From sequence record NC_031107.2: a stretch of 64,000 nucleotides of DNA; one strand, given 5' to 3'. The translations under genes and the position numbers were made by a program. Below, piece after piece: positions 1 through 64,000 of the stretch. The notes below the pieces were generated by a model that saw nothing but the letters and a program-made list of their open reading frames with translations, made no database searches and was not told where the DNA came from. Within the stretch, counting starts at the first letter, position 1; the number at the start of each line of letters is the position of its first letter.

Positions 1-177
1 CATGCCAAGGCAGAGGAAGAGAAGAAACCTGAACCTACCGTCGCCCCGACGGTGCCGGAAACGCCGGTCCACGCGGCTACTCCTCCGGTTAAAAAACAAC
101 AGGCGGCGCAACGTCCCGTGGGAGTTCAAGACGCAAACGAGTTCCGCCAAGAAATTCTTAGAACCCTCAATCAGTAG
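1..177 (+). CDS. 3' end of a gene entering the window; Pro/Ala-rich C-terminus, possibly inner-membrane spanin
   Basis: Frame 1 is open from base 1 (HAKAEEEKKPEPTVAPTVPETP...EILRTLNQ) to TAG at 175-177, followed by GGAG RBS for the lipoprotein gene. Confidence 0.5.
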   Translation, partial: HAKAEEEKKPEPTVAPTVPETPVHAATPPVKKQQAAQRPVGVQDANEFRQEILRTLNQ

Positions 178-183
178 GAGTTA

Positions 184-657
184 ATGATGAAAGCCATGCT
201 GTTGGTTGGTGTTTTGTTGCTCGTTGGGTGCAACGGAATACAACGTAACAGCGTTACGGTGCAAACCTCCTCAGGTTGGCCTTTCCGGCAGCTTGAGGAG
301 CCACCATCTGCACCGACGAGTGTGTCCGGTGCGGCGGGGGAATTGGCCAAGAAAGTTTATGTGGCTGATGTAAACGCGTACGCTTATTACGTTTACTTAT
401 ACGCAAAATCCTTGAATACCTACGCGGAAACGCAAGGATGGCATCCACCTATGGTGGCACCGTTATGCGAAGAGTTTGTTTATCCCGAGGTACACGAGAT
501 TCCGATTTTCATCGAGTTGGATGAACGGGCTCGTAGTCCTCAGGCAATCAGCCGTGAGCTTTCACGTCAGCTGAAGATTTTGTTGACCAACTACCGCGCT
601 GACCGTAAAGCCGTCAAAGAGGCCGTTGCTGCTCACAAAGCCACCTGTCTGAACTGA
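184..657 (+). CDS. Lipoprotein, candidate outer-membrane spanin
   Basis: Signal peptide with lipobox LLVG-C, Pro-rich linker, two further Cys and a C-terminal helix; RBS GGAG; followed by a terminator. Confidence 0.5.
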   Translation: MMKAMLLVGVLLLVGCNGIQRNSVTVQTSSGWPFRQLEEPPSAPTSVSGAAGELAKKVYVADVNAYAYYVYLYAKSLNTYAETQGWHPPMVAPLCEEFVYPEVHEIPIFIELDERARSPQAISRELSRQLKILLTNYRADRKAVKEAVAAHKATCLN

Positions 658-661
658 GTCA

Positions 662-700
662 GTCCTCCTATGCCTTCGGGTGTAGGAGGACGCTCTTTTT
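662..700 (+). terminator. Intrinsic terminator
   Basis: gtcctccta-tgcc-TTCG-ggtg-taggaggac followed by a T run. Confidence 0.8.
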
Positions 701-748
701 TAACGTTTTCAACCATCCTAATGTAACCCCCTTATAAGGAAAATTCAA

Positions 749-1480
749 ATGTTACCAGCATACCCCAAAGTTATTGTCCCGACCCTGCCCTCGATTGTCG
801 TGGGGGCTGATGTAGAAACCAAAGCCATTCGCTCTGATGCGTATATCCTGGCGATGGGTCTGGTTGGGTTTGACGTACCGACGATGAAAATGGTCGGTTC
901 TTTTTACAGCACCGTGGACCCGAACGACGAAGCCGCCAAAGCCATCTTCCACGAAGATGAGCAAACCATCGGTTGGTGGCAGGGCAAAGGTGACCCGGAT
1001 TACGCACCGTGTGAAGAAGCGCGGGCCGAAGCCTGGTCAGGAAAAGAAAATATCAAGCAGGTACTGTGGGGAGCGAAAAAGTGGCTGGACGATATTTCTG
1101 CCAACCATCCCATCACCATTACCATGCGCGGGCCGGAGTTTGACTCGCCGATTATCCTCAATGCGTTTGCGCAGTGCGATGTTCCTCCATCGCGCTTCCG
1201 TAAGTTCTCTATTCTGGATTCCGATCGCACAGCTGAACGTCTGTCATACGCGTTTGGTTTGATTCCAGACTACCATGCCGAAGCCCATCACTGGACACGC
1301 GGCAAAGAAGCTTACGAGCACAACGCAGGGTTCGATGCGGCGAAAGAAGCCTATTGTACCGCACGTATTTACCACCTGGCACTGGTCGCGAAGACTTTCG
1401 GCTTCGAACGGATGCTGGAATGTCATCACGAGATGTGCAGTGGGGAGTATGTTGCGCCACAACTGAAAAGCCAGTTATAA
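749..1480 (+). CDS. DEDDh 3'-5' exonuclease (DnaQ/RNase T-like)
   Basis: ExoI GADVET, ExoII RGPEFD and ExoIII HNAGFDA motifs; RBS AAGGA. Confidence 0.75.
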   Translation: MLPAYPKVIVPTLPSIVVGADVETKAIRSDAYILAMGLVGFDVPTMKMVGSFYSTVDPNDEAAKAIFHEDEQTIGWWQGKGDPDYAPCEEARAEAWSGKENIKQVLWGAKKWLDDISANHPITITMRGPEFDSPIILNAFAQCDVPPSRFRKFSILDSDRTAERLSYAFGLIPDYHAEAHHWTRGKEAYEHNAGFDAAKEAYCTARIYHLALVAKTFGFERMLECHHEMCSGEYVAPQLKSQL

Positions 1481-1495
1481 GCTAAGAGAATAACA

Positions 1496-3007
1496 ATGAG
1501 AGACGTCGACGTAGCTGTTATCTACACAGACGGTAGCCACACAACTGCCCCGCTTGGTACCGGGGCAGGTATTCACGGTTACCTGTTCAACCATGGGATG
1601 ATGGAAGCAGAAGTGGGCTACCGCCATCCCAGTATTTCGGAAGCGATTACAACAGGAGGTTACAAGCAGGTCACGAAGGATACCAAACTTCCTGACGTGC
1701 CTGAGGATGTACAGTTCGTCGACGCTGTTGTGCCTGTGCCGAAAGAATTCTATTCTGACGTGGGTGAGTTAATTGCGTTCTTGACTTTGTTTGAAAGTGC
1801 GCCGTTTCAGGCACGCAACTATGTCATCTTTGTTGACGCCTCCTACGTGGTCAACACCTTTAACCAATGGATTGACGGTTGGGCAAAGAACGGCTGGCGT
1901 AAAGCAGACGGTACCCCTATCGCGAATGCCGAATTGATTCAGCGTGTCTGGGATGTCAAGCAACGCCTGAAAAAGGAAGGTCGGGGTGTTAAGGTTATCA
2001 AAATCAAAGGTCACTCTGGACGATATGGTAACGAACGTGCTGATGAGATGGCGCGTAAAGGCTCAGCTATCTCTGCAACCGGTGAAGGGGTTTTGTACCA
2101 AGCCTACTGGTCACAAGACGAACTCCCGGCGAGTGCCGAACCGGAAATCATAGGTGCGGGTAATGACATGGCGGCATACTCACCCGTGTGCACCATGAAA
2201 TACTGCTATCCGGTTGTGGAAGAAATCCCGCCTACTGCTGAGATTAATGGTGAAACGTTCCATTACATGTTCGGTGGCAACCACGCAAAGAACAAGGACG
2301 ATTTGGTGTTTATCGGGAAGATGATCCCGGATGCACACTTTGCCGTGTTGTTCACTAAGACCCCATGGGACAATGTGTATACGCTCGTGAACACGCATAA
2401 CCAGCAGGCGTGGGATGAAGTGCCGCGCAGTCGTCGTTATCAGCCGGTGGCCATTCTGAACAACGAGTTTGTCAAGCGTAAGAAGTTTGCCGAGGCGGCG
2501 AAAGACGGTATTCCGGTTTCGGAAATGCGGTTTAGCGAAGATAAGAACGTCTGGTTCTACGACGACCTGGCTATCTCGCGTATGCTGCGCCCGCCATTGC
2601 TGTCGTATCGTGCATTAAAGATTCGCGATGAGTTGGCAGCGTGGTTAAACGACACTTTGCTGGGCAAACCGCGGGTAGTGTTAAACGACATTACCGATAT
2701 GCTGTATGACGAGAACGGAAAGCCTCGCAAAGACTTCTATCGTTCCGTTGACCGTAGCTTCGATGTGAAGTTGAAGATTCCGGATGGGAAAGTCGAGATA
2801 CCGGTTATCCTGACGCGCTCCATCGACATTCCGTCGCGTACGGAACTTAACCGTATCAAAGAACCCGAGGGACGTTTCTACGTTGCAGTAACACGGCCAC
2901 AAGAGCGTTACATCGAGTATGCCATTGTGTACATCGGTAAAGAGTATCACGGTCTATGGTGTGCTTACTACGCGAACAAACGTATCCTGAACGACAAAGA
3001 GGTATAA
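1496..3007 (+). CDS. rnhA: Ribonuclease HI with long C-terminal extension (phiKZ-like)
   Basis: IYTDGS, VGELIA, VDASYV, WAKNGWRKADG and KIKGHSGRYGNERADEMAR motifs. Confidence 0.9.
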   Translation: MRDVDVAVIYTDGSHTTAPLGTGAGIHGYLFNHGMMEAEVGYRHPSISEAITTGGYKQVTKDTKLPDVPEDVQFVDAVVPVPKEFYSDVGELIAFLTLFESAPFQARNYVIFVDASYVVNTFNQWIDGWAKNGWRKADGTPIANAELIQRVWDVKQRLKKEGRGVKVIKIKGHSGRYGNERADEMARKGSAISATGEGVLYQAYWSQDELPASAEPEIIGAGNDMAAYSPVCTMKYCYPVVEEIPPTAEINGETFHYMFGGNHAKNKDDLVFIGKMIPDAHFAVLFTKTPWDNVYTLVNTHNQQAWDEVPRSRRYQPVAILNNEFVKRKKFAEAAKDGIPVSEMRFSEDKNVWFYDDLAISRMLRPPLLSYRALKIRDELAAWLNDTLLGKPRVVLNDITDMLYDENGKPRKDFYRSVDRSFDVKLKIPDGKVEIPVILTRSIDIPSRTELNRIKEPEGRFYVAVTRPQERYIEYAIVYIGKEYHGLWCAYYANKRILNDKEV

Positions 3008-3008
3008 C

Positions 3009-3743
3009 ATGAAGCGAGTCGTGAGTGAGTCACTCACGCTCCACGCACAGAGTTTGATTAAGTGTGTGGAGCAATACGGTTGGCAGTCCTGGTTATCGCA
3101 TCTACGACTGATGGACGATACGCTGGAACGGGACTGGGACAAACTGGAAGTGGTGGGTGCTGAGGCTGCTCGCGACGTTGTCGCTGAATTGGTCACGGAT
3201 ACGATTGCGCGTTACAACGCTCGCTGCGATGAACCCATTCCTAAAACGGTTCCGCCGCAAATACCGCCACTCCCGACCATCGACCGTCAGGCATGTCGTA
3301 TCTGGACAATGGAGGAGCTGTATGATGAACATGTCCGGATGCTTAAACCAGATGTGTTAATCACGGGTGCGTTGAACTGGTATCTCACCCGTTTTTGGTC
3401 GGAGCTGTGTTCTATCGGTAACGACTGGGATAATAACCCGCAGGTTATCTGGTACGATCGCCAGCAATTCCATGAGTCGCTGAAAGGCGGATCAATCTGC
3501 CCGTTATACGTTATCACCAGCCCACAACAGTTGAACTTCGTCACCGAGGCGGATACGTACAGTGGTCTGGTTGAAGCAGTGGCAACCAACCCGATGGGCT
3601 TTTACAAACAGGGCGATGCGTGGATATTGACCGATGACATGTCTGGGTATCTGCTAGACCCGGATGATTTACACTCGGACGATGACCACTTCATTGAATA
3701 CTGGGTGTTAACCGAGGAAGCCCTTCGAAAAACTTTCAAATAG
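3009..3743 (+). CDS. Hypothetical protein
   Basis: 244-aa ORF starting 1 nt after the RNase H stop. Confidence 0.7.
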   Translation: MKRVVSESLTLHAQSLIKCVEQYGWQSWLSHLRLMDDTLERDWDKLEVVGAEAARDVVAELVTDTIARYNARCDEPIPKTVPPQIPPLPTIDRQACRIWTMEELYDEHVRMLKPDVLITGALNWYLTRFWSELCSIGNDWDNNPQVIWYDRQQFHESLKGGSICPLYVITSPQQLNFVTEADTYSGLVEAVATNPMGFYKQGDAWILTDDMSGYLLDPDDLHSDDDHFIEYWVLTEEALRKTFK

Positions 3744-3751
3744 ATATTATC
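3742..3751 (+). promoter_or_regulatory. Candidate phage promoter motif AGATATTATC (copy 1)
   Basis: Identical 10-mer also at 13448 and 60156; each copy lies 32-36 nt upstream of a start codon with an A-run about 10-14 nt further upstream. Confidence 0.6.
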
Positions 3752-3783
3752 TGTACGAACTGCACCACCTTAAGGAGTATGTA

Positions 3784-4518
3784 ATGCTAAAGGTACAGGT
3801 GCCACAATTGCAGAAAATCAACCCCTCGTTATTCGAGGGGTTTTTCTATAAATTTTGGCCTCACTACTTTCGCGACGAACTCAATGACAATCTGAACTGG
3901 GGGCTGTTGCAAAACGAGTTCTTTTATGTTGGTCAAAGCGTTGCCATTTCTGTCTATGCGGCGATGTTGCGGGAACTGTTCGACTCGGTGAATCTGGGCC
4001 GACAACCGATGTATCACCACGTCGAGGTGGATTTAGGGATTCACTACGATGCGTACGAAGCAGAGGGAATTGGGCAGGAGTACGGTTTCACGGATGAAGA
4101 AGTGGAGTCAGCCATCTACGTTTGGGTTGAGCGTTACTCCAACTGGCTGATGAACCTGGACATGGTAAACCAAATCTCGGGTGCTTTTGATGGTGTGTAT
4201 CAGGAATTGCGCATCATCATGAACACACACCATTTGCTCGGTTACTGGTACGAGTTTTACACCACGGAGTCCAAACTGTGGTCGTCAAACAGTATCGCTA
4301 TCGGGATTCAGGAAGGTGATTACGAAGCGGTGCATTACGGGCCGTGGCAAGGACATGCCGGAGACAGTTTCTACCAGAAGATGGATGTGCACTCCTGGGA
4401 GTTCTTCTTATCAAACGGGAAGATGTATTTGGAAGACGGGGCGACCCAGATTCCAGTTGGGCAGATGACCACTATGTGTCGTCTGAATGATTTAGTCGGT
4501 ACCACCATTAACTTTTAA
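3784..4518 (+). CDS. Hypothetical protein
   Basis: 244-aa ORF with AAGGAG RBS. Confidence 0.8.
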   Translation: MLKVQVPQLQKINPSLFEGFFYKFWPHYFRDELNDNLNWGLLQNEFFYVGQSVAISVYAAMLRELFDSVNLGRQPMYHHVEVDLGIHYDAYEAEGIGQEYGFTDEEVESAIYVWVERYSNWLMNLDMVNQISGAFDGVYQELRIIMNTHHLLGYWYEFYTTESKLWSSNSIAIGIQEGDYEAVHYGPWQGHAGDSFYQKMDVHSWEFFLSNGKMYLEDGATQIPVGQMTTMCRLNDLVGTTINF

Positions 4519-4534
4519 ACCTTTAGGAGCATTT

Positions 4535-4912
4535 ATGATTCACGCCGAAATGAAAGAACTGATTGAAAACAACCTGGACGCGGGCCTGGTACTCTACATC
4601 ATCCATCCGGAGCTTAAGCAGGAGTGGTTGCAGGGACGTATTACCGATTTACGCTGGGCGGTGTTAGACACCGACGGCCAAATGGCCATCAAAGACATGG
4701 GACGTACCTTGCGGCAGGTAGCAGTCGACAATGGCAAGCTGGTTCAGGTGAAGACCACTCAATCGGACAGCTACTGCGCTTTCTCCAATGAAGCAGATGT
4801 GGTTGTCCTCGTGGGCTTCGAAGAAGAGAACTCGCCGTACTTTGGTGAGAATGTTATCATCGCGAAGTTCCGTGCTGTGACCGAACTCCCTCGAAAGGTC
4901 TTCCCGATTTGA
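4535..4912 (+). CDS. Hypothetical protein
   Basis: 125-aa ORF with AGGAG RBS. Confidence 0.8.
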   Translation: MIHAEMKELIENNLDAGLVLYIIHPELKQEWLQGRITDLRWAVLDTDGQMAIKDMGRTLRQVAVDNGKLVQVKTTQSDSYCAFSNEADVVVLVGFEEENSPYFGENVIIAKFRAVTELPRKVFPI

Positions 4913-5715
4913 AGCGGGTTAAGATGTACGCGTTGCTGATGTTGGACGACTGGTTTCAACATCAGACAACAAACAAGAAAGCGGCGAAGATAGCGTACCT
5001 CGTCATGGCGAAGGTCATCAGTGAACTGCGCTGGGACCATTCGTGTTTCTTTGAACAGATGTTGCGTCTGCTGTGTCACGATTTTGACAAATGGGAATAC
5101 GGTATCAAGCGTGACCGTATGTTTGACGTGTGGTGGGTGGTCTCTGAGGAAGAGGAGTCGTGGTTCAAACGCGACACTACCGAAGCTGAACGCATCATCA
5201 TGAAAATGTTGTTCGATGATTCAGATCCTCGCTCATTACGCATCCATAACCGGATGTACCAAATGGGTGAGAACTGGCTCTGGGCAACACAGGAAATTGC
5301 GGCGTCATTAAACAGCCCGGTCACGGTGGCCTCTTACGGAGACCTGCTGGCCCACAATCTGTGGTTCGGTGGTGATGAAGAGGAGTACGGTGACGCGGTT
5401 GTTGAGTTGTATCTCCACCCCGAAGATGCGGAATGGCCAGAATTGATTGCTAAGTACCCAACCGAGGATTACATCTGGTTGGTACGCGGTGTGTTCTGGG
5501 AGCCGATACTGGATGTGGTCTGCCATAAAGGCGTCACCATTCTTGACCGCTCAACCATTGTGCAACAGATGATCAGGAATATTGGCTATGATGACGGTAT
5601 ACAGTCAAGCATTGCTGGAGCTGCAGGAGGTGTTTGCGCACGCACAGCCAGAGGGGCTACCGACGGAATCAAAGAAGGGGCCGGTCTACCTGTTAGTGGC
5701 GGAGATGCTGATTAA
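4909..5715 (+). CDS. Hypothetical protein (Trp/acid-rich); 3' end overlaps the next gene
   Basis: ORF coupled to the upstream stop (TTGA overlap); the start could be ATG 4924. Confidence 0.7.
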   Translation: MKRVKMYALLMLDDWFQHQTTNKKAAKIAYLVMAKVISELRWDHSCFFEQMLRLLCHDFDKWEYGIKRDRMFDVWWVVSEEEESWFKRDTTEAERIIMKMLFDDSDPRSLRIHNRMYQMGENWLWATQEIAASLNSPVTVASYGDLLAHNLWFGGDEEEYGDAVVELYLHPEDAEWPELIAKYPTEDYIWLVRGVFWEPILDVVCHKGVTILDRSTIVQQMIRNIGYDDGIQSSIAGAAGGVCARTARGATDGIKEGAGLPVSGGDAD

Positions 5716-6034
5716 CAATAGCCTTATCGCTATCAGCCGTCTTCACGATGGTACTGAACTTGAACCGAAAGACTATGAACGGGTACTGGCCAATCTGCGT
5801 GAGCAGTATAAGTTAGTTACCAAAAACGAACACTGGGCCGCAGCGGTCGCAATCATGCGGACCGTTATGAAGATGAAACCTGATCTTCCAAACACCATGA
5901 TGCAGGAGCTGATGTCAACCGGGCATCATGGTATTGGGTTGGTGTACAATGCCGTTGACCTGGTGCGGTGTTCTTATCGCCTTCGTCAACCTGTTGATGA
6001 TGTAATTGATAATCTTGCCTTAAGGAGTATGTGA
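5588..6034 (+). CDS. Hypothetical protein
   Basis: ATG 5588 with AGGA RBS; GTGA overlap with the next gene. Confidence 0.65.
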   Translation: MMTVYSQALLELQEVFAHAQPEGLPTESKKGPVYLLVAEMLINNSLIAISRLHDGTELEPKDYERVLANLREQYKLVTKNEHWAAAVAIMRTVMKMKPDLPNTMMQELMSTGHHGIGLVYNAVDLVRCSYRLRQPVDDVIDNLALRSM

Positions 6035-6570
6035 TGCGTTTAATCATCGACTTCGCTTTAACTGAATCCAGACAGTATCTGGATGAAGTTTTAACGAGGA
6101 TGAAGAACGCCGTGGAGTTCGAGCTGGTTGATGCTTTCGAGGCATACGCCAGTAAACTCTCCGACGAGCGGGAAGGAAAAGAGGTTGTTATCCTTGATTA
6201 TCAGGCCATGGTTAACATGGCCGTGATGCAAATGGGTGCGCAACTCAAAAACCTCCTTAGCCATCCGCACACGTTTGAAATCACCAACGTGGATAAAGAC
6301 TTTTCGTTGTTACTTGATGAAGCATTTCGTCAGGCGGTGTCGTCAACGGAAAATGTCAAAGTAGAGGACTTTACCGAACTCTACGTGGCGTTGGTAGAGA
6401 AGGGTGGCGATGTTCAGATCACCGACACCATCGGCTGGAAGGATGTGCTGGATGAGCAGCGCCTGGCGCGCGTCTCTAAAATCTATCGCGATGCGCAAGT
6501 CGCGGTGTTGGATATCTGTCGGCAAGAGATTGCCTACCTCGGCGAAAAATATGGGAAGGTCGCACAATGA
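6031..6570 (+). CDS. Hypothetical alpha-helical acidic protein
   Basis: AAGGAG RBS, coupled ORF. Confidence 0.8.
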   Translation: MMRLIIDFALTESRQYLDEVLTRMKNAVEFELVDAFEAYASKLSDEREGKEVVILDYQAMVNMAVMQMGAQLKNLLSHPHTFEITNVDKDFSLLLDEAFRQAVSSTENVKVEDFTELYVALVEKGGDVQITDTIGWKDVLDEQRLARVSKIYRDAQVAVLDICRQEIAYLGEKYGKVAQ

Positions 6571-7085
6571 AAATTTACTTTAACCTCACGGACGATAAAC
6601 TGCGCGAGATTTGGCCGAAGGCAATGAACGGCCTGCGTGACCAGACGCATGAGCTGGTCAAAGCCCATATGGGCCCGGAACTGGTCTATTACAGCATGAC
6701 CATCACCAACACGGTGCTCGGTGAGCTGTACTGGCGCGTGGGCGAACTCTCTCGTACCATCGGGACGTTTGAGTACGACAGCAGTGACTTAACCGATGGG
6801 AACATGGAGAAGAATATCAGTCGCTTCACTATGGAACTGAAAGTCGATGAAGTTATCGACGAAATCGGTAAGCATTTCAACGACAAAGCTGCGCGTGAGA
6901 AATGGCTCAACGAGCAGCACAGCGAAGACCGTTCGGTGGAAGCCTTGCGCACCTTTAAGTGGGATGAGTTCTATCCTGCTTATATCAGCGCAGTTACTAA
7001 CACACTGCGTGAGTTGGAAGAAGAGGTGTGGAAAAGCATCACGGAAACCATTAACACGCTGGTCATCCACATCGAGAAGAAGTGA
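6567..7085 (+). CDS. Hypothetical alpha-helical acidic protein
   Basis: ATGA overlap, 172 aa. Confidence 0.8.
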   Translation: MKIYFNLTDDKLREIWPKAMNGLRDQTHELVKAHMGPELVYYSMTITNTVLGELYWRVGELSRTIGTFEYDSSDLTDGNMEKNISRFTMELKVDEVIDEIGKHFNDKAAREKWLNEQHSEDRSVEALRTFKWDEFYPAYISAVTNTLRELEEEVWKSITETINTLVIHIEKK

Positions 7086-7579
7086 TGCGTATTTACGTAG
7101 ACTTCAACACGACCACGGTCTACGATGGTTTTGCGCTGGGGTATGAGGGTATCTTAGAACGCACCCTGGCGCACCATCGCACACTGGTTGCCCATCACCA
7201 CAACGAACGTGTACGTGAGAACGTGGAGTATTACAAATCGAAGGCATACGAGTCGCACTTATCGTCGATTCTGTACAAAGCCTTCGGGGCGTTTAACACG
7301 TTGATGGCATCACAGTTGCTTTGCATCAATACTGAACAACCTGACCATAAAGACGATGACCCGGTAGAACGCCTGACTAATATGGCCTTGTCTGATGCGG
7401 TGCGGGAAATTGTTCAGTTGGATGAGCACCAGGAACTCGAGTATCTGTTGTTTGATGAAGAGGTAACGGACTTACTTTATCAGGAGCTTGATGAGTTCCG
7501 TGAAGAGTTAATCCGTATCATCAAAACCGAGATACAAGAGGCGCTGAAAGCTGCCATCGTTCGGGTGAAAAAACAGTGA
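7082..7579 (+). CDS. Hypothetical alpha-helical acidic protein
   Basis: GTGA overlap, 165 aa, terminator follows. Confidence 0.8.
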   Translation: MMRIYVDFNTTTVYDGFALGYEGILERTLAHHRTLVAHHHNERVRENVEYYKSKAYESHLSSILYKAFGAFNTLMASQLLCINTEQPDHKDDDPVERLTNMALSDAVREIVQLDEHQELEYLLFDEEVTDLLYQELDEFREELIRIIKTEIQEALKAAIVRVKKQ

Positions 7580-7582
7580 GCG

Positions 7583-7615
7583 TACCCACTCCCTGAGGGG
7601 TGGGTATTTTATTTT
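7583..7615 (+). terminator. Intrinsic terminator
   Basis: tacccac-tccc-tga-gggg/gtgggta stem plus T-rich tail. Confidence 0.75.
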
Positions 7616-7647
7616 AGTTCGTCGACAATTGCCTTAAGGATAACGGG

Positions 7648-8574
7648 ATGCCTATATCTAAAGAACGTGAAGATGCTTATTTAAAGTCACTGGGAATTAA
7701 CCGTGCCGATGCAGAAACGCCGGGTGGCTTTCTCACCACGCTGTGTAAGATTCGCGAACGTACTGAGCCGGTTAATCCGGTTGAAGAGTACGTGGTTGCG
7801 CACGACGGCGTAGTAGACCAATGGTTTATTCCACCTGAACACTTTATTTCACTGAATAAAGGCGAGCAATACGGTTCAGATATGATTGCATCCATTGCAT
7901 TTGGTTACCGCTACGGCGGCGTGCAGTTGGTTGGCGATTCCTTTATGTTTGAACAAGTGTTAAACGGTGAGCCACTCACGGAGTTGCCGCGTGACTGGAT
8001 AGACAAACTACCGGGCTGGACAGTGGAATACCCCATCACGTTTATTCGCCAAGACGAAACAAAAGAACAGATGAGTCAATTTCTTTCTCGTCGGCGGGTA
8101 AAGGGAAAAGATTGTTTAGTGCTGAGCATGTTCCTGGCATCGCGTGATGATACCATGAAGATTGAAGTGGTGGAAATCATAGATGCTGGAAATGGTTTTG
8201 TGTCTTTCGGTCCTGTCTATGGTGAACTTACCGAGGGAGTGCTTCGCTTCCTGACTGCCGGGCTCTTTATGTGCTCGCTTATCCCTCACCATCCTGCACC
8301 TCAGGTGTACACCAAAAGCAAGAAAAAGAAAACCGTTACCAACTACCATATTCAGCCGCGCTCTAAGCCTGTTGTTGTCTCGACGTTAAAGGAACAGGAG
8401 AACTACCTCCGCGAGTACGGTACCAGCACAGAGGGTTTACGTGTGAGCAGTCGTAAGGCTCACATGCGCGTGGCACACTGGCAATCATTCTGGACAGGGC
8501 CGCGTAACAGTGAACGTAAGAAAATCGTAAAGTGGATACCGCCAACCTTTGTCCGGGGTTTCGTTGCGGTTTAA
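7648..8574 (+). CDS. Hypothetical protein with basic C-terminal R-x-x-H-x-R-x-x-H-W motif
   Basis: RKAHMRVAHWQSFWTG...KWIPPTFV; AAGGA RBS; flanked by terminators. Confidence 0.75.
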   Translation: MPISKEREDAYLKSLGINRADAETPGGFLTTLCKIRERTEPVNPVEEYVVAHDGVVDQWFIPPEHFISLNKGEQYGSDMIASIAFGYRYGGVQLVGDSFMFEQVLNGEPLTELPRDWIDKLPGWTVEYPITFIRQDETKEQMSQFLSRRRVKGKDCLVLSMFLASRDDTMKIEVVEIIDAGNGFVSFGPVYGELTEGVLRFLTAGLFMCSLIPHHPAPQVYTKSKKKKTVTNYHIQPRSKPVVVSTLKEQENYLREYGTSTEGLRVSSRKAHMRVAHWQSFWTGPRNSERKKIVKWIPPTFVRGFVAV

Positions 8575-8581
8575 ATAAAGT

Positions 8582-8625
8582 GTACCCACTCCTCACGGGA
8601 GTGGGTACTGCTTTCTTTTTTTGTT
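8582..8625 (+). terminator. Intrinsic terminator between convergent genes
   Basis: 11-bp stem gtacccactcc/ggagtgggtac followed by a T tract. Confidence 0.8.
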
Positions 8626-9380
8626 TATTTTTTGTTCGATTTGAGCTCTTTCAGGCGCTCGCCGGTGATGTTCAAACATTCAACCAGTTCGTTAACCTGC
8701 TTCATGAACAGACCGAACAGTTCTACCCAGTCACTGCCACAGTCAACCATCTGGGTCAACTCTTTGGCAACGTTCGGGTGAACCGTGGCATCGACAATCA
8801 CATCCACGGACGCATGGATGGATTCAATAGTGCGGTCAACGTTTGCCCGCAGCTTTTTGGTCAGCTCCAGGTTCAGCGCTTTTGCACGATTAAAGGCCAC
8901 GTCGATTTCGCCCGCACTGTGATATGTACGCTCGATAGGACGTTGGTCGATAACGTTGTTGGTGTAAGACTTCGCCAACTTGTCGACCAGGTCTTTAGGG
9001 TTGATGTTCTTTAACTGGAACTTCACGTCTTTATAACGGAAGCCCACAGGCAAAGACAGCATACCCACTTCGTGTGTAAGGGCCGATAATTGTTTGTCGA
9101 TGGGTTGCAGGACGCCTTCGTGGATTTTCTGCAGCGTATCCCAGACCGACTCCAGCCTTTCAATATGATCCATAACGTACGTATTGAAGCCTGGCGGCAC
9201 AGGTACCAGCATCCCGGTAAAGTTCAGGAACTTCTCTTGCTGCATCCACTTGGAGACATCAGACATGTCATCATACGTGGTCAGCGCCAGTTCCTGTTGG
9301 GGGCCGGTAAAGCCTTTCGGCAGAATCGCTGCGGCTTTGGCAACAAAGCCCGACAACGCTGCAAGTGGATTAGCATTCAT
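8625..9380 (-). CDS. Probable virion (head) protein, phiKZ-like
   Basis: 251-aa helical ORF with GAGG RBS and upstream CTTAGTATG late-type motif; position next to uvsX as in SPN3US-like phages (recalled). Confidence 0.55.
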   Translation of the reverse strand: MNANPLAALSGFVAKAAAILPKGFTGPQQELALTTYDDMSDVSKWMQQEKFLNFTGMLVPVPPGFNTYVMDHIERLESVWDTLQKIHEGVLQPIDKQLSALTHEVGMLSLPVGFRYKDVKFQLKNINPKDLVDKLAKSYTNNVIDQRPIERTYHSAGEIDVAFNRAKALNLELTKKLRANVDRTIESIHASVDVIVDATVHPNVAKELTQMVDCGSDWVELFGLFMKQVNELVECLNITGERLKELKSNKK

Positions 9381-9413
9381 ACTCTTAACCTCGGAAATAA
9401 GGGGATTGGGCTA

Positions 9414-9422
9414 CATACTAAG
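9414..9422 (-). promoter_or_regulatory. Candidate late promoter CTTAGTATG
   Basis: Same 9-mer lies upstream of the tail sheath gene (51194-51202); contains TATG as in phiKZ late promoters. Confidence 0.5.
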
Positions 9423-9479
9423 TCTTTTTACGTATTACCCAAACCTTATGAACGAGCCAACCTAAAAGGTAACAACTCG

Positions 9480-9779
9480 ATGAAAATCAAATTACTCACT
9501 CGTGAACTCGGCACCAAAGTTGACATGGAAATCTACTTGACTCCGGCTAAGCTGGATGAAAACAAGCAGCCGACCACAGTAGGTAAAATCCTTAGCATCA
9601 CGTCGTTACCGACCGGTAAGCGTGTTGTTGAAATCGAAATCGATGACCGGAACAAAAACCGTTTCCGTGATATCAAAAACCCTAATCCAAAAGATTTGGA
9701 CGAAGTGACTGACTGGGTAGAAACTTACTTTGAAGTCTGGCACAAACGTCGTCTGCTTCTTTCGACTAAAAAACGCTAA
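9480..9779 (+). CDS. Hypothetical 99-aa protein
   Basis: ATG 9480 preceded by AAAGGT; this is the C-terminal part of track ORF 9090-9779, whose N-terminal part is antisense shadow. Confidence 0.7.
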   Translation: MKIKLLTRELGTKVDMEIYLTPAKLDENKQPTTVGKILSITSLPTGKRVVEIEIDDRNKNRFRDIKNPNPKDLDEVTDWVETYFEVWHKRRLLLSTKKR

Positions 9780-9794
9780 TTGACGGAGCGCTAA

Positions 9795-11279
9795 ATGGCA
9801 GGTCCAGCTAAACAAGTCATGGGTGAAGTGATTCGCCCTCGTTTTAACGTCTATACCATCATGGACCACGCACTCGGTAACTACGAGAAGGGGGAAGATG
9901 GTTTATACTACCTGAACGGTGGTTTTGCCCACATCATGGGTTTCGCGGGTCGTGGTAATACCTTTAAGTCCACACTGATGGACTTTTGTATTTTCATGAT
10001 TCTGCAACGTTACGCGGCGGCCTGGGGGTCGAAGTATGACACCGAAGTCACGGCTGCACTGAACCGACTCGAAACTGGATTTATCTCTGCCGCGAAAGCG
10101 AACGGGATTGAAGGTGGCAGTGTTCTGGATTTGATCCATGAAGGTAAATACAACATGGTCGGTTCGGACATCATGCCGGGTGAGCAGTATTACTCCGCTT
10201 ACATTCGTGACGAAATTGAAAACCGTTTCAAAGAGTACATGAAAGGTAAGACGCGTGAGACGCCTTTCCTCGATCCTGTTCGTCGCGCTGCCAAGCGTCT
10301 CCTCGATCCGTGGCTGTACTCAATTGACTCCTTGTCTGAGTGGCACTCGTCGAAGATTGAAGACAAGCACGCTGAAACCGAAGTTGGTGACTCTGAGCAG
10401 AACGCCTTAAACATGCGTGACTCGCTAGAGAAATCCAACATGATGAGCCGTTGGCCCTCTGCCTTTGCCCGTGGTGGTTTCTACATGGGCTTTGTAGCGC
10501 AGCTGGCTGATGACTCCGGTAAAGCCATGTCAAGCGGTGGGCGTGGTGCTAAACCGGCAAACGCCAAACTGCTGGATGATGCGGGTGATGATCTGAAATT
10601 CGCAGGTATTCCTCGTCGTCAGCTGTCGTTCCTGACCAACTCCCTGCTGGTAGCAACCAAATCAGGTGAGCTGAAACATGACGGTAGCTACAACGCCAAA
10701 ACCGGTGTAAACGAAGAGAAGTATCCAACCGCACGCTCGAAGGCAATGAATGCCTCTGTGAACGATTTGAAAGAAATCGTCTTCACGCAGTATCGTGCGA
10801 AGGGCGGTCACACCGGTGTTAAATTCCGTATGGTATTCTCACAAGAGATGGGTCTGTTGTACCACCTCTCTCTGTGGCATTACCTGGCGGAAGTGCTGAA
10901 AGACGAATGGGGTTACACACGTTCAGGTGCCAACTATGAGCTGCATCTCCTGCCGGGGACAAAGTTCATGCGTACGACTGTACGTGACATGTGTGACGAT
11001 AATCCCCGTCTGCGTCGTGCGTTGGAAATCACCGCTGCACTGGCGTACATGCAGAACAACTACCACCGTCTGGAAATGAAGTACCACATCACACCGGAGC
11101 AGCTGTATACGCTCATCGATGAGAAGTGGGACTGGAATGAAATTCTGGACAACACGGTTGAATACTGGATGTTCAAAGACCAGGAAGTCAAAGGTGGCAA
11201 ACGTTGCTTAACGGCGATGTCGCTGCTGGCAATGGCAGTTGATGGTCTCGAACCTAAATTCCTGACCAAGAAAAAATAA
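9795..11279 (+). CDS. uvsX: UvsX/RecA-like recombinase
   Basis: Walker A region GFAGRGNTFKST, Walker B-like YSIDSLS; jumbo-phage gene order next to RNase H and RNAP beta-C. Confidence 0.8.
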   Translation: MAGPAKQVMGEVIRPRFNVYTIMDHALGNYEKGEDGLYYLNGGFAHIMGFAGRGNTFKSTLMDFCIFMILQRYAAAWGSKYDTEVTAALNRLETGFISAAKANGIEGGSVLDLIHEGKYNMVGSDIMPGEQYYSAYIRDEIENRFKEYMKGKTRETPFLDPVRRAAKRLLDPWLYSIDSLSEWHSSKIEDKHAETEVGDSEQNALNMRDSLEKSNMMSRWPSAFARGGFYMGFVAQLADDSGKAMSSGGRGAKPANAKLLDDAGDDLKFAGIPRRQLSFLTNSLLVATKSGELKHDGSYNAKTGVNEEKYPTARSKAMNASVNDLKEIVFTQYRAKGGHTGVKFRMVFSQEMGLLYHLSLWHYLAEVLKDEWGYTRSGANYELHLLPGTKFMRTTVRDMCDDNPRLRRALEITAALAYMQNNYHRLEMKYHITPEQLYTLIDEKWDWNEILDNTVEYWMFKDQEVKGGKRCLTAMSLLAMAVDGLEPKFLTKKK

Positions 11280-11284
11280 TGGCC

Positions 11285-11308
11285 AAGGCGGGGCAACCCG
11301 CCTTTTTG
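11285..11308 (+). terminator. Intrinsic terminator
   Basis: aaggcggg-GCAA-cccgcctt plus T run. Confidence 0.8.
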
Positions 11309-11322
11309 ATTATTGAGGAACG

Positions 11323-11610
11323 ATGATGCGTTATCAGAAAGATATTATCGAGCGTCTTTCTCAGGGGCTGGCCGGTGTCGACCAGCAACTTAGCGCTCAA
11401 TTCAGTAATGCTTTCTCGGCCAATCGTCCCGATCTGAGAACGTTCTGCAATGAGGTTAATGAGCATTATGCACGTCTGCTCGAACCAAGTCATAGCAGTA
11501 AGGTGATTCAAATCGGCGTACCCGAACGAGAGAGCGCGATTCCATTCTGGATTGACGACCTGGAAGCCGCGGCACTACCCTGTCTCCGCAAAGCGAGGAC
11601 GGTACAATGA
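11323..11610 (+). CDS. Hypothetical protein
   Basis: GAGG RBS, 95 aa, ATGA overlap with the next gene. Confidence 0.7.
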   Translation: MMRYQKDIIERLSQGLAGVDQQLSAQFSNAFSANRPDLRTFCNEVNEHYARLLEPSHSSKVIQIGVPERESAIPFWIDDLEAAALPCLRKARTVQ

Positions 11611-12275
11611 AACTTGACCCAGCACGACGTAAGAAGGCAGAAGCTTACGCACTCCAAGTCCTCCAGTTGGTCGACCCAACGGGGATTAATGCAGAAGCCG
11701 CTAAACGCGCTTTTGCTCGCATGAACGATGAGGAATTCTCTCGTCTGCGAAACGGATTACCCATCTACAATCCGACTGCTGGGAAAGTACGCATTGACCA
11801 CTTGCGCAACATTAAAATCTGTTCTGCAATGGGCGTTAGCCTGGAGCAGCGATTGTGGTTAACCGAATCGAAGACCGGCATCTTACAGCGCACGCGCTAT
11901 CCGCACCTTGTCCTACGCCTCCCTGCCCGCCGTCAAACGCAGATGCAGGAAAAGAAAATGGCCGTAGCGAAGAACGACCGTGTCCGTGACAAACTCTCCG
12001 GACAAGTCGTTGGTCCATCCAAAGCCTCAGGGGTATCCTTCCCAGAAGGGTATATCATGTACTCTGACGGCCACGATTGGACCCTCAAAGAATTCTTGTG
12101 GGCGCGTGGTGGTAACGATGTCCTTCAACGGGCGTTTTACCAGTCAATCCGTAACACGGGTAAAGGTCGTATTGATTTAGAAGGGGCCGAGCGTACGAGT
12201 TCGAAAGCAACCCGTACCTGGTCGTCGTATTTCAAAGCCATGCACATTGGCAATAACATAGGTCGTCCTGAATGA
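11607..12275 (+). CDS. Virion RNA polymerase beta subunit, C-terminal fragment (phiKZ gp149/SPN3US gp218-like)
   Basis: TLKEFLWARGGNDVLQRAFYQSIRNTG aligns by eye with RpoB C-terminal [26 protein letters not shown]; conserved position after uvsX. Confidence 0.7.
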   Translation: MKLDPARRKKAEAYALQVLQLVDPTGINAEAAKRAFARMNDEEFSRLRNGLPIYNPTAGKVRIDHLRNIKICSAMGVSLEQRLWLTESKTGILQRTRYPHLVLRLPARRQTQMQEKKMAVAKNDRVRDKLSGQVVGPSKASGVSFPEGYIMYSDGHDWTLKEFLWARGGNDVLQRAFYQSIRNTGKGRIDLEGAERTSSKATRTWSSYFKAMHIGNNIGRPE

Positions 12276-13003
12276 GACTATCCCGACGCTTCTTAGTGGA
12301 TATTGATGCTCTGTTCGATACCCGTATCGGCTGGCTCAAAACCATCAAGCCCGACGCCATGGAAAAACTCGACTTAGACGTATACCGTCGACGATTCACT
12401 GAAACGTGGGCGGAAGTTGTCGGGGTAGAGAATTGGGCAGAGACTTACGCACAGCGAGATAAAAGGGCGTTGATGAACTCTGGCCCTACAGAGTTACTGG
12501 CGACGCTTAAAAATCAGTTCGAGGCGATGCTCATGGAAATTGAGATGCACTCGCCTATTGAGCATCCGTCGGTAACGGTGAACCTTTGGCCGTACACCGA
12601 TTTGTCGGATAAAGAAGTACAGGATTTTCTGGATATGTTCCGCGCTCACTTTAGTGGTGTGCGGGCAGAGGTGGTCGTCTGGTCTCACAAAGACCTGACG
12701 CCAGGGAGGCTGGCTTCGGCGTGGGATGGGTGGATTATGTACGATTGGTATCCGTGGATTAAAATGCAAGCCAGTAACCTGGCAAAGCGTATCCCGGAGT
12801 TTACTATCACTCGTCCAAGTCTGCTGACGCCAGAACTGACGCCAGAGACCATTGAGTTCATGCAGCGTGATGGGGTGAACCCCTTTAAGGAGCACACCCG
12901 CTTTATGGCCGAATACGTGACGGTAGATTGTAAGGACACGGCGTTGTTTAGCCTTCGTCGTCCTCCGAAGTCTGCTTCGAGCGAGAGTACGCCGCCTGCA
13001 TGA
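12272..13003 (+). CDS. Conserved jumbo-phage hypothetical protein
   Basis: 243-aa ORF, ATGA-coupled; N-terminal LVDIDALFD. Confidence 0.75.
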   Translation: MRLSRRFLVDIDALFDTRIGWLKTIKPDAMEKLDLDVYRRRFTETWAEVVGVENWAETYAQRDKRALMNSGPTELLATLKNQFEAMLMEIEMHSPIEHPSVTVNLWPYTDLSDKEVQDFLDMFRAHFSGVRAEVVVWSHKDLTPGRLASAWDGWIMYDWYPWIKMQASNLAKRIPEFTITRPSLLTPELTPETIEFMQRDGVNPFKEHTRFMAEYVTVDCKDTALFSLRRPPKSASSESTPPA

Positions 13004-13418
13004 TGTGGCCTACATCGATAGCGTCACCCACAGGAGCCAACTGTCCCGGATTCAAGTCGATATCTTCGATACGAGGCCGGGGTGGTTGGTATCCTACATT
13101 TTCTTCTGGCGGCGCGTCGTGACGTTTGATTCCAACACCGGCGCGTTGCATCAGGAAGCCGTTCAGGGCGTTTGCAACATCTTGGGTTGCCTCTGCACCT
13201 TTCTCCGCCGCCTTAATTTTACGTTTCGACAAAATTTGTTTGTCGACACTGTTTAAAAGTCGATCGATACGGTCAACCGCTTTCAAGTCTTTATGAACTT
13301 GAGATTCGGATGCCATGTCATTGGCGAGACGGATACGGAGTTGTTGCGTTTCGCGGAGAAGTGAATCTTCGTCATCCACATTCCCGTCGAAGGCTTGATA
13401 TTTCACTTCTTCGCTCAT
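12948..13418 (-). CDS. Hypothetical coiled-coil protein
   Basis: GAGG RBS; coiled-coil-like core; overlaps the convergent gene by 56 nt. Confidence 0.75.
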   Translation of the reverse strand: MSEEVKYQAFDGNVDDEDSLLRETQQLRIRLANDMASESQVHKDLKAVDRIDRLLNSVDKQILSKRKIKAAEKGAEATQDVANALNGFLMQRAGVGIKRHDAPPEENVGYQPPRPRIEDIDLNPGQLAPVGDAIDVGHIMQAAYSRSKQTSEDDEG

Positions 13419-13447
13419 GGTAACCTCTTCTTAAAAAGAACTCAGAC

Positions 13448-13457
13448 AGATATTATC
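13448..13457 (+). promoter_or_regulatory. Candidate phage promoter motif AGATATTATC (copy 2)
   Basis: In a divergent intergenic region, 34 nt upstream of ATG 13492. Confidence 0.6.
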
Positions 13458-13491
13458 TCACTGAGACATTCTCTCACTTTAGGATTAAGCT

Positions 13492-14016
13492 ATGTTTAAC
13501 TGGCTCAACACACGTTTAAAGCGATACGCCGTAAAGCAGCGTAGAAGCTTTCTGGAGGCCGAGTTCCATAAGAATACCCGTAACCCTTTCCAGAAGGTGC
13601 TGGTAGGCTTAGAACTCATTACAGAGCCTCTGGAATATAATGGTGCGGCGTTTTTACCGTTATCCGTTCGTGGGAAGTTAGAGCTGCGTATTGAGAACTT
13701 TGATACGCTCTACGAACGGCTGCAATTCTACATCCGTGAGTACACCCGCGTGGCAAACGGGAGCTCACAAACCTGGATTGCCCTGCCCGATGAATTGGAC
13801 AAAAAGAAGGACGATACACAGCTCCGTTGGATTGACCAATACTTTGGGACGACCAATCCAGAAGTCGTACGTGATAAACTGCGCAAGGCGTTCGCCTTAA
13901 TCGATTACTATCGACCAGCGTTCACCGAGCGTGATACTCCCGAACAAGATGCGTTAGCGAATATGACCGCGCACATCTTTCGTGAGTTAGAAACGATAGT
14001 GGAACACTATCTCTAA
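13492..14016 (+). CDS. Hypothetical protein
   Basis: 174-aa ORF with AGGA RBS. Confidence 0.75.
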   Translation: MFNWLNTRLKRYAVKQRRSFLEAEFHKNTRNPFQKVLVGLELITEPLEYNGAAFLPLSVRGKLELRIENFDTLYERLQFYIREYTRVANGSSQTWIALPDELDKKKDDTQLRWIDQYFGTTNPEVVRDKLRKAFALIDYYRPAFTERDTPEQDALANMTAHIFRELETIVEHYL

Positions 14017-14052
14017 CTCGAACTTTATCCACCCCTTGTAACAAGGTGATTT

Positions 14053-14877
14053 ATGGATGACAAGAACAGCGTCATAAAGGAGCAGATCCATCACGGATCG
14101 CCCCAAGACGATCCTGCGGGTAAACCGCTACAGGAAGCCTACTGGAAATTGTGGAAACAACAACAGTACAGCCGTGCACAATGGACGGCGTTATTAGGCG
14201 AGTATGTGCGGAATCCGAATTATGCGACCAAGTCCAAAGCCACTGACAAAGACCGGGTTCAACGGTTAACGACAGCGCTAACGGGCGGGAACAGTCGCAA
14301 CATTAAAGTCGACCTTACCTGGCGACGGTTTATCGAAGGTCTGGTAGTCATGAAAGTTGATGTATTGACGGTCACGGTTATCACGGTGAAAGGCAACTTC
14401 GGCGATGAGCGTGAAGTGAAAACGTCTACGCGGCCGAAAGAAGACCTTCTGAAAACCTTACGCGGGGAAGACCGGGAAACACCACGCATGAGTGCGACAG
14501 AGGAACTCAACATCCTCTTTACCAATCCGCGTGCGACCGCCGGTCAGATGGAACACATTCTGGGCAGACTGCTATGGCTCATCTTTGCAGAGTACCGCAT
14601 TGATTCTGAGTTCTGGCAACGGTTGTCGACGAACTATGTCAACAATCCGGCAAACTGTCCGGCAATTGCTTCGCGACGTAACGATATGCGGCACAACATG
14701 CAGCAGAACATGCGGATGCGGAAGAAGTTGTCCTGGAAGCGCTTTTTAATGGTGCTCAAAGCCATTGACGTGCGTAAGCTGGAATGTAGTTTCACCTTTA
14801 CGAAGGAGAACTCCAACTTCGTCTATGAGTCGACTGTTGTCATCGACCTCACGAAACTGAATTTCTGGAGACCGTAA
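14053..14877 (+). CDS. Hypothetical protein with an internally duplicated domain
   Basis: Two copies of W..L...YV.NP and L(T/S)W(R/K)RF...L motifs. Confidence 0.75.
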   Translation: MDDKNSVIKEQIHHGSPQDDPAGKPLQEAYWKLWKQQQYSRAQWTALLGEYVRNPNYATKSKATDKDRVQRLTTALTGGNSRNIKVDLTWRRFIEGLVVMKVDVLTVTVITVKGNFGDEREVKTSTRPKEDLLKTLRGEDRETPRMSATEELNILFTNPRATAGQMEHILGRLLWLIFAEYRIDSEFWQRLSTNYVNNPANCPAIASRRNDMRHNMQQNMRMRKKLSWKRFLMVLKAIDVRKLECSFTFTKENSNFVYESTVVIDLTKLNFWRP

Positions 14878-16187
14878 TGAAACTGAATAACATAGACGGC
14901 ATCACCAACCAAATCGGTAACAAGGTCAGTGGTGTCCAGTCTGCGGTCGGTAATACGGTACAACGCGGAACGGATGCCGTTAACCGCGTACAGTCAACAG
15001 TGGACAACGTCGGCAAAGGTGTAGAGACGGCACAGAACCTCTACAACAACGTGAGCGAGAAAGCAGGGGAAACCTTTGACAAAATCGCAAACGGTGGGTC
15101 ATCACTCAAAGAGAAGCTGGGTAACCTTTTCGGCGGCAGTGATACTTCCTCAGTCGGCGGGACGAAGACGGCGGGCTCGGGTGCATCGGGTGTATCGCCC
15201 GGTCAGAAAATGCCGACGTTTGCGACGGATACGAAAGCAGCATTGCCTGTACTCGATCCGCAAAAGCGTGACGTTTCTGAACCGTTCAAGCCTGTCAACA
15301 AGGAAGGCATGTCTGCACTGGGCTATTTGAGTCCGGGTGGGGCGGGCAGCCTGTTGTCGAAAGGGTGGTCAACCTTGACGGAGTTACGCGACAAAGCGTT
15401 AACGGCTGTAGGTACCGATTACGCGTCGGTGAAAAACCGTCTGGAACAAACCATGAACATTGCCGGGCAGCTGGCAAAACTTCCCAGCGAAATCAGCCAG
15501 GAAGTGAATGGTTACATGAACCAGTTTAACAGTGCGAAATGGCAAGTCACCGCAATGATTGACGATGCCACTCACACCTTCGACTCGTTCAAAGACCTGG
15601 GCGATTACTTAGCGATTGACAACGTGCTGAAAAGCTTCGGGGTTGGTAGCGACAGTAATGGCTATAACTCGTTCTCGACACTGGACATCAATACCTCTTC
15701 GGCGTTGATTTACGGTATCTCAACCAAATTGAACGAGTACGGTCTGCCAGGCAAAATCGACCCGATGGTGCAGGCAATTAGTGACCCGGTGGCGCAAGAA
15801 GCGTTATACGGGGAGTTGATGGTGCAAGCCTCAGCAACCGGGAATCTGGATTCCGTGGAGTATTACCTCCCGAAACTCAAACCCGGCCAAGGTCAGCAAA
15901 TCGCGAAAGACGTCATCAAGAACCTGATGGCAAATCTGCGCGTAGAACCCGGTATCGGTTTCCGTCAATACGGGCAGCGTTTGTTAGCGCTGTTTAATGC
16001 GCTTGACCCTAACTGGGACAAGTCGAAAACCAATCCGGCGATGACCGAGCTGTACTTGTACACGTACGCTGGCAGCAATGCCATTCAGGCACTCTTAACT
16101 ACCGACCGTCGCATGTATGTGATTGCCGGTGGCAGTGTGCAGTACCAATCCGCCAACTCTCTGGTGAATACCTACTTCGCCGTCTAA
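14877..16187 (+). CDS. Probable virion structural protein
   Basis: 436 aa, with a low-complexity N/V/G/S/T-rich amphipathic N-terminus; TAATG coupling. Confidence 0.55.
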   Translation: MKLNNIDGITNQIGNKVSGVQSAVGNTVQRGTDAVNRVQSTVDNVGKGVETAQNLYNNVSEKAGETFDKIANGGSSLKEKLGNLFGGSDTSSVGGTKTAGSGASGVSPGQKMPTFATDTKAALPVLDPQKRDVSEPFKPVNKEGMSALGYLSPGGAGSLLSKGWSTLTELRDKALTAVGTDYASVKNRLEQTMNIAGQLAKLPSEISQEVNGYMNQFNSAKWQVTAMIDDATHTFDSFKDLGDYLAIDNVLKSFGVGSDSNGYNSFSTLDINTSSALIYGISTKLNEYGLPGKIDPMVQAISDPVAQEALYGELMVQASATGNLDSVEYYLPKLKPGQGQQIAKDVIKNLMANLRVEPGIGFRQYGQRLLALFNALDPNWDKSKTNPAMTELYLYTYAGSNAIQALLTTDRRMYVIAGGSVQYQSANSLVNTYFAV

Positions 16188-16199
16188 CAGGTACCGTTT

Positions 16200-17078
16200 A
16201 TGACTAATGATAAAACTACCTTTTTGCGGGCAGCGCTGGATGCTGTTAGCAAAGCCAACGTGCCGATTAATCAGATGGCCACGATGTACGGGTTCTCCTT
16301 AACAGGTGAACCTAGCATTGGGGCACCGGTCAGTCATGTTGTGCTCTCGCCGGATGAGAAGGATGCGTTTGTTCGCTACCTTCGTAGTCTCGGCTATCGT
16401 TGTCACCTGAAAGATTTTGTCCCATCAACTGACGGGTTGAATCACTACAACATCTACTCCCAGGCCAGAACCTTACTGGGTAAGATGGCGAGTAATTTTT
16501 ATTCGCAACCAGAAGGGAAATACTTCGATACGGTTGACGGGCGTTTCTTAACGCTCGAAGGCTATTACCATTATCTGCGTATTCTGGATTACGCGATGTA
16601 CACGTACTGCCGCGATATCGAACCTGCACCGTTGTTAACCACTGACAACATGGCAACGGCGGTAATGCGTGAGATGGTAGCGAGGTTCCCGGACATTCGT
16701 AAGCTTGCGAAGTACGAAGGGGCGGACTGTATTCGCATTGGTCGGAGTCTGAAAGCGGCGATTTATGGCGGAACAGATTATCGTCCTGGCGCGTTCAGTG
16801 CGTTCTCAGCCCACCGTTTTATGACGGCAATGGTATTTAAGTTGCACACTTTGACTATTGACGGCGTGAGTCTGGGTAACATTCTGTCTGCGCAGGTACA
16901 TGCTGGCGTCCCGCTACTTCATTACTACGTGATGAACGGGCGTCAGATAAACCCGCCGCATTCGGACTGGTTACCTGGGGTGGTGGCGCAAATCGTACAG
17001 CATATCGATCCGTACGGTGAGACGTTCGACCCTCACGCCGTTATCCAGCAAATAGGAAACGACGATGGGTCTGTTTGA
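16200..17078 (+). CDS. NADAR-like (T4 gp30.3/YbiA-like) putative ADP-ribosyl hydrolase
   Basis: ASNF...YFDTVDGRFLTLEGYYHYL and GADCIRIGRS resemble NADAR motifs SNF...F..DG..F..(L/V)E(G/H) and G..A...GR. Confidence 0.55.
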   Translation: MTNDKTTFLRAALDAVSKANVPINQMATMYGFSLTGEPSIGAPVSHVVLSPDEKDAFVRYLRSLGYRCHLKDFVPSTDGLNHYNIYSQARTLLGKMASNFYSQPEGKYFDTVDGRFLTLEGYYHYLRILDYAMYTYCRDIEPAPLLTTDNMATAVMREMVARFPDIRKLAKYEGADCIRIGRSLKAAIYGGTDYRPGAFSAFSAHRFMTAMVFKLHTLTIDGVSLGNILSAQVHAGVPLLHYYVMNGRQINPPHSDWLPGVVAQIVQHIDPYGETFDPHAVIQQIGNDDGSV

Positions 17079-17724
17079 CACGTTAGACAAACTCGACAAG
17101 CAACGTGAAGCCGACGTTTTGAAAGTGGCCGGTGAATCGGTACGTGTCGAGACTGAGAAAGAGTACGTGATGTGGGTGAAGCCGACGGAAGAAGGCTGGG
17201 CGTGGTTGTTTGAACAAGCCGCCGACATCTACATGGACGTGCTGATGCCGATTGCACGCGGGCGTCGTCGGGTACGTTTACACAGTGGCGGGAAAGCTGA
17301 GCTGACTGTGAAACGTATGGGTGCGGAAGGCAAGATTGAGGAGAACTCGGATATCGGGTTTGGTGCAGGCTTGTCTTTCTACGAAGACGGGCACCTCGCG
17401 CATTTAGTGCGCCGCATCCACATGGATGCCGGTGAACTGAAAGACCGTGGTGCGAAACACTGGGACATCGACCTGTTCTATACCGTGTCCGGACACCCGG
17501 CACTGGAAACACAGGAAGACTTTGATGCCTTAGTGAGCGAGCTCCGCGATGCAACCTCGTTTGGTCGTTGGGTGAAGGTGGAATTGGAAGTAGAACGTTT
17601 TGAAATCGACTCGATTAAAGACGTAATGCCGTTCCCTGTGGCCGAAGCGATTCCGGGTGGGCCGAAAGACCCAGAGACGCAGGAGATGCTACGCCATTAC
17701 TGGGATTCTGAAACCCGCATCTAA
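17065..17724 (+). CDS. CYTH-family triphosphate tunnel metalloenzyme
   Basis: ETEKEY (ExE-like), RVRL, ELTVKR, WDIDLF and VELEVE motifs in CYTH order. Confidence 0.7.
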   Translation: MGLFDTLDKLDKQREADVLKVAGESVRVETEKEYVMWVKPTEEGWAWLFEQAADIYMDVLMPIARGRRRVRLHSGGKAELTVKRMGAEGKIEENSDIGFGAGLSFYEDGHLAHLVRRIHMDAGELKDRGAKHWDIDLFYTVSGHPALETQEDFDALVSELRDATSFGRWVKVELEVERFEIDSIKDVMPFPVAEAIPGGPKDPETQEMLRHYWDSETRI

Positions 17725-17730
17725 GTAATA

Positions 17731-17765
17731 CCCTCTCCTTCGGGAGAGGGATACTTTATTTTATC
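17731..17765 (+). terminator. Intrinsic terminator
   Basis: ccctctcc-TTCG-ggagaggg plus T-rich tail. Confidence 0.8.
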
Positions 17766-17780
17766 CTTAAGGAGTATGCA

Positions 17781-18155
17781 ATGGTTATTGGTTACTTTTT
17801 TAATCGCCACGGGATTGTGTTTGTGTCGGGTGTTGCCGTGGATGGGCGGCGTGTTCGTACTTTGGCGTTATCCGAAGAAGAGAAGGAGCATTGGGAGGAT
17901 GTGCTGTACCCGTTCCACGACAAGAAGATTGCCTTGGCTCAACGCATCACTTACGGCTCAAGCCCACGGGTCGCGTTCCACAAACACTCTGATACCGGTC
18001 AGGACAATCTCGTTATCATGTCGGGAGAAGAGGGTCGACGGTTAGCAGAAGTGTTGCTACAGTTTAATCCTCCGATGTCTAGTGGGCCATTCATTTATCT
18101 CACGGGACATCCGGATGCGGACACCATTACCTGCCAGGCGATGGTACTTCTTTAA
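17781..18155 (+). CDS. Hypothetical protein
   Basis: AAGGAG RBS nearby, 124 aa. Confidence 0.7.
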   Translation: MVIGYFFNRHGIVFVSGVAVDGRRVRTLALSEEEKEHWEDVLYPFHDKKIALAQRITYGSSPRVAFHKHSDTGQDNLVIMSGEEGRRLAEVLLQFNPPMSSGPFIYLTGHPDADTITCQAMVLL

Positions 18156-18172
18156 TTTACAAAAGCGGGTGT

Positions 18173-18631
18173 ATGTATGTAAACACCCGCAAGGATACCC
18201 GAATGATGAATAAGATTGCTTTTGAGAAAGGCACCGGTCTGATTGTTAACGAAGTTATTATCCCGAACACGGACAATGCGTCCTGGGAACATCTGGCCCT
18301 GCGTTTGAACGGTAAGAAGGTTTCCGTTACGCTCACTAACGAACTCGCACTCAACGGCAACCTGGCTAAAGCCGGGCCGGAGTTTGCGGCGTTCAACGTT
18401 CCCCAGAGCGTCGCCGTTTGTTTTTTGAAGAACGCGTACTTCACTAGCCGCGTCTACAGCTGGAAGCTACTGGCTTCCCTGAATAAGTCGGTGGGCCTCA
18501 ATGCCAAACAGGGCATACCGAACGACCACATTGCTAATCACGGTATCGCTATCGTGGTATCGCGTGCCGCAGGCGATGATCTGGCCTTCTCTTTCTGTTA
18601 CGCCTACGGAGCACAGGATGCAGCTGCCTAA
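18173..18631 (+). CDS. Hypothetical protein
   Basis: 152-aa ORF in a co-directional cluster. Confidence 0.65.
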   Translation: MYVNTRKDTRMMNKIAFEKGTGLIVNEVIIPNTDNASWEHLALRLNGKKVSVTLTNELALNGNLAKAGPEFAAFNVPQSVAVCFLKNAYFTSRVYSWKLLASLNKSVGLNAKQGIPNDHIANHGIAIVVSRAAGDDLAFSFCYAYGAQDAAA

Positions 18632-19529
18632 TGCCGAGATTCAAATTCATGCCGTAAACAGTTGGTACACCGATTCGCTGGTGTACCAGTTCGGTAGCTA
18701 CGAACAACAGCGTAGCAAACTTTACCGCTGCCTCGGCGAAGTCGCTGAGGGTGTGCAAAAACACGATAACCTGAAAGTGGCCGCGGGAGCAGGTCGACTA
18801 CTGTGGACGTTTATCGGGCTCATGCACTTCTCGAAGCCCGCCAACGACGTTCCTCTGCACGACCAGCTTGACCATTACATCCAGTTAAAGGTGAAAGCTA
18901 CCAACAAACATGCACAACTGCACGCACTGATGCACAACGCATTGGATCTTGTCTGGCAGACACCTGAGGATGGTGAGTTCTGCCTGCACAGTTTCCTGAA
19001 AGCCTTCGGTGATTTCATGATGTCGTTAGGCTCACTGTGTCGGGTGTGTGGGTTGGAGTTTGACCGGGTCGTCTACAACGGTCATTATGCGCTGATTCGG
19101 ACTCGGGGCGTAATGAATGAACTGGGTATGTTCGTACTCAGTCCCGACGACTTTGATGGCGACTCGATAACACATCCCCTGGTTAACGAGAAGCTCCCGT
19201 CGGGTCAGTTGACGCACTTCTATATCGAAAGTGGTTTGAATGCCGCCGCGGCTAAAGCCTTTGTGCCTTACGTTCACACACCGTTTGCGTCTCACAAGGT
19301 TGATGAGGTCAGTGATAAGTTGGCAGAGGCGTTGGAAGAACTGCTGGAGCGCCACATCTACGCCGATGATAAATGGCGGCATCTTACGTTCGAGCGGACG
19401 CCAAAGATTCTTATCACGTACGAAAACGGCACCGTGACGGCGACGTACAACGACGACCTCAAGTTTATCATGAACGCCCTAAAACAGGATAATGCACACC
19501 ATGAAACAATATCTGGACTTACTGCGTGA
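18618..19529 (+). CDS. Degenerate MazG-like (NTP pyrophosphohydrolase fold) paralog with C-terminal extension
   Basis: [18 protein letters not shown]...GAGR aligns with QGTKLYEEDGEAATGVGK...GLGD of 22593-23444; start at ATG 18618 with GGAG RBS. Confidence 0.6.
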
Positions 19530-20520
19530 TGTTCGCGAAAACGGGGATGTAAAAGCCGACCGTACCGGTACGGGCACCCTCTCTGTTTTCGGACGCCAGA
19601 TGCGCTTTAACTTACAAGAAGGTTTTCCGCTGGTCACCACCAAAAAGGTTCACCTTCGTTCAATCATCCATGAGCTGCTGTGGTTCCTCATGGGTGACAC
19701 CAACATCCAGTATTTGAAAGACAACAACGTCACCATCTGGGACGAATGGGCGGATAAAAACGGTGACTTAGGCCCGGTGTACGGTAAGCAATGGCGTAGC
19801 TGGATTGCACACACGGAAATGTCGGCGTTTCATAGTGCTGGGTGTGCAGAGCTCGAATCCGAGGGATGGGAACAATCAGGGACGTGGGAATCTGACATCC
19901 TGTACAGGAAAAGCATTGACCAAATCGCCAAAGTGGTTGACCAGCTGCGTAATGACCCCGACAACCGTCGTATTATTGTCAGCGCCTGGAACGTGGCAGA
20001 GCTAGACGAGATGGCCTTGGCCCCGTGTCATGCGTTCTTCCAGTTCTACACGCGCGAGTTGTCAGTCGCTGAAAGATTAGACTGGATGGAAAATAACCTT
20101 CCTGATAAGTTTGAAGCGATCCGCTTTAGTAATGATATCATTAACAACGACACACTAATGCACGCGGTGATTGACAACGAAGGTGTCCCAGCTCGCGTTC
20201 TTTCTTGTCAGCTCTATCAGCGTAGTGCGGACATGTTCCTTGGCGTACCGTTTAACATCGCGTCTTACGCCTTGCTGGTACACATGTTTGCACAACAGGC
20301 GAACATGGCGGTAGGCGACTTCGTCTGGACAGGTGGTGATACGCATCTGTACTCCAACCATCTGGAACAAGCTGACCTCCAACTTACCCGTGACCCTAAA
20401 CCGTTACCGAAGTTGGTTATCAAACGTAAGCCCGATTCCATCTTCGACTACAAATTCGAAGACTTCGAGGTTGTCGATTACATTTCGCATCCGGCGATTA
20501 AAGCGCCCGTCGCGATCTAA
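19501..20520 (+). CDS. thyA: Thymidylate synthase with two insertions
   Basis: [31 protein letters not shown], catalytic [23 protein letters not shown] and GDTHLY motifs. Confidence 0.97.
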
Positions 20521-20536
20521 CGTTACCGAGGTCTGT

Positions 20537-21073
20537 ATGACTGACAACAACATTATCCCGTTCGCTAAACCGGCTGCAACGAAAACCGCTGAACCTATTA
20601 CAGTGGCCTCCGGTGATAAAGGACAGGTAATCAATCTTAGCACGCCAGAAGTGGGCGGGTTAGAGATTCCTCAGCCAGATGGTACCACCAAGACAATTCT
20701 GTTCTCTGCGGACATGATGGACTGGTGGTACATTATTGCGGTGCGTATGTGGGCACGTTGTCCGGAAGGTATGGTTGACCGTATCTTCATTAACACCGAC
20801 CGTGGTCTGCACGAACAAGGTGCGTGGTTTGATCAAAAGCGTACCCTGAGCATCCGTATCAACCGTAACCAACTGGTGCAGATTGCTGAGGCGTTGCCGT
20901 TCATCCTGACCTCAACCTTTAACGGTCAAATGGACGACGACCTCTACATGCAACTGTCGGCGTTAACCGCAGAACACCGTGTGGAGGACGATATTCCGGA
21001 GTATAAAGAAGCGTTGATTATTCATCCAACGTTAGACCCGGAAGAGTTCTGTTTGATTTGGGTGGAGTGCTAA
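20537..21073 (+). CDS. Hypothetical protein
   Basis: ATG 20537 with GAGG RBS; TAATG coupling to the next gene. Confidence 0.75.
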   Translation: MTDNNIIPFAKPAATKTAEPITVASGDKGQVINLSTPEVGGLEIPQPDGTTKTILFSADMMDWWYIIAVRMWARCPEGMVDRIFINTDRGLHEQGAWFDQKRTLSIRINRNQLVQIAEALPFILTSTFNGQMDDDLYMQLSALTAEHRVEDDIPEYKEALIIHPTLDPEEFCLIWVEC

Positions 21074-21870
21074 TGAAAAACAGACTGTTTCTTTTCTCCG
21101 ATGCGTTTTATACCACGAACTACGACACGTATAACCACGGCGTCGTAGCCGCCCGCGATGAGAACGAGGCACGTCATCTTGTGCCAACGGTTATCGATTT
21201 GGTTGACGTGGGTGAAACTGACGCGCACGGTGCACTGTTGTTTGCGGAGGGTGTGCGTAACTGGCCAGAACGCCATCGCTACATTAACCGTAGTGTTGTT
21301 TGTCCGGGTTGGAAGGTCATTGAAGGTGGTGACCTGACCGACTTTGAGCGCAAGCTTATCGAGATGTTGGGACTGCCGCCAGACATCGACTTGCGCTTTA
21401 AGAACTACGCCAAAGTCCCTGAGACGAGTGAGTTCGGTGTCCCACCTGCCGCAGGGCAATGGACGGTTACCATTATCTCGCAGGAGCTCGGTGGAAATTC
21501 GCAGATTCACTTTAATGGGATTCCATCGTTCGACGCGCAGTTCGAACCGGGTGAACACACCGCGACGTATACCTGGCAGGAAACTGAAAACCTGCCGGTG
21601 ACTATCGAACATGTGTTAGCTGATGTGTTGAAATATGTTGGTCGTGCTACTGAGTATCACGACTGGGCAGCACAAGCGCGTCACCATTTCTATTCCCGTA
21701 CTCCGGTCGAAGGCTGGGAGCAACTGACCGAACAAATCGGTTATCACACCCTGACTTGGTACCGTCACCCGGACTGGCAGAAGCTGGTACCGGAATATGT
21801 CCGTAAAGAAGCCTCCAAACTTACCGTGCTCACTGACGAGAACGGTAACATGCGGATGGCAAAATACTAA
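21073..21870 (+). CDS. Hypothetical protein with N-terminal YDTY...VVAA.DE..AR module
   Basis: GGAG RBS; coupled ORF. Confidence 0.75.
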   Translation: MKNRLFLFSDAFYTTNYDTYNHGVVAARDENEARHLVPTVIDLVDVGETDAHGALLFAEGVRNWPERHRYINRSVVCPGWKVIEGGDLTDFERKLIEMLGLPPDIDLRFKNYAKVPETSEFGVPPAAGQWTVTIISQELGGNSQIHFNGIPSFDAQFEPGEHTATYTWQETENLPVTIEHVLADVLKYVGRATEYHDWAAQARHHFYSRTPVEGWEQLTEQIGYHTLTWYRHPDWQKLVPEYVRKEASKLTVLTDENGNMRMAKY

Positions 21871-21886
21871 CGAAGAGGTAATCAAA

Positions 21887-22366
21887 GTGTCTATGACTCC
21901 AATTAACTATAATCTGGTAGTGAAAGAACTTTCGAATGGTCTGGTAGCATTAGACAGTGACGAAGCAAAACGACTCAACTTCCGGCCGGGGTTGGATCTG
22001 AGTGAATTCCGTACCATCCGTTACGGTGCAGGTCGCCAGAGAGGGGTGACTGCGCACGCAGTCGATATGGCGGCAAAGCACCGCGGTAGCGTACTGTACT
22101 TGGTTCATGCCGTGGCGTTGCGTGACGAGGTCGTGGAAAAATTCCATGCGAAAGCTTCTGGTGACGGATGGCTCACAGTACATTCTGGCTATCTGCCAGA
22201 AAACTGGCAGAACGCAACAGGATCTGGACTCTCTGGTTATGAGAAGTTCAGTTTGGTCATTGTCGATGAAGCTGGCTTCTTCTTCAACAAGTTTAGCTTT
22301 GACAAAATTTACCGTAGTCTGGCTGACGTCGTCACGCCGGATGTGGTTATTCATCTAATCAATTAA
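21887..22366 (+). CDS. Small P-loop-like protein with degenerate Walker A
   Basis: GAGRQRGVT (Lys absent) and Walker B LVIVDEAG; GAGG RBS. Confidence 0.6.
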   Translation: MSMTPINYNLVVKELSNGLVALDSDEAKRLNFRPGLDLSEFRTIRYGAGRQRGVTAHAVDMAAKHRGSVLYLVHAVALRDEVVEKFHAKASGDGWLTVHSGYLPENWQNATGSGLSGYEKFSLVIVDEAGFFFNKFSFDKIYRSLADVVTPDVVIHLIN

Positions 22367-22377
22367 GAGAGTAAGCA

Positions 22378-22533
22378 ATGAGCAAGAGCGAGCAGGTTCA
22401 GGATACACAACTGGCAACTGACCCGATGGACTTCGGTGATATCCCAGGGCTTGACCCGGACATCACTGTTGAGGGCGGTGTGGACGCAGCGACCGAAGAC
22501 GACGGTTGCGCTGGCGGTGCCTGCAAAATTTAA
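22378..22533 (+). CDS. 51-aa acidic peptide ending in an NrdA-type redox tail (DDGCAGGACKI)
   Basis: Translated by hand: MSKSEQVQDTQLATDPMDFGDIPGLDPDITVEGGVDAATEDDGCAGGACKI; ATG 22378, TAA 22531-22533; fills the gap between two co-directional genes; GAGAG upstream. Confidence 0.8.
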   Translation: MSKSEQVQDTQLATDPMDFGDIPGLDPDITVEGGVDAATEDDGCAGGACKI

Positions 22534-22592
22534 CAAATTGGTGTGTCCATATGGACACACCACTTATTTTTTTACCCAAAAGGAAAATTATC

Positions 22593-23444
22593 ATGGGCGA
22601 CCAATTCGTCATTCAGGTACCGCACGCTGTCATCTTCGAACCTAACAAACACCTTGCGGATATCAATGCGCAGATGGCAAGCTACATTCATCATGCGGGC
22701 AGTGCGCCGTGGGAATTTGAAACAATCTATGCTGCGGCAGTGAGCAAAGAAACCGGTTTAACCCGCGTTGAAGGTAAAGTGCGTACCGAAGACGGTAAAC
22801 TGGAAATCAACGACATCGTGTTCCCTCTGCGTTTAGCAACCGCGGTGTACAAAGGCGAAGTTACCCATCCTCGCTACGTCCGTCTGTACAGCATCGCCGA
22901 TTGCGTGAATCACGTTATTGGCTGGTCGAAAGCACGCGGCATCCTCGACAACGGTGTCTGGTTCACCCAGGGCACTAAGCTGTATGAAGAAGATGGTGAA
23001 GCAGCAACTGGTGTGGGTAAGAACAAACATCCGCTCATCATGGACGGCCTGGGTGATGCACTGGTGGTTCTGGTAAACCTGATGGAACTGACCGGTCACG
23101 AGTCGCTGGAAATTGCCTGCTGGGCTGCCGGTGACGAATTCAGAATGGGTAACACCCATTACCTGTTCCACAAAATGCGCTACCACATCACCTGTGCCAT
23201 CGATGAGCTGTGGGGTGTTGCCGGTTTGGATTCGCCGAAGAAGCTGGATTTCAAATCGTTCGATAACGCGGTGTGCATTAACATCGAATACCACTACAGT
23301 GAAATGATCGCGTACGCTAATACACTGGCGAAAGCGTACGACATGAATCTGGAACAATGCTTCTCCCTGGCGTGGGATGAAATCAAAGACCGTAAAGGTT
23401 TCTTGAATGCCGACGGCATCTTCATTAAAGAAGCTGACGCCTAA
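22593..23444 (+). CDS. MazG-like dNTP/NTP pyrophosphohydrolase with N-terminal extra domain
   Basis: WSKARGI...QGTKLYEEDGE...DGLGDALVVL and AWDEIKDRKG..NADGIFIKE motifs; AGGA RBS before ATG 22593. Confidence 0.8.
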   Translation: MGDQFVIQVPHAVIFEPNKHLADINAQMASYIHHAGSAPWEFETIYAAAVSKETGLTRVEGKVRTEDGKLEINDIVFPLRLATAVYKGEVTHPRYVRLYSIADCVNHVIGWSKARGILDNGVWFTQGTKLYEEDGEAATGVGKNKHPLIMDGLGDALVVLVNLMELTGHESLEIACWAAGDEFRMGNTHYLFHKMRYHITCAIDELWGVAGLDSPKKLDFKSFDNAVCINIEYHYSEMIAYANTLAKAYDMNLEQCFSLAWDEIKDRKGFLNADGIFIKEADA

Positions 23445-23470
23445 TATAAAAAAGCTAGAGGACATTTCGC

Positions 23471-24298
23471 ATGAAGATTTTCTTAGTGACCGACGAGTTT
23501 ATCGCCGGGCCGGTTAATCCGTCGTTCCGTGCCATTGTGGTTGCGGCGGATGAATCGGGTGCACGCTGGGTCGTGGCGCGACAGAATGCAGGGCCGGGGA
23601 TGGAAAACGTCCGACAGGCATGTGCTATCTGTTTGGGCGATACCGAAGTTGAGATGGAGACGGTACTGTCTTACACGCCGGGTCAAGGTACGGGGAATAT
23701 GGTGAAATCCCACAAACCGCTCGATGTCGAGGGGGATACCTTCTATCGAGTCAACAAAGACACGGTAACTGACCCCTATCCGCTTCTCCCAGAGCACCCA
23801 GACCGTTTATCGGACAACGAGGTAACCTACTGGCTCTCGACGGGTACGGGCCTCCTGATGCGTCTGACGGAGCGTGAGACCCGACTGCCGAACTACACCG
23901 GTGAGCCGGGTGTGTACTCGGAAAAAGAAACGTATGCGCAATACTGGCGACCTGGTCATACAGCGGGGCGACCGGAATACCTGCCGACCGACTCATTGAA
24001 GGTTGAGCATTATCTGGCCCGTCCTGAGTCAACGAATATTTTCACGTTGGCCGAAGCGCACAGCATTGTGTCTCGTTTATCTCAGGCACCGTATCACACC
24101 GATGCGTCGCGTGACCTGTTAAGCTACCTGTGGGATAACTTTGTTTCCTACACGGAAGTGGGTTCTGACAAACCAGTGAACGACCTGCTGATGTTTAGCG
24201 GTCAGAAGCTGTGGTTCCAGGGTGAGAAAGCGCGTGACTGGATTATGTCCATTCCGCACTGCATTGTCCATGTTCGTAATCTCAATATGGATGCCTAA
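23471..24298 (+). CDS. Hypothetical protein
   Basis: GAGG RBS; N-terminal VVAADESGAR module. Confidence 0.75.
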   Translation: MKIFLVTDEFIAGPVNPSFRAIVVAADESGARWVVARQNAGPGMENVRQACAICLGDTEVEMETVLSYTPGQGTGNMVKSHKPLDVEGDTFYRVNKDTVTDPYPLLPEHPDRLSDNEVTYWLSTGTGLLMRLTERETRLPNYTGEPGVYSEKETYAQYWRPGHTAGRPEYLPTDSLKVEHYLARPESTNIFTLAEAHSIVSRLSQAPYHTDASRDLLSYLWDNFVSYTEVGSDKPVNDLLMFSGQKLWFQGEKARDWIMSIPHCIVHVRNLNMDA

Positions 24299-24300
24299 CG

Positions 24301-24732
24301 ATGGAAAAGCGACTGCACAGAATCAATTACACTGGTGCTGAGCAGTTGTTTGTGGACGGTGAGCTGTGGTTAGACCATGGTCTCACCCTGCAACAACTGG
24401 CTATACTTAAGTGCATCTCCGAACACCACGATGGGGTAGAGTTCATCTTTACCGACCAACCTATTCCGGAGTCCGTGTGGACGGACAGGCGTAACCTGCT
24501 GTTCTGGAAAGTCGGTGAGAACTTTGTAAGGAAGATGCTCTACACGCACAAGTGGCGAGGCGGTTGTCATGACCCCATGAACGTATTGAAAGTTTCTTCT
24601 CGCTTCGGGACAGAGATGTCGTACGTACAAACCTGGCCAAAAGATTTGGGTGAGAATAGCGTGGTGGTGTGGTGGAGAAACCCTGGTTTGGATGCAACAC
24701 CGTACATCGTGTTTGAATACCAACGCAAATAA
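24301..24732 (+). CDS. Hypothetical protein
   Basis: 143-aa ORF ending before a terminator. Confidence 0.7.
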   Translation: MEKRLHRINYTGAEQLFVDGELWLDHGLTLQQLAILKCISEHHDGVEFIFTDQPIPESVWTDRRNLLFWKVGENFVRKMLYTHKWRGGCHDPMNVLKVSSRFGTEMSYVQTWPKDLGENSVVVWWRNPGLDATPYIVFEYQRK

Positions 24733-24741
24733 AATAAAAGC

Positions 24742-24777
24742 CGAGTAGCCCAATGGGCTACTCGCTTTCTTTTTTTT
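24742..24777 (+). terminator. Intrinsic terminator between convergent genes
   Basis: cgagtagccc-aat-gggctactcg with a T tract on + and an A tract upstream. Confidence 0.8.
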
Positions 24778-24781
24778 GCCT

Positions 24782-25324
24782 TTACGAAGCAGAAGTATCG
24801 TACACGAGGCCATCCAACTCCGTGACGCTGATAAGTTTACTGATGTCCACGCCGTCAGACGGCACTTCGGTCAGGTACACTTCCAATCGACCAATCCAGG
24901 CGAACGACTTCCCGTTAAACCGCAGGGAGTGCTTGTCACCGGAAACCGCCTCTGTCGCATAAACCTCATCCTCACTGATAATGAGGTTGTACTTATCTCT
25001 GATCAGAGGCAGTAACCCTGCTGCGGTCGTGACCCCGGTCGCATCCACCGAAATAACAACATCCGCAAACAGGTGATCCATAAACAGTCGACGGTAGGTA
25101 ACGGAAAACTTACCAAACGTTCCCTTCTCCAGAATCCCGTTGACATCGAGGGTGGTGTTGAGCCGCGTGTAATACGTCGGGTCTTCTTCACCTGGGCCTG
25201 CAATGTTAGCCGGGGTACCAAAGGCCAGTTTGTCCGACGTCACTCCCTTCGTCGTAAAACCGGGATTCTTGGCCACGATTAAATCGTAGACCAACTCTTT
25301 TGCGCTTTTACCAAACAGACTCAT
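24782..25324 (-). CDS. Probable tail/baseplate-associated virion protein
   Basis: 180 aa at the end of the tail operon; GAGG RBS; C-terminal LISVTELDGLVY resembles jumbo-phage tail paralog termini (recalled). Confidence 0.55.
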   Translation of the reverse strand: MSLFGKSAKELVYDLIVAKNPGFTTKGVTSDKLAFGTPANIAGPGEEDPTYYTRLNTTLDVNGILEKGTFGKFSVTYRRLFMDHLFADVVISVDATGVTTAAGLLPLIRDKYNLIISEDEVYATEAVSGDKHSLRFNGKSFAWIGRLEVYLTEVPSDGVDISKLISVTELDGLVYDTSAS

Positions 25325-25357
25325 TCTGTTTTTCCTCTCTGCGATGTTAACTTACCC

Positions 25358-27568
25358 TTAACGGGCCTGCGTCAGGAAGATGTTCGCAATTTGTCGGGCA
25401 GGAACAAGGTCGAAAGCAGCGTTCATGATGTTACCTTGTGACCAGGCAGAGGCGGCATTTTGTGCCCAGATAGAGGCGTTGATTTTCGCACGCTCAATCC
25501 CCACTACACGTTCACGCAGTGTTGCAGCACCCAGTACCGCCATAAACTCACTGAACTTGTTATCGTCGTCCCACACGCCAGTATCGGTGACGATAGGCAT
25601 GTACATGACGCGCGACAAGTCGCGGATAGTTACCTGAATATCACACGACAACGGCACACCGTCACCACGCCAACCGAGACCACCGGCACCAAACTGCAGC
25701 GACAGGTTCGTTACCATGGCATTGCGCATGGAGTAACGACCGCGTGAGTAGCACTCAAGGTAGAACGGGTGAGTAAACGATTGTTTACCCGTGGCGATAG
25801 GACAGACCGCCGCTAACCAAAACGACATAGGCACGAGCAAATCCTGGAAGACGTCCAAATCATTACCCGACCAACACCGTAGTGGGATGGACATGGTAAT
25901 ATCGTCTCCTGATGTATCAGACGAGTCCCACACTTCCGGGAAGTCAATCACTGACGAGTTGTACAGTGACATAATCCCTGAAAGGTGTAACAAGTCCAAC
26001 GCGCCGGTGAATGCAGACTTCAAGCCAGTAACGAGACCGTCAATGGCATCAAAGCCGGTCTTGCCTCCTGACAGGTTGACTTCCAGCGAACGGGCTTTCT
26101 GCGTGACCGAGTTCACGGTACCAGAAATCTCCGGCTCTTTGGTGGTGTTCGAGAAGTTGCGGCTGACTGTATCACGGCCATCAATCTTCCAGGTAATCCA
26201 CTGCGAACCGTTACGGATTTCCGATGCAGCTTGTTCGGAGACATTTTCCCAGGTGCGTTCCATCATCCCGACCATGTCTTTAAAGAAGCTGCCGACGTTT
26301 TCTTTTTGCCCTTGTGCCATCCAGTTTTCAATCTTGCCGATGTCCAGGTTATTTTCGTCCATCGCATTCGCAGAGGATTGCGTATTGGCGGCGTTCTCCT
26401 GGTTCTTTTTCATTTCGGCAAGTTGTGCCTGCAAGCGTTCCTCTTTGGACTTCGCCGCATTCTCAAAGTCCTGACCAGTACCGCCTGCTTGTTGAGCATC
26501 GGTTATCGAACCCTGCATTCCGTTGACGAGTTCGTTTTCCTGCTGGGTGGCATCATTAAACCCGGCACTGTAGGCAGGGTCTTTACGGGCCACGGTTTCC
26601 AACATCCCGAGCGAAACCTCAAACTGACCGGCTTTACTCTGGACATTCGTGGAGTACGTGGCTTCGTTGTAGAACGCCCGAAGACGTGCTGCAAAATCTT
26701 CCTCATCATCCCCGGCTTTCTTGCGAATCTCTTCAATGGTCTTCGCCTGATAGTTCGCCAGGGTCTGGTAACGGTTGATCATGCGGTAGATATCAAACTC
26801 CCCGTTATCTTTCCAGATGTTCGGGAGCATCGAGTACCACTCCGCACGCTCAGCGTTGTATTTGTTCTCTTTGTCGTTGACATCATAGCCTAACGCAAAG
26901 GTACCGAGCACCCCAGTGGGCACCAGACGACGGTAAACCAACTGCGTGTTCACCATATTCTGTACCGCACGCAGATAAAGGTGCATGGTTGGCATCACGT
27001 AGTAGTAACGCGATGTCTCTTTGTTCAGCACCACTTTCAGGATGCGTGGAGTAATCAAGATAATCGCAAAGGCGACAGTCCCGACAGTAGCCCAGAGGGC
27101 GGCAGCGGCGACATAGGTGCCGATACTGCGCAGCATACCCGGATAGTTACCGGTACGGGCTAAGTAGGCCAGGTTCGAGTCGTACATGTTTGCGAAGAAC
27201 GCAGCGACCCCAAGATAACGCGGCTTACCGAATCGGCAATGCAGATAGAAGGCATTCTGGTTAATAGCTTCCCAGTAGAACGTCCCCATCTTGTACGACC
27301 CTTTCAGGTCTTGGCTGCTGATTTGTTGTTGTTCTTTCGAACTGGTTGATTGGGGTTGTGCAAACGCCCCGGTGGAGGGAGGGTCTGCAAACAGTGTGAA
27401 CTGTGGGGGTGCATTAATGGCGCGAGAACCCCCGAGGGTGGTATCTTCAAACGACATCATCGCATTGGAAAAGCGACGAAGACCCAAGAAGCGTTCGTCT
27501 CGCCGCTCACCTGTCCCACCGAATAGCGTCTTGACCCAGCTTGAGTCTTCTAATTTGCGTGCATCCAC
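25358..27568 (-). CDS. Tail/baseplate hub-type structural protein (phiKZ gp182/SPN3US gp238-like)
   Basis: 736 aa directly downstream of the giant lysin/tape-measure gene; GAGG RBS with GTG start. Confidence 0.6.
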   Translation of the reverse strand: MDARKLEDSSWVKTLFGGTGERRDERFLGLRRFSNAMMSFEDTTLGGSRAINAPPQFTLFADPPSTGAFAQPQSTSSKEQQQISSQDLKGSYKMGTFYWEAINQNAFYLHCRFGKPRYLGVAAFFANMYDSNLAYLARTGNYPGMLRSIGTYVAAAALWATVGTVAFAIILITPRILKVVLNKETSRYYYVMPTMHLYLRAVQNMVNTQLVYRRLVPTGVLGTFALGYDVNDKENKYNAERAEWYSMLPNIWKDNGEFDIYRMINRYQTLANYQAKTIEEIRKKAGDDEEDFAARLRAFYNEATYSTNVQSKAGQFEVSLGMLETVARKDPAYSAGFNDATQQENELVNGMQGSITDAQQAGGTGQDFENAAKSKEERLQAQLAEMKKNQENAANTQSSANAMDENNLDIGKIENWMAQGQKENVGSFFKDMVGMMERTWENVSEQAASEIRNGSQWITWKIDGRDTVSRNFSNTTKEPEISGTVNSVTQKARSLEVNLSGGKTGFDAIDGLVTGLKSAFTGALDLLHLSGIMSLYNSSVIDFPEVWDSSDTSGDDITMSIPLRCWSGNDLDVFQDLLVPMSFWLAAVCPIATGKQSFTHPFYLECYSRGRYSMRNAMVTNLSLQFGAGGLGWRGDGVPLSCDIQVTIRDLSRVMYMPIVTDTGVWDDDNKFSEFMAVLGAATLRERVVGIERAKINASIWAQNAASAWSQGNIMNAAFDLVPARQIANIFLTQAR

Positions 27569-27580
27569 GTTTCACCTCTT

Positions 27581-27606
27581 AAAGAAAAGGGGGCATTGCT
27601 GCCCCC
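27581..27606 (-). terminator. Intrinsic terminator on the minus strand after the giant tail gene
   Basis: ggggca-gcaa-tgcccc followed by ttttcttt on the minus strand. Confidence 0.6.
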
Positions 27607-27610
27607 GTAT

Positions 27611-30600
27611 TTAGCTCGCCTTACGGGTTACGTTCAGCGACGGTGTGGGTTGAGTGATAGACTGCTGACGGGCAGCGGAACCTGGAGGTGCAGCTCCTTG
27701 CGCCTGTGCCTGATTCCCGCCTTGTGGCAGACCACGACCTGGGTTGGCTTTCATAAAGTCACGGATCTCTTTAAGATACCCGGCCGACTCTTTGAGTACC
27801 TGGAGTTGCTGGACATCGACCGGCACGGTGTTCAGTGTCGGTGTGGACGCCGTGGCATCTGAACTGTTCGCCGCTGGCTGCTGGGCGGTTTTCTGCAACT
27901 GCTTCTCAGCACCTGCTTTGACCTTCGCAACATCCGTCGGTGACAATCCATCTGCCGCTGCGGCGGCAGCAACCCCATCCGCAGTAGCAGCGGCATCGCC
28001 TCCACCAGAACTGCTACCTGGAGACGGTACTGCTGGCCCTGCGTTACCCGCGGCGGTAGCCTGTGCATCCGCAGCCGCTTGTGCGCCTTTTGCATCCAGC
28101 GCATCATCACGACGTGCAGCGTTGTCCGCAGGCAAGTCATCAGCAGCACCCGCGATAGAAGGGTCGTTCGCGGCACCCGCAGCAACTGCCGGGTTAGCCG
28201 GTGTCAGGTTTTTGGTGATATCCGAAGTCATTCCCGGTGTAGCCGACATCACGTTGGCAGAGACTGCCCCCATGCGACGGTTCAACTCCTGGATAACGCC
28301 ATCAATCGTCCTGTTACGACCCTGACCATCGTAGAACACCCCTTTGTTCCCCGAAAGGATAGCCTGCGTAATTCCCGGTGCACGCGCGGACGGTGCAGAC
28401 GGGTTCTTCTGCCAGGCTTTCAGGAACAGCTTACCGCCACCGGCACCCAAGAAGTGGTACAGGTAGGCCACCGCAGGCGGTGGGGCCACGCCACCCAAAT
28501 CACGTTGTGCGGATTGGATGTTGTCACGGATAAACTGCATCCCCAGCAGGGTGTTCGCCCATGGGTCAAGCTGTCCACCGCCGGTGTTGAGCTTATTCGG
28601 GATACCAAACTTATTCCCGTAGCCCTTCATCATATCGCCCCAAGTTCCGTTAATGAACTGGAACAACCCACCGGCCGTACCTGCTTTGTTAGTCACGGTG
28701 TAGTCGAAACTTGACTCCGCTTGCGCCATCGCCAAGGCCACAGCTGGCGGGACACCAAACATCTTCGCCGCATCGGCAATCATTGCCCGAATGTTTTGAA
28801 CGTTCAGTGCCCCACGACGTCCGAGTTTAGACAGCGGGTACTTCTCTGCCAGACTCTTATAGTCACCGGCCTGGACTTCACCCAGGTTAATGGATGATTG
28901 TCCGGTGGTTAACTTCGCGTAGTTCTCAATCCCGCCTACGGCATCAACAGATTGGCCAAGGTCGTTCGGCACACCGTTAAAGCCCGGTACTGGCGCATAA
29001 CCGTTCGCCCGTTGCTCAGCGGCACTGCCTTTGCCGTAGGTTTCAAAGAACTTGCTCTGCGGGTCATCGTCCTTGGTCTGGAAGAAGTTGGTGTTCTTGT
29101 CACGGCGTTGCCACTGGGCACGTTTCCCAGCCGACTGCGTTTCCTTCAACAGGTTACGCACGGCCAAGTCCGCTTCCTTCGACAGCACGCGCAACGTTTC
29201 CAACTCTTTGTCGACCGTACGCGGATCGGTGTTGGCTTCCCCACCCAATGGGTTGAACGGGATTTCCCACACGGACTGACGCACACCCCCTTTCAGGTTA
29301 TACGCCCCACGTACCAACAGCGCGATTTCGTACAGGTAACCCCCCGTCATTTTCAGGTTCAGTGGATCGCCGGTCGGCAGGTAACGTTTCACCCCGACCA
29401 GGAACGTCATGAAGGCAGGTAAGAAGCGGTTAAAGAACCACAGCTTATACCGGTCTTCTTTCGGTCCACCGATTGCATCAGGTGCCAGCACCGCAATCGC
29501 TTTCTTCCAATCCCCTTTGTAACTGGCGGACTTCACATCGACGTCTTTGATGACTTCTTTCTCGAAGAGATTCATCTGTGTGCGTGCAGCTGAATCAATC
29601 GTCACCAGACCATACGTTTTCCAACGCAGGGATTCGAGGGCATCCAAATCTTTCTTGTCTGCCACCGCATTCCAGTCGACCTGAATCTGAACCTGTTCCG
29701 TCCCATCTTCCCAGCCCTGAGTTTTGATGGTGTTCTCGTTACGCTCTTTATCAAGCGAGGCGAGTTTCTGCGTAGACTCGGCGACCGAGGCAGACTTCAC
29801 CCCTTCGACCGCTTCCCGCATCCCTTTCTTCTCAGCGACTTTGTCATCAACCAGCCAGTCAATCTCTTTCCCGACCCGGTCTTGCACTTTCATCACTTCA
29901 TCCGCATCCAGTAAATCGGGTGAGGTGAAGGTGATAGCATCCCAGGCTTTCGAGAAGAAGCCCTGATTCACTTTACGTGGGTCAGTAAGGGCATGGAAAG
30001 CGTTGGCGTCTTTCGACATCTTCGTTTTCGCCCACAGCTTCTTCTGGTCAGCTTTCGAGGTTTTCGATTGATCAGCCACATCGGCTAACTGGATATCATT
30101 ATCCATTGACTTCAATGCGGTTACCCAACGCAGGTACACTGGGATGAAGCGCTGGAGCATGAATGCCTGGAAGGCCAGCATTTCGCCTTTCTCTTCCAGA
30201 TTCACACCGTACCCTTCGGCCAGTTTCTCTACGTCTTTGGCTGCCATGCCGCGAAGCGTGGCTTGACCTTTGTCGTCGTAGCTGATGTATTGTTTGATGT
30301 TGTCTTCCAGGTAACGGGCTTTCGCACCGTCATCGGATGACCAGGCATCGTTGTTACGGTAACCGTACTGTGCCAAACGCATCTTGTCCAGACGCAGTGC
30401 CGGTTTGTACGTGGCGATATGGTAGGCCAACCAGGATGCCCCAACAACAGCAGCACCGATGGCAATGGCAGGCCAACCCACGGCTGCAACTACCGCCGAG
30501 GCCGCACTAGCCACACCAGTGGCAATCGTCGGGATAGCACGCGTTACCGCAAACTTCCCAACATTCCACGCAGCTTTCCCGATAAGTGCGCCGGGTTTAA

Positions 30601-33600
30601 AGATACCCCACTTCGCCACTGTGCCGAGAATCGACCCCACGGTACCGAGGATGCTGACAATCGGGCCTATTAAAGGGAGGCTTGACAACATCCCCATAAT
30701 CCCACCCTTCTTGCCACCACGTTTCGGTGGCGCTGCAGCCTCTTGTTCTTCCTTGGTGCGACGCCGTCTGCGGAAGAACTGGAAGTAGTCACGTTTCTCG
30801 TCCGACTCTTTCGGTTTGTTACGCCGACTGAATTTCGAGAACATGGTACGCAGCATCCCATCGGTTCCCCCCGCTTTCTCCACGGAGTCTCGCATGGTGT
30901 TGAACCAACCCATCTCCTGCAAGTCGACCATACGGTTCAGGCGATCTAACAACCGACTGCCCAATGACCGTGAACGGTCAGCGGCTGAACCAATAACATC
31001 CGACGCAGCCCCTTTCACTTTATCGACATCATCCTTAATCGCCGATTTGACTTTCTTGCCGGAGATACCTGCGCGCGCATTCAGATGCTGGCGGTAGAAA
31101 TCTGCCACATCATCGTTACGGCCATGCAAGCGACGTTCAACCTCATAACGGGTACCGATATCAAAGCGACTGCCGCGGAACGAATCCACGATGTTACCTG
31201 CTCTGTCGCGCAGGTTGCCATATTCGTCACGAACGGTGTCCATCCCTTCACCAACACGCGACTGGAAGCGACCCCAACGTTTACCAAAACGGCGTTTCGC
31301 CATCACCTTGGCACGACGCAGCGCCTGTGATGCTTGGCCACGTAACCCTTTACCACCGCCAACATTTTTCTCCATCTGCTCCGTCCAACCTTCGTCTTCC
31401 GGTTCCCCGGCTAAACGTTTGTTGAGGAGTTTATAGATACGAATGAGGATGTGGTTGGTCTTACGGGCATTGGACATGGAGAACAGCGAGATCCCACCCC
31501 CGCCACCGCCTTCGCGGTTTTGCCACCAACGGGTGAGTGGGTTGTTTTGGGCCATGTCTTTAAACTTGTCCCAGCCGTTCTTCGCTGCATCCCACACTTT
31601 CTTCGGTAAACTGGTCACGCGTGAGAAGGCCGCTTGAATACGGGACTTCTCTTCGCCTTCTGGAATCTCATTCAACCAGTCTTTCACCTTGGTCAGGAAC
31701 GACCCGGCTTTCGGAGAAATGAAATCCAGAATGCGTTTGGGCAACTTAACCACTTTGTTGACACCGGTACCGGCTTTTTGTGCCAGTACCTGGAACAGGG
31801 CTTGTGCCTTGCCCCCTTTGTAGTAACGCAACTTCCCGGCTTTTGCCAAATCGGCAGCAGAGAGAATCAGGTTACCGGCTTCATCAACAATGTCGCGACC
31901 CAGGCGAATATCATCCAGCGACTTCAGCTGTTTCATGCGTGCGCCAGAACCACTGGAGACCTGGTAGTATTCCCCGGCTTCCAGCTTAGCGCCTTGCAGC
32001 ACGACGTTGCCTTTCTCGTCGTAGATATCACGGATACCCAGAACGCCTTTTGCAAAGCCCGAGGCTGAGTTCCAGGCTCCTTCGAACCCACCGGTGATCA
32101 GCCCACGAATCTTCGACAGAATACCTGGCCCTTCCGACGGTCCGCCGAACTTCCCGCGTGCCCAGGCACCGAATTTACCCAGACGGTCTTTTGCCCCTTT
32201 TGCCAGGCGTCCGCCTAAGCGGCCTGCGCCAGCAACCGAGTCAAACAGTACCCCACCCCAACGACGCAGTAAGCCGTCTTCGCCGATAATGATGCGACGA
32301 CGTCGACCGCCCCCACCAGGACCACCACCAGGACGTGGCGGGCCATGAATATCGCCGGTTGCGTCACCACCTTCACCACCGCCTGCCAATGAGGCCAACA
32401 ACACACCCTGTTCATCCATGTTCTTCACATGTTCCAGGATTTGCTGTACCACACTCAGGTTGCTGGATTCGCGGATAGCGGCCACCACACGATCGGTATG
32501 GCCGGTTTGGTCTTGTGCCTGGTTACGCTGACTCAACAACTCCACAAAGTTCGTGGAGGTTTCGCCGTAGAGCACCGCGGCCAGCTGACGTGCACTGAGA
32601 CCTTTGCCCCCTTTACCTTTCCCACGTAACGCAGGCGGTAAAGAAGTGTCATCCATTCCTGGACCCGCGTTGGCACCCATGCGACGCAGATAGTCCCCAA
32701 GCGCAGAACCGTTTTGCAGTTTCTTCGCAATTTCCTGCTCACGCGTCAGCGCACGACCGGTACGGGTTTTCCCCATGGCCAAATCGTTGAACAGGGTATA
32801 GGGATCGGACAGGTCTTTATCCACGCCGAACGTATCGTTCTTCGCATCGTAGTTAAAGATGCCTGCATCACGCAGCGCACGCTCACCGTAGATGTTTGCC
32901 GCTTCATCAATCATGTTCTGCCGGGCCGAGATAGACGACTGGATAGTCGCAATCCGAGATGACAGTTCATTACTGAGTTCAGCGTGTCCGCCGGTGAGGC
33001 CGTTAGAACGGGCCTGTAAGATGCCCTGGAGCTTCTCAGCGCCATTGCCACCCATGTGTCGCATTAAGTGGCTAGAGTCCTTGAGAATGGCTCCTACGTC
33101 GAATGCGCGGCCTTGTGAGGCACGAGACTCGATATAATCGGCCAGATGCTGACGTTCTTTCGCGGACAGCTCACCTTTGCTGTCAATAAAGTCAACCGTT
33201 TTGTTGATTGACCCTTGCAGACGCAAACGCTGTTCATCGTTAGCTACGGCTTTACGGACACGGTTGCCGATAACCTTACGGTCAACGAACCCACGACTGG
33301 TGATGTCGTATTCCATGTCTGCATGTTCACCGTAACCCCGCCGAATCGATTTGTTGATTTCGGATAACCAGGCTGGGATGATTTCCACCAGGGTTAAGTG
33401 GGCTTTACGGTCAAACTTAGCCGAACGGGTCATTGCTGCCCCGTCACGCTCATCCAGGAACGCCTTTTCTCGGTTCAGCGGTTGGATGATTCCCATCTCG
33501 TTTAAGAAACGGAAGATATCAGCCATTGGGCCATCGGTCTCTCCGGCAATCGCGGAGTTGGACAACGATGACAGGTTCTGGAGATTGAACTTACCGGCTT

Positions 33601-34750
33601 GCAGGCGTTTCATCACCTCCGGGTTCTTTTCCAGTTCCTCGCGTGACCACTTCTGGAGTTTCTCGATTTGCGGGCCTAAGAGTTTCTTGGCAAGCCAACC
33701 AGAACCCCAGCCAACCGCTTTATCACGGGCGTTGGTTTTACGCTTCTCGGCAGACAGCGATGAACTGTCTTCCATACCGAAGTCATCTTCGACGCCCATG
33801 CCGAGCAATTGCTCGAGCATCCCGCGCCCTTCACCAAAAACGTTGGAGATTTTCTTTTTGGTATTCTCGCGAATCTGGTCGATAAACCCGTCAGCGTATT
33901 TCAGTGGGTTCATCCAGTCCGCCATCTGACGCTTGACGTTTGCCCAACGGACTTCGGAGAATTCTTCCTTCGCGTAATCCGGTAAGGCGGTGTTCTTCTG
34001 AATCGCTTCGAGTGCTGGCGTGTTACGGTCAAACTCGTCTTGCTTCAGTTTTGTCAAGTCCTGGATTGCAAACAAGGTTTTGTATTGCAGTTCCAGTTGC
34101 TTGCGCTGGACGTTTAAGAACACCCCACGGTTCAGGCTCGTGGTCAGACTGATGTCTTTCGCAATTCCGATGACCGTCTGGAACATCGCATCGGATTTCA
34201 TCTCACGGATAGAATCACGAATACGGTCTTCGGTTGCCGTTTCACGCATGTCCCGCTGTTGCTCGTCGGTCTGTGGCCCGGAGCCACTGAACACTTCACC
34301 GAGCTCGCGATCCATCATCGCCTGTTTCGGGTCGTACTGCCCGTACTCCATCTGGTCAGACTTGGCCCACTTGTCAATCTTGCGGGTCAAGGCATCGGGC
34401 AAGTAGCGTTTCAGGGTTGGCCCTAACTGACGTGCTTGCTGTTTGACCATGCGTTCGGTCTTGACAAGCTCATCCTTCGTATGGGCAACTATATCCTTCC
34501 CCGCAGCAGCCACGTTCTGGTAGCCTTCGTAGGCATCTGCTGCTGGTTTTGGCATCCCTTTCAAGATGACTTGATCGCGCTTCCCTTTTGGCCAGATTGT
34601 GGAGAGGGCCGACTTACGCGCTGTGCGCAGTGTGTCGATAATAGGGTTACGACTCTTATCTGTATTTCGCGGTGGTTCACCGAAGTCATCCCAGTCATCC
34701 ATCCGGTCGAGATCAAGATCGTCGAAGTCGTCTCTGCCTTTTTTAGCCAT
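27611..34750 (-). CDS. Giant tail protein / tape measure with lytic transglycosylase (SLT) domain (phiKZ gp181/SPN3US gp239-like)
   Basis: 2379 aa; SLT motifs AAKMFGVPPAVALAMAQAESSF and AGGLFQFINGTW at about 28290-28790; hydrophobic Ala/Gly segment; divergent from the RNAP genes. Confidence 0.85.
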   Translation of the reverse strand: MAKKGRDDFDDLDLDRMDDWDDFGEPPRNTDKSRNPIIDTLRTARKSALSTIWPKGKRDQVILKGMPKPAADAYEGYQNVAAAGKDIVAHTKDELVKTERMVKQQARQLGPTLKRYLPDALTRKIDKWAKSDQMEYGQYDPKQAMMDRELGEVFSGSGPQTDEQQRDMRETATEDRIRDSIREMKSDAMFQTVIGIAKDISLTTSLNRGVFLNVQRKQLELQYKTLFAIQDLTKLKQDEFDRNTPALEAIQKNTALPDYAKEEFSEVRWANVKRQMADWMNPLKYADGFIDQIRENTKKKISNVFGEGRGMLEQLLGMGVEDDFGMEDSSSLSAEKRKTNARDKAVGWGSGWLAKKLLGPQIEKLQKWSREELEKNPEVMKRLQAGKFNLQNLSSLSNSAIAGETDGPMADIFRFLNEMGIIQPLNREKAFLDERDGAAMTRSAKFDRKAHLTLVEIIPAWLSEINKSIRRGYGEHADMEYDITSRGFVDRKVIGNRVRKAVANDEQRLRLQGSINKTVDFIDSKGELSAKERQHLADYIESRASQGRAFDVGAILKDSSHLMRHMGGNGAEKLQGILQARSNGLTGGHAELSNELSSRIATIQSSISARQNMIDEAANIYGERALRDAGIFNYDAKNDTFGVDKDLSDPYTLFNDLAMGKTRTGRALTREQEIAKKLQNGSALGDYLRRMGANAGPGMDDTSLPPALRGKGKGGKGLSARQLAAVLYGETSTNFVELLSQRNQAQDQTGHTDRVVAAIRESSNLSVVQQILEHVKNMDEQGVLLASLAGGGEGGDATGDIHGPPRPGGGPGGGGRRRRIIIGEDGLLRRWGGVLFDSVAGAGRLGGRLAKGAKDRLGKFGAWARGKFGGPSEGPGILSKIRGLITGGFEGAWNSASGFAKGVLGIRDIYDEKGNVVLQGAKLEAGEYYQVSSGSGARMKQLKSLDDIRLGRDIVDEAGNLILSAADLAKAGKLRYYKGGKAQALFQVLAQKAGTGVNKVVKLPKRILDFISPKAGSFLTKVKDWLNEIPEGEEKSRIQAAFSRVTSLPKKVWDAAKNGWDKFKDMAQNNPLTRWWQNREGGGGGGISLFSMSNARKTNHILIRIYKLLNKRLAGEPEDEGWTEQMEKNVGGGKGLRGQASQALRRAKVMAKRRFGKRWGRFQSRVGEGMDTVRDEYGNLRDRAGNIVDSFRGSRFDIGTRYEVERRLHGRNDDVADFYRQHLNARAGISGKKVKSAIKDDVDKVKGAASDVIGSAADRSRSLGSRLLDRLNRMVDLQEMGWFNTMRDSVEKAGGTDGMLRTMFSKFSRRNKPKESDEKRDYFQFFRRRRRTKEEQEAAAPPKRGGKKGGIMGMLSSLPLIGPIVSILGTVGSILGTVAKWGIFKPGALIGKAAWNVGKFAVTRAIPTIATGVASAASAVVAAVGWPAIAIGAAVVGASWLAYHIATYKPALRLDKMRLAQYGYRNNDAWSSDDGAKARYLEDNIKQYISYDDKGQATLRGMAAKDVEKLAEGYGVNLEEKGEMLAFQAFMLQRFIPVYLRWVTALKSMDNDIQLADVADQSKTSKADQKKLWAKTKMSKDANAFHALTDPRKVNQGFFSKAWDAITFTSPDLLDADEVMKVQDRVGKEIDWLVDDKVAEKKGMREAVEGVKSASVAESTQKLASLDKERNENTIKTQGWEDGTEQVQIQVDWNAVADKKDLDALESLRWKTYGLVTIDSAARTQMNLFEKEVIKDVDVKSASYKGDWKKAIAVLAPDAIGGPKEDRYKLWFFNRFLPAFMTFLVGVKRYLPTGDPLNLKMTGGYLYEIALLVRGAYNLKGGVRQSVWEIPFNPLGGEANTDPRTVDKELETLRVLSKEADLAVRNLLKETQSAGKRAQWQRRDKNTNFFQTKDDDPQSKFFETYGKGSAAEQRANGYAPVPGFNGVPNDLGQSVDAVGGIENYAKLTTGQSSINLGEVQAGDYKSLAEKYPLSKLGRRGALNVQNIRAMIADAAKMFGVPPAVALAMAQAESSFDYTVTNKAGTAGGLFQFINGTWGDMMKGYGNKFGIPNKLNTGGGQLDPWANTLLGMQFIRDNIQSAQRDLGGVAPPPAVAYLYHFLGAGGGKLFLKAWQKNPSAPSARAPGITQAILSGNKGVFYDGQGRNRTIDGVIQELNRRMGAVSANVMSATPGMTSDITKNLTPANPAVAAGAANDPSIAGAADDLPADNAARRDDALDAKGAQAAADAQATAAGNAGPAVPSPGSSSGGGDAAATADGVAAAAAADGLSPTDVAKVKAGAEKQLQKTAQQPAANSSDATASTPTLNTVPVDVQQLQVLKESAGYLKEIRDFMKANPGRGLPQGGNQAQAQGAAPPGSAARQQSITQPTPSLNVTRKAS

Positions 34751-34779
34751 GTTGATAATTCCAATTCAGGAGCTTAAAA

Positions 34780-36393
34780 GTGAAAAAGCTAAACTGGGTT
34801 GACTTTTATTTATTAAACGTCAACAAGTCCCTGGTGTCGCAACTAAAACCCGTAACATCGACAGACACCTTTCAGGGGTTGACAAAAAACTTTCACCCTG
34901 AGGGACTGTACTCAACCGATATCTTCGGCCTGACGGGAAGTGAAGCGCGCGACAGTACATTCTCGTACATCGATATCAAACTGGATATCATTTCGCCCAC
35001 CGTGTGTTTGGCTATGTTTCAGCTGAAACAGCTGTATGAAGAAATTTGTTCCGGGAAACGTTTTGCGACCTGGAACGAGAAAGAAAAAGATTTCGAGCCA
35101 GCGCTGCCCAGTGAAAAAGGTGCAGACACCGGCTTTAACTTCTTCCTGAGTCACTACAATGAACTCTCACCGGGCCGAAACGAGTCCATGCGCCGTGATG
35201 AGTCCGTGGATTTCTTCAACAAATTCCGACCCGTCAGTTTGAGTCGCTATGTGTTGGTACTGCCTGCCGGTCTGCGTGACCTGGTGGTACGTGCCGACGG
35301 TCGCGACCAGGAAGACGACATCGGGGGCTTGTACCGCCGACTCATTTCACTGGCCCGTGCGATACCGGACCGCAATGCGCGCACTGAGCTCACTGACCCG
35401 GTGCGGTGGAAACTCCAGCAGACCTTTAACGAAATCTGGATGTACTTCTTTAACATCCAGGATGGGAAGGGTGGCTTTGCTCGGCGTAAGGTCACGTCCC
35501 GTAAACTGCTGAACGGTACCCGTAACGTACTGTCTTCGTTCTCAACCGGTTCTAAAGTCATGGGCCGTGAGGATGAAGTAAGGCCAACCGATACGCGTAT
35601 CGGCTTGTACCAAACATTAAAGGCGTTACTCCCGGTTGCCCAGTACAACATCCGCGAACGTTACCTCGGTAACATCCGTGCGGGTGACGGGAACCTGTAT
35701 GGGATTAACACCAAAACCCTCAAGCGCGAATTCTTAGAAGTGCCGGGGAAGGTCTATGACCTGTTCTCCACCGACGATGGTATTGAATTGCTCATCAACC
35801 GCATGGAAGCTCGCGAGCTTCGTCATCAGCCGGTGATGATTGATAAAGACCACTACGTCGCCCTGATTTATCAGGACAAGAAGCACTTCAAAGTCTTTTA
35901 CGACATTGAAGAACTCCCTGAGGGATTCTCGCGTAAACTGGTACGCGGAATTTCATTAGCTGAACTGCTCTACCTTTCCGGATACGATCTCTGGAATGAC
36001 TACTTCTCATTCATTACTCGTTACCCTGTAACGGGTCGTGGATCGACTTACTCCTCGACCATAAGATTGGAGACCACGACGTCTTCGCTCTACTTAAAAG
36101 AGCTGGAAGATGACTGGACGAGCGTGAAACCTAAGGGGGCAACCAGCTTCCCTGACCGTAACGTCTCGACCTTCGTGGAGTCCATGGCTCCCCATCCTTC
36201 CCGACTGGGTGGACTGGGTGGTGACTACGACGGCGACACTGGTTCCGCCAACAGTCCGATGTCACAGGAAGCCCTCGAGGAGAACCGGAAGTGGGTCAAT
36301 TCAAAGAACTACTGGTTTGCGACTGACGGCAGTTTCAAAGTCCAACCTGTCAACAATGTGATTAAGCGTGCGACGCAAGCGCTGTTGAAATGA
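34780..36393 (+). CDS. Virion RNA polymerase beta' subunit, catalytic part (phiKZ gp180/SPN3US gp240-like)
   Basis: FHPEGLYSTDIFG, VLPAGLRD, ITRYP and the metal-binding GGDYDGDT motif. Confidence 0.9.
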   Translation: MKKLNWVDFYLLNVNKSLVSQLKPVTSTDTFQGLTKNFHPEGLYSTDIFGLTGSEARDSTFSYIDIKLDIISPTVCLAMFQLKQLYEEICSGKRFATWNEKEKDFEPALPSEKGADTGFNFFLSHYNELSPGRNESMRRDESVDFFNKFRPVSLSRYVLVLPAGLRDLVVRADGRDQEDDIGGLYRRLISLARAIPDRNARTELTDPVRWKLQQTFNEIWMYFFNIQDGKGGFARRKVTSRKLLNGTRNVLSSFSTGSKVMGREDEVRPTDTRIGLYQTLKALLPVAQYNIRERYLGNIRAGDGNLYGINTKTLKREFLEVPGKVYDLFSTDDGIELLINRMEARELRHQPVMIDKDHYVALIYQDKKHFKVFYDIEELPEGFSRKLVRGISLAELLYLSGYDLWNDYFSFITRYPVTGRGSTYSSTIRLETTTSSLYLKELEDDWTSVKPKGATSFPDRNVSTFVESMAPHPSRLGGLGGDYDGDTGSANSPMSQEALEENRKWVNSKNYWFATDGSFKVQPVNNVIKRATQALLK

Positions 36394-36408
36394 CCATAAG
36401 GCTCGACT

Positions 36409-39400
36409 ATGCTTCTCATTAAGCAGTTTAACCAACGCTTCTCAGTGCGTAAGACGGATGAGTTCGGGAAACCCCGTATCATTCCGCTGGAGAAGTTGCA
36501 GATTCCGCGTGGGGCTGTGTATCATGCCATCGACCTTGACCAGGTCGTTCTGGCTCCACCGGTCACCACTCCGATTCTCCAGGACTTGGAAAAGCCTGCG
36601 CAGATTCGTCATCATTTTAAACTGCCTGAGGAAGGCATCTCTGGTCATCCGCGTATCAAACCGGTACAAGGTCAGGAGAAAGCGATTTTCGCCTATCACC
36701 GTGCTAACCGCAACTTCCGTCGTTTGTCTTCGGATGCGCTGGTACGTAAAGACCTGAAAACGCTGCTGATTGAAAACTACACCCCGATGCTGTCGCACTA
36801 TATCTACCCGGACACGCAGCTGGCCTGGTACGACCGTCTGCGCAACATCATGGTGTTAATGACGAACCAGTTCAAATACGATACCGCTGAGTATCTGCGT
36901 CAGAACTATTTCGTCATCGAACTGGGCTCTACCCTGCCCGCGTTCACCAAATTCCAGACCACCTTCAATGACCGTGTAAAAACCAAGCTGGAAAAGTTTC
37001 AGGACTTTAACCTGCTGTGGTTACTGGAAATCTTTACCTGGGCTTACGGGCACCAGAAAGATTCCCTGTTTGACGGCATGGACATCACTCAGCTGTCACG
37101 CATGAACTTTATCTTCACCCACAACAGCGGCTTCACGTCACTGAACATGGGTGTGGTAGAGAAAATGCGTAAGTCCTCAGGTGGGCGTTTAACTGACGAC
37201 CAGATGGCGCGCAACTTCTACAAAACCCTGGTTCAGGTGATGACGCAGTCTCCGTCTGACGAGTACGATGCGGAGTTCCTGACCCCAGAAGGGGAAGAAC
37301 GTATCGTAACCCGTGACGACGTAGAAGAAGACAACGTCGATGTCATGGATGACGAAGAACTCACCGATGATGCCGTGGTGGAGTCTGATAACGGTTTCGA
37401 TGAGAAAGAAGACCTGGTTATCGAAGCGCCAAAAGAAGATGTCAAGCCGACGACCATCGTGGTGGAAAAAACCATTGCTCACGACGAAGTCATCAAACAG
37501 GAAGTAAAACGCCTGGCCGAAGCCGGTCGTGTGACCTCGAAAGCGTACCAATTCCTGTCTGACTCTTCTCAGCGTTTTGTCAGTCTGCCAAACCCGTACA
37601 ATCCAAAAGAGACGTACGGACAAGCGCTGACTATCGAGAAGAAAGATATCGAAGTCAAAGCGCAACCGAAAAAGATTGAACGTCTGGTTACGGACGAAGC
37701 GTGGTTTGAAAACGTTAACGACCAGATTATCAAACAGTATAACAAGACCATGCTGCCTAAAGACATCTTGTCTGCAGTAGCATCGTCACAGCGCCTGGGA
37801 CTGGCGATTCACAACCACACGGTAGAGAAAGAAAATACCGTGACCGGGAAAGTGGAACACCATACCCTGCGCGTTCAACCTATCGGCGGTGAACCGACCA
37901 CAGTACGCTTCTCCATTCCGGCCCTGACCGATGACGGTACCTGGGTTGCGAACGGCGTTGAGTACACCATGCGTAAGCAGCGTGTCGATTTACCTATCCG
38001 TAAGGTTGCCCCGGACACCGTTTCCCTGACCACTGCGTACGGCAAGAACTTTGTACGCCGCAGTGATAAAGTGGTGAACGACTACGGGCGTTGGTTGACG
38101 AATGCGATTATCACGCGTGCCGTTGACCCGAAAAACACCGAAGTGACCGATGCCAAACTGGCAAACGTGTTCGACCCTCTGCTGGAACTGCCGCGTCAGT
38201 ACACCGAAGTGGCACGTCGTGTGGCAAGCTTCAATGCCATGGGCTACATGTGGAGTTTTGATTTCAAACAACGTGACGTCTTCTTTGACAGTGATCAAAT
38301 CGCCGACGCGGACCGCGCCAACCTGATCCCTGTTGCGAAGAAACCACGCAGCGAAATCATCCTCTGCATGGACAGCAAGTCACAGATGTATAAAGTGAAA
38401 GAGGACAAGGTTGAACCACTGGGCACCTTGGCTGAAATGCTGGGTGTGGATTCGTCCAAAGCTCCGCGTGAAATGACCGAACTGTCTCTGATGGGCAAGT
38501 CACTTTCACTCGGCTTCATCTTTACCTACTACCTCGGGTTGCAGGGGATGTTGAAGCACTTTGGGATGCAGTACGAACTCATGCCCGCGGGTCAGCGCCT
38601 GGACAAGTCGCAGTACGACAGCATTATCCGCTTAGCGGATGCGAAGTATGCTATCACCTGTGACAACGACCAACAGCGCATGATACTGAACGGTCTTGAC
38701 CGTTATTTGAAACACTTCACTGCGTATACCGAGTCCGAAGTGGAACGCGAAGACATTTACCTGAACCTGATTCGTGATGCAGATGGCCTGTCTCCACGGT
38801 ACATCAAAGAGCTGAAACAAATGCGGACCGCGTTTGTTGATGACATGCACGCACGTATCCTCAGGAAAATGGGTGAGCCGGAAACCTTTATCGGCTTGCT
38901 GCAACGTTCGAACGAAATGCTCCAGACGGACAAAACCTTGCCGGAAATCAACGGTGAGGAAATGATGTTCATCGGGAACCAACGTATTGCGTATCACATC
39001 TACACCGCCATGGTGCGTGCGATGCGTAACTACAACAACGCACCGGGATCAAACCGCAAGTTTGAACTGACGCAGGACATGATTTGGGGGGCGATTAACT
39101 CCGACCCATCGGTTCTGCTGGCACCGGGTGCAAACGCGATTCAAAGCATCAAAGAGAAAGACGTTGTGACCATGGGGGGTACGGGTGGCCGTAACCGTAA
39201 GACAATGGTTTACCACACTCGTGAGTTCCAACCTTCTGACCTCGGTATCGTTTCGGGTAACACCGTCGATAACGGGGACGTAGGGATCACTGCGTTCTTA
39301 ACCAACAACCCGGCCTTCGATACCGTCGATGGCACCACGTTCAAACGTGACGGGGAGTTACAACCTGGTCATGCGCTGTCGTTTATCGATGGGCTGGTAC

Positions 39401-40572
39401 CGGACACCCTGATGGATGACGCCAAGCGTCAGAACTTCGTCGGGATTCAAATGGGGTCAGCGACATCGTGTATCGGTGCCACGACTACCCCGTATCGTAC
39501 AGAACAGGAGAAAGCCGTCGCCCACCGTACGTCTGTGAAACACGCACGCGTGATTGACAAAGCAGGCAAAATTACGGGCATCTCTGATGACCACATCGAA
39601 ATCACCTATGAAGACGGTGAGAAAGAGGCATTCCCACTGGGCCGCTGGTTCGGCGCTCACGAAGGTACCTATTATCCTCACACCCTGGTTACTCGCTGGA
39701 AAGCCGGAGACAAACTCCCGGCCGGTACAGTCATCACTTACAATGACCAACAGTTCGAAGTCGATATCTACGATCCGACGCAGGTGTCCTGGAAGAACGG
39801 GATACTGGCTACGGTAGCGTTACCGGAAGGGGAAGAAGTAATTGAAGACTCCAATGCGATTAGTGAGCGGTTCGCTGCGAAAGCACAGTCTGATGTTACC
39901 AAACTCAAAGAAGTAACGATTACCTTTAACCAGAACTTGCTCGAGATTGGTAAAGAAGGCGACCACGTCGACGTGGACTCAATTCTATGCACCTTTACCG
40001 ACAACCTGACCGGCGATATGTCGGGGTTCAGTAAAGAAGCTGCGGCAACCTTGCAAGACTTGAGTTCGTTCGCACCTCGTGCGGGTGTACGTGGCCACAT
40101 CGACAAAATTGAAGTGGTGTATCACGGCGAAACCGAAGACATGACCGCCTCACTGGCAGAACTGGTACGCAAATACGACCGCATTCGTCGTAAAGCCGCC
40201 TTGTCTGTTGGTCGAGACGACCCACTCGATGGGCGTGTCACCGGGGACTACCGTGTTGAAGGGGTGCCGCTTGCTTATAACTCATTGTGCGTTCGATTCT
40301 ATATCACGCACCGTGTGGATATGGCAGCTGCGGATAAAATGGTTATCGCGAACCAGCTGAAAACCACAGTGCAGGAAGTGATGCGTGGTGTGAACCGGAC
40401 TGAATCCGGGGACGACATCGACATCCTCTTTGGACGTGACTCAGTTGACGCACGTATCGTTGGTTCCATTCAACGTATCGGGACAGCGAACGCGGTTGGT
40501 GAACGTGCAGGTGTTCTTATCGGGGATATCCTTGATGGGAAAGACGTGCCGGTTCTGCCGACGAAACTTTAG
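36409..40572 (+). CDS. Virion RNA polymerase beta subunit, main part (phiKZ gp178/SPN3US gp241-like)
   Basis: 1387 aa; DDAKRQNFVGIQ (RpoB DDANRALMG-like), EDS-containing segment, ADKMVIANQLK (GDK..RHGNKG-like). Confidence 0.85.
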   Translation: MLLIKQFNQRFSVRKTDEFGKPRIIPLEKLQIPRGAVYHAIDLDQVVLAPPVTTPILQDLEKPAQIRHHFKLPEEGISGHPRIKPVQGQEKAIFAYHRANRNFRRLSSDALVRKDLKTLLIENYTPMLSHYIYPDTQLAWYDRLRNIMVLMTNQFKYDTAEYLRQNYFVIELGSTLPAFTKFQTTFNDRVKTKLEKFQDFNLLWLLEIFTWAYGHQKDSLFDGMDITQLSRMNFIFTHNSGFTSLNMGVVEKMRKSSGGRLTDDQMARNFYKTLVQVMTQSPSDEYDAEFLTPEGEERIVTRDDVEEDNVDVMDDEELTDDAVVESDNGFDEKEDLVIEAPKEDVKPTTIVVEKTIAHDEVIKQEVKRLAEAGRVTSKAYQFLSDSSQRFVSLPNPYNPKETYGQALTIEKKDIEVKAQPKKIERLVTDEAWFENVNDQIIKQYNKTMLPKDILSAVASSQRLGLAIHNHTVEKENTVTGKVEHHTLRVQPIGGEPTTVRFSIPALTDDGTWVANGVEYTMRKQRVDLPIRKVAPDTVSLTTAYGKNFVRRSDKVVNDYGRWLTNAIITRAVDPKNTEVTDAKLANVFDPLLELPRQYTEVARRVASFNAMGYMWSFDFKQRDVFFDSDQIADADRANLIPVAKKPRSEIILCMDSKSQMYKVKEDKVEPLGTLAEMLGVDSSKAPREMTELSLMGKSLSLGFIFTYYLGLQGMLKHFGMQYELMPAGQRLDKSQYDSIIRLADAKYAITCDNDQQRMILNGLDRYLKHFTAYTESEVEREDIYLNLIRDADGLSPRYIKELKQMRTAFVDDMHARILRKMGEPETFIGLLQRSNEMLQTDKTLPEINGEEMMFIGNQRIAYHIYTAMVRAMRNYNNAPGSNRKFELTQDMIWGAINSDPSVLLAPGANAIQSIKEKDVVTMGGTGGRNRKTMVYHTREFQPSDLGIVSGNTVDNGDVGITAFLTNNPAFDTVDGTTFKRDGELQPGHALSFIDGLVPDTLMDDAKRQNFVGIQMGSATSCIGATTTPYRTEQEKAVAHRTSVKHARVIDKAGKITGISDDHIEITYEDGEKEAFPLGRWFGAHEGTYYPHTLVTRWKAGDKLPAGTVITYNDQQFEVDIYDPTQVSWKNGILATVALPEGEEVIEDSNAISERFAAKAQSDVTKLKEVTITFNQNLLEIGKEGDHVDVDSILCTFTDNLTGDMSGFSKEAAATLQDLSSFAPRAGVRGHIDKIEVVYHGETEDMTASLAELVRKYDRIRRKAALSVGRDDPLDGRVTGDYRVEGVPLAYNSLCVRFYITHRVDMAAADKMVIANQLKTTVQEVMRGVNRTESGDDIDILFGRDSVDARIVGSIQRIGTANAVGERAGVLIGDILDGKDVPVLPTKL

Positions 40573-40621
40573 TCCTAAGGGTGGGTCGCTCCCACCCTCG
40601 TAAACAACTCCGGAGTTGAGA

Positions 40622-40915
40622 ATGAGTATTTTAGATTCTATCAAAATGCGTAACGGGATTCCAACGGGTAAGAATATTACTCAGCAGGAAACCGAGGGTT
40701 ATTCCCCGCAACAGCGTCTGAACTTTGTTACGCTGGGTAATGCCGTTGAACTGACCACAGAGATTCTGCACGGTCTGATGAAAGGCAACAGTGGCCTGAC
40801 CGATCGTCAGGGCGATCAGCGTATGCTGAAACGCGACATTGCAGATTTAGTCGGTGCCCGCCTTACCGCGCGTATCCAGGAAGCAGCCAGCACCGAGAAC
40901 GGGGGTCAGGCATGA
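40622..40915 (+). CDS. Small conserved hypothetical / virion protein
   Basis: GGAG RBS before ATG 40622; ATGA-coupled to the next gene. Confidence 0.7.
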   Translation: MSILDSIKMRNGIPTGKNITQQETEGYSPQQRLNFVTLGNAVELTTEILHGLMKGNSGLTDRQGDQRMLKRDIADLVGARLTARIQEAASTENGGQA

Positions 40916-42387
40916 TCAGTTTATACTCACTTAACGCCGTCACTAACGCGATGAAGCTGTGCAAACAGTTTAACATCCGTTTGGATGCGGAAGAAGATAG
41001 CCCGATTGGTCTGCTGAACAAAGCAACCGACCAGGCCCCTATCTTTAACACCGGCATCACTGACGAGCAGTTCTTCCAACAGCTGCCGGATATCACCAAA
41101 ATCAAAACTCCGGCGCACGGTACAGGGGAAGCCTCGGTTGTGGCGGATACTGCAGCCGGTGCAGAAGTGCTGAACGTGGAAGACCACGAACCGACCCTGT
41201 TCGAACTGAAGAACATGGCCATCCAGCGCTGTAATGGGATGCTGGACTTTGCGCGTAACGTGATTCAACCGTTCGTGCAAAACGTGATTCAGAACAACCA
41301 GCCGGTTGAACAGCAGGAACTCTCTGAAGAGTGGAACCTGGTACCGGTCGGGATGGATGCTGCCCTGGAAAGTCCGGTGGTGCAGGCGCTGATTGACGAA
41401 ATCGAAAACCCGCTGGGTAACGGGACAACGCACGAAGCCGTAAAAGCTAACGTGCCGACCAACCTGGAAATTCCGGAAACCGGGAACAAAATGTACGATG
41501 ACCTCGTACGTACCCTGTTGAACGAAACCGGGATGTCTATCGTTGAAGCGGTTCAGGGGATGCTGGAAGGGAACATGCTGTCGCCGGTTTCTGAACAGGC
41601 ACCGCACAACCTGAAAAAGAACATCCTGTTCATGCTGCTGGCGTCCTACTACGTTGAACGTCCGTGGGAAAACTCCAACCTGGGTAGCGGTGAATGGCGT
41701 GCGAAAATGCTGCCACTCTACTACAGCAACATCGGTTGGGTGTATGCCTACGCGAACGCCATTGTTGAACGTGTGGCGTCCGGTAACGTGGTATTCGGTT
41801 ACGACGGTAACGAGAAGAAAGTCTACATCTGCCAGGAAGCCTTTAAAGACTACCTGGAAAAAGGTGGTGATGTGGAAGCGCTGCTCGGGGCGATTTATCT
41901 GCTGGATGATGGCGATACCCGTGTGTCTACGCGTGTACCGTCTCTGCTGGAGCGGGCGAACGATTATCGTGCCGCTTATGCGCACCGCAGTGCTATCCAG
42001 CGTGCGAAGAACGACACCGATTGGCTGAGCCGTAACCGTGCGTCGCTGAAAACTGCTTTTGCGGTGGCTATCGATACGCTCGACCCGGAATACCTGAGCC
42101 GCGACAACCAGGGTAACCTGGCGACTGCTGAGCAAATCAAAACCGGCGTGTTCTCTGCCATCGATCATCTGTTCGGTAACAGCACCAAAGACATCACCGA
42201 GTTTGTTATCCGCACCTCGGCAGCCGAAGTCTTCGGTGAATACGATCTGTGCAATCTGCTGCTGGAAATTCACCACGGCATGATTAACAACCGCCAGCCT
42301 GACGAAGTGGCCACCGACTGGATGATTAACTACGTCATCAACTGGGTATGCGGTGCTATTTGTGTTGATATCCTGAAACGCGCTTAA
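40912..42387 (+). CDS. Probable head protein (SPN3US gp243-like)
   Basis: 491 aa with strongly biased codons; located between RNAP beta and the protease as in SPN3US-like phages. Confidence 0.6.
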   Translation: MISLYSLNAVTNAMKLCKQFNIRLDAEEDSPIGLLNKATDQAPIFNTGITDEQFFQQLPDITKIKTPAHGTGEASVVADTAAGAEVLNVEDHEPTLFELKNMAIQRCNGMLDFARNVIQPFVQNVIQNNQPVEQQELSEEWNLVPVGMDAALESPVVQALIDEIENPLGNGTTHEAVKANVPTNLEIPETGNKMYDDLVRTLLNETGMSIVEAVQGMLEGNMLSPVSEQAPHNLKKNILFMLLASYYVERPWENSNLGSGEWRAKMLPLYYSNIGWVYAYANAIVERVASGNVVFGYDGNEKKVYICQEAFKDYLEKGGDVEALLGAIYLLDDGDTRVSTRVPSLLERANDYRAAYAHRSAIQRAKNDTDWLSRNRASLKTAFAVAIDTLDPEYLSRDNQGNLATAEQIKTGVFSAIDHLFGNSTKDITEFVIRTSAAEVFGEYDLCNLLLEIHHGMINNRQPDEVATDWMINYVINWVCGAICVDILKRA

Positions 42388-42404
42388 ACCTGTAGGAGGT
42401 GATC

Positions 42405-43133
42405 GTGAGTGCAATTGAAACAGCCCGTCGTGACCCAACGAAGATTCATGCTGACTTGGTAAACAACGGCACGGTCACCACTACCAAAGGGGGATGTTAC
42501 ATTTACATCCCTGTTGGGTTTGTGGCGAAAGAGTTGGCGGTGGTTTCTTCGACGGTAACGATTATCGGTTTGTTTGCGATATCGACCGACCGGAAAACCT
42601 ACGGGGTCTCGGGGGTTACGACCTTCATCGAGATTACCCCGTCGGCGTTTGAAGAGATTGATGTCCACGGTGTTCCGTATTACGAATTCCGTTTTGACCC
42701 CGGTACGGTTGTTTTCCCCAACCGCATGTTGCAGGTGATGCCGTCACCTGTGTACAACATCGCGTCGTACGTATACGACTTTGGTAACCGTCCCTTCTGG
42801 ATGCAAACTGATGACGATGCCGAACTACTGGCACCGGATAAGACCAAGAAGTGGAATGGCTTTACCGTGTTTGCTGACCAAATCACAGCAGACGTCTATG
42901 CTGCCCACACGCAGCGTAAAGTTGGCGACCCGCGCACGTATTTCCGGGACACATTGAAAAAGGACAGCGATTTGAGCAACCCTGTGCAGTTCATTCCATT
43001 GCGCAGTGGCTCACTCAACAAAACGTCGCGTCTGGCGAAGCTTGCTGACGTGGAACTGAAACAAGGTATTCGTTCTGCACTGCAAGTCGATCCAGTCCGT
43101 GCCGAACCGCTCGAGGATCTGTTTATGCGATAA
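42405..43133 (+). CDS. Probable fifth virion RNAP subunit (phiKZ gp176/SPN3US gp244-like)
   Basis: AGGAGG RBS with GTG 42405; directly precedes the protease; assignment rests on synteny only. Confidence 0.5.
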   Translation: MSAIETARRDPTKIHADLVNNGTVTTTKGGCYIYIPVGFVAKELAVVSSTVTIIGLFAISTDRKTYGVSGVTTFIEITPSAFEEIDVHGVPYYEFRFDPGTVVFPNRMLQVMPSPVYNIASYVYDFGNRPFWMQTDDDAELLAPDKTKKWNGFTVFADQITADVYAAHTQRKVGDPRTYFRDTLKKDSDLSNPVQFIPLRSGSLNKTSRLAKLADVELKQGIRSALQVDPVRAEPLEDLFMR

Positions 43134-43188
43134 CTGGTGGTGCGCTTTCGGGCGCACACTGGACTGAAAAAAGAAACTGGGGAAAACA

Positions 43189-43992
43189 ATGGAAAACTTG
43201 TCACTACGTTATAACTGCGTAGCGCTGGCTGGGGTCAATAAAGGGGCAACGCTCAAGAAAGATGCGGACGGTTACTACTACGTCCTTTTAGGCGCACTGA
43301 ATATTTTCAACTCTGAGAATATCTATTACGCTTACAACGAATCGAAGCACGTCTTCGAACGTTCTAACATCTTCATGCGCAAAGTGCAGGCGGGGAATCT
43401 CTTCGGTGAAGAAGACCACCCTCCGTACGAGCAGGGCATGTCCGAAGCCCAGTGGATTGAGCGCAACGAATGGATTGAGACGAAAAACGTCTGTATGCAC
43501 ATTCGTGAAGTGGAAGTGAAACCGACTGACCAGGTCTGTAACGGTCTGCCGGTGATGGAAATCTGGGGCTGGGTGAAGCCGAACCGCGAACGTGGTCCGC
43601 TCCTGGCAGAAGCGCTCGAGAACCCACATCAGAACGTGTGCTTCTCGCTGCGTGCCATCGTACGCGAAGGTCGTATCGGTGGGCAGGTTGTGCGTCGTAT
43701 CGATAAACTGGTGACCTTTGACTGGGTTATCGAAGACGGGCTGCAAATCTGCAACAAATATTCCGCGATTCAGCGTGGCTCTAAAGTGGCGCAAGAATCA
43801 ACCCGTACGTACGTTGACCGTCCGATCAGCATGGAAGTGCTGGAAGACATCATCTACAACCCGACCGCAGTGTCTACTGTGGCTACGGAGTCTCGTCGTG
43901 GAGCACTGCGTGGTATCGCACAAGAGTACCTGGCGTTAACGCCGCGTCGCTCTAACCTGCGTGTCATGGGCATGGGTAAGGGAAGCTGGTAA
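43189..43992 (+). CDS. Prohead (head maturation) serine protease (phiKZ gp175/SPN3US gp245-like)
   Basis: LFGEEDHP (His), CFSLR (Ser) and TFDWV (Asp) motifs; C-terminal A-x-E sites. Confidence 0.85.
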   Translation: MENLSLRYNCVALAGVNKGATLKKDADGYYYVLLGALNIFNSENIYYAYNESKHVFERSNIFMRKVQAGNLFGEEDHPPYEQGMSEAQWIERNEWIETKNVCMHIREVEVKPTDQVCNGLPVMEIWGWVKPNRERGPLLAEALENPHQNVCFSLRAIVREGRIGGQVVRRIDKLVTFDWVIEDGLQICNKYSAIQRGSKVAQESTRTYVDRPISMEVLEDIIYNPTAVSTVATESRRGALRGIAQEYLALTPRRSNLRVMGMGKGSW

Positions 43993-43993
43993 A

Positions 43994-44623
43994 ATGAGCG
44001 AAAACGTCGACCCCTCATTAGAGCGCTGGCTGCAGCAGCAAATGCCGCGTGTCGTTAAGAAAGTAAAGTTACGCCAACTTAACGAACAGCCACTGCATCT
44101 GAGCAAGAGTAAGATCTCGGTGTTCTCACCGCGTATCCCTCTTTCTGTTGCGCGTGATGAAGATATGACCGTGCCGCGTATTTGCTGCTCGGTAGATATC
44201 ACCCGTTGTATTCACGGTGTCCGGCATCTCTTTTCTACCATTGAGATTCCGACCCGGTTATTCTTACACGGGTTTCAAGAACGCGCGGTCGTACAACCGT
44301 CAGTGGACTTAACGTGCGAACCCAATCGCGCAGGCGAAGTGTGGATTGTTCCGCACCGTATGTCGAACTGGGATATCAAACCAACTGTACTTGGCGAGAT
44401 GCGTTTATCATCGCTCGGCGAGGCCGGTAGTAAGTTCACGTACCAGATGTGTTTCGGTCAGGATGTTCGCTGGAACTCCTACCAACTGTTGAAAGCAGAT
44501 GTCTTCTACGAAGCTTTCGTCACTGTAGATTGGGAGAAAGAAACACTCAAATGCAGTGATGCGAAAGAAGTCGGTCGAACTGCCTTCGACGCCGCCATTA
44601 ACGAATACACTGTCACCCCGTGA
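43994..44623 (+). CDS. Hypothetical protein, possible ADP-ribosyltransferase-like fold
   Basis: LHLS...FSPRIP...ED..VPRICCS...GEVW; H/S/E placement is reminiscent of ART core strands. Confidence 0.45.
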   Translation: MSENVDPSLERWLQQQMPRVVKKVKLRQLNEQPLHLSKSKISVFSPRIPLSVARDEDMTVPRICCSVDITRCIHGVRHLFSTIEIPTRLFLHGFQERAVVQPSVDLTCEPNRAGEVWIVPHRMSNWDIKPTVLGEMRLSSLGEAGSKFTYQMCFGQDVRWNSYQLLKADVFYEAFVTVDWEKETLKCSDAKEVGRTAFDAAINEYTVTP

Positions 44624-44675
44624 CCGGCAAGTTCGTGGTCTGCAAATCACCACTTACCGTAATCAGGGGGAAAGC

Positions 44676-44975
44676 ATGAAAGTCGTTAACATCGCAATAC
44701 CCTCGACGCTGCAAACGTTGACACCGGACGAACTGAAAGCTCTGGCTCTCTACGCGGTTCAGGAACGCTGTGGTCGAGATGTGCTGGCTGAAATTCTCGG
44801 TGGGCGTTTTGACACCAAGCGGAAGATCAACAACATTGTCGCGGGTATTGCTCAACAAGACATCGCACAGTTCTATTGCGATATTCGTTCAGCAGGAGTT
44901 ACTATCGATTACACCCGCACCTATTTCTTGTTGGCGGAGCCGTACCGTTCCAACATCACCATTAAGCAGTTGTAG
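44676..44975 (+). CDS. Hypothetical protein
   Basis: ATG 44676 with AGGGG RBS. Confidence 0.65.
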   Translation: MKVVNIAIPSTLQTLTPDELKALALYAVQERCGRDVLAEILGGRFDTKRKINNIVAGIAQQDIAQFYCDIRSAGVTIDYTRTYFLLAEPYRSNITIKQL

Positions 44976-45033
44976 TTTTTTTACGGTTCTGGTAGTTCAT
45001 GTGTTGGGGATTACAATTTTAAAGGAAGCAAAC

Positions 45034-45582
45034 ATGTTCTATTTGGATAGCGATGGGTTATTTGCGCGTTGGCGTACCTACGTATTATCCACACATTTTC
45101 CGGGATTGACGATTAAGGAGTTCAATGCGTTACCTGAGCTACGTCGTCGCAGTCTGACACGCGAGATGTATCAGCGTGATCCAGATTTGTTCTATAAGCT
45201 CCAGCCTATTCCCGAGGCGGGCAAGATTATTGAAACGCTGGAAAAGTTGTGTGATTCGTGGGCAATACTGACATCCGGTTCTGAAGACCACTTTGACCAC
45301 CAGTTGGTGGTTGAGTCGAAACAGCGCTGGTTCTTAAAGCACTTTGGTGTGCCGTCAGATAAAGTCATTGTCACTGAGAACTCTGGGCAGAAAGCAGCTT
45401 ACGCCTCACGGGGGAATTTGCTTGTCGACGATTATGGTCGGAACTGTCGTGAATGGGTGCTACAGGGCGGGGGAGCGATTTGGGTACGAACAGAACAGCC
45501 GAATATCCCGGCCGTCTGTAGTCAATGCGAAGCGTTCTACGAAGACCCGATTAATCTCTCGGGAACTCTGTTGCCGATTTAA
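45034..45582 (+). CDS. HAD-superfamily 5'(3')-deoxyribonucleotidase-like phosphatase (NT5C-like)
   Basis: YLDSDG (DxD), ILTS, K-x-x-W and LLVDD motifs; AAGGA RBS. Confidence 0.8.
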   Translation: MFYLDSDGLFARWRTYVLSTHFPGLTIKEFNALPELRRRSLTREMYQRDPDLFYKLQPIPEAGKIIETLEKLCDSWAILTSGSEDHFDHQLVVESKQRWFLKHFGVPSDKVIVTENSGQKAAYASRGNLLVDDYGRNCREWVLQGGGAIWVRTEQPNIPAVCSQCEAFYEDPINLSGTLLPI

Positions 45583-45588
45583 TCCTTA

Positions 45589-45627
45589 GGTAGTCCTTTC
45601 ACCCGAGAGGACTACCCGTTTTATTTT
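45589..45627 (+). terminator. Intrinsic terminator
   Basis: ggtagtcct/aggactacc stem plus T-rich tail. Confidence 0.7.
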
Positions 45628-45717
45628 AAGTGCATTCGAAATTCTTACAGATATATTTTACTTAGGTGAGATTACATTCCTAATCTTTTACTCGACTATA
45701 ACCTTAAGGAGCACCTT

Positions 45718-46122
45718 ATGAACATTTCAGACCAAATTGTAAACCTTTGCCGCGACCCGTTCGTGATGTTAATGTTAACGGCAAAAGCTGCCAGCAACGA
45801 AGACGATTTAATCTCGTTGTTGTCTGACCCGGTTGAGCTGTGTGTAGCGCGTGATAAACGTCTGCACGAAGCAAACACCACAGACATGGCCGCCACACTT
45901 CAAAGTCCGGATGCTGCAAAATTCATCTTGTTGATGACTGACGCACAATGGCGTCAGGAACATCAGCTGCAAGGTGAGTTTGCCAACTTACCGTTCGCTT
46001 TCGGCGAACTGGTGACGGGCGACCAGCACCTCAAAGGCATCATCGCCGGTGAAGAGTTAGCGGAGTTTCAAACGACCATGACTCTTGCCGCTAAGAAGTT
46101 TGCGGAACTCACCGCAGCGTAA
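45718..46122 (+). CDS. Hypothetical protein
   Basis: AAGGAG RBS; upstream AGATATATTTTA promoter-like variant at 45649-45660. Confidence 0.75.
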   Translation: MNISDQIVNLCRDPFVMLMLTAKAASNEDDLISLLSDPVELCVARDKRLHEANTTDMAATLQSPDAAKFILLMTDAQWRQEHQLQGEFANLPFAFGELVTGDQHLKGIIAGEELAEFQTTMTLAAKKFAELTAA

Positions 46123-46161
46123 GTAATTCAATTCGACCATTACCTTTAGGAAAAGAAAACA

Positions 46162-46833
46162 ATGCAAGGCACCGAAATCAACAAGCTGTGGGAAAAACTG
46201 GTACGTCAATTCCGTGACTTCTATCTGTATACCGATAGCGCTCACCGCATCGACCACATCCAGTCTGTGAAGTCTAACGCGATTCGGATTGCGTACCTGT
46301 TGGGTGAAACCGAGCATTTGAAGTTGGCGCTGATTGCGATTGCGGCACACGATATCTTCTCAACCAAAGAAGACCGTGCTTCACACCACATCAAAGGCTA
46401 CAGCTGGATACTGGACAACAAGCCGGTACTCAAGCGTAAATACAAACTCACCGATGACGAGTGTCTTATCATCGCCCACGCGGTATTAGAACATCGTAGT
46501 TCTCACAAAGGGAACTACAACGGCATTGTCTCTGAGATTGTGGCTGCTGCTGACCGCGGCATCCCGTCTGTGGACGATGTGATGAATTATGCTTATCGCT
46601 CTTACCTGTATGCACGCGACCATGGCAAAAGCGTCACCGATGCGAAATTCCATGCTGTGCGCCACATCAAAGAGAAGTTTGGTAAAGACGGTAAGTCCAA
46701 AGTTCCTGACTGGTACCACACACTCTTTGCTGAGAAACTGTTGGCCCGGTTAGACCATGTGGAACAATTGGATATCGATTGCTTCACACCCGAAATCACT
46801 GATGAGCTCGAAGCTCGTCTTCATTCCAAGTAA
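46162..46833 (+). CDS. HD-domain metal-dependent phosphohydrolase
   Basis: AHRIDH, AAHD, HH, EHR and AADR motifs in HD-domain order. Confidence 0.85.
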   Translation: MQGTEINKLWEKLVRQFRDFYLYTDSAHRIDHIQSVKSNAIRIAYLLGETEHLKLALIAIAAHDIFSTKEDRASHHIKGYSWILDNKPVLKRKYKLTDDECLIIAHAVLEHRSSHKGNYNGIVSEIVAAADRGIPSVDDVMNYAYRSYLYARDHGKSVTDAKFHAVRHIKEKFGKDGKSKVPDWYHTLFAEKLLARLDHVEQLDIDCFTPEITDELEARLHSK

Positions 46834-46850
46834 CCCTGAAGGATAAAGCA

Positions 46851-47336
46851 ATGACCACTAAAGTAACCTCTATCAAAGAACTGTCTGCCCTGATCGACGC
46901 TATCGAAGGTCCGACCGTTGTACTGAACGAAGACCTGTCTCTGAAAGCTGAGCCGCTGCAGAAGCTCTACGAAGAGACGTTGCCGACCACCAAAATCAAC
47001 GATCTGGAATATCGCTTCACGCTGGAAGATGCTAACGCATTGCGCCAGCACGATGCGAACTTCCTCGAAGTGTACGGCGGTATCGCCAGTGGTGTTATCG
47101 TTGACCGCGCGAAGGCGGACAAAGACGTTGCTGCGCTGGACCTGAAACTGGATATCGGTAACGCCAGCTTCTCGACTGTCTTCGCTCGCCCGACCGGTGA
47201 TGAGCCGACCAAGAAAGAATGGGAAGCCTCTATCGGCTTCGGCTACGGCGCACCGAAGTCTAAAGCGCTGGAAGGCAAACTGCGTAAAAGCTTTGCGGCT
47301 GCCATGATGGCGGGCGATGAGGAAGACGAAGAGTAA
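46851..47336 (+). CDS. Hypothetical protein, probably highly expressed, with acidic tail
   Basis: AAGGA RBS, biased codons, ends DEEDEE. Confidence 0.8.
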   Translation: MTTKVTSIKELSALIDAIEGPTVVLNEDLSLKAEPLQKLYEETLPTTKINDLEYRFTLEDANALRQHDANFLEVYGGIASGVIVDRAKADKDVAALDLKLDIGNASFSTVFARPTGDEPTKKEWEASIGFGYGAPKSKALEGKLRKSFAAAMMAGDEEDEE

Positions 47337-47542
47337 TGTTCGACTTCTCCCCGAAACAGCTCGCAGAGTCTCTCGGGGGTAAAGTAACATGTCACCCTAA
47401 CGTGAATCCTGCTACGGGTTTGCGTTGGGACAACACAGTTGCTCCTCCCGATGAGGTTGGGATTACGATTAGCTTCCCACGACAGATGCCGCCGCCGAAA
47501 CCTCTCGAAGGTATTGCTGCGCTCTATCGTCGGAAGCGGTAA
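47336..47542 (+). CDS. Small hypothetical protein
   Basis: TAATG coupling, 68 aa, terminator follows. Confidence 0.6.
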   Translation: MFDFSPKQLAESLGGKVTCHPNVNPATGLRWDNTVAPPDEVGITISFPRQMPPPKPLEGIAALYRRKR

Positions 47543-47547
47543 CAAAT

Positions 47548-47578
47548 AGAGGCGGTCTTATGACTGCCTCTTTTTTTT
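47548..47578 (+). terminator. Intrinsic terminator
   Basis: agaggcggtc-ttat-gactgcctct plus T run. Confidence 0.8.
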
Positions 47579-47594
47579 GATCCTGGAGTAAACA

Positions 47595-48182
47595 ATGAGA
47601 GATGAAACACTGTTCTCGGGCCATGTGCTGAACCATACGTCAGAAGCTCCCGAGAATACTGTCATGCGAAGCGCGATGAATCGTGATGAAATCATCCAGC
47701 GCCTTAATCAGATTGGCGACGTCTTCACCTTGTCCCTGCGCCAGGTGGTAGATGAAACCGCTTTTGAACATACCGCGGGTTTTGCCGCAGAGATGATTCC
47801 CCACACCGTCAACGGTTACCAACGTTTTCTCGACGACATCACCAAGTCCTCAGCAGGGCGTGTGATTGCCGGGTTTATCATCCGCTTCAAACAGCTGCTG
47901 TTGATTGAATTCGGTGACTACGTTATCGGTTGTCTGGAGCGTGAGCTGGTGACACTGCAGCCCGGTGACATTGTTACTGCTGAAAAGGGTGCTGGGCCAA
48001 ACGAAACCACGCTGTGGAAAATTGCTCATCCGGACAGTCCTGACCTGGCACCACCGGCAGAATATGATTTGCTGTCTTCTTTCCTGCTGCTGATGCAGAT
48101 GAAGAACCTTATCATCCGTGCAGGGGCCGCAATGCAAATGCGTGAAGATGAAAAAGATAACACGAAAGGACAGAAAAAATAA
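47595..48182 (+). CDS. Hypothetical protein
   Basis: GGAG RBS, 195 aa. Confidence 0.75.
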   Translation: MRDETLFSGHVLNHTSEAPENTVMRSAMNRDEIIQRLNQIGDVFTLSLRQVVDETAFEHTAGFAAEMIPHTVNGYQRFLDDITKSSAGRVIAGFIIRFKQLLLIEFGDYVIGCLERELVTLQPGDIVTAEKGAGPNETTLWKIAHPDSPDLAPPAEYDLLSSFLLLMQMKNLIIRAGAAMQMREDEKDNTKGQKK

Positions 48183-48188
48183 AACGTA

Positions 48189-48228
48189 CCTCACTCCCGT
48201 AAAGGAGTGAGGCGCGCTTCTTTTTTTT
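48189..48228 (+). terminator. Intrinsic terminator between convergent genes
   Basis: cctcactcc/ggagtgagg stem plus T8. Confidence 0.75.
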
Positions 48229-48230
48229 GC

Positions 48231-49109
48231 TTAGCCGCGGAGCTGCTGAGCCATCTGCTCGTCAGAAACAGAACGGTAGCCACCCGGAGTCGCATCGACA
48301 TCAGGGTTAATGCCATCAGTCTGCTGAGACGGAGTCAGCCACAGTTTACGCTCGTAAGGGCGCAGACCGTACAGCTTCATGCGTTCCAGTTCCTTCGCCG
48401 CTGCCTGCATCGGGCCCCAACCTGTCCATTGCTGGGAGGTGAAGGTGATAGACAGTTCGTTGGTCTGAGGACCGGTGTTCGGGTCACGCTCACCGATATC
48501 CTGACCAGAAGTTTCTGGAGCCATGTTGGTCAACCACCAGGCGTTCTGCGGTTTGCGGTTGTACGCATCCGGTTCGAAGTACAGCACGGTCATGCTGTAC
48601 ATGTCTGGCAGGTGATCCGGCACGTTCGGGTTGATAGCGGCCAGACCAGGGTGACCAGTCTGGGGATCGCACACACCGTACACGAGCCATGCCCACAGCA
48701 TGTTCTGGTACACCTTACCGAGTTTATCCGGCGTGGTGTGTGTAACAGAAGACAGCGCTTCCGTTACCAGGCCAGCTTCATACTGGACGCGGTTGTTACG
48801 ACCCTGTTGGGTCTGCACATACTCAGCGCTCAGGGTTTTGTCCAAACCGGTAATCGTGGTGTGAACCTCGATAAACGATTTGATTGCCTGACGCCACAGC
48901 TGCGGGTTCGGCATGTAATCCACCCAACGAGGGAATTCCATGACGCGCGCGATGACGTTACGGCGCAGACGGCTGGCGTTCGTAACGAACTTACCAACCT
49001 GTCCAACCGGGCCGTTTTGGCCCGAGGAGAACGGGTTGACCATGTCGTACGTACCACCGTCGACATGCAGCCCCTGATCAGGAAGGATCATACGATCTTT
49101 GATAGACAT
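48231..49109 (-). CDS. Tail tube protein (phiKZ gp30-like)
   Basis: 292 aa immediately downstream of the sheath gene; highly biased codons; synteny. Confidence 0.75.
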   Translation of the reverse strand: MSIKDRMILPDQGLHVDGGTYDMVNPFSSGQNGPVGQVGKFVTNASRLRRNVIARVMEFPRWVDYMPNPQLWRQAIKSFIEVHTTITGLDKTLSAEYVQTQQGRNNRVQYEAGLVTEALSSVTHTTPDKLGKVYQNMLWAWLVYGVCDPQTGHPGLAAINPNVPDHLPDMYSMTVLYFEPDAYNRKPQNAWWLTNMAPETSGQDIGERDPNTGPQTNELSITFTSQQWTGWGPMQAAAKELERMKLYGLRPYERKLWLTPSQQTDGINPDVDATPGGYRSVSDEQMAQQLRG

Positions 49110-49112
49110 CTA

Positions 49113-51155
49113 TTAGCTCTCCCGACGGTAGACTTTGATAGTGGTGTTGAACTGAGTCAGCAACACACCGCCGGTCGCATTCAGATCCAGCGTGACGGAA
49201 TAACCGTTCGCTTTGTCATCAGCCGTGAAGTACGCGCTTGGGGTCACGTCCGCAATGCCATCGAGGCGGTTTTCCAACCGTTCGGTGACTTTGTTTTCGA
49301 TCATTTTAGCACGTTCGCTGTCCGTCATGCGGTTTTCACCAGACATGTCTGCCCACACACCATCAGACACACGGTAAACGTAGGTCATGATGAAGTTGAA
49401 CAGTGCGTTGTTCAGCACGGAGCGGTCTTCGCTGTAGATGGACTGAATCGCCGGAATGAACAGACGATAGTAGTCACGGCTACGGGCAGTGATGAGCGAC
49501 ACATCCCAGTCGGACGCATACACTTCATTGCCTTTCCACGGCATACTCAGATCGTACAGATCTTCGATGATCGTCTCTTCACCGCGGCTAAAGCGGTATG
49601 CAGGGTTCGCACGACCTTCGCCAGCACCGAGATACTTCGAGAAGAAGCTTGCGATGCTGTAGTTCATCGGAACCGGCTTCTTGTAAGAAGAGTTACGGAT
49701 GAACGCAGTCTGACCGGTCACCATACCACGCGCAGCCGGGGTACCGTAGTAGGCACTTTCCGGAACGGAGGTGATGAGTTCGATCAGCGCGACTTTGGCA
49801 CCCTCTTCGGTTTGCAGGTCATTACGGCCCTGGTCGAAGACGTGGGTACACAGCGTCAGGAAGGTGTTACGCGACTTGCCGATGAAGTTCACACACGCTT
49901 CTTTGGTGTCGAACGAGAAGCCCGAGTCCCAGAAGCAGCCGAGTGAATATTTCAGTTCGTTGTCGTAACGGACTTTTCCGTCTTCGGGGAACAGCAGCAT
50001 TTCACGACGAACGAGTTCATCGTAAACGGTGTCACCCATGGTACCATCGCTACCACCTTGCAGGTAGTGGATGTTAGACCCGGAGAAGACCATCTTGCCG
50101 GTTTCGGTAGCAGGGTTAACCTGCAGGCCGTCATACGGCTGACCGATCAGGTCAAGGCCGCCGAAGATGTCGACCATGTACGGGTCGGCAATCGTGACGT
50201 TTTGGACAGCAGCTTGCGCCAGGCCCAGAACAGTTTCGAGGTTCTCACGGTAGATATAGAACTCTTCGAACGGACCGTAGTCTGGCAGCCCACCGACATC
50301 CGGCATCGTCTTGCGATAGCCATCAGGAATGATGGTTTCGAAGTCGAGCTGGGTGCGCATCGGCAGATAGTATGCATCAGGCTTAAAGCTGAAGTTCATG
50401 CTGCTGAGACCGTTGATGGTTTTCCAGACCACCGGTGACGTCACACCTTCCAGGGTTTCGAACCACTGGAGTTGGTACATGCGACCACCGACAGTATTCT
50501 GGTACGAGGAAGCCATCGTTGGATTGGACTTCTCGTTCAGTGGAACCATCTTGAAGCCAAAGCCGTTTACGTCAGCGCCCGCGTACGGACCCTGGACATC
50601 AAACAGCGGGTAAAGCTTGGATTTGGTACCGCCATCGCCGGTCATGGTGCCGTCGGTTACGAGACCACCCTTGAGAGGGGGAGTCGTACTATCGATGACA
50701 ACAGAACGGAACACGATGACGATACCGTCAACCTGCTCTTTGACTTTGGGCTTGCCAGTCGCATCGTACTGGATAACCCCATTTACGCGTTCGTACGCCG
50801 GAACTTTCGTTTCGAGCACGTCAGCAAACACACGGATAGCTGCAGTTTTCGCATCATCCGGAACCAGACGCTGATACATACACTCGTTGCCGTTGGCGTT
50901 GAACATCGCCTGGTAAGGCGTGTTGAACGTCGCGTACGGGCCGCGCAGGTCAAAGATACTACGACCAAGCAGAGACAGTGCATTATCCCCGGTTAACGGG
51001 AACGCCTCGTTGTCTACCCCGCGCGCGGCAAAGGTGAAGATCAGCGGCTTATGAATCGGATCACCCGTAGGGGTCCGTACAAGCGCGGCGACGGAGTTAT
51101 CCTGCCAGCCTTGCTTGTTATTCAACGGCGCGCCGTTTCGTGGAATAAAAGTCAT
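49113..51155 (-). CDS. Contractile tail sheath protein (phiKZ gp29-like)
   Basis: 680 aa; C-terminal sheath-like WDSGF...; divergent from the baseplate/terminase operon as in phiKZ-like phages. Confidence 0.8.
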   Translation of the reverse strand: MTFIPRNGAPLNNKQGWQDNSVAALVRTPTGDPIHKPLIFTFAARGVDNEAFPLTGDNALSLLGRSIFDLRGPYATFNTPYQAMFNANGNECMYQRLVPDDAKTAAIRVFADVLETKVPAYERVNGVIQYDATGKPKVKEQVDGIVIVFRSVVIDSTTPPLKGGLVTDGTMTGDGGTKSKLYPLFDVQGPYAGADVNGFGFKMVPLNEKSNPTMASSYQNTVGGRMYQLQWFETLEGVTSPVVWKTINGLSSMNFSFKPDAYYLPMRTQLDFETIIPDGYRKTMPDVGGLPDYGPFEEFYIYRENLETVLGLAQAAVQNVTIADPYMVDIFGGLDLIGQPYDGLQVNPATETGKMVFSGSNIHYLQGGSDGTMGDTVYDELVRREMLLFPEDGKVRYDNELKYSLGCFWDSGFSFDTKEACVNFIGKSRNTFLTLCTHVFDQGRNDLQTEEGAKVALIELITSVPESAYYGTPAARGMVTGQTAFIRNSSYKKPVPMNYSIASFFSKYLGAGEGRANPAYRFSRGEETIIEDLYDLSMPWKGNEVYASDWDVSLITARSRDYYRLFIPAIQSIYSEDRSVLNNALFNFIMTYVYRVSDGVWADMSGENRMTDSERAKMIENKVTERLENRLDGIADVTPSAYFTADDKANGYSVTLDLNATGGVLLTQFNTTIKVYRRES

Positions 51156-51193
51156 GGAACGTCTCCATAATTCGTCTTAAAAGACCTGTGGGT

Positions 51194-51202
51194 CATACTA
51201 AG
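51194..51202 (-). promoter_or_regulatory. Candidate late promoter CTTAGTATG
   Basis: 38 nt upstream of the sheath start; identical to 9414-9422. Confidence 0.5.
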
Positions 51203-51213
51203 GTATCAATCTC

Positions 51214-52122
51214 ATGGCACTCGAAAACGCTTACAGCGGCAATCCCTTTAACAGCATTGACCTGACAGGCATCAAAGCTGGGCTGGAATTGGCCCGTTCC
51301 CTTAATCAAACCAGAGCGCAGTCTGACGAAGTTCACTACGTTATTGAAACTGCCGATGTAAAATCGTTTCCACTGCCGATTGTGATCGGCGACGATGTGT
51401 ACGTAGACGCACGCACGTTTACCACGCTGGACAAATCCGGCGAGCTAAAAATTCGTAACCTGACTGAGCACGCACTGCGACTCGACCAGGCACGTTGGGA
51501 ATTAGTGTGGAAACGGAATGGTGGAAAGCTGGGTGCACTGATGTCCCAGATGTATTATCACCATGAGATTTTCAGTAAGTGGGTAGTCGATGCTATCGAC
51601 CACGCAAATTCACTCGCTCCATATCAAAGCGCACAAGTCAAAGCACTGGCCGCACTTTTCTCCGTTGGACAGTTCTACAACAACTTCGAAGACGAAGTCA
51701 AAGCGCTGCGTATGCAGCAGATGTTGGAGAACGAACTGGGGATTGCTGCGGAAGTTTTTGAATCTGTGACCGGACATACTGATTACTTATTCCCCCGCAA
51801 CATCACCGAATTCGTCGAGATGGTGAAAGCGGCGGACATCAGTTCTCGTCTGAAAGATCTCAGTGTAGTCAGCCTGCAAGGGATGCTCTCCGCCAGTTTC
51901 GGTCCGATGGTCAGTTACGATCGTCAGTTGACCACCTGCGCTATCGAGTACCCGCCTGCGCTGTTCTGCATGACCAAAGCGTGTCTGGACAATAACATCT
52001 TTAACCGTTTCCGTTTCGGGGGCGTAGTGAAGAAATCCAACGCAGCGAAGAAACGCGACAAGTTCGAAACGTCCTTCAACGTGTTGATGAACCAGTACAC
52101 AAAACCCCTGAACATTAAGTAA
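51214..52122 (+). CDS. Virion structural protein (phiKZ gp28-like)
   Basis: 302 aa, first gene of the operon ending in terminase; synteny. Confidence 0.6.
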   Translation: MALENAYSGNPFNSIDLTGIKAGLELARSLNQTRAQSDEVHYVIETADVKSFPLPIVIGDDVYVDARTFTTLDKSGELKIRNLTEHALRLDQARWELVWKRNGGKLGALMSQMYYHHEIFSKWVVDAIDHANSLAPYQSAQVKALAALFSVGQFYNNFEDEVKALRMQQMLENELGIAAEVFESVTGHTDYLFPRNITEFVEMVKAADISSRLKDLSVVSLQGMLSASFGPMVSYDRQLTTCAIEYPPALFCMTKACLDNNIFNRFRFGGVVKKSNAAKKRDKFETSFNVLMNQYTKPLNIK

Positions 52123-52132
52123 GAGGCCCACT

Positions 52133-54652
52133 ATGGAGAACTGGCTGGTCGCCCACGCGGTGAAAAACGCGTGGCAGCGTCCCTACCTCGATGGGGTGTT
52201 AAACATAGCACCCCTCCGACTCTCTCCGCAAACCGGGGCGATCGGCTTTTTCAAATACGGTCGGCAGGCTATCCCTCTTCCGAAAGAGGGTAGTTGGTGG
52301 CACGCGTTTGCGATTGATAAGTTACACGTTAACCGCGGTAACTTAGCGATACCGGTGGAGCGCTGGAAGAAACTGTCTACCTGCATGAACGGGTTCAGTA
52401 CCTGGATGCAGGTTTACAACGAAGACGGGACAATTGTTCCGGCGGACTCCGTGTATTTCTGGCGTACGGTGGCAGGGCAGATTTTCATGGCTATCCCGCA
52501 AACCGATCGCTACAAGTGGTTAGACACTGAACCGTGTTATCTGCGTATCTACGCCGGGTACGACGGTGGCGAGAATGCCCCGGTGATTAAGAAAACTTTC
52601 ACCGAGTATTACGCCCCGCCTAACCCACAACAGATTCAGGTGGTACTCGATCGCTATAACCTGTTGCGGGCACAAAACATTGGCTACGTTGACCTGTGGG
52701 TGAACGGTAAGTTAATTGTGAACCCAACCACGGCAAGCATGAAGTCCTGGGACGATGTGGATATCCGGGTTGATGGGCGTGCACGACGGGTTATCGATTA
52801 CCGCTGCGGTGACTTACCGACCTTCTACTCCGAGTTGGATAAAACCCGTAAATACCTCCTGCACATTCCGAAGCGCGATACACAGTGGGTGTTTAATGAC
52901 GATTGCGAAATCCAGTTGCTGTGGAAAGGCGAGGGGCGTTATTACCACCGGCACCGGATGCAATCGGTTCGTCAGCTCACCTGGAACGACCTGGCCATCC
53001 CGACCGAGCGCATCTCGAAATACCGTAATGCGTTCAGCACCCCACTCAACGATATCGACGAACTTACCATCCGGGTAATCATTCGTGACGACTATCTTGA
53101 CCTGGCACCGCTGTACAATTCGTCTCACACCCATGACCTCTATCGGTTGTCTGACGAACTGATTATCGATGCGATGGTCGGGGCGAATGCCAATGTCACG
53201 GAGTGGCAGGCTGCGAACCTGGAGCAATCCGCTGCGAACCAGTTGGCGGCGGCTAAGCTTCGGAACATCACTCGCGACCTGTGCACCGATGCCTACGGTT
53301 ATAATGCGGTGAGCCGTTATGCAGCAGATACCCCGCAACGTTTAACGCCGAAGGCTAACGGTACCTGGCAAGCAGTGTTGCCTGATCATCTGGCTGCGCT
53401 CTCGACTGTGTACGAGTATGACGCCGATGGGGTGTTGTTGGGTAAACACGCGAACAAAGGTTACGACGTTTACATCGCCCGCGATCCCGATGCCCGGATT
53501 ATCGAAGCGATTGCCTCTGAGTCATCGGACGCAGTGCACATCGTTGATAACGCACCTGACTTTGAAATTGCCGAAGGTGAAAATGTTAACTTGTGGATAC
53601 GCATGTTGAAAAACGAAGTGCCCACGGATAACTACTACCAGGCTGTGGAAGGGGAAGATTATCAGCGTACCGATAATCAGATTACCTGGACGGTTGACCG
53701 GACACGTCGCCACCCTACAGTGATTTACGACGACAAACATTTGTTCTTCGAAGTGGATGTCAAAGTTAGCGAAGGGCAGATTCGTGTACCGATCGTCGCA
53801 CGCAATCAGGATGACCAGCAGCGCACTTTGTGGATTCCGATGGAGTCGACAGAAGCGTGGCTGAACGGCCACCCCCTGGTGCAGACCATTGATTTCGTGG
53901 GGATTTGGCCTGAGGTCGTGGTAACTTGTAAGTCGTGGATGAGTGACGGCGACACTAACCGGGTAGCGATCCGCTGTCGGGGCGTGACCGGAACAATGCG
54001 CATTCCGAAGTGTGGATTTGTGTCAAGCGGCTTATTGTCGAACAACAGCCAGTATGACTGTCGTGACGATAAAGTCATCCGTGTCATCGGCGGGGGTTCG
54101 CTGTTATTACGTGATGAAGTGGTGTTCCGTGAGGACAATGCGGTAGGTACGGATTTGGTGGCGGACGGTTTCCCGTATTCCGTAGCCGACCCGACAATAC
54201 CTCTGCGTACGCTTATCAGCGGCGATTTGTATACGCTGCGTGATAAGGCGCGTGATTTGGACGAGCGTGTTGAGGCTTACCTCACCAACTGGTTCCCAAC
54301 GCCGCCCCCGGTTAACCCGGTACCACTTCCAGGGCGGTATCATCTGTACTCCCCGACCCTGAACAAAATCCTCTGGGATTACCTCGGTGGAATTTTGATT
54401 CTGAAAGAGGACGACCCGGAATACCGTATCTCTACCACACAGCTGGACGAAGTCATGGAACGTTACAAAGACCTCCTGCCTTTTGACCCAGCATATATCG
54501 GTTACGACAAAGCGTTTGTGAAACTGCATCCGCATGTCAAGTACGAAGTGGTGGAAGTGAACGAGTTAGGCTTTGCTTTCTTGGATCGCGTAAATCAGCG
54601 CTATCTGAATGGCGAGGTGCAGCTTAACCAGTATCTGAAAATCAAAGGTTAA
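52133..54652 (+). CDS. Baseplate structural protein (phiKZ gp27-like)
   Basis: 839 aa; GAGG RBS; synteny. Confidence 0.65.
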   Translation: MENWLVAHAVKNAWQRPYLDGVLNIAPLRLSPQTGAIGFFKYGRQAIPLPKEGSWWHAFAIDKLHVNRGNLAIPVERWKKLSTCMNGFSTWMQVYNEDGTIVPADSVYFWRTVAGQIFMAIPQTDRYKWLDTEPCYLRIYAGYDGGENAPVIKKTFTEYYAPPNPQQIQVVLDRYNLLRAQNIGYVDLWVNGKLIVNPTTASMKSWDDVDIRVDGRARRVIDYRCGDLPTFYSELDKTRKYLLHIPKRDTQWVFNDDCEIQLLWKGEGRYYHRHRMQSVRQLTWNDLAIPTERISKYRNAFSTPLNDIDELTIRVIIRDDYLDLAPLYNSSHTHDLYRLSDELIIDAMVGANANVTEWQAANLEQSAANQLAAAKLRNITRDLCTDAYGYNAVSRYAADTPQRLTPKANGTWQAVLPDHLAALSTVYEYDADGVLLGKHANKGYDVYIARDPDARIIEAIASESSDAVHIVDNAPDFEIAEGENVNLWIRMLKNEVPTDNYYQAVEGEDYQRTDNQITWTVDRTRRHPTVIYDDKHLFFEVDVKVSEGQIRVPIVARNQDDQQRTLWIPMESTEAWLNGHPLVQTIDFVGIWPEVVVTCKSWMSDGDTNRVAIRCRGVTGTMRIPKCGFVSSGLLSNNSQYDCRDDKVIRVIGGGSLLLRDEVVFREDNAVGTDLVADGFPYSVADPTIPLRTLISGDLYTLRDKARDLDERVEAYLTNWFPTPPPVNPVPLPGRYHLYSPTLNKILWDYLGGILILKEDDPEYRISTTQLDEVMERYKDLLPFDPAYIGYDKAFVKLHPHVKYEVVEVNELGFAFLDRVNQRYLNGEVQLNQYLKIKG

Positions 54653-54654
54653 TC

Positions 54655-56298
54655 ATGGCCAAGATTGCGACCAAACTAATCGACAAGGATCGCGGGTTCG
54701 AAGTCTGGGACCCGTCGGAACTGTACGAGGCGGGGCGACCTACTGGGTATGTCCCCAACCCGCGCGACCTTATCATCAACGAACTGACCAGTGGTTTCGA
54801 CCGTGTGGTCAGCACGAACTACGCCGTACCGAGCTGGGAAGTTGAACCGTTCGGTGGTGTAGGGGTAGCGAATCAGGATGGGCGACTGAACGGTCACTAT
54901 CCGCTGCGCTCTGACAAATACCGTGTGTACGTGGACAGTTCTAAACTGCCTGCGACCATGGTGATTGATGCCGACATCTCCTGGGACGGCCCGGACATTG
55001 ACGGGGTGCGCATTCTGCGTGGCTCCAACGTGTCGGACAGTGCCGAGATTCTCTCTGGCTTCTACAAAGATGGCAAACTGAAATACACCTATCTGCCGAC
55101 CCAAACCATTTCGGTGGAAGGGGTAGAGACAGTGGTGAAGAAAACCTTACCGGGAAGTTGTCTGGCGGAAGTCAGCAACGGGGAAGAGTGCATGTTCGTC
55201 GTGTACTCGGACGTCGGTAATGTGGTTCAGATTTGCCACGGACGTGTTATCAAAACCAACCTGGTCATGGCGCAGGAAACGCCTGCCCGTACGGTACTCG
55301 GGATTAAACTCGTGTCACCGTTCTTGGTTGATGACGATGGCACCACGCTGACGCTACCGATTAACATGCCGCTGGACTCTATTCCACTGTGGTGTGATAT
55401 CCAGTACAGCGACGGTACCAAACGACTGCCAATTGACCAGGCGCGTGTGAAGTTCAATGGTCTGCGTAACTCCGGTTCGCAGGACACCTTCTACATCTCG
55501 TCGAATGCCGGGAACAACCTGCCGTGTGTGCTGAGTTATCAGCTGGCGAAAGGGGAAACGTATGGCGGGACGGATGTGGTCGGGGACACGATTGTCAAAG
55601 ACTACACGGCAGTCACCGAACAAGTTGATGGGGCCTACTCCATGAAACTGTTCGTGGTGCCACGTTGGTTGGATGCAAACCGTGGCTTCCGTCTGGACTT
55701 CCTGCTGTATAACCTGACCCGTGGTAAGGTGTACGATGCCAGCGCGAATATCCAGTACACCAGTGGTACAACCTTTGACCCGCTGCTGATGGGTGTGAAA
55801 CAACGTCTGAACGTACAGGTCGACATCTCTAAAGTTGACCCGCAGTTCCGTGCGTTTATTCAGGCGCAGTCCTTCTCCATCACGTTGGTGAATCCGGGTA
55901 ATGAGCTGAACACTAACTTCCTGCTGGAGTATCTGCCGGACGGGTTGAAATACGGCGAGAATATCTGGGCCGAATTCAAATACTCGAACGTCAACTATTC
56001 CGAACTGGACGTCAGTGTCGATGCAGCCTCAAAAGCCGAATGGCTTAAAGCGCTGTATGAGCCGGTGTATCCACTGTACGATCGTCGCAACGAAACCGGG
56101 CCGCTCGAACCGACCCACTTCGAAATCCACGTTGGGGGCCAGGTCTATACCTACGCCGTCGATGAGTGGATGACGAAGAAAGTCATCGACTACCGTGTGC
56201 CGTTGGATGCACAACTGGTTATCCGTTGGTTACGTCGCACACCGACCGATACGCTTAATCTTGCGGCCACGCCAATGCTGGCGCACCACATCGAGTAA
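54655..56298 (+). CDS. Baseplate/virion structural protein (phiKZ gp26-like)
   Basis: 547-aa beta-rich protein; synteny. Confidence 0.6.
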   Translation: MAKIATKLIDKDRGFEVWDPSELYEAGRPTGYVPNPRDLIINELTSGFDRVVSTNYAVPSWEVEPFGGVGVANQDGRLNGHYPLRSDKYRVYVDSSKLPATMVIDADISWDGPDIDGVRILRGSNVSDSAEILSGFYKDGKLKYTYLPTQTISVEGVETVVKKTLPGSCLAEVSNGEECMFVVYSDVGNVVQICHGRVIKTNLVMAQETPARTVLGIKLVSPFLVDDDGTTLTLPINMPLDSIPLWCDIQYSDGTKRLPIDQARVKFNGLRNSGSQDTFYISSNAGNNLPCVLSYQLAKGETYGGTDVVGDTIVKDYTAVTEQVDGAYSMKLFVVPRWLDANRGFRLDFLLYNLTRGKVYDASANIQYTSGTTFDPLLMGVKQRLNVQVDISKVDPQFRAFIQAQSFSITLVNPGNELNTNFLLEYLPDGLKYGENIWAEFKYSNVNYSELDVSVDAASKAEWLKALYEPVYPLYDRRNETGPLEPTHFEIHVGGQVYTYAVDEWMTKKVIDYRVPLDAQLVIRWLRRTPTDTLNLAATPMLAHHIE

Positions 56299-56341
56299 AA
56301 CCACTCCTCCTCTCCTTCGGGGGAGGAGGTGAGGAGATTGT

Positions 56342-58450
56342 ATGATACTGCGTGAATCTGATTGGGGGTACTATCCGGGCTCGTTGCCGGATGACACCAC
56401 ACCCAATAAGAGCTTTATGAAATTTGCGAGTTTGCTAAAACAATTGGGCGTCAAGCATTATTACGTCCACCTCGCGCTGCACAATCCAGATTTGCTGGGT
56501 GTCGACCCGTTCTCTCCAGACCTGACGTTGGAGCAGAAGGCTGCAATCATTACTGAGTGCGCTGAGAACCCGTGGTACTTCTTTCGTGAATGTGTGCGCG
56601 TACCTGCGGATGGTATGAAAAACGGTTTACCTTTTCGTATCGACCGCGGTAACTTCTCGATGTACTGGATTTTCTTTAACAACATCGATGCGGCTGTCGA
56701 GTTCCTTCGTCAGCACGGTAAGACGGTGGGGATGTCTGCGCTGCTGTTATGGCTGATGCGCTTCCTGGAAAACTCCCGTACGATTCTCGTGACCAAAGGC
56801 CCTGCCCTGCGTGAAGAAACCATCAACAAGATGAAACAGTTGCGCAACGGATTACCGGACTACCTCTGGCCACATCACCCAGATGACCCCGACAACCGCG
56901 AGACATTCGCCTGTCTGGCACAGGGTAACAAGTTGATTACCGGCATCGGCCAGAACGATGCAGAATCAGCAAACGGTGTGGGCCGTGGACTGACAGCCGG
57001 TCGACTGTTCGGCGATGAAGGCCCCTTCACCAAAAACATCCACCACATTCTTCCTGCGGCGCTGGCATCGGGAACGGCTGCGCGCCGTATCAACGAAGCC
57101 GAAGGTGTGCCTTACGGTAACGTCTTCGCCACAACGCCAGGCGACCTGGCCACGGAAGAAGGTGCGTACATGTACGAACTGATGACATCCGGAATTATGT
57201 GGGATGAACGTTACATTGACATCCCATCGCGTACCCAGCTGATAGACATTATCCGCAAAGGGTCTACCGCGAAGATTCCACGTATCATGTTCTACGTGAA
57301 ATACAACCACCGTCAACTGGGCACCACCGATGAGGAGCTGGCAGACATGATCGCCAACGCCCCAGGTACCCCAGACCAAATCCGCCGTGACTTCGGTGGG
57401 GAATGGACAACCGGTGGCTTTAACAAGCCGTTCTCGGGTGATGACGCGCGTCGCATGAACGCCTCGAGAATGCGTGCGGTTTACAAGGACATCTCGCCGT
57501 CGAATTACGTAACAGACTGGTATTACACCGAAGAAGAAATGATCACCAAGTTACACGATCGCCACATCATCGGATTGGATACCTCAGAAGCGGTTGGTCG
57601 AGATGCGATAGCCATGTCTATCGTGAATTCCAGCAACGGGGAATATGCTGGTAAACTTACAGTGAACGAAACCAACGTCATCGGGTTTGCTATTCACTTG
57701 GCAGACTTTATGGTGCGGTATCCGAACACTGTCCTGATTCTGGAACGACGGTCAACCGGTTCCTCCGTAGCAGACGCAATCATCCTTCAGCTGCAGACGC
57801 GAGTACCCGACTTACACCGTCGCTTGTATGTGAAAGTGACCCAGGACTATGCTCGTACTCATGAGCTCTATAAAGAGTTCCACCGTGGTCCGGTGGGGAG
57901 TGCAGAACGGTTCTGGGACAAATTCCGTAAATACATCGGTTTCTCAACCGACCAGGATAAACGCCGTAAGTTGTACGGTGAAGTCTTCACCATGGCGTTA
58001 CGCCTCACCGCGGATACATTGCGGTCGGGGGAACTAATCGACCAAATCCTTAGTCTGGTTGAACGTAATGGTCGTATTGACCACAAAGCGTCCGGTCACG
58101 ATGACTTGGTTGTTTCATGGTTACTGGCAATGTGGCTACTTCTCTTCGGCAACAACTTAGGCCATTACGGCATAAGCAACAGTCGCCTGATGATGCGTAA
58201 CCGCAACCTGCTAGAGAACAATGAGAACATCGATGAAGAGGAACAGGTCGAGGAGGAAGAAAAGCAACAAAAACTGATGGGGGAAATCGAGGCGGCGATG
58301 CGGGAGGCCAACGGTCTCACAGACCCAGTTGCCCAAATGCGGAGTCGAAATCGGTTGCAATCTCTCATTGCCCAACTCAACACTGATACGCGGAATGTCG
58401 CGTCGATGGAAAGCTTAAAAGAGCTTATCCAACGTCAGAGGATGAAGTGA
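56342..58450 (+). CDS. terL: Terminase large subunit
   Basis: NPWYFFRE, Walker A LRQHGKT, Walker B LFGDE, coupling ATTP, RNase H-like IGLDTS...GRD and HDDLVVSW motifs. Confidence 0.93.
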   Translation: MILRESDWGYYPGSLPDDTTPNKSFMKFASLLKQLGVKHYYVHLALHNPDLLGVDPFSPDLTLEQKAAIITECAENPWYFFRECVRVPADGMKNGLPFRIDRGNFSMYWIFFNNIDAAVEFLRQHGKTVGMSALLLWLMRFLENSRTILVTKGPALREETINKMKQLRNGLPDYLWPHHPDDPDNRETFACLAQGNKLITGIGQNDAESANGVGRGLTAGRLFGDEGPFTKNIHHILPAALASGTAARRINEAEGVPYGNVFATTPGDLATEEGAYMYELMTSGIMWDERYIDIPSRTQLIDIIRKGSTAKIPRIMFYVKYNHRQLGTTDEELADMIANAPGTPDQIRRDFGGEWTTGGFNKPFSGDDARRMNASRMRAVYKDISPSNYVTDWYYTEEEMITKLHDRHIIGLDTSEAVGRDAIAMSIVNSSNGEYAGKLTVNETNVIGFAIHLADFMVRYPNTVLILERRSTGSSVADAIILQLQTRVPDLHRRLYVKVTQDYARTHELYKEFHRGPVGSAERFWDKFRKYIGFSTDQDKRRKLYGEVFTMALRLTADTLRSGELIDQILSLVERNGRIDHKASGHDDLVVSWLLAMWLLLFGNNLGHYGISNSRLMMRNRNLLENNENIDEEEQVEEEEKQQKLMGEIEAAMREANGLTDPVAQMRSRNRLQSLIAQLNTDTRNVASMESLKELIQRQRMK

Positions 58451-58686
58451 TGACTCTTACTTACTATATCGTAGTAGCCCTTATGTGGGTTTGTCTGTTC
58501 TTGATGGTAAGACATACCTGCACCGTAGTGAACATATACGGGCGGCGTAACGGGGCGTGTGTACGCACGGTTCGCGCAGCACAGTTCACTGGTGTATTAG
58601 GTTTACTTGTCGTCGGCACGGGCACAACCTACGCGGCGCATGTGGTGTTTACACTCCATGCGTTAGCAGTCTCCGGAGTCCATTGA
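58447..58686 (+). CDS. Small two-transmembrane-helix protein
   Basis: GTGA overlap with the terL stop; hydrophobic segments YYIVVALMWVCLFLMV and FTGVLGLLVVGTGTTYAAHVVF. Confidence 0.55.
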   Translation: MMTLTYYIVVALMWVCLFLMVRHTCTVVNIYGRRNGACVRTVRAAQFTGVLGLLVVGTGTTYAAHVVFTLHALAVSGVH

Positions 58687-58713
58687 TCACAACTCAAAAA
58701 ATTAATTCGAGTT

Positions 58714-58758
58714 AGCCACTACCCGTTTCATGGGGTAGTGGCTTTTTATTTTATTTTT
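58714..58758 (+). terminator. Intrinsic terminator between convergent genes
   Basis: agccactaccc/gggtagtggct stem plus T tract. Confidence 0.8.
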
Positions 58759-60127
58759 GCAGTGAGCGAATCAGGAAGTACAACAGCAAGGCATTACGCA
58801 AAGCTGCCAACGCAGACTCGTGACGGATGTGGGTTTCACGGGCAGCCAGTTTCTCAATCCGGGTACGTAACGATAATACGTACGGGTTCGGGGATTTCGA
58901 AGCCTGGTAAAGTGAACGCATTCGCAGGAGAATTGTTCCGGCGTCATTAAAGTTCAATCGACTGCTGACCACCTCATCGAAAGCGTGTGACAAGGTGTCT
59001 TCCATGATGCTGTTGACTTCATCGCGTTTCTTACCAAGCGGCAATCCAGCAATGTAAATCAGCAGTGTCTTTAACGCAGCAGGTGACGCCTTGGGCACCA
59101 TCTCCAACACCACTCGTGCCAACTCCTCTTTGTAGAGGTTGTTGATGTCGTAGGACGCGTCAAACAGGTTTTGCTTGGCGATATCCAGCGCCCCCACTTT
59201 GTCACGAATGATGGACTCGCCATCCAACTCGATACGCGATGACTGCACCACCATACGGCTGTTCTCACGACGTACCCGGTCGAGCACCGCGTAATAGTCC
59301 TTCACGGTTTGCTTGGTACGGGTGTTCAGGTCGGTGATAAAGCGCAACACCAGATCAGGTGTGTCGAAGCGTTTGACCGCATCGTAGTTCGGGTATTCCG
59401 GCGAGCAGAAATATTCCGCACGTTCTTGCATGTGCAGGCCCCAGTTACCCAAACGACGAATATCGAACTTCAACGACAGCATCGAGTACGTCGCTTCGGC
59501 GGCATTCATGTCCACCGGTTTCGGGAAGAAGTGGTAGTAGATACTCGAGTAGAACTTAAACTGGAGCACCACAACCAAATCAACAGCAGCGGCGTGAATC
59601 TCTTTGTCGGTGAACTTCTTCATCATCAGGTGCAGCAGATAGACGATGCAGAGGTTAAACGTGTCCCCGGCGACGTTCCAGTCAGTGTTGATCGCCTCGG
59701 CTTCTTTGATGAGCTCAGCCAGGTAGTCTTCATCGACTTTCAACACTTCATCGAACAGGCGATTACGGTCAGAGTCGTAAAAACGAATCTGGTGAACACC
59801 CAGCAGGTTTGACCCTTTCCATTCGACGTTACCATCACGTCCCATTACCGAAGCCACGTACATGCGAATACGTTGCGCCAGCTTACGGTCAATCACCACG
59901 TTCTTAAACGCGGTATCGAACGCTTTACGCAAACGGTCATTCTTAAGAGCTTCGGTGGCAACCACCATCCCCATCGGGACGTAGCCCCCAAACCCGTAGT
60001 CGTAATACAGTCCCGTGGCGAAAGAACCATCGTCAAAGAACGGGTCACGGCCGTGTCTTTCACGGGCTACTTTTACCTCAGGACTGGTATAAACACCTGA
60101 TGTAAAATCATAAACTAGATCGGACAT
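58751..60127 (-). CDS. Conserved jumbo-phage protein of unknown function
   Basis: 458-aa helical ORF with GAGG RBS. Confidence 0.75.
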   Translation of the reverse strand: MSDLVYDFTSGVYTSPEVKVARERHGRDPFFDDGSFATGLYYDYGFGGYVPMGMVVATEALKNDRLRKAFDTAFKNVVIDRKLAQRIRMYVASVMGRDGNVEWKGSNLLGVHQIRFYDSDRNRLFDEVLKVDEDYLAELIKEAEAINTDWNVAGDTFNLCIVYLLHLMMKKFTDKEIHAAAVDLVVVLQFKFYSSIYYHFFPKPVDMNAAEATYSMLSLKFDIRRLGNWGLHMQERAEYFCSPEYPNYDAVKRFDTPDLVLRFITDLNTRTKQTVKDYYAVLDRVRRENSRMVVQSSRIELDGESIIRDKVGALDIAKQNLFDASYDINNLYKEELARVVLEMVPKASPAALKTLLIYIAGLPLGKKRDEVNSIMEDTLSHAFDEVVSSRLNFNDAGTILLRMRSLYQASKSPNPYVLSLRTRIEKLAARETHIRHESALAALRNALLLYFLIRSLQK

Positions 60128-60155
60128 GGCAATGAACCTCTAAAAAATTACGGAT

Positions 60156-60165
60156 AGATATTATC
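60156..60165 (+). promoter_or_regulatory. Candidate phage promoter motif AGATATTATC (copy 3)
   Basis: In a divergent intergenic region 36 nt upstream of ATG 60202, preceded by AAAAAATTAC. Confidence 0.6.
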
Positions 60166-60201
60166 CTTTTGATAGTAGTATACCTAAAGGAGATTTTTCC
60201 C

Positions 60202-61335
60202 ATGAAGAAATATGAACGTAAAACGACGTGGCACCGTGCGCTACGTACCGAAGCAATCTCACAAGACCAGGATGTGAAGATGTGGGTTCTGCCACACGGG
60301 GTGATTTGCGAACTCACCCGAATCGGTGGACTGCCTATTCTTCGTAACGGCAATTATGATGCCGTAAACTCATTCCTGGCAAAGACGCTTTTAGACGCGG
60401 GTATCGAAAACGAGGTACTGTTTTACACGACCCGCGTTATACCGCAGACCTTATCACGTTGGCTAACGCACTGGCTGTCTACTGACCCCAGTGAATCTGA
60501 TCCAGAACTAAGTTCCGTCACCGTTACCACAATGGGACAATATCCGCAAAAGCCTTTGCCATTTCAGGTTAACGTGGTGGAACCAATTCTGGTTAAAGCT
60601 GGGGCTGTGTTTGATATCATCAAACAGAAATCCCGCAATAACGCCGTGTCCCAATTTATCATTGAGGCAAACGGCGAATATTACCGACTTGAACCGGTAC
60701 GTAACACCACCGGGAAAATCATTGACTGTACAGAGTACGGCTATGTGGTTCGCACACCCACAGGCCACACCTTCCTGGCAACAATGATCTCACGTCGAAT
60801 TCAGTCGCAACTAAAACACCATAACGTGCGACCGGATGATCTTATCGGCACTGAGGTTAAGATCGAATACACAATGTTTACCGAAGGGACTCGACTGTGC
60901 AACTATAAGTCTTCGATAATCTTTCGAAGCTATGCCCTGGATAATCTGGGCGACTCTTACCCTGCGTCATACGATGGCCCCACACCCTTTAAGCCTTTAC
61001 CCGGCGGAAGCAATCCAGCGCTCTTGACTGTAACGCGTTGCGGCCGTGCGGATATCGTGCAAAAGGACGGGGTAATTTATGGTGTGGAGCGGGAGTCCGG
61101 TGAGACTCTCTTTAAATTCGAACCTGGTGTATCCCGCGGTATGTATGCGGCTCAGTTCGAAAATAAAGGGAAGACTGAAACCTGGCGTTTCGTGTCTGAG
61201 TTCGCAGTAGATGCAATAGACCCCACGGCTTTCGTAGAAAGCGTTGCTACCCAAATATTTGGGGCGACGGGCTATAGTCTGCAACGACTTGGGCTGTGTT
61301 ACGCTGAAACCGCACCACAGTCAATGGAAACTTAA
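60202..61335 (+). CDS. Hypothetical protein with degenerate ATP-dependent DNA ligase-like architecture
   Basis: AAGGAG RBS; LPHG..C, LRNGN, EVLFY, YYRLEP and LIGTEVKIEY...T...R segments resemble ligase/OB motifs. Confidence 0.45.
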   Translation: MKKYERKTTWHRALRTEAISQDQDVKMWVLPHGVICELTRIGGLPILRNGNYDAVNSFLAKTLLDAGIENEVLFYTTRVIPQTLSRWLTHWLSTDPSESDPELSSVTVTTMGQYPQKPLPFQVNVVEPILVKAGAVFDIIKQKSRNNAVSQFIIEANGEYYRLEPVRNTTGKIIDCTEYGYVVRTPTGHTFLATMISRRIQSQLKHHNVRPDDLIGTEVKIEYTMFTEGTRLCNYKSSIIFRSYALDNLGDSYPASYDGPTPFKPLPGGSNPALLTVTRCGRADIVQKDGVIYGVERESGETLFKFEPGVSRGMYAAQFENKGKTETWRFVSEFAVDAIDPTAFVESVATQIFGATGYSLQRLGLCYAETAPQSMET

Positions 61336-61345
61336 GGAGCACCCC

Positions 61346-61855
61346 ATGTTTACTGCGCCAACCATGCTCTCTGGTAGCAGCCTGCAGGTAGCGTGCCAAG
61401 ATGCACGACTGATGGCTCTCTGCGACCAGAGCATACTTACTGCGATGATGACCCACAACCCTTTAGGTGACTACGGAAATACCAGCGAGATATTGGCAGT
61501 TGCCGCCGTGCTCCGTCGTATTTACGGTCATTTCACAATCGTGGATCTGTGTGACTTTATCGATAACCACGCAGATTTAGCGAAAGGGTTGGTGGCATTA
61601 ACGCAAGACGGTGTATCAAGCTTTGATAGCGGCATCGGCAATTTCTTGGACATTGGTTCAGGCTTTGACGCGGGAATGATGTTCATCACGCGTGAACGCT
61701 ACGTAGCCGTCTGGGATTTCATGGCGAAGATGGGCGTGCATGTTCCGGCAAAGATCATGCACTACCCAACGCACGACCTGAATATCTTCGGCGAACCGGG
61801 TCTATGGGTAAAACCTGTACACCTGGGACTCGATGGGTTAACCGTCAAGTGCTAA
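61346..61855 (+). CDS. Hypothetical protein
   Basis: AAGGAG RBS before ATG 61346. Confidence 0.75.
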   Translation: MFTAPTMLSGSSLQVACQDARLMALCDQSILTAMMTHNPLGDYGNTSEILAVAAVLRRIYGHFTIVDLCDFIDNHADLAKGLVALTQDGVSSFDSGIGNFLDIGSGFDAGMMFITRERYVAVWDFMAKMGVHVPAKIMHYPTHDLNIFGEPGLWVKPVHLGLDGLTVKC

Positions 61856-61862
61856 CTGTCCG

Positions 61863-61902
61863 GCGCACTCTCTTCGGAGAGTGCGCAATTCTTTTTATTT
61901 TT
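61863..61902 (+). terminator. Intrinsic terminator
   Basis: gcgcactctc-TTCG-gagagtgcgc plus T tract. Confidence 0.85.
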
Positions 61903-61920
61903 TCCTGAAGGATAACGAGT

Positions 61921-62484
61921 ATGTCTGAGAGTATGTTTGTTTTACATCACGATGTGTTTTCCCTTACCTCAACCAGCAACATTGCGTTAGCGGAAAACTG
62001 GCAGGAGGACATCGCTGACCACCTGCGTGATTTAGTCCGGGTTGACAATCAGGATAATCGTTACATCGTCTGGTACCGTTCCAACGACACCCCAGGCTTT
62101 ATCTTCGTCATCGCTCCGGTAGAAGACCGCCATTACATCTACGTCAAAGACAAACTGAACAACGAAACCGGCAAAGGTCTACGTGAGGTGTTGGAGGCAG
62201 AAGGGGATTTGGACAAATACTTCCTGTGCGCCACCACAATGACGCCGGAGGAGTGGGAAGGGGTAACCTTCCATGGCGTAGCATTGGACGTCACAGAACG
62301 CGCTACAAACGATCTAATCAGGGATTTCATCGGCAGTGCCGCTGACGAACTTATTCGTCATCGCGATGGATTGTCTGAAGGTCAGAATGCGGTGTTGTTT
62401 TTAACCGGTAAGTTTACCGAAGACGACATTGCCGAGCTCGAACAATCTGGTTTCGAATTGGGTAATCTGCTGTACAAATTTTAA
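61921..62484 (+). CDS. Hypothetical acidic protein
   Basis: AAGGA RBS, 187 aa. Confidence 0.75.
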   Translation: MSESMFVLHHDVFSLTSTSNIALAENWQEDIADHLRDLVRVDNQDNRYIVWYRSNDTPGFIFVIAPVEDRHYIYVKDKLNNETGKGLREVLEAEGDLDKYFLCATTMTPEEWEGVTFHGVALDVTERATNDLIRDFIGSAADELIRHRDGLSEGQNAVLFLTGKFTEDDIAELEQSGFELGNLLYKF

Positions 62485-62489
62485 CCAAT

Positions 62490-62520
62490 CGGGTACCTTC
62501 GGGTGCCCGTTTATTTTTTT
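62490..62520 (+). terminator. Intrinsic terminator
   Basis: cgggtacc-TTCG-ggtgcccg plus T tract. Confidence 0.85.
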
Positions 62521-62957
62521 GCCCTGCTCACTTTTTGAACAGACTGTGTACACTTTTTAACCAGCGGCGATAAGGGGTCTAAAAAGCTCTCTGAGGGCAT
62601 TTATCTTGACCCGGTACGTTTGGGTGTCTTACCCCCATTTATGGCCTTGTCGTGCCGTACAGGACGTCTGAGCGACATCCCCGACCCGGCGAGCCGACCG
62701 CCGCGACGATCAAAATATCATGTACGCTTCGCGTTGGAAGGGAAGGGGAGAGTGGATCGATTTGTAATTCGCATCTCTGCGAATTACCTTCGAGTGCTTT
62801 TCCTGACTTACTGCCTATCCGGCCCCTAAGGCCGGGATTATTTAAAAATTCCTTTTTAAATTAGTGACTTACGTCACTCACTGGTTTTCAGGTTTTGATC
62901 TTGGGCGGATCGCTTTCATTATACGCGCGTACGCGCACACCCGTATCCTCCAGGATC

Positions 62958-63060
62958 TTTTAAATATATATAAATATAATTATTATATTAATATCTTTAG
63001 ATATTATTAAATATATTAAAATATATAAATATCTTTAGATATAAATAAATATATTTAAAA
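62958..63060. repeat. 103-bp A/T tract with terminal inverted repeat and two internal palindromic direct repeats (origin-like)
   Basis: Only 4 G/C in 103 bp; TTTTAAATATAT (62958-62969) is the exact reverse complement of 63049-63060; AATATCTTTAGATAT at 62990-63004 and 63028-63042. Confidence 0.85.
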
Positions 63061-63129
63061 CGCGTGTGCGAGCGCGCGTGATCCTTATTACGAGATCGTG
63101 ATCGGGAGTGAGGGGTGTACCGGGAGCAA

Positions 63130-64000
63130 TTATTTTTTACAAGGCTACCCAGTAGTGTGACAAGTTGACCCCGATGGCATTACGGGAAAGCCACTCCCGA
63201 CCGAGAATGAGTCTCAGCTCCACGTAGCGTGAATGGGAGTGGCGATTTTTCAACAACGAATTCTTACAGGCTGGTAAGATGGGGAACCCAAGCGACCCGA
63301 GAGTCGTAGGGACTGCTGTGTGTTGGCTCCGCCCCCTGGGAAACCTCGGGGCTATTTTTTTCTCCCCTGCCAACTCGATTACGTCAGCCAGTAGTTATAT
63401 GCGAAATGATTCTCAAGCGTCACTGCACTGAGAAGCTGTCTTGTCTGCGTGTGCAGAGCTCCACCCTGGTCTTCACCAGCCAGGGTGCTTTTTCGAGAAT
63501 TTCCGACCGTGGAAGCCCTCGACAAAGCAAATCGCTCAGCCTAACACTGTCGTTTTGTTTATTATGTTCGGTCAAAGTGTTTCGCGGCACTTCGAACGGG
63601 TGGTTCCGAGCGGGGAAACTTTGAACCACCCACCCATTCAGGTATCTGGCTTTTGCATTCGGCTCAGGGGCCGTAGTGCAGGGCGCTTTCACCGCCACAC
63701 ATGTGCCGGGTACCGTGGCAGCTCCAGATGCGGGGCTTCGAGTATACGCCGTTGAACTTACCTCCGGTAGTCCTCGTTGTTCCTGCTCTGGGGTGCGGCC
63801 AATCCGAATTCGGCGTTGCGTCGATAGGGGTCTGCGTGTAGAACCGTAGACTTGGGGTTACTCCCGAGGGAGGTGATCCAATCTTGGCGGCTCGGGAAGA
63901 CGAGAGGGGTGGGTGTTCTCGCTGTGAAGCGTCGATGCCTGGCTGAATAAAATTTACAAGTTAGCCGTTGGGTATGTTAAACAACCCACGGAGAACTGCG
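63130..64000 (+). ncRNA. Candidate structured non-coding RNA region (unclassified; may run past the window end)
   Basis: No credible ORF; many stems, e.g. 63190-63198/63235-63243, 63331-63352, 63462-63487, 63598-63631, 63965-63991. Confidence 0.35.

What the first reader, a model, noticed from the sequence alone, without database searches (positions are those of the whole stretch)
22378..22533. Free-standing ribonucleotide-reductase redox tail encoded as a 51-aa gene
Seen: a short ORF below the track cut-off, 12 Asp/Glu against 2 Lys, ending TEDDGCAGGACKI-stop, between the P-loop and MazG genes and about 2 kb from thyA. No nrdA body is upstream or anywhere in the window. Known: E. coli class Ia RNR alpha (NrdA) ends ...IQDDGCESGACKI. 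Its Cys754/Cys759 pair sits on a flexible acidic tail that carries electrons from thioredoxin/glutaredoxin to the active site, and re-reduction can limit turnover. The match is 9 of the last 11 residues, with the same CxxxxC spacing and the same terminal position. Inference: either (a) a trans-acting redox shuttle that accelerates host or phage RNR, (b) the detached tail of a split phage NrdA encoded elsewhere, or (c) a decoy that captures Trx/Grx. Any of these would be an unusual phage strategy for controlling dNTP supply.
Basis: partly seen in the sequence, partly recalled or inferred. Interest (0 to 1): 0.88.

Follow-up and report, generated by a model that had tools for sequence, protein, structure and literature searches.

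The report
Free-standing RNR redox tail peptide
A 51-residue phage gene encodes, on its own, the flexible two-cysteine tail that normally ends the large subunit of ribonucleotide reductase; it belongs to an undescribed family of detached tails in phages and bacteria that probably passes electrons to the enzyme that makes DNA building blocks.

Summary
Window 22378-22533 (+) is gp255 of Erwinia jumbo phage Asesino. It is a 51-aa acidic ORF whose last 11 residues equal the C-terminus of a solved class Ia RNR alpha chain (7mdi_A) and match E. coli NrdA at 9 of 11.

- **No RNR in the phage.** Neither Asesino nor SPN3US encodes NrdA or NrdB anywhere in the genome.
- **Conserved gene.** It occurs in five jumbo-phage genera, always beside thyA and MazG. 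Both Cys, G, A and K are invariant despite synonymous codon changes.
- **Wider family.** An exhaustive profile search finds 76 clusters, almost all 39-120 aa with the module at the C-terminus. Members occur in at least three other phage lineages and in Neisseriaceae and Moraxella chromosomes.
- **Fusions.** Two members are fused to a deoxyribonucleotidase and to an NTP pyrophosphohydrolase.
- **Key case.** The deoxyribonucleotidase fusion lies directly upstream of a class Ia nrdA that stops just before its own Cys tail.

Best reading: a trans-acting RNR tail that relays reducing equivalents from Trx/Grx to NrdA, here the host's. Whether it stimulates or inhibits is inferred, not shown. No paper describing it was found. 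Interest is high.

The parts
22378..22533 (+). gp255: 51-aa free-standing RNR-alpha tail protein (stop included)
   Evidence: phrog_14561 at E 6e-31; homologs in 72 phage records
22365..22371 (+). Shine-Dalgarno-like AAGAGAG, 6 nt before the ATG; overlaps the stop of gp254
   Evidence: read directly
22420..22458 (+). Acidic-hydrophobic motif (residues 15-27, D-x-x-D-F-G-D-I-P-G-L-D-P). It is conserved in jumbo-phage members and replaced by D-x-D-N-L-D-type motifs in the other lineages. Its partner is unknown.
   Evidence: alignments A1, A4
22465..22530 (+). NrdA-tail-like module (residues 30-51): T-V-E-G-G-V-D, a short acidic linker, then C-x-G-G-A-C-K-I. Cys44 is at 22507-22509 and Cys49 at 22522-22524.
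   Evidence: tblastn of viral NrdA hits only this stretch; HMM and alignment to NrdA ends; codon-level conservation
22539..22572 (+). Terminator-like hairpin (10 pairs, 6 GC) followed by a T-run, closing the thyA-to-gp255 gene row
21887..22366 (+). gp254, the conserved upstream neighbour (phrog_2586). It has a weak RecA/P-loop-like fold with Val in the usual Lys position of Walker A. It is context, not shown to be a partner.
22593..23444 (+). gp256, MazG-type nucleotide pyrophosphohydrolase; downstream neighbour
   Evidence: phrog_7855 at E 1e-132; annotation
19492..20520 (+). Thymidylate synthase (RefSeq start at 19501)
   Evidence: PF00303 at E 2e-117
18618..19529 (+). gp250, a second MazG-like protein upstream of thyA
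   Evidence: phrog_10269, with weaker hits to MazG phrogs

Best explanation
gp255 is a disordered, acidic carrier of the class Ia RNR alpha C-terminal redox tail, made as a separate polypeptide. Like the tethered tail, its Cys44/Cys49 pair is expected to be reduced by host thioredoxin or glutaredoxin. It would then enter the NrdA active site and re-reduce the catalytic disulfide after each turnover. Asesino has no RNR of its own, so the target would be the host's NrdAB. Extra pre-reduced tails supplied in trans would raise or sustain dNTP output for replicating a 246-kb genome. What is shown: the gene, its conservation, its identity to NrdA tails, the absence of a phage RNR, the link to dNTP-metabolism genes, and a natural tail-less NrdA next to a tail-bearing neighbour. 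What is inferred: binding to Trx/Grx and NrdA, electron transfer, and the stimulatory direction.
For: - **Tail identity.** It is identical to 7mdi_A and 9 of 11 to E. coli NrdA. The family profile matches NrdA only end to end at the C-terminus.
- **Known tail function.** Class I tails are disordered Cys-pair elements that re-reduce the active site and are in turn reduced by Trx/Grx (PMC9669993, PMC4078304). About 24 residues are disordered in E. coli alpha (bioRxiv 10.1101/2021.07.31.454598).
- **Selection on the protein.** In 22 homologs both Cys, G-5, A-4 and K-2 are invariant, each with 2-4 synonymous codons, and the stop always follows directly.
- **Disorder.** AF2 gives pLDDT 56 and no secondary structure.
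- **No phage RNR.** Asesino and SPN3US have no NrdA or NrdB. Pfam scans of 20 large hypothetical Asesino proteins found no RNR domain.
- **Gene context.** Five jumbo genera place it in the thyA...MazG row. An unrelated 60-kb phage lineage places it among dCMP-deaminase-like, dNMP kinase, ThyX and dUTPase genes.
- **Fusions.** The module is fused to a deoxyribonucleotidase and to an NTP pyrophosphohydrolase.
- **Tail in trans.** In L139 and L140 the fusion sits directly upstream of nrdA-nrdB. That NrdA is 68-71% identical to an enterobacterial-type NrdA yet stops before the Cys pair.
Against: - There is no expression or interaction evidence for any member.
- The host NrdA presumably keeps its own tethered tail, and a free peptide could compete with it rather than help.
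- Two phage lineages carry the gene next to terminase and portal genes, not nucleotide genes.
- In Neisseriaceae it sits between iscS and iscU, and elsewhere in bacteria its neighbours vary.
- The conserved N-terminal motifs are unexplained by a pure shuttle role.
- The tail-less NrdA case rests on two Logan contigs from related samples.
- The Erwinia amylovora NrdA tail was not retrieved.
Confidence: 0.5

Rival explanations
1. Competitive mimic or decoy. The free tail occupies the NrdA active-site channel, or soaks up reduced Trx/Grx. This would lower host RNR activity or disturb host thiol redox, in the way Sml1 competes with the R1 tail in yeast.
For: It has the same tail identity as the shuttle model. 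It is small, acidic and disordered. The host enzyme is expected to have its own tail already.
Against: Asesino and SPN3US have no RNR and depend on host dNTP synthesis. Its neighbours are dNTP-building enzymes. A tail-less NrdA with the module next door argues that the module serves the enzyme.
Confidence: 0.15
2. Docking tag or adaptor. The tail is an address that brings other proteins to NrdA or to Trx/Grx, and the N-terminal motif holds a second partner, assembling a dNTP-synthesis complex.
For: The module is fused to two enzymes that need no reductant. Acidic-hydrophobic motifs upstream of the tail are conserved. gp254 is always the upstream neighbour in jumbo phages.
Against: The Cys pair is invariant, which a pure docking role does not require. 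No partner for the N-terminal motif was identified. The test for likeness to the NrdB tail was negative.
Confidence: 0.15
3. A dithiol or metal-binding peptide working outside RNR, for example in Fe-S cluster assembly or general disulfide relay. On this view the likeness to the NrdA tail reflects only shared recognition by Trx/Grx.
For: In Neisseria, Eikenella and Kingella the gene lies just upstream of iscU, after iscS. Other bacterial contexts are unrelated to nucleotides.
Against: Phage contexts, the two fusions and the tail-less NrdA all point to deoxynucleotide metabolism. In Kingella the gene also follows class III nrdD.
Confidence: 0.08
4. A decaying remnant of a lost phage nrdA, or a RiPP precursor for the radical SAM enzymes gp180 and gp181.
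For: The tail must once have come from an nrdA 3' end. Asesino and SPN3US carry two radical SAM genes.
Against: There is purifying selection across five genera and in bacteria. No nrdA remnants flank the gene. The radical SAM genes are about 60 kb away, and the other lineages have no maturase beside the gene.
Confidence: 0.03

Closest known systems
C-terminal redox tail of class Ia RNR alpha (NrdA; Cys754/Cys759 in E. coli)
   Same: Same terminal motif C-x-[GS]-G-A-C-K-[IL] followed directly by the stop. Same preceding acidic stretch, same disorder, and about the same length as the 24 disordered residues of E. coli alpha.
   Different: It is not attached to any catalytic body. It carries its own start codon and extra N-terminal acidic motifs, and it is encoded by genomes that have no RNR.
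Dedicated RNR reductants: thioredoxin, glutaredoxin, NrdH, and the Grx domain fused to NrdB in Facklamia ignava (PMC6187632)
   Same: They are accessory redox elements of the RNR cycle that can be encoded separately or fused in unusual places.
   Different: Those are folded thioredoxin-fold proteins with a CxxC site that reduce the tail. gp255 is the tail itself: unfolded, with a CxxxxC spacing.
Sml1, Spd1, Hug1 and Dif1: small disordered RNR regulators of yeasts (from my own knowledge)
   Same: They are small, intrinsically disordered proteins that act on the large subunit, and Sml1 competes with the R1 C-terminal tail.
   Different: No sequence relation was found. Those are inhibitors without the redox Cys pair. 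No bacterial or phage counterpart is known to me.
Genes-in-pieces nrdA of Aeromonas phage Aeh1 (from my own knowledge)
   Same: A phage class Ia alpha subunit made from separate polypeptides.
   Different: That split lies inside the catalytic body and was caused by a homing endonuclease gene. Here only the tail is detached, and in Asesino there is no body at all.
PHROG families 14561, 24014, 38753 and 20277
   Same: gp255 is a member.
   Different: These families carry no function or description. The link to NrdA is not recorded there.

Membership tests
Class Ia RNR alpha subunit (NrdA) | Ten-stranded alpha/beta barrel catalytic body (Ribonuc_red_lgN / lgC) | tested here: not met
   Pfam finds nothing in the 51-aa protein. 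tblastn of five NrdA sequences against the whole genome hits only the tail.
Class Ia RNR alpha subunit (NrdA) | Disordered C-terminal tail ending in the double-Cys motif | tested here: met
Detached RNR-tail family (phrog_14561 and relatives; bacterial 'hypothetical proteins' such as NMBH4476_0838) | Small ORF or C-terminal module with [TV]-V-E-G-G-[VF]-D, an acidic linker, then C-x-[GS]-G-A-C-K-[IL] and the stop | tested here: met
Thioredoxin-fold RNR reductants (Trx, Grx, NrdH) | Thioredoxin fold with a CxxC active site | tested here: not met
   No Pfam hit. The AF2 model has no secondary structure. The Cys spacing is CxxxxC.
Sml1-type disordered RNR inhibitors | Binding to the large subunit with inhibition of activity | not testable with these tools
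   Only smallness and disorder are shared. No homolog appeared in any search.
NrdB C-terminal tail mimic | Match to the NrdB C-terminal alpha-binding motif beyond what composition gives | tested here: not met
   A PSSM built from 22 non-redundant NrdB ends was compared with 2000 shuffles per peptide. The p-values were mostly 0.03-0.9 and the best positions were inconsistent. The HMM scored 1 bit or less.
RiPP precursor | Adjacent maturase or transporter genes | tested here: not met
   The neighbours are gp254, MazG and thyA. The radical SAM genes are about 60 kb away.

The most novel reading that the evidence does not exclude
Detached RNR tails are a so far undescribed class of trans-acting small proteins that tune class Ia ribonucleotide reductase. 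RNR-less jumbo phages would use them as an auxiliary factor to drive the host enzyme. Some phages run a two-piece NrdA whose redox tail sits on a neighbouring enzyme. Neisseriaceae would co-express one with their Fe-S assembly genes.
Probability: 0.45. Interest if true: 0.85.

Novelty: new variant of a known kind. Interest (0 to 1): 0.8.

Why it matters
Re-reduction of the active site by the flexible tail is the least visible step of the class Ia RNR cycle, because the tail is disordered in structures. A natural family in which the tail is a separate polypeptide shows that the step can work between molecules. The family includes a case where NrdA has none of its own. It also offers defined, small objects for structural description of tail-Trx/Grx and tail-active-site contacts. 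For phage biology, it suggests how large phages without RNR could still influence host dNTP supply, using a 51-residue gene that annotation pipelines label hypothetical. For bacteria, it flags an unannotated or 'hypothetical' small gene inside the isc operon of Neisseria species.

Tried and rejected
- **Split phage NrdA.** No NrdA or NrdB was found in the Asesino or SPN3US genomes. Twenty large hypothetical proteins showed no RNR domain.
- **Decayed nrdA in the flanks.** None was found.
- **N-terminal motif as an NrdB-tail mimic.** It looked suggestive by eye, but it is not better than composition-matched shuffles.
- **gp254 as a redox partner.** It has only a weak RecA/P-loop-like fold (pLDDT 64, Foldseek E about 3e-3) and no thioredoxin fold.
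- **Literature.** Ten searches and reads found no description of the peptide, of SPN3US gp234, or of the Neisseria locus tags.
- **Relatives of the deoxyribonucleotidase fusion in IMG/VR.** None was found.
- **Pfam on the two fusions.** Negative; PHROGs identified them.

Full report
**Source and observation.** The window is the last 64 kb of Erwinia phage vB_EamM_Asesino (NC_031107.2, 246,290 bp, genus Erskinevirus). Window position equals record position minus 182,290. The ORF at 22378-22533 (+) exists as described. It has 51 codons and an ATG start, with 12 acidic against 2 basic residues. A Shine-Dalgarno-like AAGAGAG lies 6 nt upstream, and a 10-bp GC-rich hairpin with a T-run starts 5 nt after the stop. 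RefSeq annotates it as gp255, hypothetical protein.

**Is the tail likeness real?** A sequence search of the PDB returns one hit, 7mdi_A, a 773-aa RNR alpha chain. Its last 11 residues are identical to those of gp255. In IMG/VR the same ending closes full-length NrdA genes of other phages. A profile of the gp255 family matches 11 of 11 such NrdA sequences only at the extreme C-terminus, end to end. In a scan of one genome per bacterial species, the 80 best loci with the tail pattern were all either ends of NrdA (60) or small ORFs (20).

**No RNR in the phage.** tblastn of five NrdA and four NrdB sequences against the complete Asesino genome finds only the 11-22 residue tail at 22465-22530. The 289 annotated features include no RNR, thioredoxin or glutaredoxin. 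Pfam finds no RNR domain in the 20 largest hypothetical proteins. SPN3US, from another genus, is likewise empty. So the gene is neither a piece of a split phage nrdA nor flanked by nrdA debris.

**Conservation.**
- tblastn finds the gene in 72 phage records.
- The 17 related records whose annotation I inspected, together with Asesino, span Erskinevirus, Machinavirus, Seoulvirus (SPN3US_0234), Derbicusvirus and Alexandravirus.
- In four of the five genera the gene sits in the row thyA, two or three ORFs, a gp254-like gene, the peptide, then MazG. Derbicusvirus has one extra ORF before MazG. In the two Alexandravirus records neither thyA nor MazG is annotated in the stretch fetched.
- The N-terminus varies in length (47-97 aa), but the last 35 residues are conserved.
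- Over 22 sequences both Cys, G-5, A-4 and K-2 never change, although each uses 2-4 synonymous codons. The stop always follows directly.
- AlphaFold2 with a family alignment gives pLDDT 56, pTM 0.14 and no secondary structure, as expected for a disordered tail.

**The family is wider than jumbo phages.**
- Roughly 60-kb IMG/VR contigs carry a 47-49 aa homolog but share no other detectable protein with Asesino. There it sits among dCMP-deaminase-like, RdgC-like, dNMP kinase, ThyX and dUTPase genes, with no NrdA or NrdB within 10 kb.
- Two further phage lineages carry it near terminase and portal genes.
- Twenty bacterial loci encode free-standing versions, in Neisseria (including a 42-aa ORF in N. 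meningitidis), Kingella, Eikenella, Simonsiella and Moraxella.
- In Neisseria, Eikenella and Kingella the gene lies just upstream of iscU and after iscS. In Kingella it also follows class III nrdD. In Moraxella it lies between aroE and an acyl-CoA dehydrogenase gene. Other contexts vary.
- Source names are all 'hypothetical protein', and none has a Pfam domain.
- An exhaustive profile search of 1.84 billion representatives gives 76 clusters at E <= 0.001. Nearly all are 39-120 aa with the match ending at the C-terminus.

**Fusions and a tail-less NrdA.** Two members are longer. P0120 is a 5'-3' deoxyribonucleotidase with the module at its end. P0140 is a nucleotide pyrophosphohydrolase with the module at its end. 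P0120 lies on 13-kb contigs from two samples, in the order DHFR, P0120, nrdA, nrdB. That NrdA has an ATP-cone and an intein and is 68-71% identical to an enterobacterial-type NrdA. It stops right after the N-T-R-D-G stretch, where canonical NrdA continues into the Cys tail. No tail is hidden in any frame, and nrdB begins 46 nt later. In alignment A6 the detached modules overlay the missing part. Their T-V-E-G-G stretch falls on the N-T-R-D-G of NrdA.

**Mechanism.** Class I tails are disordered double-Cys elements that re-reduce the active site and are themselves reduced by Trx or Grx (PMC9669993, PMC4078304). A class Ia NrdA without a tail, next to a protein that carries one, is best explained if the tail works between polypeptides. 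By extension, gp255 would be reduced by host Trx/Grx and deliver electrons to host NrdA, supporting dNTP supply for a phage that lacks RNR. That matches its neighbours thyA and two MazG-like genes, and DHFR and dTMP kinase elsewhere in the genome. Binding, electron transfer and the sign of the effect are inferred. The rival readings are competition or decoy, an adaptor role suggested by the fusions and the unexplained N-terminal motifs, and a non-RNR thiol or metal role suggested by the isc context.

A likeness of the N-terminal motif to the NrdB C-terminal tail did not beat shuffled controls. gp254 is only weakly RecA/P-loop-like. No paper on the family was found. In my reasoning I twice recalled short fragments of E. 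coli protein ends (NrdB and SSB) from memory.

**Verdict.** This is a new variant of a known element, the RNR redox tail, existing as an independent and widely distributed small gene.

Noticed in passing
window 18618-19529: gp250 is a second MazG-like protein (phrog_10269, weaker hits to MazG phrogs), so thyA is bracketed by two pyrophosphohydrolase-type genes.
   Followed up: partly
window 19492-20520: The thymidylate synthase is 342 aa against a 266-position Pfam model matched end to end, so it carries about 75 extra residues as insertions.
   Followed up: no
window 21887-22366: gp254 has a Walker-B-like hhhhDE and a Walker-A-like G-x-G-x-x-x-G-V-T with Val where Lys is usual. This is invariant in 15 homologs, so it may be a non-catalytic P-loop protein.
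   Followed up: partly
window 24742-24764: A perfect 10-bp hairpin with T-runs on both strands lies between the convergent genes gp258 and gp259. It looks like a bidirectional terminator.
   Followed up: no
NC_031107.2 140957-143195 (outside the window); SPN3US 140024-142139: Two adjacent radical SAM genes, next to several small ORFs, are conserved in Asesino and SPN3US. Their function is unknown.
   Followed up: no
L091 2869-2900 and 3077-3090: The N. meningitidis 42-aa gene between iscS and iscU is flanked by sequences that look like Neisseria DNA uptake sequence repeats. The iscS-to-peptide spacer varies between species and holds an unidentified 231-aa ORF in some.
   Followed up: partly
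L066 144-3069: In Kingella denitrificans the peptide gene follows a class III (anaerobic) nrdD and two small ORFs, and precedes iscU.
   Followed up: no
P0085, P0087, P0088, P0094 (bacterial clusters): Four clusters keep the N-terminal part but end in unrelated residues instead of the Cys tail. They are probably frameshifted alleles or sequencing errors.
   Followed up: no
L139 1944-4970: The tail-less NrdA is 1008 aa because of an intein (weak Pfam Intein_splicing hit; gap in the tblastn alignment).
   Followed up: partly
unlisted rows: Two Vibrio and two Pseudomonas phage records also matched the peptide. They were not inspected and may be NrdA ends or further free-standing members.
   Followed up: no

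Follow-up and report, generated by a model that had tools for sequence, protein, structure and literature searches.

A single-copy A/T-rich element between inverted GGATC boxes: a candidate replication origin in Erwinia phage Asesino and its nucleus-forming relatives

Where might DNA replication begin in nucleus-forming phages, whose compartment keeps out most host proteins, and which DNA signals would mark the place? A site that bears on this question lies in the window analyzed here, a stretch of 64,000 nucleotides that is the final 64 kb of Erwinia phage vB_EamM_Asesino (KX397364.2, 246,290 bp; window position = record position - 182,290), the last 1601 bases of the record corresponding to 62400-64000 with 100% identity. 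A sequence-only reading had described a symmetric element in which an A/T core lies between alternating purine–pyrimidine arms, proposed that it is a replication origin or else a packaging or anchoring site, and guessed that the DNA belongs to a nucleus-forming jumbo phage. The guess was correct, as Asesino is a chimallivirus in which the phage nucleus has been shown experimentally (PMC11724907). Given that base 1 of Asesino was set via alignment to its phage family and that headful packaging has been inferred from terminase homology only (PMC6256631), the end of the record just past the element has no physical meaning. Genome-wide counts were made on a whole 246-kb genome, G001, that is near-identical to Asesino.

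Anatomy and surroundings of the element

Direct reading of the sequence recovered every feature of the earlier description, and further features were found around them (Table 1). The ends of the core form a perfect 12-bp terminal inverted repeat, and the interrupted palindrome that the two dyads share (6-bp arms with a TT spacer) starts at 62990 and 63028, 38 bp apart. The left arm includes a perfect 10-bp palindrome (62922-62931), the right arm is complementary to the left at 79–81%, and the GGATC of Box R is inverted relative to that of Box L. The upstream box occurs once in the genome, and conserved AAAAA...TTTTAAA...ACTTA columns are present in all four genera that carry the element; phages of the Wellington type have the box in duplicate. 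A comparison of motifs across the genome does not support this box as a general promoter motif. It resembles an IHF site by eye in Wellington-type phages, a reading that we rejected for Asesino, where no sequence within one mismatch of the IHF consensus occurs in the 0.8 kb around the element.

Table 1. Coordinates of the element and associated features (window positions unless marked otherwise)
Feature	Position	Strand	Description
Terminator-like GC hairpin with T-rich tail	62818-62846 (stem 62818-62836)	+	Conserved in Stratton and phiEaH2
Upstream box	62840-62878		A5/T5 dyad, then conserved ACTTA, then small hairpin
Left-flank GATC sites	62897-62900, 62908-62911		Read from the sequence
Left CG/CA arm	62920-62940		21-nt perfect purine–pyrimidine alternation
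Box L	62944-62961		Near-invariant; ends in GGATC + T4; adjoins core; best-conserved columns of the 16-genome alignment
Third left GATC site	62954-62957		Inside Box L
A/T core, putative DNA-unwinding element	62958-63060		103 bp, 4 G/C, 96% A+T
Dyad 1	62989-63006		8-bp arms, TT spacer
Dyad 2	63028-63042		6-bp arms, TT spacer; second copy of the dyad 1 palindrome
Right CG arm	63060-63080		Imperfect inverted copy of left arm
Box R	63075-63103		Near-invariant; CGCGT, GATCC, TTATTA, then further GATC; 3 GATC sites
Right GATC sites	63080, 63094, 63100		Inside Box R
T6AC box	63133-63160 (T6AC itself 63133-63140)	+	Points away from core; conserved in relatives
Dam homologue gene	about record 98.1-98.9 kb; L011:8637-9452	-	Outside the window

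Several of these features are unique in the genome. The core is the lowest-GC 103-bp window of G001, with 4 G/C compared with 26 in the next region and a median of 53, and the 14-nt dyad sequence is found in G001 only as the two copies in the core; a scan of a viral collection with a 14-nt pattern was non-specific. The 21-nt left arm is the longest alternating purine–pyrimidine run of the genome, with runs of 19 and 18 nt elsewhere. We estimate that about one such run per five genomes of this size is expected by chance, and its length is meaningful only because most relatives, compared by eye, keep the alternation. As a long, uninterrupted, CG-rich alternation, the left arm has the character of a Z-DNA-prone tract, and the suggestion that it may adopt this form receives indirect support. 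The full 176-nt element, folded as single-stranded DNA, scores far better than its shuffled versions (z = -6.3), a result that is due to the arms and not to the core, which alone has no extra self-complementarity (z = -1.2).

The element is housed in a stretch of about 1.5 kb without credible genes that follows gp286 (ending at 62484), and the gene for the large terminase (56342-58450) lies 4.5 kb upstream, a distance that is conserved. The annotated genes gp287–gp289 (62620-62829, 63406-63624, and 63676-63849) are not conserved as ORFs in the Stratton, phiEaH2, and SPN3US-type records and are probably not genes; the small ORFs annotated in this stretch vary among Asesino, Stratton, and phiEaH2 and are missing from annotations of the SPN3US type. 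Neighboring genes match only PHROGs families of unknown function, except for an HslV-family peptidase match for gp1, and searches with these genes returned no Pfam family, no fold assignment, and no usable Atlas look-alike; no initiator gene was identified among them by family or fold, and no small terminase is known near the element. There were no Rfam matches in 58000-64000 and no tRNAs in 60000-64000.

The surroundings also contain putative transcription signals. The terminator-like hairpin is predicted to close an upstream noncoding transcript, and the element would therefore not simply be read through. This upstream noncoding block (62560-62850) may be a small RNA that ends in the hairpin, and Asesino, Stratton, and phiEaH2 have almost the same sequence between about 62690 and 62960. 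A CACTTTTT box occurs twice, at 62529 and 62551. On the other side of the core, the T6AC box belongs to a class of terminator-adjacent, late-type promoter-like sites with a strand bias (13 sites on the plus strand vs. 2 on the minus strand), and it is likely the start of a conserved noncoding RNA region that, together with a tRNA cluster (record 612-4665), is directly downstream of the element. The sequence of 63100-64000, continuing to record position 1, is ORF-poor and 75–80% identical at the nucleotide level across Erskinevirus, Seoulvirus, and Machinavirus; it has several terminator-like hairpins on the plus strand, the T6AC promoter-like box at its head, and no Rfam match, and it probably encodes one or more structured noncoding RNAs. 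A second, strand-specific motif is found upstream of genes and consists in full of 26 nt (an A-tract, AGATA, and an AT-rich core of 10 nt, with C after it). G001 carries 13 strong sites of this motif, all on the plus strand, including one at about window position 60158 upstream of gp284, and its 10-nt core is identical in SPN3US, Huxley, and a metagenome relative. By its description in PMC7598289, this motif is of the expected early, virion-polymerase promoter type.

Conservation and the GATC sites

Relatives were expected to share the architecture at the syntenic position if the element is functional, and this is what we observe in all close and moderately distant relatives that were compared. 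In addition to Asesino, carriers include Stratton and phiEaH2 (Erskinevirus); SPN3US, SaP7, SPFM4, pEa_SNUABM_29, and SPAsTU (Seoulvirus); Huxley, pEa_SNUABM_4, and pEa_SNUABM_6 (Machinavirus); and pEa_SNUABM_11 (Wellingtonvirus), as well as several metagenome contigs. Across genera and contigs, the element is located 4–6 kb downstream of the large terminase. The identity between Asesino and Stratton is 92% over 62801-63000 vs. 64–71% in the adjacent gene; this higher conservation argues against an assembly artifact, the concern raised with the sequence-only reading, which is also excluded by the recurrence of the architecture in 16 or more genomes that were assembled independently.

In an alignment of 16 genomes, the invariant parts are Box L and Box R, which adjoin the core and each contain a GGATC, forming an inverted pair; the box just before the left arm is also conserved. 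The remaining parts are conserved in form. By eye, ACGCG-type half-sites make the left arm a self-dyad in all relatives compared except L167, and an alternating run of 15–25 nt is kept in most relatives despite sequence change; the long run is broken in one sub-clade of Machinavirus (pEa4, L161, and L167). The right arm varies from 7 to 25 nt and is only 7–9 nt in genera other than those of Asesino and SPN3US, so that the earlier description of it as an inverted copy of the left arm holds for these two phages but not for the other genera, in which it has shrunk. The core is shortest, at about 60 bp, in the Wellington type and longest, at about 215 bp, in contig L157. One or two perfect dyads account for 80–100% of its few G/C positions in 12 of the 16 elements. 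Across lineages, these dyads have at least six different stem sequences, with symmetry kept and sequence changed; elements of the Wellington type have no dyads.

At the syntenic position, a sister clade, CR5/Phobos (L170–L172, about 17150-17480), has a different AT-rich island, composed of a T6AC box, a GATC with a G6 run on each side, and then about 110 nt of A, T, and G with almost no C. Like the Asesino element, this island is downstream of the terminase, is the most AT-rich stretch of the fetched locus, and has a T6AC box alongside; unlike the Asesino element, it is characterized by the G-run motif and the C-free tract and lacks the CG arms, Box L, Box R, and the dyads.

The GGATC of the boxes is noteworthy given the distribution of GATC in the genome. 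G001 has 366 GATC sites vs. 960 expected (0.38 of expectation), and the densest cluster is formed by the six sites in 250 bp that flank the core, three per side. We extended this comparison to four complete genomes from four genera (an Asesino-type genome, SPN3US, Huxley, and a Wellington-like genome), in which GATC is at 0.33–0.52 of expectation; CTAG is at 0.06–0.20 of expectation in the same genomes. In each of the four, the 80-bp window with the highest A+T content and the densest cluster of GATC sites both fall on the element, the combination of an unwinding-type region with clustered GATC that is characteristic of oriC, and this coincidence in four genera rules out chance and assembly artifact. 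A D12-class adenine methylase (PF02086, E values of 1e-53 to 1e-58) is encoded by all three genomes that were searched (G001, SPN3US, and Huxley). The best solved relative of the G001 protein is E. coli Dam (full length, E value of 4e-59), followed by DpnM, both of which are GATC enzymes; a phage-encoded Dam, as expected for a P1-type pac site, is thus present. No match to SeqA (PF03925) was found in four phage genomes, and the phage genomes contained neither HU/IHF nor a second Dam family. Together, these sequence comparisons indicate that the stretch of about 300 bp from about 62840 to 63160 is a real, unique, and strongly constrained single-copy cis-acting DNA site.

A candidate origin and competing explanations

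We posit that the element is the primary replication origin of this clade of nucleus-forming phages, with a probability of about 0.42; it is the best candidate so far for where these phages start copying their DNA, and packaging would be the less likely function. The sequence-only reading, which named origin, packaging, and anchoring together, is thus borne out in part: the unique meltable core, the conserved boxes, the GATC cluster with Dam, and the dyads that preserve symmetry fit a cis-acting site of the origin type, but the same results are compatible with packaging, transcriptional, and topological roles. We favor the origin because composition defines the core, whose length can change greatly while the adjoining boxes are fixed, because the G/C-bearing dyads make most sense as hairpins that form after opening, and because the site is in a gap between the terminator-like hairpin and an outward promoter-like box, both predicted. 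A core of 60–215 bp between fixed boxes would fit an unwinding element defined by composition better than a protein complex that depends on spacing.

The arrangement suggests, more tentatively, a master origin of a new design, in which a phage protein acts on two inverted GGATC boxes, the A/T core opens and forms small hairpins, and the phage-encoded Dam controls firing, all within a compartment closed to the host's initiation proteins. In such a system, the core would be the one site of the genome that opens easily under negative superhelical stress, that is, a DNA-unwinding element, and Box L and Box R, with their GGATC facing the core, would be bound as an inverted pair by a putative phage protein, either an initiator or a helicase loader. 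The GC-rich alternating arms and the flanking GC hairpins would block the spread of the bubble and may absorb supercoils via conformational change. Once the core is open, its small G/C-containing dyads could fold into hairpins that hold the bubble open or provide a priming signal. Finally, methylation of the GATC cluster by the phage Dam homologue would report that a given copy has recently been replicated and so time its firing.

Analysis of GC skew, proposed earlier as a check on the origin, gave no signal either way: neither the skew of the whole genome nor that of fourfold sites switches polarity at the element or anywhere else. With most genes encoded on one strand, the whole-genome skew shows a nearly steady rise, and fourfold-site skew of same-strand genes has no step. 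Given that the genome is transcribed almost entirely in one direction, the skew says nothing for or against an origin; the lack of a polarity switch is also expected if replication is mostly driven by recombination, in which case a single origin would matter little. Matches to the DnaA box with at most one mismatch are not clustered (two in 0.8 kb vs. 1.5 per kb genome-wide), and a search for iterons identified only A/T repeats with start-to-start spacings of 8–10 bp and two to three ACGCG pentamers in the left arm, with no long iterons. The literature that we searched contained nothing relevant on an origin or pac site in SPN3US, phiKZ, or Chimalliviridae and no description of this element, and two recent reviews of nucleus-forming phages never mention an origin; origin-prediction software has produced only low-reliability calls, for two giant phages (PMC12390700).

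The main alternative is a site for the initiation of packaging (pac), at which a terminase complex would assemble on the GATC boxes of both sides, bend the core, and make the first headful cut; cleavage would require full methylation of the DNA, as it does at P1 pac. A P1-type pac would account equally well for the two or three GATC sites on each side of a center of about 100 bp, the phage Dam, and the conserved distance of 4.5 kb downstream from the large terminase. Against it, a core of 60–215 bp would be awkward for a complex that bridges both sides. Only two TGATCR hexamers are present in the 0.8 kb around the element even though six GATC sites flank the core, the headful packaging of the T4 type in this group has been assumed from terminase homology only (PMC6256631, PMC5694885), and the absence of a known small terminase nearby also counts against packaging. 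GenBank records that start or end in or beside the core (SPN3US, SEGD1, EC001, JN03, Lh1B, Proteus phage 7, and SPFM2, 16, and 17) and two metagenome contigs that end at the element (L156 and L158) are suggestive of a packaging cut; however, such breaks are equally expected from poor coverage of 96% A/T DNA, they occur at at least three different positions, and most assemblies cross the element (among them G001, phiEaH2, and SaP7). The other end of contig L156 does not start at the right side of the element. We rejected the clustering of SPFM record ends near the element as evidence, given that at least three of those records are corrupted. The records of SPFM5, SPFM10, and SPFM20 (LR535903.1, LR535908.1, and LR535917.1; L146, L147, and L148) are built of 60-nt blocks whose order is reversed on the same strand, a pattern expected if FASTA lines had been reversed without complementing, which also accounts for their fragmented gene calls. 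On balance, we consider a pac site unlikely, and a role in transcription, which ranks after it, is unlikely as well. In the latter case, the noncoding RNA and tRNA cluster downstream would have in the core and dyads a specialized promoter, an activating tract upstream of it, or an insulator, and the dyads might be hairpin-type recognition signals for a phage RNA polymerase. The right half of dyad 1 (62998-63007) is an exact copy of the 10-nt early-promoter core, a match with an estimated chance probability of about 0.01; the SPN3US dyad keeps 9 of the 10 positions, the element heads the conserved noncoding RNA and tRNA region, and no early promoter above the weak class is found from record 242.4 kb to 4.9 kb. 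However, the rest of the 26-nt motif is absent at the element, and the full matrix gives scores of 3 at the dyad 1 site and 10 inside the core, compared with 32–48 at true sites. The Machinavirus dyad has diverged and matches at 7 of 10 positions, whereas the promoters of that genome keep the core; Wellington-type elements lack dyads altogether. The low score and the Machinavirus drift argue that the A/T core is no ordinary promoter, and neither the promoter matrix nor the comparison of upstream boxes identified a recognizable phage promoter reading into the core; a promoter-derived recognition signal within it is possible. Moreover, a separate promoter-like box for the downstream RNA lies outside the element, and the GATC cluster, inverted boxes, and CG arms are absent from the other promoter sites of the genome.

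A topological or architectural site appears improbable. Such a site could take up supercoils through melting and a B-to-Z transition, act as a strong target for a topoisomerase, or tether the genome to the nuclear shell or some other scaffold, in line with the anchoring suggested earlier. The alternation retained by most relatives, the position of the core as the most easily melted site of the genome, and the strong folding of the whole element are consistent with it; the loss of the long alternating run in pEa4, L161, and L167 and the ordinary folding of the core alone are not, and the near-invariant boxes point to sequence-specific recognition. Low-complexity A/T DNA, a 12-bp terminal inverted repeat, and occasional assembly breaks could also be the marks of an assembly artifact, of chance, or of a dead mobile element with terminal inverted repeats. 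This explanation is extremely improbable and in practice is refuted by the comparative data: four genera, sampled by at least 16 independent assemblies, share the conserved boxes at a single syntenic position, and the element occurs once per genome, lacks a target-site duplication, and is more conserved than the neighboring gene.

For the candidate origin that we favor, the element offers a precise, single-copy target of about 300 bp in a phage already studied by cell biology (Asesino) and in one with a genetic system (SPN3US). If it is instead where packaging starts, it would be the first pac site in the family. Whether origin or pac, the phage Dam and the otherwise avoided GATC sites would have a dedicated target.

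Comparison with known systems

The element shares with E. coli oriC and the P1 plasmid origin oriR an AT-rich opening region, a local GATC cluster far above genome density, and an available Dam. In contrast to these origins, it has no excess of DnaA boxes, no SeqA, and no iterons, and its core is much longer and purer in A/T; host proteins presumably cannot enter the phage nucleus. Box R can also be aligned, weakly, with the oriC R 13-mer and the GATC after it, a short match of borderline significance after multiple tests. The pac site of phage P1 contains groups of four and three GATC hexamers and needs Dam methylation. Like the element, it has GATC groups on both sides of a center of about 100 bp, a phage-encoded Dam, and a location near the terminase genes; unlike P1 pac, the element does not keep the TGATCR consensus, has no IHF site, and has a center that varies from about 60 to 215 bp.

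At T4 oriF and oriG and at the primary origin of T7, a promoter is followed by an AT-rich unwinding element and RNA polymerase makes the primer RNA. The Asesino element is similarly an AT-rich tract in a noncoding gap, its core holds the promoter-core-like 10-mer, and Asesino is a large lytic phage with a T4-like terminase and RNA polymerases of its own. The element differs from these origins in that no full phage promoter was recognized reading into the core, and its inverted boxes, CG arms, and GATC cluster are without counterpart in T4 and T7. The left arm also resembles telRL of phage N15, with an exact 15-nt identity between 62917-62931 (arm and flank) and the center of telO (L176:1296-1310). 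Both are alternating CG/TA palindromes, that of Asesino being only 10 bp, and the match is probably a coincidence or a convergence on this type of palindrome. We rejected a protelomerase target (tel site) for Asesino given that the palindrome is limited to 10 bp, that the protelomerase catalytic domain (PF16684) had no match in three genomes, and that the genomes assemble as circularly permuted. The overall layout also recalls the oriS and oriL origins of herpesviruses, where an A/T center is likewise located between conserved boxes in inverted orientation that form part of a larger dyad; the likeness is one of design only, without homology.
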